Shown in pieces: positions 1-24,000 of a stretch of DNA of 24,000 nucleotides. The stretch's first letter is position 1. Each line of letters begins with the position of its first letter. Under the pieces are notes generated by a model, which saw nothing but the letters and a program-made list of their open reading frames with translations, had not been told where the DNA came from and made no database searches. Source of the stretch: Thermotaleaceae bacterium (GTDB lineage Bacteria; Bacillota; Clostridia; Peptostreptococcales; Thermotaleaceae). The DNA lies in the NCBI GenBank assembly GCA_040797825.1, contig JBFNEZ010000001.1:65048-89047 (forward strand), given 5' to 3'. The position numbers and the translations under genes were made by a program.

Positions 1-1116
1 TACAACTTTGAGTTTTATGGGGATGGCAGAAGTTGATCCTAGAGATTGATGGGCTGGATTTACTGCCCTGCCCACATAAAAATTCACATGGGTACAATCA
101 TGAATTAATAAGCGGGACAACATGGCTGCTCCATTTTTTTCTTTCATTCTATGCTCAATTTCTTTAGTCAATGGCAATCTATAAAAATCCTTTAGCTGAC
201 TTAGACTCTCTCTCATTGTCAAAATCCCTTCTGTGACCAAATCAAAGCCCCGCATATATGTAATGGGTGGAATCTCTTTTGTCAAAGTGGATAGATCTAG
301 TTTTAATTCTGTTTTACACTCTCTTGCTGCAATATTGGCTGCTGTTCCTCCACAGATTACTTTTTTTCCTGGTGCCTCAATAAACTCTTTGAGAATAACC
401 GGATCATTTTCTTTGTGAACAGGAGGACCTGTAAAGATATTCACATATTCTGGTCTTTTTAACTGAATCGTCACTGCTGTTGCATCATCACCAGGTTTTC
501 CATCATATAAATCTCTGCAGGTATTCATGAGAGCTTTGGAGATAAAAACTGAATTTCGATCTTCATATAATCTTTTCAGGTATTGGGCTACATTGTCCCA
601 AGTCCATCCAAGATTAAAGATAACCCCCAGCCCCGCGTGAATTACACCATCACTCACCGCGGTAATAAAATCTCCTTCTTTGAGCTGAAACCGATTTTGG
701 TAAATTCTTTTGCCATCAATCTCTAATTCTTTTCCATAGCTTTTGTAGATCTTTTTTTCCTTCTGGTCATAGCAGAATAGAGGAGGATTATCAAATTCAA
801 CGGTATAAACTTCGCCATTGTTATAGACATAAATGATGGTAAAGGTAGAATAGGCAATTTCTCTTATCTGACAAATTGGTAAGGTAGCTGCAATAGTATT
901 TACCACCTCTGTAATAGACAATCCCTCTTTAAGCATGGTACCTGCTATTTTTGTCGTCATGGTTGCAAGGATATGGGCTTTGACTCCACTTCCCAATCCA
1001 TCAGAAAGTACTACAATCACACCTTCTTCTGTTCGTATTATCTCCACATGGTCTCCGCAAAGCTCTTCTCCAGTTTTATTAAGTTGGTCATAAGCAACAT
1101 CCACAAAATATTTCAT
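1..1116 (-). CDS. PP2C/SpoIIE-family serine phosphatase with a C-terminal extension of unknown function; 3' end cut by the window edge (372 codons, no stop)
   Basis: Not in the ORF track because it has no in-window stop. I checked by hand that the frame stays open from ATG 1116..1114 to position 1. Translation begins MKYFVDVAYDQLNKTGEELCGDHVEIIRTEEGVIVVLSDGLGSGVKAHILATMTTKIAGTMLKEG, and later contains FITAVSDGVIHAG and GDDATAV. These are SpoIIE/PP2C-like metal-binding Asp motifs (DGxGxG, SDG). An AGGAGAAG Shine-Dalgarno lies inside the 3' end of the upstream gene. The ATG directly abuts that gene's TAA (1117..1119). Confidence 0.75.
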   Translation of the reverse strand, partial: MKYFVDVAYDQLNKTGEELCGDHVEIIRTEEGVIVVLSDGLGSGVKAHILATMTTKIAGTMLKEGLSITEVVNTIAATLPICQIREIAYSTFTIIYVYNNGEVYTVEFDNPPLFCYDQKEKKIYKSYGKELEIDGKRIYQNRFQLKEGDFITAVSDGVIHAGLGVIFNLGWTWDNVAQYLKRLYEDRNSVFISKALMNTCRDLYDGKPGDDATAVTIQLKRPEYVNIFTGPPVHKENDPVILKEFIEAPGKKVICGGTAANIAARECKTELKLDLSTLTKEIPPITYMRGFDLVTEGILTMRESLSQLKDFYRLPLTKEIEHRMKEKNGAAMLSRLLIHDCTHVNFYVGRAVNPAHQSLGSTSAIPIKLKVV

Positions 1117-2829
1117 TTATTCTTCTCCTGACTCATTCAATGTTAGGGAGATCAATTTAGTTAAAATGACTTTGGTTTCTGCTGTGGTTTCTCCTAATAG
1201 ACTGGCAATTTCCTGGGCAACCCGCATTTGTTTCATAATAACGTCTTGAGCAGCTTCTACAGTGTTCTTTTTCATACGGAGTAGTTCCTTTTCCCGTTGT
1301 TCCTCTTTGGTTATATCTGTAAGAATGGCCAATATGACATCTTCTTTTTCTAAATAAAGAAGATTTTGAATAACGGTTATTCCTTTATCGGGGATATCTA
1401 CTTTTTTGCCTAATATATCTTTCTTGCTTTCAAATATCTCTATGAAATCTCCATAATCTAATATGGACAATACATAGAGGTCATCCCCCTCATTTTTATC
1501 AACTGCAAGATGATGAAGTGCTGCTGGATTGATATTTTTTACTTTTAAATCTCTATCTACTAAAAAAATGAGGTTAGGAGAGTGTTCAAAAATAAGATTG
1601 GATATGGTCTCACTCTTGGCCCTCATAAAAGGCAGGCACATATAGGTCTGCGCCATGCCATTATAGATTGCTATGGCTTTTTCACGACAGGTAGCATAAC
1701 CACATGTGCCACAATTCAATTCGTCACTTCTCTTTATCTTCCCCATCTCTCTTAAAATACCTTGCAATTTTTCTCCTTGAGGAATCTTTAATGGTATCTT
1801 TCGATTGGTGAAACCTCGTGACAGACAAATGGCTTGGTTTAACCTATCCTCTTGAGGTTTTTCCACGGTTTCCTCTGCATAGCGCCTGATCTTTTTACGT
1901 CGCTTTAAAAAATTGTCTTCATTATGAATAAAGGAGGAACCCGTAATACAGCCATTCTTGCAAAAGAACAACTCAAGTACTGCCGGATCCAGACTTCCTT
2001 CTTTCAGAGATAGCAATGTCTCTCTGGTTGCATCTGCTCCTTCTACACCTATCCATTCCATTCCCTCAGGACAATCAGTGTTTCTTTCTGTAAAAATACC
2101 CTGACTTGGAAAAAGCTTTGCAGCTCTGCTTCCCTCATCATCAAAGGGCATCTCTTCGGCAGAGGGCAGCTTAACATCTTCTAAAGCCATCCATTTCTCA
2201 AGTTCATAGAAGGTAAATACCGAATCAACTGCACCCTCCTTTAAAAACTCTGTGTATTCCACCTTAGCTCCAATACACGGACTAAAGAACACCACCTTGC
2301 ACTGAAATCCATATTTTTCTTTAAGTATTTTTCCATGGGCGATCATAGGCGATATCACTGGGAACAAGAAATCCTTCAGTTCAGGATAATGCTTTTGTAT
2401 CCATAAATTCACCGTAAAACAGGAGCTTGATATGCAATATTTCTGCCTTGTTTCTAAAAGATTCCTTTGATATTCTTTATAGACCCTATCAATTCCTACT
2501 GTGCTTTCTTCAACATATTTGAACCCTAATTGTTTTAATGCACCAGGCAATCTTTTATAATTTTCGCCAAAGTATGCAGCATAGGCAGGATCAACAGAAG
2601 CTATCAGCGTTTTATTATTCTGTAAGTAGGCTTTTGCTTTGATATAATTGTTTCGATTGCTTTGAGGGTTCTGAGGGCATACATTAAAGCATCTTCCACA
2701 GGCAATGCATCTGCTTTGATCAATTTTAGTACCTCTTTCATTAAAAGAAATAGCCTTTACAGGGCAGATTCGAATACATTTATAGCAGTTATTACAACTA
2801 TCTTTAGACAAGGTTAAAACCTTTTTCAT
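1117..2829 (-). CDS. [FeFe]-hydrogenase-like sensory Fe-S/PAS protein (HydS / group C-type architecture)
   Basis: 570 aa. Two CxxCxxCxxxCP ferredoxin motifs are present (CNNCYKCIRICP, CIACGRCFNVCP). H-domain-like motifs are ISSSCFTV (cf. TSCCP), SPCIGAKVE (cf. MPCxxKxxE) and ELFFCKNGCITG (cf. ExMxCxxGCxxG). Then come CGTCGYATC-x16-C (Cx2Cx4Cx16C), a PAS-like segment and a coiled-coil tail. The SD is GGAGGGGG, 6 nt before the ATG. Confidence 0.7.
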   Translation of the reverse strand: MKKVLTLSKDSCNNCYKCIRICPVKAISFNERGTKIDQSRCIACGRCFNVCPQNPQSNRNNYIKAKAYLQNNKTLIASVDPAYAAYFGENYKRLPGALKQLGFKYVEESTVGIDRVYKEYQRNLLETRQKYCISSSCFTVNLWIQKHYPELKDFLFPVISPMIAHGKILKEKYGFQCKVVFFSPCIGAKVEYTEFLKEGAVDSVFTFYELEKWMALEDVKLPSAEEMPFDDEGSRAAKLFPSQGIFTERNTDCPEGMEWIGVEGADATRETLLSLKEGSLDPAVLELFFCKNGCITGSSFIHNEDNFLKRRKKIRRYAEETVEKPQEDRLNQAICLSRGFTNRKIPLKIPQGEKLQGILREMGKIKRSDELNCGTCGYATCREKAIAIYNGMAQTYMCLPFMRAKSETISNLIFEHSPNLIFLVDRDLKVKNINPAALHHLAVDKNEGDDLYVLSILDYGDFIEIFESKKDILGKKVDIPDKGITVIQNLLYLEKEDVILAILTDITKEEQREKELLRMKKNTVEAAQDVIMKQMRVAQEIASLLGETTAETKVILTKLISLTLNESGEE

Positions 2830-2887
2830 GTTATACCCCCTCCATTGCTTATCCTAGGAAACCAGCCAATGTCTCAATGTAGAAAAG

Positions 2888-2929
2888 AAGATTTCCCATT
2901 GTGCCTTTGTAAGCCTATAGGGAAATCTT
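2888..2929 (-). terminator. Weak terminator-like hairpin between acsV and the sensor gene
   Basis: AAGATTTCCC (2888..2897) pairs perfectly with GGGAAATCTT (2920..2929), 10 bp, around a large 22-nt loop. On the minus strand it is followed by CUUUUCU. Confidence 0.25.
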
Positions 2930-2937
2930 TAAACATA

Positions 2938-4872
2938 CTATTCTTTTTCTATTTTACCTGCCACCGATGGAAATCGTTCGATATCCGTATGGGGTAGAAA
3001 ACAAGCAGATATAAATTCATCCATGTAACTAGGATAAGCACTTAGTTCCATATAGGTCATCTGTGCAGCAATTTCCTCTAGCTTTCTACGGGCATCTTCA
3101 CTCATTAGGGTGAGATAGCAACCCATTAAGGAACTGTTACCGATATACATATATTTCTCCCTATCAATATCTGGGAAGAGACCTATTTGTATGGCCCTAT
3201 CGATATCCAGACTATTGCCAATTCCTCCTGCAATATAAACTTTATCAATAATGCTCATATCCATTCCTAAGCTTTCAACGAGGGTACAAGCTCCAGAGTA
3301 TACAGCCCCCTTCGCCTTGATGAAATTATCAATATCAATTTCAGTGACTGTTATATCCTCATCCAAATCCCATTCTTCTTTAAAGGCCAGTACATACTCT
3401 CCGATCCCATATTCATCAAAACGGATTCTGACGGTCTTTAAATCTCGATTCAATTTTCCTCTGCGATCAATTAATCCTAGCATCATCATTTCAGCAATCA
3501 AATCAATAATTCCCGATCCGCATATGCCCTTTGGTTTTTCTTCATTAATGACTTTTAGCCTTGGCTCAAAGGTTACTCTATCGATTATAATTCGTTCAAT
3601 AGCACCTCCTGCAGCCCGCATTCCGCAGCTAATCTCTCCGCCTTCAAAGGCAGGTCCTGCTGAACATGCACAAGTCATAAAGAAGTCCTTATTACCAAAC
3701 ACAATTTCCCCATTTGTCCCCAGATCTATAAACAACACGTTTTCTTCTGAAGCCCATATGCCAGAAGAAAGCACACCTGCAGTAATATCACCACCTACAT
3801 AGCTCGCCACAGAGGGTACGATATAAATGAAGGTCTCTGGATTTGCCTCTAACTCTAGTTCTGAAGTCTTAATAAAGGGTGCTCGTACAAAGGTAGGAAT
3901 ATAGGGTTCTCGTCTTAGGTAATCTGGATAAACACCCAGCAATAAATGACACATGGTTGTGTTGCCTGCTGCTACAAAGGCAATAACTTCATCCTTATGG
4001 ATCCCTGCCTCTTTATACATTTTTCTCAACAAGGGATTAATGGTTTCATGAACAATGGCATGGGTTAGTTTTTCTAGACCATTTTTTTTAGTAGCAAAAA
4101 TAATTCGATTGATTACATCGGCTCCATATTGCATCTGGGCATTTCCAGAGGATGCCTTAGCCAATAATTTCCCTCCGTATAAATCAACAAGACAAGCAGC
4201 TACTGAAGTAGTGCCAATATCTAACGCAATACCGTATAGCCTATTTCTCGTGTCTCCACTTTCAATGTTCACAATCGTTGTACGATTTCCACCCCTAGGG
4301 ATATGGGTAATCGTAAGCTGAAAGTTCTGCTCTCTAAGGATATGGGGAAGGCGCTTCATGATAGGCAGTCTACAAAATACCTTATTATAGCCGAATTGAT
4401 TTCGCAGCTGTCTTTTCATTCTATCCCAATCAGAAATATTGTCATCCAAAGTAGGTAATGGAATTTCCAGATAATCCTTTCTTACATAGGATCCGAAGGT
4501 CATATCATTATCACTAACCTGTTTTTTTGCTCTCTCAAAAATTTCTATTTCTCTTGGTCCTGATAATGCTTCTATTTTCATACCTGCCATGTTTGAACTG
4601 TGTCCCTTGGGGATTTCTATGGTAATGTCTTCTATAATTTTTGTTTCACAAGCAAGAATATAGCCATCTTCCCATTCAGACTCTTTGATGTGAAGGGTCT
4701 TTTGTGTCTTTACATTTCCTTGTAGGAGCTTTACTTTGCATTTTCCGCAGGATCCATTCCCATTACAAGGTGCATCAATAAAAATACTGCCCCCGCGAAT
4801 AACCTCCAACAGATTGTCTCCTTCTTTTGCCATAACTTCCACAGCTTCTGGTACAAATCTTACTTTGAACAT
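2938..4872 (-). CDS. acsV: Corrinoid Fe-S protein reductive activase (RACo / AcsV): 2Fe-2S ferredoxin domain plus ASKHA ATPase
   Basis: The N-terminal plant-type 2Fe-2S motif CNGNGSCGKCKV...C is present, followed by ASKHA phosphate motifs DIGTTS and DLGTNGE. The gene sits after acsB-gcvH. The track start at 4878 (MHM...) is only 2 nt from the GGAGGT SD. The ATG at 4872 (MFKVRF...) has 8-nt spacing and is preferred. Confidence 0.9.
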   Translation of the reverse strand: MFKVRFVPEAVEVMAKEGDNLLEVIRGGSIFIDAPCNGNGSCGKCKVKLLQGNVKTQKTLHIKESEWEDGYILACETKIIEDITIEIPKGHSSNMAGMKIEALSGPREIEIFERAKKQVSDNDMTFGSYVRKDYLEIPLPTLDDNISDWDRMKRQLRNQFGYNKVFCRLPIMKRLPHILREQNFQLTITHIPRGGNRTTIVNIESGDTRNRLYGIALDIGTTSVAACLVDLYGGKLLAKASSGNAQMQYGADVINRIIFATKKNGLEKLTHAIVHETINPLLRKMYKEAGIHKDEVIAFVAAGNTTMCHLLLGVYPDYLRREPYIPTFVRAPFIKTSELELEANPETFIYIVPSVASYVGGDITAGVLSSGIWASEENVLFIDLGTNGEIVFGNKDFFMTCACSAGPAFEGGEISCGMRAAGGAIERIIIDRVTFEPRLKVINEEKPKGICGSGIIDLIAEMMMLGLIDRRGKLNRDLKTVRIRFDEYGIGEYVLAFKEEWDLDEDITVTEIDIDNFIKAKGAVYSGACTLVESLGMDMSIIDKVYIAGGIGNSLDIDRAIQIGLFPDIDREKYMYIGNSSLMGCYLTLMSEDARRKLEEIAAQMTYMELSAYPSYMDEFISACFLPHTDIERFPSVAGKIEKE

Positions 4873-4889
4873 ATGCATATACCTCCAAA

Positions 4890-4924
4890 AAATATCTTTT
4901 CCCCCTGAGGGGGAAAAGATATTT
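4890..4924 (-). terminator. Strong intrinsic-terminator-like hairpin between gcvH and acsV
   Basis: AAATATCTTTTCCCCC (4890..4905) and GGGGGAAAAGATATTT (4909..4924) form a perfect 16-bp stem with a 3-nt loop and a G/C-rich top. On the minus strand the stem runs into a U6 tract that leads straight into the acsV SD (UUUUUUGGAGGU). Confidence 0.5.
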
Positions 4925-4936
4925 ACCTTTTACTTG

Positions 4937-5308
4937 CTAAGCCAACGTTCCTTCGTAACCATCTGCACTTAAAAGTGCATCTAATTCTGATTCATCAGCT
5001 ATTTGTACTTTTACAATCCATGCCTCATAGGGCTCTTCATTGATAAATTCTGGTTCTTCATCAAGTTTTTCATTTACTTCCAATACTTCACCAGAAATCG
5101 GTGCATATAGATCAGAAGCTACTTTGGAGGATTCAACCACACCAAAATCCTTGCCCGCCTTCAATTCATCTCCAACCTCAGGCATTTCTACAAAGAGTAT
5201 TTCACCTAGTTTGGATTGGGCATAGTCAGTAATACCTATTAAAGCGGTATCGCCTTCTACCTTTACCCAAGTATGCTTATCACTATATTTTAAATTCTCA
5301 GGATTCAT
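4937..5308 (-). CDS. gcvH: Glycine cleavage system H-type lipoyl carrier protein
   Basis: 123 aa. It carries the lipoyl-lysine motif [16 protein letters not shown]. The SD is GGAGGG, 7 nt upstream. Confidence 0.93.
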
Positions 5309-5325
5309 ACAAATTCCCTCCAGTT

Positions 5326-7452
5326 CTACATAATCGGATCCATGTTTAGCGCTGGATGTCCTTTTTCTGTTAAGAATGCCAATACTGCCTCTGGATCTGT
5401 TGCAATGGTCTCATCGCAAATCATATCCACGAAATTATCGATACCATTTATTTCCTTTACAGTTTCATTTAATTTATCTCTTACATATTCTTTTAATTCC
5501 TTAGGCATCCACACAATTCTTGCAGACCCACCTTCAGCAGATATGAATTTCTTAGAAGAAATGAAGTATCTACCATGACCCATGAATCCAGGTGTTTGAA
5601 CCCCACCACCTGTCATAGAAGCCAATTCTCCAAATCTCATTCCTACAGGAGTCTCTGCTGGATACTCTCTGTTTACAATAATGATTCCATTTGCTTCTGG
5701 CATAATACCAGCAATACACTCAAAGCATCCACAGGATGTCATTGGATCTTCCATCAAGCTGTATAATGTTACCCTGCTAACAGCGCCTTGTGAATTCTCT
5801 TCAACGTATTCATTAACTGATTTCCAGATACCTTTTACTTCATCCTCAACGCCTTCTTTTAGAATAGGCTGACATGGACCTGTCGGATCAAGCTCTTTCG
5901 TTGCTTTTGCATCTAACCAGCTTACGGCACCACATAGACCAAGTCTTTCAGGAGTAACCACACATACGTGGGCAGGCGCAAAGGATTGACATAATTTACA
6001 AGAGTAGAATGTATCTACACTCTCATCGGTTAGAGAAGCCAAACGTGCATCCCTTGCACTGTATCTTGGGATTGCGTATTCTTCTTTTAGAGCTTTTACC
6101 TTGGCTTCATCAGTAACGATGGTCACCTGACATTTGTCAACAACAGTATCAAACTCGTCAAGCATCTTAGCATAAAGAATTTCTCCAAAGTGATTCAATC
6201 TAAAACCTTTTTCGTAGGCTTCTTTACCAATTCGGATCCAAGCTGTATCTCTTTGTCCAACATGCATTACACCTTCTGTATAGTTCATGAAGTAGTGAAT
6301 ACGTCTTTCCAATACTGGCTCAAAATCCTCTTGCATATTTTTTCCAGCTACGTCTACAATTACTGCCAAAGGTAATCTCTTAATATCACCTTCAACACTA
6401 TCCAAATCTGGACCAATAATTTCGATCTTGTGATCTTCTATTTCTGAAAGTTCTTTTTTTCTTAGCAACTCCCAGCATTCAGTTTTAGAACCACCAAATT
6501 CAGCAAGCATATCTTCTTTACGAATTCTTTCACCTTCAAAGGCTGCGGCAAAGGCTACAGGAATCGGAAGCTCGGTAATCTTGATCTTGATACCTCTTGC
6601 TTCTAAGGATGTGGTTACAACCTTGTCAAAATCTTTTTGTGTCAGTAGAAGGGTTGGAACTTCTGTCACTTCTTGATCAGTAATAACTGGGAAACCTAAA
6701 GCAATGGCTCCAGCACCTGCAGAAATTACAAGCTCGCTTAATGGACCAAAGGCATTAACAAAGGCTGGTACTCTGTTCTTTGTGTATTCCATATGCTTAT
6801 CTAATTTTCCTGGCTCCACGCCACCAAAGATTAAGCTGGCACGGATAGCTACAGATACAACGTGAATAACAGAAGTCACATCATAGCCCAGAGGAATAAC
6901 ACGAAGCTCAAGACCCATTTTTACATTGCCTTCAATGGCTTGATCGATGATTTTTCCTACCAAGAAGGTCAGTAAACCCTTTGATTGATAGTCCTTAATT
7001 ACTTTAGCAGCGGTAGCACTATCGGGACACTCTCCAAGCACAACAGCAACCCCAGGAATGTCTCCAGTTACCAAAGGTACACCTAGAGAACGGATGATTG
7101 GGTCCGTGATATGACCAGCACAGGGTGCTTCATAGGGTGCTTCGCTGAGGGCATACTTGATAGCTTCAATGATTTCTGCTGCAACAGCTGTCGCTAATCC
7201 AGCATTTAAGGCTTCTGTCAGCATAAGCTTTTCCACAATTAGGCTTTTTACGATAGCAACAGCCCCTTCTAGTTCTCCCAATGTGGTGATTTTTTGACCA
7301 GTAGCAGCATAAATGACAGGCAATGCATAGGCAGTATCAGGGAAAGCAACCTTATGATCTCTTCCTTTTTGTTCGATGGCTTGCTTTAAAAGGTCTTCTG
7401 CTGCACTTACTGCTTGATTGGAGCCTGTAAAAACGGTTTGAAACAAATTCAT
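5326..7452 (-). CDS. acsB: Acetyl-CoA synthase (A-cluster subunit, ACS alpha)
   Basis: 708 aa. The A-cluster ligand motifs [25 protein letters not shown] and SCGCFEC are present. The SD is GGAGGG. Confidence 0.96.
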
Positions 7453-7495
7453 TTTTCATTCCCTCCCTCGTTAAAAATAATGAATGTTTATATTT

Positions 7496-8281
7496 TTATA
7501 ATTCTAAATATGAATCAGCGTACAAAATATTCCCTTTGATGACATCACAAGTTTTAATGGTGTTCATCAGTTCCACATCACATGGATTGATGATAGCAGA
7601 AGACAATCCGCACTGCATGGCCATAGCAGCAAAGACACCATCCATAATTGGTCTAATATGCTTTGGCGCACCATTAGAAATATTACTTAATCCACCAGTT
7701 GTTTTTAATCCCATCTCTGTAATCATTTTAATGGCCTCTAGTACTTCATTTTGTTTTTCTTGCATTCCTTTTACAACCAAGAACAATGGATCAAAAAGAA
7801 TATCCGTTGGATCCATTCCTGACTCCATAGCCTTCTCTAACATCTCTGTACAATAAGCCATACGCTCCTCATTATCTCTTGGAATTCCCTCTTTTGCACA
7901 AAGTCCGATGATTTTTGCGTCATATTGACCAGCTAATTCAAATAGGTCAATTCTTGGGCCTGCATCGGCTGAGTTGATGATGGCCTTTCCTTTTGAATTG
8001 TTATAAGCCTTTAGACCTGCTTCAATTGCTTTTCTGTTAACAGTGTCTAAAGCCAAAGGAATATTGTCAAAGTTGGATTGAATTAATTGAACAGCCCATG
8101 TCATTAATTCTTCTCCATCTTTCTCAGCAGGTCCGATGTTTACATCCACATAGTCAGCTCCTGCCTCAATTTGCTCCTTTGCTCTTTTTAGAATTGGCTC
8201 AGGATCTCTTTCGGCTAATGCCTTACGGATAATCGGTGAGATACAGTGAATTCTTTCACCTATTACAAGAAATTTTTCCAT
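7496..8281 (-). CDS. acsE: Methyl-tetrahydrofolate:corrinoid Fe-S protein methyltransferase
   Basis: 261 aa pterin-binding (DHPS-like TIM barrel) protein located between acsC and acsB. The SD is AAGGGGG, 8 nt upstream. Confidence 0.9.
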   Translation of the reverse strand: MEKFLVIGERIHCISPIIRKALAERDPEPILKRAKEQIEAGADYVDVNIGPAEKDGEELMTWAVQLIQSNFDNIPLALDTVNRKAIEAGLKAYNNSKGKAIINSADAGPRIDLFELAGQYDAKIIGLCAKEGIPRDNEERMAYCTEMLEKAMESGMDPTDILFDPLFLVVKGMQEKQNEVLEAIKMITEMGLKTTGGLSNISNGAPKHIRPIMDGVFAAMAMQCGLSSAIINPCDVELMNTIKTCDVIKGNILYADSYLEL

Positions 8282-8306
8282 TATTTTACCCCCTTATTTA
8301 TATTTC

Positions 8307-8346
8307 AAAATCATAAGGAAAACCCCTTCGTTTTCCTTATGATTTT
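8307..8346 (-). terminator. Perfect 17-bp hairpin between acsC and acsE (attenuator or stabiliser candidate)
   Basis: AAAATCATAAGGAAAAC (8307..8323) pairs with GTTTTCCTTATGATTTT (8330..8346) around a 6-nt loop. It has an A-tract on one side and a T-tract on the other, so the shape is bidirectional. It lies 26 nt after the acsC stop and about 12 nt before the acsE SD. Confidence 0.4.
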
Positions 8347-8372
8347 TTAATCTATCTAATCCTATTTCTTCA

Positions 8373-9719
8373 CTATTTTAATTCCTTTAAGAACTTTGGC
8401 AAATGCATCGCCTCATCTGGACCTACGATAATCTCCCATCCTGGCAGATTGTCTTCAATATCGCCCTTCAGGACAGCTACTTTACCAGGAAGAACCAACT
8501 TTCTATTCTTCGTCATGTTCTCTGCGCCACTTTCCTTCATAAAGCTAGAAATACTGCTTCCACCAAATTTACCAGCTGCCCAAGCAGTTAGAACAGAGTA
8601 TCCTCCTGCATCAGGAATAGCTAACCAGCAAGGCACTTTTGATCTTTCTACTTCACCAGCAACAATGAAATAGGTTAATGCAAAGTCAACAGTCACAAGT
8701 ACTGGAGAATTTTCATCTGCTCCATTGATTGAGTAAAGCTTTGGTTCAACTCTCATTGGTCTTTGTGGATCCGTAAATACGTTCTGTCTTAAAGCATACA
8801 ATGGAAGTGCTCTTGCATAATCTATATCTTCTAACACTACTATTGAACCGTATTTTAAGGTAAACATAGAAGCCAGTGCAACTTCTAGATATTTATCCCC
8901 CTTAGCTAACTCGTTTACAAACACCACTGATGGATATCCGAATTTTCTATCCTGTTCTTTTAAAGCAATCTTTCGGATCTGTAAAACATCTTGTGTTGCA
9001 TCTTTCACAGATGCAGCCGCTGTAGATAATGCTAACTCTTTATAATCTAAGCCTTGTACTTTTTCTACAAGATCATAAAGCTCTTCAAGGTTTCCACCCT
9101 TTAAGCCTAGCACAAGCTTATCGGCTTTAACCAAGTTAACCATTGCTTCATAGTTATCCTTTGTAGCACCATATACAATTGGATTTTCATCCTTTACAAG
9201 AGCCAACGCGTCTTGCAACACGGCAGGATCTTCACAGACAAGCATGTAAGCAGCCTTAACGCCGCTATCCTTTACAGCTTTTACCATCCCTATGTAACTA
9301 TCCTTATTTCCGGTGTATTGAAGAGCCACAATCTCTGCCTTCATCTCTTCACCGATTCTTACATAGTTTACTTTTTTAATATTTTCAAGCTTTGCAGAAA
9401 TTTCTTCTGTTGTCATGCTGTCCTTGAAGCTTACTGCAAATCTATTTCTATTTACAAAGGTTTTTTCATGTCGGAACAATACAGTTTCTCCACCAAGAGT
9501 ATACTCAGTATCTCCCTTACCAATTTTAACAGCTTTCATAAGTGGTGCAGTAGCTTCTGACAATTTGTCTAGTGCTTCGGCACTCATATGAGGACATTTG
9601 CTGATTTCCACCCCACCTGCAGCTACTTTCATAGAAAATGCTAAACAAGTTGGAAATCCACAATCCTTACAGTTTGATTTTGGTGTTAACTTAAATATAT
9701 CTAATCCTGTTAAAGCCAT
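8373..9719 (-). CDS. acsC: Corrinoid iron-sulfur protein, large subunit
   Basis: The N-terminal [4Fe-4S] motif CKDCGFPTC-x16-C follows MALTGLDIFKL. The track start at 9773 adds 18 residues with no SD. The ATG at 9719 is preceded by AAGGGGGAAAG and gives 448 aa. Confidence 0.93.
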   Translation of the reverse strand: MALTGLDIFKLTPKSNCKDCGFPTCLAFSMKVAAGGVEISKCPHMSAEALDKLSEATAPLMKAVKIGKGDTEYTLGGETVLFRHEKTFVNRNRFAVSFKDSMTTEEISAKLENIKKVNYVRIGEEMKAEIVALQYTGNKDSYIGMVKAVKDSGVKAAYMLVCEDPAVLQDALALVKDENPIVYGATKDNYEAMVNLVKADKLVLGLKGGNLEELYDLVEKVQGLDYKELALSTAAASVKDATQDVLQIRKIALKEQDRKFGYPSVVFVNELAKGDKYLEVALASMFTLKYGSIVVLEDIDYARALPLYALRQNVFTDPQRPMRVEPKLYSINGADENSPVLVTVDFALTYFIVAGEVERSKVPCWLAIPDAGGYSVLTAWAAGKFGGSSISSFMKESGAENMTKNRKLVLPGKVAVLKGDIEDNLPGWEIIVGPDEAMHLPKFLKELK

Positions 9720-9793
9720 TTTTCTTTCCCCCTTAGTCAATTCAATTTGATTCGCTCCATGCCTTTTTATCATTTAGGCTTTCTCGAAATTAT

Positions 9794-10738
9794 CTATGCC
9801 AATGCTCCAATTAAAGTTTTTAAGGTTTCCAATGATTTTGGATGACGTACAATGATTGCATCTGAACCTACTGTAAGGATACTTGTTGCAGTCGATACCT
9901 CCATAGCTATTCCTCGCTCTTCCTTATCGCCCCACTCTGGTGCATCCTCTTGCTCTGCACTGGATTCTTTTACACCCCAGGTTTCAAAGGAAACAGGTGT
10001 AATTACTGGCATCTGAAGAGTTTTATCATTTTGTCCCAAGGCTGCCAAACGAATTCTATCCATTGTAGAAACAACGTACTCAAATCCGTAACCTACAGCT
10101 GCACATCCAACATTCATCACAACATCTTCATTTTTTACACCCAGCTGTCCTAAAAGTACGTTCAACTGTTTTGCTAAGTTGATATCAACAGAGGATTCAG
10201 CTCCTACTTTATGTTGATAGGCTAACCCTGCTGCTGCACCTACTGCTTTGTAGTTGTCTTCTGTGGCTGATAAAAATAAGCAGTTATAGCCATCTACCGC
10301 TGCTGCAATTTTTTCAAACAGTTTTGCATCCTTTTCATGGTTGTTTGTTCCAGCAACCACCAACGGCAATGTGATGGCCTGAGCAACTGCCTTTGCAGTC
10401 TCGGCACATTCCTCAACAGATTTATTCATTCCATTTGGATCTGCTCCTACAAATCTAAGACAGATAAAATCTGGAGTTAGTTTTTCTTCTACGAATTTTG
10501 CCCACGCTACAGGATCCTTTGCTACATCCTTGTAGAGCTCTTGTAGGCCTCCAACCCACTCTTCCGGATAAACATCCATAATCTCTACGCCAATCTTAGC
10601 TGTATTTGCAGTCATTCCTTCTGCTTCAAAGAAGGTAATTGCATTTTGTCCTCCCAGCTTCATGGCTTTGTCGCCAGTTCCTACGACTACTTCGCCAATT
10701 TTTCCTTTATAGCCTTGTACAGACATCTTCAATGACAC
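9794..10738 (-). CDS. acsD: Corrinoid iron-sulfur protein, small subunit
   Basis: 314 aa, located between cooC and acsC. It uses a GTG start at 10738 with a GAGGGGG SD 8 nt upstream. Confidence 0.9.
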   Translation of the reverse strand: MSLKMSVQGYKGKIGEVVVGTGDKAMKLGGQNAITFFEAEGMTANTAKIGVEIMDVYPEEWVGGLQELYKDVAKDPVAWAKFVEEKLTPDFICLRFVGADPNGMNKSVEECAETAKAVAQAITLPLVVAGTNNHEKDAKLFEKIAAAVDGYNCLFLSATEDNYKAVGAAAGLAYQHKVGAESSVDINLAKQLNVLLGQLGVKNEDVVMNVGCAAVGYGFEYVVSTMDRIRLAALGQNDKTLQMPVITPVSFETWGVKESSAEQEDAPEWGDKEERGIAMEVSTATSILTVGSDAIIVRHPKSLETLKTLIGALA

Positions 10739-10759
10739 TAAAATCGCCCCCTCAAATAA

Positions 10760-11533
10760 TTACTTTGAAAAATTAAGTTTTGAAAAGATTTCTGTTACTG
10801 CATTTTTAGATAGGGTATCTTCAGGCATCTTAACCGTAGGGATTCCTTTTGAATCATATTCAAAAACCTTGGAATCCATAGGCACGACCCCTAATAAATT
10901 CAGTCCCTGTCGTTCAATCTCCAGACGGGTTTCTTCTTCTAAAACTCCATCCGGCGCTCTATTGACAATCAAATGAATGTTAGATACCTGGAGATCCAAT
11001 TCCTTTACCAAGTCCTTTATCCTGCCCACGGCCTGTATACCACGGCGTGAGCAGTCACTGACTAATAATAGGGTATCAATATGCTTTGTGGTCTTTCTGC
11101 TTAGATGCTCCATTCCTGCTTCATTATCTATGATCAGATACTTGTAGCTGTCAGAAAGAGAGTCAATTTGTTCTCGGAGGATACCATTGACATAACAATA
11201 GCAGCCTTGCCCCTCTGATCTTCCCATAACGATTAAATCATAGCCCTTGCCTTCTATCATTGCTGTATTTAATCGATATTTCAAATATTGGGCCTTTGTC
11301 ATTCCTCCTGGAAAGCTGTTTCCTGCTAATTCCCTTTTATTGACCTCTTCTCTGATTTCTCCAATGGTAGCATCCACTTCCTCCCCCAGAACTTCATTGA
11401 GATTGGAATTTGCATCGGCATCTACCGCAAGAATTGGTTTCTCTCCCTTTCTTACTAAAAAATCTATCAAAAGGCCTGTCAATGTAGTTTTTCCTGTACC
11501 ACCTTTTCCAGCTACAGCAATTGTATAACCCAT
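10760..11533 (-). CDS. cooC: CooC/AcsF-type Ni-insertion ATPase (second copy)
   Basis: It has the P-loop AVAGKGGTGKTT and the CxC metal motif GQGCYCYV. The track start at 11596 has no SD. The ATG at 11533 (MGYTIAVAGKGG) follows AGGAGG by 7 nt. Confidence 0.9.
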   Translation of the reverse strand: MGYTIAVAGKGGTGKTTLTGLLIDFLVRKGEKPILAVDADANSNLNEVLGEEVDATIGEIREEVNKRELAGNSFPGGMTKAQYLKYRLNTAMIEGKGYDLIVMGRSEGQGCYCYVNGILREQIDSLSDSYKYLIIDNEAGMEHLSRKTTKHIDTLLLVSDCSRRGIQAVGRIKDLVKELDLQVSNIHLIVNRAPDGVLEEETRLEIERQGLNLLGVVPMDSKVFEYDSKGIPTVKMPEDTLSKNAVTEIFSKLNFSK

Positions 11534-11624
11534 AATACTACCTCCTAAGTCTGTAATATACAAAAGCCCCCGGACTGCAAGCATATGTTTTTCCAATAAA
11601 GACAGGCCCTAACAGACCTAATCC

Positions 11625-12998
11625 TTATACAGAGTGCACACAAGCCTTATGAACATCATGCAGTGCTTCCATTAAGGCTTCTGACAATGTTGGGTGTGGA
11701 TGAATGACATCGCCCACTTCCTCAGCTGTTAATCCTAGATGAACTGCTAAAGTTAATTCAGCCAATAGATCCGTTGCATGAGGTCCAACAATAGATGCTC
11801 CAATGATTTTGTCTTCATTGTCAACGATAATTTTGGTAAAGCCTTGGAATTTTCCTATGGCTTGTGCTTTTCCTAGACCTCTAAAGTCGAATCTTCCTAC
11901 ATGATAGGAGATGCCCTTTTCTATTGCCTGTTTTTCTGTCATCCCCACAGCGGCTACCTCTGGATCCGTATAGACGCAACGAGGTACTGCCTTGTAGCTT
12001 ATGGTCTTGTTTTTTCCCATAGCATTTTCTACGGCAATCAATCCCTCTTTAGAAGCTACATGGGCTAAAAATGGACTATCAACAATATCCCCTATGGCAT
12101 AGATTCCTGATACTGTTGTCTCCATCTTATCATTTACCACTATTTTTCCATTCTTTATTTCAATTCCAAGTGCTTCAATGCCTAGATTTTCCAAATAGGG
12201 TTTTCGGCCGACAGAAACCAGCATTTTCTCTGCCTCTACGGTCTTACCATTCTCTAGGTATGCCTTTACTCCGTCCCCTTCTATTTCACACTTAACAATT
12301 TTTTCCCCATGGATCATTTTTATTTTATCTCTCTTGAAGGAACGGGCCAATTGCTTCGCTACTTCTTCATCCTCAAAGGGTAATAACTGCTCTGCCATCT
12401 CTACAATAGTGATTTTGGTTCCTAATTTACTGAAAAATTGACCAAATTCACATCCTATGACACCCCCGCCAACAATAATCATTGATTGTGGGAGTTCTTG
12501 GAGAAACAAAGTTTCGTCACTAGTAATAACCTTTTCTCTATCATAGGGAAACATACCTGGTACAATAGGTACTGAACCAGTAGCCAATATGATTTTATCT
12601 GCTTCGAGGATTTCAGTTTGCCCATCGGATAATGCAACTTCCACTTTATCCTTTGCAACTAGCTTTCCAAAGCCTCTCATTAGCTTTACTTTTTTGCTTT
12701 CAAAAATAAACTCAATTCCCTTTACCAACTGCTCAACAATTTTATTCTTGCGGGCCATGATAGCAGGAAAATCTGCTTTTACATCTCCCGTTACTGCAAT
12801 ACCGAACTCCTTTGCTTCCTTAACAGCTTCTAATATCTCCGAGGAGGCCAGTAGTGTCTTTGTAGGTATGCAGCCTACATTTAAACAGGTACCCCCGACC
12901 TTTTCCTTTTCAACAATCGTTACGTCAGCCCCCATCATGGCCGCTTTAATCGCCGCAACATATCCCCCTGGACCGCCACCGATCACTACAATCTTCAT
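11625..12998 (-). CDS. lpdA: Dihydrolipoamide dehydrogenase (E3/L-protein type flavoprotein disulfide reductase)
   Basis: 457 aa. It has the FAD motif VIGGGPGGYVAA, the redox disulfide GGTCLNVGCIPTK and the C-terminal HPHPTLSE. Confidence 0.93.
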   Translation of the reverse strand: MKIVVIGGGPGGYVAAIKAAMMGADVTIVEKEKVGGTCLNVGCIPTKTLLASSEILEAVKEAKEFGIAVTGDVKADFPAIMARKNKIVEQLVKGIEFIFESKKVKLMRGFGKLVAKDKVEVALSDGQTEILEADKIILATGSVPIVPGMFPYDREKVITSDETLFLQELPQSMIIVGGGVIGCEFGQFFSKLGTKITIVEMAEQLLPFEDEEVAKQLARSFKRDKIKMIHGEKIVKCEIEGDGVKAYLENGKTVEAEKMLVSVGRKPYLENLGIEALGIEIKNGKIVVNDKMETTVSGIYAIGDIVDSPFLAHVASKEGLIAVENAMGKNKTISYKAVPRCVYTDPEVAAVGMTEKQAIEKGISYHVGRFDFRGLGKAQAIGKFQGFTKIIVDNEDKIIGASIVGPHATDLLAELTLAVHLGLTAEEVGDVIHPHPTLSEALMEALHDVHKACVHSV

Positions 12999-13019
12999 GC
13001 TGCTTCACCTCTACTTCAC

Positions 13020-13895
13020 TTATAATCCTGCCGCATCTAAAATGGCAGGTACATTTTCCTCTGCTCCAATAGCCATGATATGAACGCCATCACATAGATT
13101 TTCTTCTTTCAATTGTTGAATGAATTCTCCAGCAATCTGAATGCCTTCCTTCACCTTATCTTCTGCTCCCTTGATTCTTGCTATAACATCCTCTGGAACA
13201 TGGATACCCGGTACATTGTTGTTCATAAATCTTGCCATACCCACAGATTTCAATGGAATAATTCCTGCTAATATTTTTGCATCCATACCCTTTGTCTTTT
13301 CTTTGAACTCTCTCATGGTTTCCAAATCATATACGGCTTGGGTTTGGAAGAATTTTGCACCAGCTTTAATTTTCTTTTCCAGCTTAAATATCTGTATTTC
13401 TAATGGATCGAATCTAGGTGTAACAGAAGCACCAAGGTAGAACTCTGGTGTTCCTTTTAATTCATTGCCCACCATGTCCTTTCCTTCCATCAAAATACTT
13501 GCTGCTTGTAGAATCCCAATACAGTCTAAATCATAAACTGGTTTTGCCTGGGGATGATCTCCTACAATGGTATGATCTCCTGTAAGAGAAAGAACGTTTT
13601 TAATGCCAAACACACTAGCAGATAAAAGCTCCCCTTGAATAGCAATTCGGTTTCTGTCTCTTCCTGTCATTTGAAGAACAGGCTCAAGTCCTTCATCCTT
13701 TAATAATTTACAGGTAACCAAGGAAGTTGCTCTCATTACTGCAGATTGAAAGTCTGTTACATTCACACCATGCACTCTGCCCTTTATAGCTCTAGCACAT
13801 TCCATTAAATGAGCGAAATCAGTGCCCTTTGGAGGTGCCATTTCAGCAGTTACAGCAAAACCACCTCTATCTAATGTTTCCTTTAATAAGCTCAT
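13020..13895 (-). CDS. metF: Methylene-tetrahydrofolate reductase catalytic subunit
   Basis: 291 aa MTHFR-family TIM barrel located directly after metV. The SD is AAGGGGGA. Confidence 0.9.
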   Translation of the reverse strand: MSLLKETLDRGGFAVTAEMAPPKGTDFAHLMECARAIKGRVHGVNVTDFQSAVMRATSLVTCKLLKDEGLEPVLQMTGRDRNRIAIQGELLSASVFGIKNVLSLTGDHTIVGDHPQAKPVYDLDCIGILQAASILMEGKDMVGNELKGTPEFYLGASVTPRFDPLEIQIFKLEKKIKAGAKFFQTQAVYDLETMREFKEKTKGMDAKILAGIIPLKSVGMARFMNNNVPGIHVPEDVIARIKGAEDKVKEGIQIAGEFIQQLKEENLCDGVHIMAIGAEENVPAILDAAGL

Positions 13896-13917
13896 ACGTA
13901 TCCCCCTTTCCAGCCCC

Positions 13918-14589
13918 CTAGGCTTCTACAGTTTCCTTACTGGCTTCTCTAAGATTAATTTTTCGTGGATTATTTGATTTTTGGAAGTTTTTCGGATCTC
14001 TAACTTCCATCAGCTTCTCTAATTGTCCCAGTTCCTTCATTCTTTCATAGATTTGAATCCACGCACAGTCATTCTCTTTATTTACTTCGCACTTTTTGTC
14101 CTTTGCCCCGCCACAGGGTCCGTTCACAAGACCCTTGGCACATCGTGTGATTGGACAAATGGATCCTGTCCATCCAAGCTCACACTCGCCACAGGCTCTA
14201 CAGCTTTCTTCAAATTGGCCTACCCGTTCAATTTCCCCGATAAACATTGTATCCACCCCAGGATAGGTCGGAATTTTTACAGCTTTGGCCACAGTCTGCG
14301 TACCATCACCACAAGCTACAGAAAGAATGGCGTCGGCATCCTTTAACTCTTCTTTCATTTTCTTCAGATCTTTTGTTGTTTTTAAGAGGTTACAGGCAGG
14401 ATCCAATACTTTATATCCCGTTACTTCCTTGCCTTCTTCCTCTAACCATGCCTTCAGTTCAAGAATTTCCTCTTCTCCACCCACTTTACAGGTAGTTGCA
14501 CATAAAGAACATCCTGTGATGACCACTTTGCGGCAGTCTTTTAGAAAACTCAATACTTCTTCTTGTGATTTCTTTTGAGAAATAATCAT
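13918..14589 (-). CDS. metV: Methylene-THF reductase small Cys-rich subunit (MetV)
   Basis: 223 aa with Cys clusters CSLCATTC, ACGDG and CRACGECELGWTGSICPITRC...CGG. It is paired with metF, as in clostridial acetogens. The SD is AAGGAGG. Confidence 0.85.
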   Translation of the reverse strand: MIISQKKSQEEVLSFLKDCRKVVITGCSLCATTCKVGGEEEILELKAWLEEEGKEVTGYKVLDPACNLLKTTKDLKKMKEELKDADAILSVACGDGTQTVAKAVKIPTYPGVDTMFIGEIERVGQFEESCRACGECELGWTGSICPITRCAKGLVNGPCGGAKDKKCEVNKENDCAWIQIYERMKELGQLEKLMEVRDPKNFQKSNNPRKINLREASKETVEA

Positions 14590-14658
14590 ACTTCCACGCC
14601 TCCTTATCCTTTAAGAATATTGTATACATATAATAAATGCTATTTAAACTCTGCTTAC

Positions 14659-14687
14659 GATATATTTGAAAAATAATCCTGTCTCAA
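14659..14687 (-). promoter_or_regulatory. Candidate internal sigma-A promoter in the 102-bp folD-metV gap
   Basis: On the minus strand: TTGAGA (14687..14682), a 17-nt spacer, then TATATC (14664..14659). This is the largest hairpin-free gap in the cluster. Motif match only. Confidence 0.2.
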
Positions 14688-14691
14688 TATT

Positions 14692-15546
14692 TTAAAGATT
14701 ATTTTGTAATTTGCATGCCTTTACTACATTTTTCGCCAAAATTGATGTTGTTACAGAACCTACGCCACCAGGTACAGGTGTAATCATGGCTACTTTATCT
14801 ACTACATTATCAAAATCTACATCACCACACATATTTCCATCCTTATCCACATTAATGCCCACATCTACCACTATAGTACCCTCAGCAATCCAGCTTTCTT
14901 TCACCAATCTTGGTACACCACAACCAACTACAACCACATCTGCTTGACGGGCCATAGCCGCTGTATCCTTTGTGAATATATGACAAATTGTAACAGTTGC
15001 ATTTTCATTTAATAACAGAATTGCAGCAGGTTTACCAACTACCATAGATGCCCCAATAACAGTTACATTTTTCCCTTGCAGCTCTACGCCATAATGCTTT
15101 AGGATTTCCATTACTGCCGTTGGTGTACAAGGAGCCAATCCAGTTTTGTCGCCTTCCATTAGTTTTCCTTCATTTACTGGACTTAAGCAGTCGATATCTT
15201 TCTCTGGCGCTATGACCTTCTTCAATTCCATCTCACTCAAGTGACTTGGTAATGGTCTAAATACCAAAATACCATGTACGTTTTTATCTTCATTTAATTT
15301 TTTTACACCAGCGATAAATGCATCTTGTGTAACCTCTACAGGAAACTCATGAACATCAACTTCTACGCCTACTTTCTTGCAACGTCCTAAAGCACCCTTT
15401 TCATAAGCCAAGTCGTCTCCTCTGGCACCTACTCTTACAATTGCCAGCTTTGGCTGGATCCCTTTTGCTTTTAAAGCATCAATTTCAACTACCAATTCTT
15501 CCGATATCTTGTCCGCTACCGCTTTCCCCTTAATGATTTCACCCAT
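14692..15546 (-). CDS. folD: Bifunctional methylene-THF dehydrogenase / methenyl-THF cyclohydrolase
   Basis: 284 aa. It has the conserved C-terminal TPVPGGVGSVT motif. The SD is AAGGGGG. Confidence 0.95.
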   Translation of the reverse strand: MGEIIKGKAVADKISEELVVEIDALKAKGIQPKLAIVRVGARGDDLAYEKGALGRCKKVGVEVDVHEFPVEVTQDAFIAGVKKLNEDKNVHGILVFRPLPSHLSEMELKKVIAPEKDIDCLSPVNEGKLMEGDKTGLAPCTPTAVMEILKHYGVELQGKNVTVIGASMVVGKPAAILLLNENATVTICHIFTKDTAAMARQADVVVVGCGVPRLVKESWIAEGTIVVDVGINVDKDGNMCGDVDFDNVVDKVAMITPVPGGVGSVTTSILAKNVVKACKLQNNL

Positions 15547-15605
15547 GCTAAAAACCCCCTTGTTAAAATAATAAATCAGAATAAAAGGCCCATTTTTTAT
15601 CTGTA

Positions 15606-16238
15606 CTATACATACAACACTTTCTCTACTTTTTGATAGATTTCATCAGCCAGCTGTGTTCCCTCTTTCACCAGCTTTTCAGTTTCCATTTTTACCCGCT
15701 GAACGTATTCTTCATCTTTAATCATACCAATATTAATCATGACATTTAGCTGTCCGCTAATTAATGCAGAACGTAGACACTGCACACCTACACCTACGTC
15801 ACTAATAGCCAGTTTCGATCCCTTATCTACCAATTCTTCATGGAGTTTGATGGCTTCATAGCAGGTCTTAACAATTTTTACAGGTACTTCACAGGCCTGT
15901 TTCAATGCCGCTTCCAGTACCTTTGCCTTTTCTGCTTTTTCTTCATCTGTATTGGAAGGCAAACCATAGGCCTTTGACAAGGGTAAGAATTGCTCCGCAT
16001 CCTCGTCCACCATGGCCAAAAGTTCTTTTTGAACAGCTTCTGCCCTTTCTAGGATTTTCTTAACATCATCCTCTACATGCTGGTATTTCTTTTTACCGAT
16101 GGTCAAATTGCATACCATGCCAGCAAGGGCTGTTCCCAATCCTCCAACTAAGGCTGCTGCCCCGCCCCCACCGGGAACAGCAGCCTTTGAGGAGAGGAGG
16201 CTTGTAAATTCTGCACAACTTTGTTCTACTAGCTTCAA
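15606..16238 (-). CDS. fchA: Methenyl-THF cyclohydrolase / formimidoyl-THF cyclodeaminase family protein
   Basis: It has the cyclodeaminase-family N-terminus KLVEQSCAEFTSLLSSKAAVPGGGGAAAL. The track GTG at 16247 sits inside the SD (AGGAGTGAGG). The TTG at 16238, 8 nt after it, is the more likely start, but this is uncertain. Confidence 0.85.
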   Translation of the reverse strand: MKLVEQSCAEFTSLLSSKAAVPGGGGAAALVGGLGTALAGMVCNLTIGKKKYQHVEDDVKKILERAEAVQKELLAMVDEDAEQFLPLSKAYGLPSNTDEEKAEKAKVLEAALKQACEVPVKIVKTCYEAIKLHEELVDKGSKLAISDVGVGVQCLRSALISGQLNVMINIGMIKDEEYVQRVKMETEKLVKEGTQLADEIYQKVEKVLYV

Positions 16239-16279
16239 GTTCCTCACTCCTAGTTATTTATTAGAACAATACGAATTTT

Positions 16280-17956
16280 TTAGAATAGTCCTGTAATCAT
16301 ACCATTTTCATCTACATCAATTTTCTCTGCAGATGGTACTTTTGGCAAACCAGGCATTGTCATGATTTCACCTGTTAATGCCACCAGGAATCCTGCCCCA
16401 GCGGAAACCTTCACCTGTCTTACCGTTACTGTAAAACCAGTCGGTCTACCCAACAATGCTGGGTCATCGCTTAAGGAATATTGAGTCTTAGCCATACAGA
16501 TAGGCAGATCCCCAAATCCTAATTTTTCTAATCTTTCAATTTCTTTGGATGCACTTGCAGTGAAGGCCACATCATCGGCACCATAGATTTTTTGAGTAAT
16601 GGCTCTGATTTTTTCTTTTATCGGCAAATTTAATTCATAGGCATAAGTTAGCTTTCCTTCGCCTTTCTCGATGAGCTTGATAACCTGCTCAGCAAGCTGG
16701 ATACCGCCTTCGCCGCCTTTTGCCCACACTTCTGATAAGGCCACGTTTACCCCTAGTTCAGCACATCTTTTTTCTACTAGAGCCAGTTCTGCTTCTGTAT
16801 CTAGCGGGAATCTATTGATAGCTACTACTGCAGGTAAATTGAATACCTTTGTAATATTTTCAACATGCTTCAGAAGGTTTGGAAGTCCTTTTTCTAGGGC
16901 CTCTAAATTTTCTTGATTTAATTCACTCTTTGGCACACCACCGTTATATTTTAGGGCACGTACTGTGGCTACAATAACAACAGCCTCAGGACTTATCCCA
17001 GCTTTTCGACATTTAATGTCTAGGAATTTTTCTGCTCCAAGGTCAGCTCCGAATCCTGCCTCAGTTACTACATAATCTGCAAAATGAGCCGCCATCTTTG
17101 TAGCGATTACAGAGTTACATCCATGGGCAATATTGGCGAAAGGTCCTCCATGCACAAATGCAGGTGTACCTTCTAATGTCTGAACTAAATTTGGTTTTAA
17201 TGCGTCCTTTAATAGGGCAGCCATTGCACCGTGAGCATTTAATTGTTTGGCAGTGATAGGTTGATCATCCTTTGTATATCCTACAATGATATTGCCCAAT
17301 CTTTCCTTAAGATCCATAATATCACTAGCAAGACAAAAAGCAGCCATAACTTCTGATGCAACTGTGATGTCAAATCCATCTTCTCTTGGGATACCGTTTC
17401 CTTTTCCTCCAAGACCGTTTACCATGTTTCTCAGCTGTCTATCGTTCATGTCCATGGCTCTTCTCCAAGTAATCTTTCTTGCGTCAATACCTAGTTGATT
17501 TCCTTGGGTGATATGATTATCCAGCATAGCTGCCAATAAGTTGTTTGCTGCTCCTATTGCATGAAAATCTCCTGTAAAGTGTAGATTGATATCCTCCATA
17601 GGTACCACTTGAGCATATCCACCACCGGCTGCACCGCCTTTTACGCCAAAAACTGGACCTAGAGAAGGTTCTCTTAAGGCAACTAAAGTTGTTTTGCCGA
17701 GTCTAGACAATGCATCGGCAACACCTATAGTTGTCGTAGTTTTACCCTCTCCTGCTGGCGTAGGGTTAATGGCAGTTACCAAAATCATTTTGGCTTTCTT
17801 TCCACCATTGTCTCTCTTGAGTAGGTTGTAGTCAACCTTTGCTTTGTACTTGCCATAGAGTTCTAAATCATCCTCAGTCAGATTTAGTTTCTTGGCTATC
17901 TCTCTGATGTCTTGCAGTTTTGCTTCCTGTGCAATCTCGATATCAGATTTGTACAT
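16280..17956 (-). CDS. fhs: Formate-tetrahydrofolate ligase
   Basis: 558 aa. It starts [12 protein letters not shown] and has the P-loop [14 protein letters not shown]. The SD is AAGGGGGG. It overlaps the cooC stop by 14 nt. Confidence 0.97.
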
Positions 17957-18728
17957 TAGAAACCCCCCTTAGCTTCTCATATATTTTCTCAACATCTATC
18001 TTAATCTCCTCACTTTGCTCGTAAGGCGATAGGTTGGCTCGATCGGAGTTGATCACGTTTTGGTTGTAGTGCATAAAGCCAAGGCAACTTCCATCATCTA
18101 CATGCTCTAAGATGAACTTCTCGTCTTCATCATTTCGAATTTTATTGCCTACCACATATACATTACGAATCCCAATATCTTCCCCCAACTGTTTTACCTT
18201 TCGATAGGTCTGCAAGCTTCTTTCTCCTGGTTCCACAACCACAATAAAAAAGTCTACCCCCCTTGCAGTTCCCCTTCCCAAATGCTCGATTCCAGCCTCC
18301 ATATCCATGATAACCGCATCCTTATTGCCAAGAATCAAATGGGTTGTAAGGGTCTTCAGCAGTACATGCTCAGGACAAACACACCCTGACCCTCCCGTAT
18401 CTACTGTACCCATGGTCAATAGCTTCACACCTTTGTACTCTTTGCAGTAACGTTCAGGTATATCACTAACCTTTGGATTCATCTTAAACATTGTGCCAAA
18501 GGAGCCTGGTTGGGATGCTGTTCTCTCCGCTACCAAATCCTTCATTTCAGAGATCGGTACGATCTCCTCTGCAAGTTCATTGGGAAACCCCAATGCCAAC
18601 GCAAGGTTGGCATCAGGGTCTGCATCCACTGCTAAAACGCTATAACCTTTGTCTACTAGTAGCCGACTCAATACTGCTGAAAATGTTGTTTTTCCTACTC
18701 CACCTTTTCCTGTTATAGCAATTTTCAT
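17943..18728 (-). CDS. cooC: CooC-type Ni-insertion ATPase for CODH maturation
   Basis: It has the P-loop [11 protein letters not shown] and the CxC motif GSGCVCPEH. The track start GTG at 18737 abuts the acsA TAG. The ATG at 18728 ([10 protein letters not shown]) follows GGTGAT by 4 nt and fits the family N-terminus. Confidence 0.9.
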
Positions 18729-18737
18729 TTGAATCAC

Positions 18738-20633
18738 CTATATCCCCAATTTTTGTCTTTTTTCTTCAATACGATTGAGTATTTTATCTGCTAATGCAGT
18801 TGGATCTTCATCAATAAAGAATTTTGCCCCTGTCATTTTTTCTACTCGGTTTGTTAAGATGTCTACCACTTCTGCAGAACCTGTCACAGGAGGCGTGATT
18901 CCCAAGAAGGTATCAATACCTGAAGTTATAACATAGGTACCAATAGCAACAGCCTTTTCAGACATCCATTCTGGAGCTACACCTACAACTGGTAAATCAC
19001 AGTTATCTAATCCTAAATGCTTCGCAACTTCTCCAACAAGAAGGAGGATTCGGCTAATATCTACACAGGAACCCATATGCAGTACTGGCGGAATATCAAC
19101 CAATTCACATACTGTAGCCAAGCCTTGCCCTGCAAGCTTTCTTGCATCCTTACTTAAAAGTCCTGCCTTCGCAGCTGCTTGAGCAGCACATCCTGTAGTT
19201 ACCACGATAACATCGTTGGCAATAAGTTTTTTCATAATTTCAATGTGACTGTAGTCATGCTTGGATTTTGGATTATTACATCCAACGATTCCAGCAGCTC
19301 CTCTTAAAACACCAGCCTTGATAACATCAGCTAATGGTTTTACTGTTCCCATTGGATCAATATGAGGATTGACTACTTTATCCAACTGCTTAATAATTGC
19401 ATCTATGCTATAGCCAACTGTAGCATGGGATTTTGTTTTTGGAATGAATACTTTATCTGCTTTTCTATTTTTAAAGTTTAATATCGCTTCTTTAACAATA
19501 CCTTTTGCAGATTCCATCGCTTTATCTTCATGGAATTCAATATGGGTAGCCCCTGTAATTTTTGCCTTTGGAGATGTGGTGATGAATTTTGTGTGATAAC
19601 ATTCCGTTAATGTAGCTAGAGCAGGGAAGATACACTGTACATCCACGATAACAGCTTCTACAGCCCCTGTTAATACAGCCATTTCCTGTTGATAGAAGTT
19701 ACCTGCTATTTTTACACCGTGTCTCATAGTTACTTCGTTACCAGTACAACACATTCCTGCAAGATTGATGCCCTCTGCTCCAACTTCTTTTGCAAGTTTT
19801 TGCATTTCTGGATCTTCAGCGGCTAAAACTATCATCTCTGAAAGGCTAGGCTCATGACCATGAAGTATAATATTAACCTGATTTTCTTCTAACACCCCTA
19901 GATTTGACTCTGTTTCTCTTGGTACAGGGGTGCCAAATATAATATCACTGAATTCTGTTCCTATCATGGAACCGCCCCAGCCATCGGCCAAAGAAGTTCT
20001 CATTGACATATGCACCAAGCTTTCAGCATCTGCGGTACATCCAATATGTGTTGAGTGAAGGATCGTTGCAATTTCTCTGTCAATGGCTCTTGGCTTGACT
20101 TCAATTTTGTCCCAAATTTTTTGTCTTGGTTCTGGTGCTCTTTCTAAGAATTTAAGCGTACCAAAAGGCTTACCAAATTCATTCAAAGCAATTTCTGCCA
20201 CTTCATGAGCGATATCATAGATATCTCTACCCTCTGTGCTTACGCCCCATTCTGCTGCAAGATTTAGTAATTTCTTTTCGTCTCTTACCTTGTAGTTTCC
20301 ATCCTTGCTGGTCATGTGCAGTACATGGGCAATATCTCTTGCATGGTCTGAGTGGGCTGCAGATCCTGCGGCTACCATTCTGGCATAGTTTCTTCCTACA
20401 ATTACATCAGCAGTGGCCCCACAAATTCCTTTTGTTGCTCCCTTGCCAGCTACGGGACTAACCCTACAAGGACCCATAGCACAAATACGGCAACATACAC
20501 CCTTTTCACCAAAACCGCAGGGTGCCTTCATGGCTTTCTTTCTGTCCCACATGGTTTCTACGCCATCTTTTATGGCTTTTTCTAAAAGCTGCTCCTCAGT
20601 AGTCTGATAAATGGAAATAAATTGTTCGCTCAT
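18738..20633 (-). CDS. acsA: Ni-Fe carbon monoxide dehydrogenase catalytic subunit
   Basis: 631 aa. It has the N-terminal Cys cluster CGFGEKGVCCRICAMGPCRV and the C-cluster-region motifs HGHEPS, CCTGNE, GCNNPK and MGSCVD. The SD is AGGGGGGA. Confidence 0.96.
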   Translation of the reverse strand: MSEQFISIYQTTEEQLLEKAIKDGVETMWDRKKAMKAPCGFGEKGVCCRICAMGPCRVSPVAGKGATKGICGATADVIVGRNYARMVAAGSAAHSDHARDIAHVLHMTSKDGNYKVRDEKKLLNLAAEWGVSTEGRDIYDIAHEVAEIALNEFGKPFGTLKFLERAPEPRQKIWDKIEVKPRAIDREIATILHSTHIGCTADAESLVHMSMRTSLADGWGGSMIGTEFSDIIFGTPVPRETESNLGVLEENQVNIILHGHEPSLSEMIVLAAEDPEMQKLAKEVGAEGINLAGMCCTGNEVTMRHGVKIAGNFYQQEMAVLTGAVEAVIVDVQCIFPALATLTECYHTKFITTSPKAKITGATHIEFHEDKAMESAKGIVKEAILNFKNRKADKVFIPKTKSHATVGYSIDAIIKQLDKVVNPHIDPMGTVKPLADVIKAGVLRGAAGIVGCNNPKSKHDYSHIEIMKKLIANDVIVVTTGCAAQAAAKAGLLSKDARKLAGQGLATVCELVDIPPVLHMGSCVDISRILLLVGEVAKHLGLDNCDLPVVGVAPEWMSEKAVAIGTYVITSGIDTFLGITPPVTGSAEVVDILTNRVEKMTGAKFFIDEDPTALADKILNRIEEKRQKLGI

Positions 20634-20654
20634 TTTGTCCCCCCTAATTTTTTT

Positions 20655-20676
20655 CTAGAAAACTTCAGTTTTCTAG
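20655..20676. repeat. Perfect 9-bp inverted repeat CTAGAAAAC-N4-GTTTTCTAG just upstream of the acsA SD
   Basis: Read directly: 20655..20663 is the reverse complement of 20668..20676. It lies about 12 nt upstream of the SD on the transcribed strand. It could be an operator or a 5'-UTR hairpin. Confidence 0.5.
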
Positions 20677-20705
20677 TTAATAATATTGATTTTTTATTTT
20701 GTTAA
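20677..20705 (-). promoter_or_regulatory. Candidate proximal acs promoter overlapping the Rex box
   Basis: On the minus strand: TTAACA (20705..20700), a 17-nt spacer, then TATTAA (20682..20677). Motif match only, in AT-rich DNA. Confidence 0.2.
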
Positions 20706-20716
20706 TTTGTTAACAT
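20699..20716. promoter_or_regulatory. Candidate Rex (redox-sensing repressor) operator
   Basis: TTGTTAA-TTTG-TTAACAT matches 13 of the 14 specified positions of the clostridial Rex consensus TTGTTAA-N4-TTAACAA. It lies 66-83 nt upstream of the acsA ATG. Confidence 0.55.
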
Positions 20717-20882
20717 AAAGCTATAAAAAAAACAAACTTCACTCTTTTCATTGCTGTATTAACAACTGTTGCTGTTATTACTATGATTTTTAATGAGATT
20801 GGTTTTAAATATAAATCTTGTTATTAATTTAACATTTTTAAAGAAAAAAATATATTCACTCCTGCATCACAAAATTTTCTTT

Positions 20883-20908
20883 TATAAAATATACATGTAT
20901 ATTTTATA
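20883..20908. repeat. 26-bp perfect palindrome TATAAAATATACA|TGTATATTTTATA
   Basis: I checked base by base that 20883..20895 is the reverse complement of 20896..20908. It starts at the last base of the candidate distal -10 element. Confidence 0.6.
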
Positions 20909-20937
20909 TTTTACCATATTCTGTTGTTCTTTTACAA
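20908..20937 (-). promoter_or_regulatory. Candidate distal acs promoter with an extended -10
   Basis: On the minus strand: TTGTAA (20937..20932), an 18-nt spacer ending in TGg, then TAAAAT (20913..20908). This would give a ~270-nt 5' UTR containing the palindrome, the Rex box and the 9-bp inverted repeat. Confidence 0.3.
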
Positions 20938-21189
20938 ATACTTGTATTAAAAATTTTTTCTATTGTATGGTGTATAATGTATTTAGAAGTAATAGCTCCT
21001 AGTCTTCAACCTGCAATTTTCCTTGTTTTTTCCCCCTAAATCTAATTTCATTACTGATTCTCAAGCTTTATATTTCTTGTGAAAATGTTTTCAGATGTCT
21101 TAAGAATAGTATAATATAACTTTAACAAAGAGGTTTGTAATATCTATACATTTTTTGTACTATCTTTGATTGTTTATTTTAAAAATATA

Positions 21190-21475
21190 ACAAAAAGCAT
21201 GACAACCAGTCAAAAACCTTTGAAAATACAGGCCTTTGACTGGTTGTATCATTTTATAAGATTTATAAATTTTTCTAGTTTATAAAGAAAGGGAGCCCTG
21301 CTACGATATGGAATACCTTTTACGAAATCCGTTGTCAATAGCAGGGAGGGAATGAAACGAACATGAAGTAAATCTTCCCAACAAAAAAACCACGCTAGTT
21401 CTTCATTGACAGTTCTCTGTCAAAATCAAACCTTCATGGCTTCCTAATCGGTTATTCCATTTATCATGTTCTATC
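21190..21475 (-). ncRNA. Candidate orphan structured RNA, unclassified (or a 3'-UTR / long leader element)
   Basis: It is bounded by the promoter at 21482..21511 and the terminator at 21202..21247. No ORF longer than 9 codons has an SD. Several 7-10 bp helices are present, listed in the findings. I could not match it to any family by eye. Confidence 0.3.
21202..21247 (-). terminator. Terminator hairpin (bidirectional shape) closing the amidohydrolase / candidate RNA unit
   Basis: ACAACCAGTCAAA (21202..21214) pairs with TTTGACTGGTTGT (21235..21247), 13 bp perfect, plus 3 more pairs after a 2-nt mismatch. On the minus strand it is followed by CAUGCUUUUUGUUAUAUUUUU. Confidence 0.45.
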
Positions 21476-21481
21476 CATATG

Positions 21482-21511
21482 AGAATATCATGTTCATGAC
21501 TATCTTGTCAA
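21482..21511 (-). promoter_or_regulatory. Candidate sigma-A promoter immediately after the amidohydrolase stop
   Basis: On the minus strand: a perfect TTGACA (21511..21506), an 18-nt spacer ending in TGa, then TATTCT (21487..21482). This is an extended -10 arrangement. Confidence 0.4.
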
Positions 21512-21530
21512 TGATTTCTATGAAAATAGT

Positions 21531-22440
21531 TTATCCTTTCATTCTTTTAAGGTGGCTTATTTCTTCTGCTGTTAAGCCTAGGGCAGCAACTCCATTTTCC
21601 AAAGCCAGATTATGAATTTCTTCTTCCTTTAACCCCATCCGAATAAAATGACGCACTTCATCGAAGTATCCTGTTCCATGGGCCACACCATAGGCGCCAG
21701 CATCACTACCCACAGCAATCTTTATCTTTAACTGATATCCCCAATACAATAGTTCTAAATGCCTTTGATAAATTTTTTCTATGATATCCAGTTCTTTCTT
21801 AAATTTTTCATCTTGCAGCTCAACCAAATTGCCCAAAGGTGCCAAGGTAGGAATCCACACAATTCCTTTTTCTCCCAATCCATAGAGTTCACGATCTCCC
21901 ATAAAATACCCATGCTCAATGGTATCTACTCCTGCTAGAACAGCCATATTTACAGCTTCACTCCCGTTGGCATGCACCATTACAGGCAGCCCTTGATCTT
22001 GCGCTGCCTCGGTCATGTAGGTCAGCTCTTCTTGGGTAAAGGCCGTGGGACCAATTTGTCCATATTGCTGAAAGCTCACAATTCCTGTGAGCGGAATTTT
22101 AAAATGATCAGGTTTCTCTTTTAAAAGCAGCTTAAATTCTCTTTTAAAATCAGACAGATCTAAAATAGCCTTTCCAAGAAAAGCACCATAGAAGCCCTTT
22201 TTATAAAGCGCATACCCAGGAGTTTTATAGAGGATTCCCTCTTCTTTCGCAATTGATCTAGCCAGCATGGAAAAACCATGATTGTCTCCTCCATCTCTTA
22301 ATGCAAAAATTTTTTTTTCTTTATAGGCTCTGAATATGCGCTGAATCCACATTCGCTTTTCATCAATAGATTCTACTATCTTTTTGCAATTGTTATCTCC
22401 TCCACCTAATCCCACATGGATATGGCTGTCAATATACATT
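21531..22440 (-). CDS. Metal-dependent amidohydrolase family protein
   Basis: It has the HxH motif MYIDSHIHVG and later VMVHANG, IEHG and VGSDAG. The track start at 22484 places the AAGGAGG SD inside the ORF. The ATG at 22440 follows that SD by 10 nt and gives 302 aa. Confidence 0.85.
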
Positions 22441-22701
22441 TTACAAATTGCCTCCTTAAATAAATACAAACTATATGAATACAATTATATCATTTAAAAA
22501 AGAAAAGAATCAAAGTATAAACAAAGTTTCTAAAGGGCTTCTATTTTATAGCCCTTTAAAGTATCTATCTTTCTATGGAATGAATGAATAAATTAATCGA
22601 TAGAAATCTGTTTTGAAAGAAGTTTTCTGGGCATATTATTTGTATAGGGGTTTTCCCTATGCATTCTTTCATCTCGATTACTATCAAGGAGGAATTTATA
22701 A

Positions 22702-23019
22702 ATGCTTATCGTAACTACACAGACCCTTTCAGGAAAAGAAATCAGCGAAACTTTAGGGTTGGTTGAGGGCAGCTCCGTTCAATCCAAACATATCGGAAAG
22801 GACATCGCTGCTGGTCTAAAGACTCTAGTTGGCGGGGAACTGAAGGGCTATTCAGAAATGCTCAATGATGCTCGAAAAATAGCTACACAACGAATGGTCG
22901 AGCAAGCACAAAAAATGGGAGCCGATGCCATCGTGAATGTACGCTATTCCTCTTCGGCTATTGCCCAAGGAGCTGCAGAAATTCTGGTGTATGGTACAGC
23001 AGTAAAACTTAGCAAGTAG
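22702..23019 (+). CDS. YbjQ / UPF0145 (DUF74) family protein
   Basis: 105 aa. It shows the typical family sequence MLIVTTQTLSGKEI...GGELKGYSEMLNDAR...GADAIVNVRY. The SD is AAGGAGG, 9 nt upstream. Confidence 0.88.
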   Translation: MLIVTTQTLSGKEISETLGLVEGSSVQSKHIGKDIAAGLKTLVGGELKGYSEMLNDARKIATQRMVEQAQKMGADAIVNVRYSSSAIAQGAAEILVYGTAVKLSK

Positions 23020-23058
23020 CAAAGGCATCTGACCTAATGGGTTCAGATGCCTTTGCTA
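23017..23058. terminator. Shared hairpin terminator between convergent genes
   Basis: TAGCAAAGGCATCTGA (23017..23032) pairs with TCAGATGCCTTTGCTA (23043..23058), 16 bp. The stem contains the TAG stop of the plus-strand gene. It abuts the TAA (23059..23061) of the minus-strand gene. Confidence 0.55.
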
Positions 23059-24000
23059 TTATAAATCTAGAACAGAAATCAGCTCCATGGTATCTAGTTT
23101 ATGGGCCATTATTTTTTGATTGGACAGGGTATAGAGGACATCTCCCACATAAAGAATACGCTGCACATTCAAATCACTTTCATACCAGTATTGCCCGGCT
23201 TTTTTATAATCCTCAGGGCTTAGATGGCTGATCCTGTTTTGCAAGGATAGACCCTTTTCCATATTTACATCATAAATATAGGCTCCTTGAAAACTAAAGT
23301 TTCCAAAACTCCAGGGATCTTGCTGCTGATTTGGATTTTCTACCAGGGTTACAGGAAAAGCAAGCAAGCTTTTTTCCTTACTAAAGAGCAATGCTTTGTG
23401 ATTCCTTAGCAACGGAGATTCCGTTCCCCTATCTCCAATAACAACTTTGTATTTTTCAACAGGCTTATTCACATCCCCCACATCAAAGACTGCTATCTTC
23501 ATACCCCCTTCTAGGGCATTCCCCTTTATCTCCATCACTTCTTTCCCAAATCCTATGATGTGGTTTTCATCATAGGGATGGAGATAATCACTATAACCTG
23601 GGATCTTTAAATAACCCAGCATCTTAGGAGCCCTTGGATCCTTTAGATCCAATACAAAGAAAGGGTCTGTTTCTCGGAAGGTTACCATATATCCCTTGCT
23701 CCCCATAAAACGCATGGCATAAATCCGCTCTCCAGGGGCTATTCCCTCTAAACTTCCTACTCCTTTCAACTGCTTATCTAATATATAAAGATTGTTTTTA
23801 GAAGTTCCTTCATCACTGCGCCACATTTCTCCCGTAGTCGTTGCAATCCTAAAGAAGCCTTCATAGGCATCCATAGAAAATTGATTGAGCATTCGCCCTG
23901 GCACCTGACCTTTTGCGCTATAGATTAATTGGCCTTCCTTTAGTTCAAAACCATAGATATCTGTATGATGTTCAAAGTTGGGAAGTGCTCTCTGCAAATT
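23059..24000 (-). CDS. Beta-propeller domain protein (COG4880 / Beta_propel type), C-terminal part; 5' end probably outside the window
   Basis: The 312 aa ORF contains segments such as YDENHIIGFGKE, LLFSKEKSLLAFPV and QGAYIYDV. I recognise these as the secreted beta-propeller family, whose members are normally about 600 aa. The TTG start at 23997 in the track is therefore probably not the true start. Confidence 0.7.
   Translation of the reverse strand, partial: NLQRALPNFEHHTDIYGFELKEGQLIYSAKGQVPGRMLNQFSMDAYEGFFRIATTTGEMWRSDEGTSKNNLYILDKQLKGVGSLEGIAPGERIYAMRFMGSKGYMVTFRETDPFFVLDLKDPRAPKMLGYLKIPGYSDYLHPYDENHIIGFGKEVMEIKGNALEGGMKIAVFDVGDVNKPVEKYKVVIGDRGTESPLLRNHKALLFSKEKSLLAFPVTLVENPNQQQDPWSFGNFSFQGAYIYDVNMEKGLSLQNRISHLSPEDYKKAGQYWYESDLNVQRILYVGDVLYTLSNQKIMAHKLDTMELISVLDL

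What the first reader, a model, noticed from the sequence alone, without database searches (positions are those of the whole stretch)
1..2829. HydS-like sensory hydrogenase plus PP2C phosphatase attached to the tail of the Wood-Ljungdahl cluster
The last two co-oriented genes after acsV encode a candidate sensor and a phosphatase. The sensor has 2x[4Fe-4S] ferredoxin motifs, an H-domain-like core, a Cx2Cx4Cx16C motif, a PAS-like segment and a coiled coil. The phosphatase is SpoIIE/PP2C-type. Its ATG (1116) directly abuts the sensor's TAA (1117..1119), and its SD lies inside the sensor gene, which implies translational coupling. The architecture matches group C putative sensory [FeFe]-hydrogenases (HydS of Thermotoga maritima and Thermoanaerobacter mathranii). 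It also matches HfsB of Thermoanaerobacterium saccharolyticum, which sits next to the phosphatase HfsC and the kinase HfsD. As far as I know, the signalling output of this class has not been established. Physical linkage to CODH/ACS genes suggests an H2- or redox-responsive phospho-switch acting on acetogenesis. That functional link is my inference.
Basis: partly seen in the sequence, partly recalled or inferred. Interest (0 to 1): 0.75.

Follow-up and report, generated by a model that had tools for sequence, protein, structure and literature searches.

The report
Redox sensor–phosphatase pair in acetogenesis cluster
Two overlapping genes inside a bacterial CO2-fixation (Wood-Ljungdahl) gene cluster encode a hydrogenase-derived iron-sulfur sensor and its partner protein phosphatase; the module type is already known, but this version is wired to acetogenesis and has lost residues that normally hold the hydrogen-binding metal site.

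Summary
ORF 1117-2829 (-) encodes a 570-aa protein with two ferredoxin motifs, an [FeFe]-hydrogenase H-domain, a Cx2Cx4Cx16C motif and a PAS domain. ORF 1116->edge encodes a SpoIIE/PP2C phosphatase. Its ATG abuts the sensor's TAA.

This is the known "group C3, phosphatase-linked" putative sensory [FeFe]-hydrogenase pair, equivalent to HfsB/HfsC. The sensor-phosphatase order held in all 84 related loci examined, so the pair is not new.

Three things do appear undescribed:
- A small clade carries the pair between acsV and the CODH/ACS accessory genes. It includes this Thermotaleaceae MAG, Geosporobacter, Clostridium aceticum, Anaerovirgula and Natronincola ferrireducens. Seven of 8 lineages have this layout, against 0 of 80 outgroup loci.
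- The clade lacks the usual hfsA and hfsD partners.
- All 13 clade sequences keep the four H-cluster cysteines. All 13 have replaced Lys358 and Ala230 and shortened the F417-V423 loop, and 12 of 13 have replaced Ser232. These residues shape the di-iron pocket.

H2 sensing is therefore doubtful, and a redox (Fe-S) sensor is as likely. No kinase or STAS partner lies nearby. HfsD is a hydrogenase, not a kinase. A conserved terminator-like hairpin follows acsV, so co-transcription is unresolved. The link to acetogenesis rests on synteny only.

The parts
1117..2829 (-). Sensor gene (HfsB/HydS-like, 570 aa)
   Evidence: ORF. Pfam domains. 100% identical to NCBI protein P0001 from a Thermotaleaceae MAG.
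2668..2808 (-). Two [4Fe-4S] ferredoxin motifs (residues 8-54; eight Cys)
   Evidence: Pfam Fer4/Fer4_7. All eight Cys are invariant in 19 homologues.
1939..2613 (-). [FeFe]-hydrogenase H-domain (residues 73-297)
   Evidence: Fe_hyd_lg_C, E 5.9e-38. Aligned to CpI and HydA1 chains. C137, C185, C290 and C294 correspond to CpI C300, C355, C499 and C503.
2266..2268 (-). Codon of Ala188, the position of CpI Lys358 (the contact of the distal CN ligand)
   Evidence: Alignment SPCIGAKVE versus MPCIGKKFE / MPCTSKKFE. A, T or S in 13 of 13 clade members; K in 106 of 107 outgroup sequences.
1630..1719 (-). Cx2Cx4Cx16C motif (C373, C376, C381, C398), a putative extra [4Fe-4S] site
   Evidence: PF04060, E 1.2e-8. 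The four Cys are invariant. The motif is described for HydS enzymes in PMC8163306.
1444..1593 (-). PAS domain (residues 413-462)
   Evidence: PAS_8, 23.9 bits against a cut-off of 21.8. Mean identity within the clade is 0.66, against 0.42 among outgroup sequences.
1120..1299 (-). C-terminal helical segment (residues 511-570) with the near-invariant motif KQM..AQEI..LGETTAETK
   Evidence: Invariant columns. Proposed as the docking or output element; this is inference.
1114..1129 (-). Coupling junction: SD AGGAG (1129-1125), TAA (1119-1117), ATG (1116-1114)
   Evidence: Sequence. Abutting or overlapping stop and start codons occur in relatives.
1..1116 (-). Phosphatase gene (HfsC-like), first 372 of 391 codons
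   Evidence: Translation. Full length taken from L088.
460..1029 (-). SpoIIE/PP2C catalytic domain (residues 30-219)
   Evidence: Pfam SpoIIE, E 3.7e-18. Foldseek hits 5mqh and 5ucg, E 1e-13 to 1e-14. Asp22, 39, 156, 210 and 211 are conserved.
1..459 (-). C-terminal alpha/beta domain of the phosphatase (residues 220-372; the last 19 aa lie outside the window)
   Evidence: No Pfam hit. Model pLDDT 89.7, with no significant PDB match. Full-length library hits always carry it C-terminal to PP2C.
2836..2843 (-). SD (GGAGGGGG) of the sensor gene
   Evidence: Sequence.
2881..2929 (-). Terminator-like hairpin (10-bp stem AAGATTTCCC/GGGAAATCTT) plus CTTTTCT, 9 nt after the acsV stop
   Evidence: Folding. 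Conserved in all 7 WL-linked lineages, with 3 compensatory pairs.
2938..4878 (-). acsV (corrinoid activation/regeneration protein), the upstream neighbour
   Evidence: NCBIfam NF040756, 1057 bits.

Best explanation
What it is. The two genes are a lineage-specific variant of the known HfsB/HfsC module ([FeFe]-hydrogenase group C3, 'phosphatase-linked'). In a small clade of Peptostreptococcales the module has been placed inside the Wood-Ljungdahl supercluster, between acsV and the accessory genes DUF3786, DUF8180, DUF3842 and CooT.

Proposed mechanism. The sensor carries up to four Fe-S sites: two N-terminal [4Fe-4S] clusters, the [4Fe-4S] of the H-domain, and the Cx2Cx4Cx16C site. Their redox state is set by low-potential electron carriers, and by H2 only if a di-iron subcluster is still bound. 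That state is relayed through the PAS domain and the invariant C-terminal helix to the PP2C phosphatase, which is made in 1:1 amounts by translational coupling. The Mn/Mg-dependent phosphatase then dephosphorylates a Ser/Thr phosphoprotein encoded elsewhere. This tunes the CODH/ACS branch, which is the cell's main electron sink.

Shown: domain content, conserved ligands and catalytic residues, gene order and its conservation, the changed pocket residues, and purifying selection.

Inferred: cofactor content, the signal, the sensor-phosphatase contact, the substrate, and any effect on acetogenesis.
For: Identity of the proteins:
- Pfam, NCBIfam, PDB and fold matches.
- A PP2C gene lies downstream of the sensor gene in 84 of 84 related loci, with abutting or overlapping stop and start codons in the ten loci inspected, 0-3 nt apart at most.
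- The class is named in HydDB and described as a sensor plus phosphatase subunit in Ruminococcus albus (PMC6776011).

Wiring to the WL cluster:
- The order acsV-sensor-PP2C(-DUF3786)<-DUF8180-DUF3842-CooT occurs in the window/L088, Geosporobacter, C. aceticum, Anaerovirgula, N. ferrireducens and two metagenome lineages.
- None of 80 outgroup loci has this linkage (Fisher p = 1e-9).
- The nearest acs clusters without the pair have acsV directly followed by the same accessory genes.
- GC and GC3 match the neighbouring genes. pN is 0.19 against pS 0.79. dN/dS is 0.10-0.26.

Redox rather than H2 sensing:
- K358 is A, T or S and A230 is D in 13 of 13 clade members. S232 is A or T in 12 of 13. P301 is lost in 11 of 13. 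The F417-V423 loop is 2-3 aa shorter. All Cys ligands are kept.
- These residues line the [2Fe]H cavity (PMC10147833).
- The usual order of conservation is reversed. The H-domain is less conserved than PAS inside the clade (0.47 against 0.66); in the outgroup it is 0.47 against 0.42.

Electron-sink theme: elsewhere the pair sits next to a Fd-hydrogenase (23 loci), AdhE or Fe-ADH (4), NuoE-like genes (4) or MTHFR (1).
Against: - No experiment or expression data bear on function.
- A conserved terminator-like hairpin separates acsV from the sensor gene, so the pair may be its own transcription unit.
- The clade linkage probably reflects a single ancestral rearrangement, so 7 of 8 is not seven independent events.
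- One clade member, Anoxynatronum (L087), carries the same pocket changes but is not linked to acs. The sequence changes and the WL location are therefore separable.
- No kinase, STAS or other candidate substrate is nearby.
- Lys189, the residue after the lost Lys, is K or R in all 13 and might substitute for it.
- All four Cys ligands, including the bridging C503 equivalent, are retained. That is compatible with a complete H-cluster.
Confidence: 0.55

Rival explanations
1. This is a genuine H2 sensor. The H-domain binds a complete H-cluster, and the pocket substitutions only tune its potential and kinetics, as in TmHydS and TamHydS. H2 partial pressure switches the phosphatase, so the cell turns CO2 reduction up when H2 is available.
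For: - All four H-cluster Cys, including the bridging Cys, and E361 are kept.
- The characterised sensory enzymes already tolerate changes at C299, M353 and M497 and still bind the H-cluster (PMC8163306).
- K or R is always present one residue after the lost Lys.
- H2 is the natural substrate of acetogenesis.
- C. aceticum encodes several [FeFe]-hydrogenases, so maturases should be present (PMC4600107).
Against: - K358 is kept in 106 of 107 outgroup sensors but in 0 of 13 clade members. A230, S232, P301 and the F417-V423 loop are changed as well.
- The H-domain is the less constrained part in this clade.
- No biochemical data exist for any member of the clade.
Confidence: 0.3
2. The adjacency has no functional meaning for acetogenesis. 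The pair is its own transcription unit that landed next to acsV in one ancestor. It regulates something else, such as hydrogenase or alcohol dehydrogenase genes as in Ruminococcus and Thermoanaerobacterium.
For: - A terminator-like hairpin follows acsV in all seven lineages.
- Linkage is confined to one clade and is absent in 80 outgroup loci, including the acetogen genus Terrisporobacter (L020, L025).
- Anoxynatronum has the same variant next to an Fe-ADH gene instead.
- In the canonical systems the phenotypes concern H2 and ethanol (PMC5707799).
Against: - The pair is flanked on both sides by CODH/ACS genes. It is followed after 15 nt by DUF3786, which in other genomes sits directly after acsV.
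- The arrangement survived divergence down to 48% sensor identity.
- An equally strong hairpin lies between gcvH and acsV inside the cluster. Such hairpins therefore do not delimit function here.
Confidence: 0.2
3. The 'sensor' is mainly an electron-transfer or low-activity hydrogenase subunit. It supplies low-potential electrons to AcsV/CFeSP for corrinoid reactivation, and the phosphatase is incidental.
For: - It lies directly after acsV, whose product needs a low-potential reductant.
- The protein has up to four Fe-S sites.
- The PF04060 motif also occurs in AcsC.
Against: - The PAS domain and the obligatory, translationally coupled PP2C partner occur in 84 of 84 loci.
- The proton-relay Cys299 is absent.
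- Characterised relatives have very low activity (PMC11376134).
- Most acs clusters work without this protein.
Confidence: 0.07

Closest known systems
HfsB/HfsC of the hfsABCD operon (Thermoanaerobacterium saccharolyticum); [FeFe]-hydrogenase group C3 'phosphatase-linked' (HydDB)
   Same: The sensor has the same domain order (2x[4Fe-4S], H-domain, Cx2Cx4Cx16C, PAS, conserved C-terminal helix; 38% identity to L026). The phosphatase is the same ~390-aa PP2C plus C-terminal domain (43% identity). The gene order is the same and the stop and start codons overlap.
   Different: There is no hfsA (2Fe-2S thioredoxin-like) gene upstream and no hfsD hydrogenase downstream. The neighbours are acsV and DUF3786 instead. 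Lys358, Ala230 and Ser232 and the F417-V423 loop are changed.
HydS of Ruminococcus albus (group C sensor in the HydA2/AdhE cluster)
   Same: It is a putative sensor subunit plus a Ser/Thr phosphatase subunit next to an electron-sink pathway. The cluster is strongly regulated with H2 level (PMC6776011).
   Different: The regulated neighbours there are a Fd-hydrogenase and AdhE. Here they are CODH/ACS genes. No expression data exist for this clade.
TmHydS (Thermotoga maritima, M2f) and TamHydS (Thermoanaerobacter mathranii, M2e/group D)
   Same: They have two N-terminal clusters, an H-domain without the Cys299 proton relay, altered M353 and M497, and the C-terminal four-Cys motif (PMC8163306). 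TmHydS also has a PAS domain.
   Different: Both bind a spectroscopically verified H-cluster. TamHydS belongs to the M2e subclass and not to the PAS-type M2f subclass of TmHydS (PMC8163306); that M2e lacks a PAS domain is from memory. Whether they retain Lys358 was not checked here. The window clade lacks it.
SpoIIE / RsbU-type PP2C phosphatases of partner-switching modules
   Same: These are the best Pfam and structural matches. The metal-binding Asp motifs are conserved. Regulation through an attached or associated sensor module is typical of them; this point comes from established knowledge.
   Different: No STAS (SpoIIAA/RsbV) or anti-sigma kinase gene is nearby. The extra C-terminal alpha/beta domain is unique to this family.
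Eukaryotic hydrogenase-like proteins Nar1/NARFL (from memory)
   Same: They have an H-domain scaffold that keeps the cluster-binding cysteines but not a di-iron site. This is a precedent for an Fe-S-only hydrogenase-like protein.
   Different: They are cytosolic Fe-S assembly factors, not signalling proteins. No sequence comparison was made here.
HoxBC-HoxJ regulatory [NiFe]-hydrogenase (Ralstonia eutropha)
   Same: It is a hydrogenase-derived sensor that controls a phosphorylation cascade (PMC5707799).
   Different: It is an unrelated [NiFe] enzyme. Its output is a histidine kinase and response regulator, and its mechanism is established.

Membership tests
[FeFe]-hydrogenase group C (PAS-type, M2f; HydS/HfsB) | H-domain homologous to the [FeFe]-hydrogenase large subunit | tested here: met
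   Fe_hyd_lg_C, E 5.9e-38, residues 73-297. PDB hits to HydA1 and CpI.
[FeFe]-hydrogenase group C (PAS-type, M2f; HydS/HfsB) | Four Cys ligands of the H-cluster (CpI C300, C355, C499, C503) | tested here: met
   C137, C185, C290 and C294 are invariant in 120 sequences.
[FeFe]-hydrogenase group C (PAS-type, M2f; HydS/HfsB) | N-terminal 2x[4Fe-4S], C-terminal Cx2Cx4Cx16C, and a PAS domain | tested here: met
   Pfam Fer4 x2, PF04060 and PAS_8. The feature list comes from PMC8163306.
[FeFe]-hydrogenase group C (PAS-type, M2f; HydS/HfsB) | Proton-relay Cys299 not conserved | tested here: met
   Ser136 lies at that position.
[FeFe]-hydrogenase group C (PAS-type, M2f; HydS/HfsB) | [2Fe]H pocket residues (Lys358; Ala230-Pro231-Ser232; the F417-V423 loop) | tested here: not met
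   Ala188, Asp80 and Ala82 occupy these positions, and the loop is 2 aa shorter. The same pattern holds in 13 of 13 clade members, while K is kept in 106 of 107 others. The pocket residues are listed in PMC10147833.
[FeFe]-hydrogenase group C (PAS-type, M2f; HydS/HfsB) | Binds an H-cluster and reacts with H2 | not testable with these tools
   This needs FTIR/EPR on matured protein.
Group C3 'phosphatase-linked' (HydDB) | Ser/Thr phosphatase gene co-located with the sensor gene | tested here: met
   The PP2C ATG abuts the sensor's TAA. A PP2C gene is downstream in 84 of 84 related loci.
Group C3 'phosphatase-linked' (HydDB) | Falls in the C3 sequence cluster of the HydDB classifier | not testable with these tools
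   HydDB was not available. All close homologues found are PP2C-linked.
hfsABCD operon | hfsA (2Fe-2S thioredoxin-like) gene directly upstream | tested here: not met
   tblastn found none in the window or in the tested WL-linked loci L001, L002, L085, L086 and L088, and the Pfam gene tables of L107 and L108 list no 2Fe-2S_thioredx gene. One is present upstream in about 50 of 80 outgroup loci.
hfsABCD operon | hfsD [FeFe]-hydrogenase gene directly downstream | tested here: not met
   DUF3786 follows instead. An hfsD-like gene follows in 23 of 80 outgroup loci.
PPM/PP2C phosphatase, SpoIIE/RsbU type | PP2C fold and conserved metal-binding Asp residues | tested here: met
   SpoIIE, E 3.7e-18. Model pLDDT 87.5; 5mqh E 2.6e-14. 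D39, D156, D210 and D211 are invariant and D22 nearly so. Assigning these Asp residues to metal binding comes from knowledge of PPM motifs.
PPM/PP2C phosphatase, SpoIIE/RsbU type | Partner-switching context (STAS substrate, anti-sigma kinase) | tested here: not met
   No such Pfam family appears within 8-10 kb in L001, L002, L086, L088, L107 or L108.
Wood-Ljungdahl (acs) operon | Conserved co-oriented position inside the cluster | tested here: met
   7 of 8 clade lineages have it. Accessory genes flank the pair on the far side.
Wood-Ljungdahl (acs) operon | Co-transcription with acs genes | tested here: inconclusive
   A terminator-like hairpin follows acsV. A similar hairpin occurs inside the cluster at 4890-4924. 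No convincing promoter was found. RNA data are needed.

The most novel reading that the evidence does not exclude
The clade's H-domain no longer holds a di-iron site, or holds an altered one. The protein would then be a hydrogenase-derived Fe-S sensor of ferredoxin redox state, or possibly of CO. Together with its PP2C partner it would form the first post-translational (Ser/Thr phospho) switch acting directly on the CODH/ACS or corrinoid-reactivation machinery. That would also give the first identified regulatory target for any group C 'sensory hydrogenase'.
Probability: 0.2. Interest if true: 0.8.

Novelty: new variant of a known kind. Interest (0 to 1): 0.5.

Why it matters
Group C 'sensory' [FeFe]-hydrogenases are abundant in anaerobes, yet nobody knows what they signal to (PMC11376134).

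In this clade the module is physically embedded in one well-defined pathway. That narrows the search for its target to the CODH/ACS branch, and culturable hosts exist (C. aceticum, C. formicaceticum).

The clade-wide loss of Lys358 and neighbouring pocket residues is a natural experiment. It can show whether these proteins need the di-iron site at all to signal.

For acetogen engineering, a redox-responsive phospho-switch on the WL pathway would be a new control point. Regulation described so far is mostly transcriptional; Rex boxes are also present here at 20699-20835.

If the link is only positional, the finding is an ordinary member of a known, widespread gene pair.

Tried and rejected
- Exact-protein look-up of the window's sensor found no contig. 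A 98.8%-identical Logan contig, reached through the phosphatase, supplied the left extension.
It returned only 35-43% relatives, not the closest genomes. It served as an outgroup sample only.
- C-terminal domain of the phosphatase: there is no Pfam hit. A confident model (pLDDT 89.7) had no significant PDB match (best E 3e-3, TM below 0.41; generic Rossmann-like hits). A profile search of 1.84 billion representatives found it only behind PP2C domains or in short fragments. Its function is unknown.
- Paralogue test: a search with the canonical Natronincola peptidivorans sensor listed no named second copy from C. aceticum, Geosporobacter, Anaerovirgula or N. ferrireducens in the top 120. The one close NCBI hit came from a metagenome assembly. 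The question is unresolved.
- Kinase or STAS partner: none in any flank.
- Rfam: no RNA family in the window.
- Rex box: none upstream of the sensor gene.
- Promoter scan: no site between the hairpin and the sensor start, and fewer hits than in shuffles overall.
- Literature: no paper combined HydS, phosphatase and Wood-Ljungdahl. The C. aceticum genome paper ends the cluster at acsV. DUF3786 is essentially unmentioned.
- Recent horizontal insertion is rejected: GC and GC3 equal the neighbours.
- Pseudogene is rejected: pN is far below pS.

Full report
**1. Observation**

The minus strand of the window carries a complete Wood-Ljungdahl cluster. The gene order is acsA (18738-20633), cooC, fhs, fchA, folD, a 223-aa ORF in the metV position (13918-14589; no family match), metF, lpdA, cooC, acsD, acsC, acsE, acsB (5326-7452), gcvH (4937-5308) and acsV (2938-4878).

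After a 108-nt gap comes a 570-aa ORF at 1117-2829. Immediately after it, an ORF starts at ATG 1116-1114 and leaves the window after 372 codons. TAA 1119-1117 abuts that ATG, and AGGAG (1129-1125) lies 8 nt upstream, inside the first gene.

Pfam finds the following in the first protein:
- two Fer4 motifs (residues 8-54);
- Fe_hyd_lg_C (73-297, E 5.9e-38);
- PF04060 (371-400), which is C373-x2-C376-x4-C381-x16-C398;
- PAS_8 (413-462), just above its cut-off.

In the second protein Pfam finds SpoIIE (30-219, E 3.7e-18). An AlphaFold model of the phosphatase (pLDDT 87.5) matches the SpoIIE phosphatase domain best (5mqh, E 2.6e-14). The Asp residues expected for metal binding are invariant in 40 homologues.

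The 'coiled coil' was not tested.

**2. Source and left extension**

The sensor is 100% identical to an NCBI protein from a Thermotaleaceae MAG. A Logan contig that is 98.8% identical over 1913 nt (L088) continues to the left:
- the phosphatase is 391 aa, so the window lacks only 19 residues;
- a DUF3786 gene follows after 15 nt with its own SD;
- a strong bidirectional terminator comes next;
- DUF8180, DUF3842 and CooT lie on the opposite strand.

No kinase, STAS or anti-sigma gene is present there or in the equivalent flanks of six related genomes.

**3. The pair is a known class**

[quoted passage not shown] The same sensor-plus-phosphatase description is given for Ruminococcus albus (PMC6776011). 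[quoted passage not shown]

In 80 loci from a genome scan, plus four from exact look-ups, a homologue of the whole 390-aa phosphatase lies downstream of the sensor gene every time. It is directly adjacent in all but one locus (L016). Stop and start codons abut or overlap in all ten loci inspected.

The Thermoanaerobacterium saccharolyticum locus (L026) shows the canonical order hfsA-hfsB-hfsC-hfsD. HfsD there is a Fer4 plus Fe_hyd_lg_C hydrogenase, not a kinase.

**4. Linkage to acs genes is clade-specific but robust**

None of the 80 outgroup loci (35-43% sensor identity; about 66 have at least 2 kb upstream) has any acs gene nearby. About 50 have an hfsA-like gene directly upstream, and 23 have an hfsD-like hydrogenase directly downstream. 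Other downstream neighbours are AdhE or Fe-ADH, NuoE-like genes and, in one case, MTHFR. All of these belong to electron-sink pathways.

The 13 sequences that are at least 46% identical to the window protein behave differently. Of the eight lineages whose context I could read, seven have acsV-sensor-PP2C. All seven are followed by the inverted DUF8180-DUF3842-CooT block or, in Anaerovirgula, reach the contig end just after DUF3786. DUF3786 follows the PP2C gene in six of them; C. aceticum lacks it. The seven are:
- the window/L088;
- Geosporobacter ferrireducens;
- Clostridium aceticum;
- Anaerovirgula multivorans;
- Natronincola ferrireducens;
- two metagenome lineages.

The exception is Anoxynatronum sibiricum, where the pair sits next to an Fe-ADH gene. 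Seven of 8 against 0 of 80 gives p = 1e-9, but this probably reflects one ancestral event.

A scan with AcsV shows what the nearest acs clusters without the pair look like. There, acsV is followed directly by CooT-DUF3842-DUF8180 or by DUF3786. In the window clade the pair is thus inserted between acsV and the accessory block, not appended to the end of the cluster.

Composition equals that of the neighbours, and both genes are under purifying selection.

**5. The H-domain of this clade is atypical**

I mapped the family onto CpI through HMMER alignments and tabulated 120 sequences.
- All eight ferredoxin Cys, the four H-cluster Cys (C300, C355, C499, C503), E361 and the four C-terminal Cys are invariant.
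- Cys299 is absent, as in other sensory enzymes (PMC8163306).
- All 13 clade members have replaced Lys358 (A, T or S, against K in 106 of 107 others).
- All 13 have replaced Ala230 with Asp.
- 12 of 13 have replaced Ser232 with A or T.
- 11 of 13 have lost Pro301.
- All carry a 2-3-residue deletion in the loop equivalent to F417-V423.

These positions contact the distal CN ligand or line the [2Fe]H cavity (PMC10147833). From memory, K358 substitutions abolish H-cluster assembly in model enzymes.

Domain-wise identities show a reversal. In the outgroup the H-domain is better conserved than PAS (0.47 against 0.42). In the clade it is less conserved (0.47 against 0.66).

I read this as a relaxed or changed constraint on the di-iron site and a conserved signalling part. 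It does not prove loss of the H-cluster. K or R is always present at the next position, and the bridging Cys is kept.

**6. Transcription**

A hairpin (stem AAGATTTCCC/GGGAAATCTT, then CTTTTCT; 2881-2929) starts 9 nt after the acsV stop. It is conserved in all seven linked lineages, with three compensatory pairs. It looks like an intrinsic terminator.

A related hairpin occurs after acsV in one relative without the pair (L092) but not in another (L089). An even stronger hairpin lies between gcvH and acsV (4890-4924).

These structures therefore occur inside the cluster. They may attenuate transcription and not delimit operons. I found no convincing promoter or Rex box in the gap. Co-transcription remains open.

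**7. Mechanism and rivals**

The best-supported reading is an Fe-S redox sensor (possibly an H2 sensor) that controls its stoichiometric PP2C partner through the PAS domain and the invariant C-terminal helix. The phosphatase would act on an unknown phosphoprotein, and in this clade the module would be dedicated to the CODH/ACS branch.

Rivals are a true H2 sensor (0.3), a merely positional association (0.2) and an electron-donor role for AcsV (0.07).

The phosphatase's 170-aa C-terminal domain is a confident alpha/beta fold. It has no Pfam or PDB relative and is restricted to this architecture. Its invariant Cys and His residues suggest a ligand or metal site, but this is speculation.

**8. 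Verdict**

The gene pair belongs to a known, widespread class. The WL-embedded clade with a remodelled H-cluster pocket and without hfsA/hfsD appears undescribed in the literature I could search. It is a new variant of a known kind, of moderate interest.

Noticed in passing
L029:4220-5677, L044:12908-14497, L062:12887-14443 (also L033, L035, L045, L048, L060, L078): In 9 of 80 outgroup loci the gene right after the HydS-PP2C pair encodes a 485-529-aa protein with no Pfam hit. It has sub-threshold similarity to TnpB/Cas12f (PDB 9nzp E 1e-6; NCBIfam TnpB and Cas12f2 E 1e-7 to 1e-11). The Zn-ribbon Cys are kept. The RuvC-I Asp is replaced, the RuvC-II Glu is present in only 3 of 9, and the RuvC-III Asp is not conserved. 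This is a syntenic, apparently nuclease-dead TnpB-like protein, possibly an exapted regulator.
   Followed up: partly
window 4890-4924: A 16-bp perfect hairpin followed by TTTTTT lies between gcvH and acsV, inside the WL cluster. It is terminator-like on the coding (-) strand and also scores on the + strand.
   Followed up: partly
window 20699-20716 and 20818-20835: Two Rex-box-like sites (TTGTTAANNNNTTAACAA with 1 and 2 mismatches) lie in the ~900-nt non-coding stretch upstream of acsA. This matches the Rex site reported upstream of the C. aceticum cluster (PMC4600107). None lies upstream of the sensor gene.
   Followed up: partly
L088:1989-3874; L089:8983-10623; L092-L095; L097, L102-L104: A recurrent accessory gene set (DUF3786, DUF8180, DUF3842, CooT) follows acsV in many acs clusters, in variable order and orientation. 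In the window clade the DUF8180-DUF3842-CooT block is inverted relative to L089 and L092. The functions of three of the four genes are unknown, and DUF3786 is essentially absent from the searchable literature.
   Followed up: partly
window 1-459 (-) and L088:1440-1973: The phosphatase's C-terminal ~170-aa alpha/beta domain has no Pfam or PDB relative. It carries invariant CGGT, TEG, (C)TH and N-x-AH motifs, which suggests a ligand- or metal-binding site. It was found only fused behind PP2C.
   Followed up: partly
L108:8001-9718: In one WL-linked metagenome lineage the sensor gene is split (531 aa plus a 45-aa ORF). This is either a frameshift pseudogene or an assembly error.
   Followed up: no
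L026:3546-5061: hfsD of T. saccharolyticum strain NTOU1 is split into two overlapping ORFs (339 and 185 aa). This is either a frameshift or a sequencing error in the draft assembly.
   Followed up: no
L016:10001-19052 (Clostridium ganghwense): The phosphatase gene lies 2 kb downstream of the sensor gene, with an hfsA-like gene between them. An MTHFR gene and a pterin-binding methyltransferase-like gene follow. This is a second, independent association of the module with C1 metabolism.
   Followed up: no
L105:1-8888: A canonical hfsA-hfsB-hfsC set (71% identical to the N. peptidivorans sensor) lies directly after an HdrABC/MvhD(FlpD)-like gene cluster with NAD-binding subunits. The contig comes from the same metagenome assembly (SWCA01) that holds an acs cluster without the pair (L089).
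   Followed up: no
window 17943-17956: The cooC ORF (17943-18737) overlaps the start of fhs (16280-17956) by 14 nt. This is another translationally coupled junction in the cluster.
   Followed up: no
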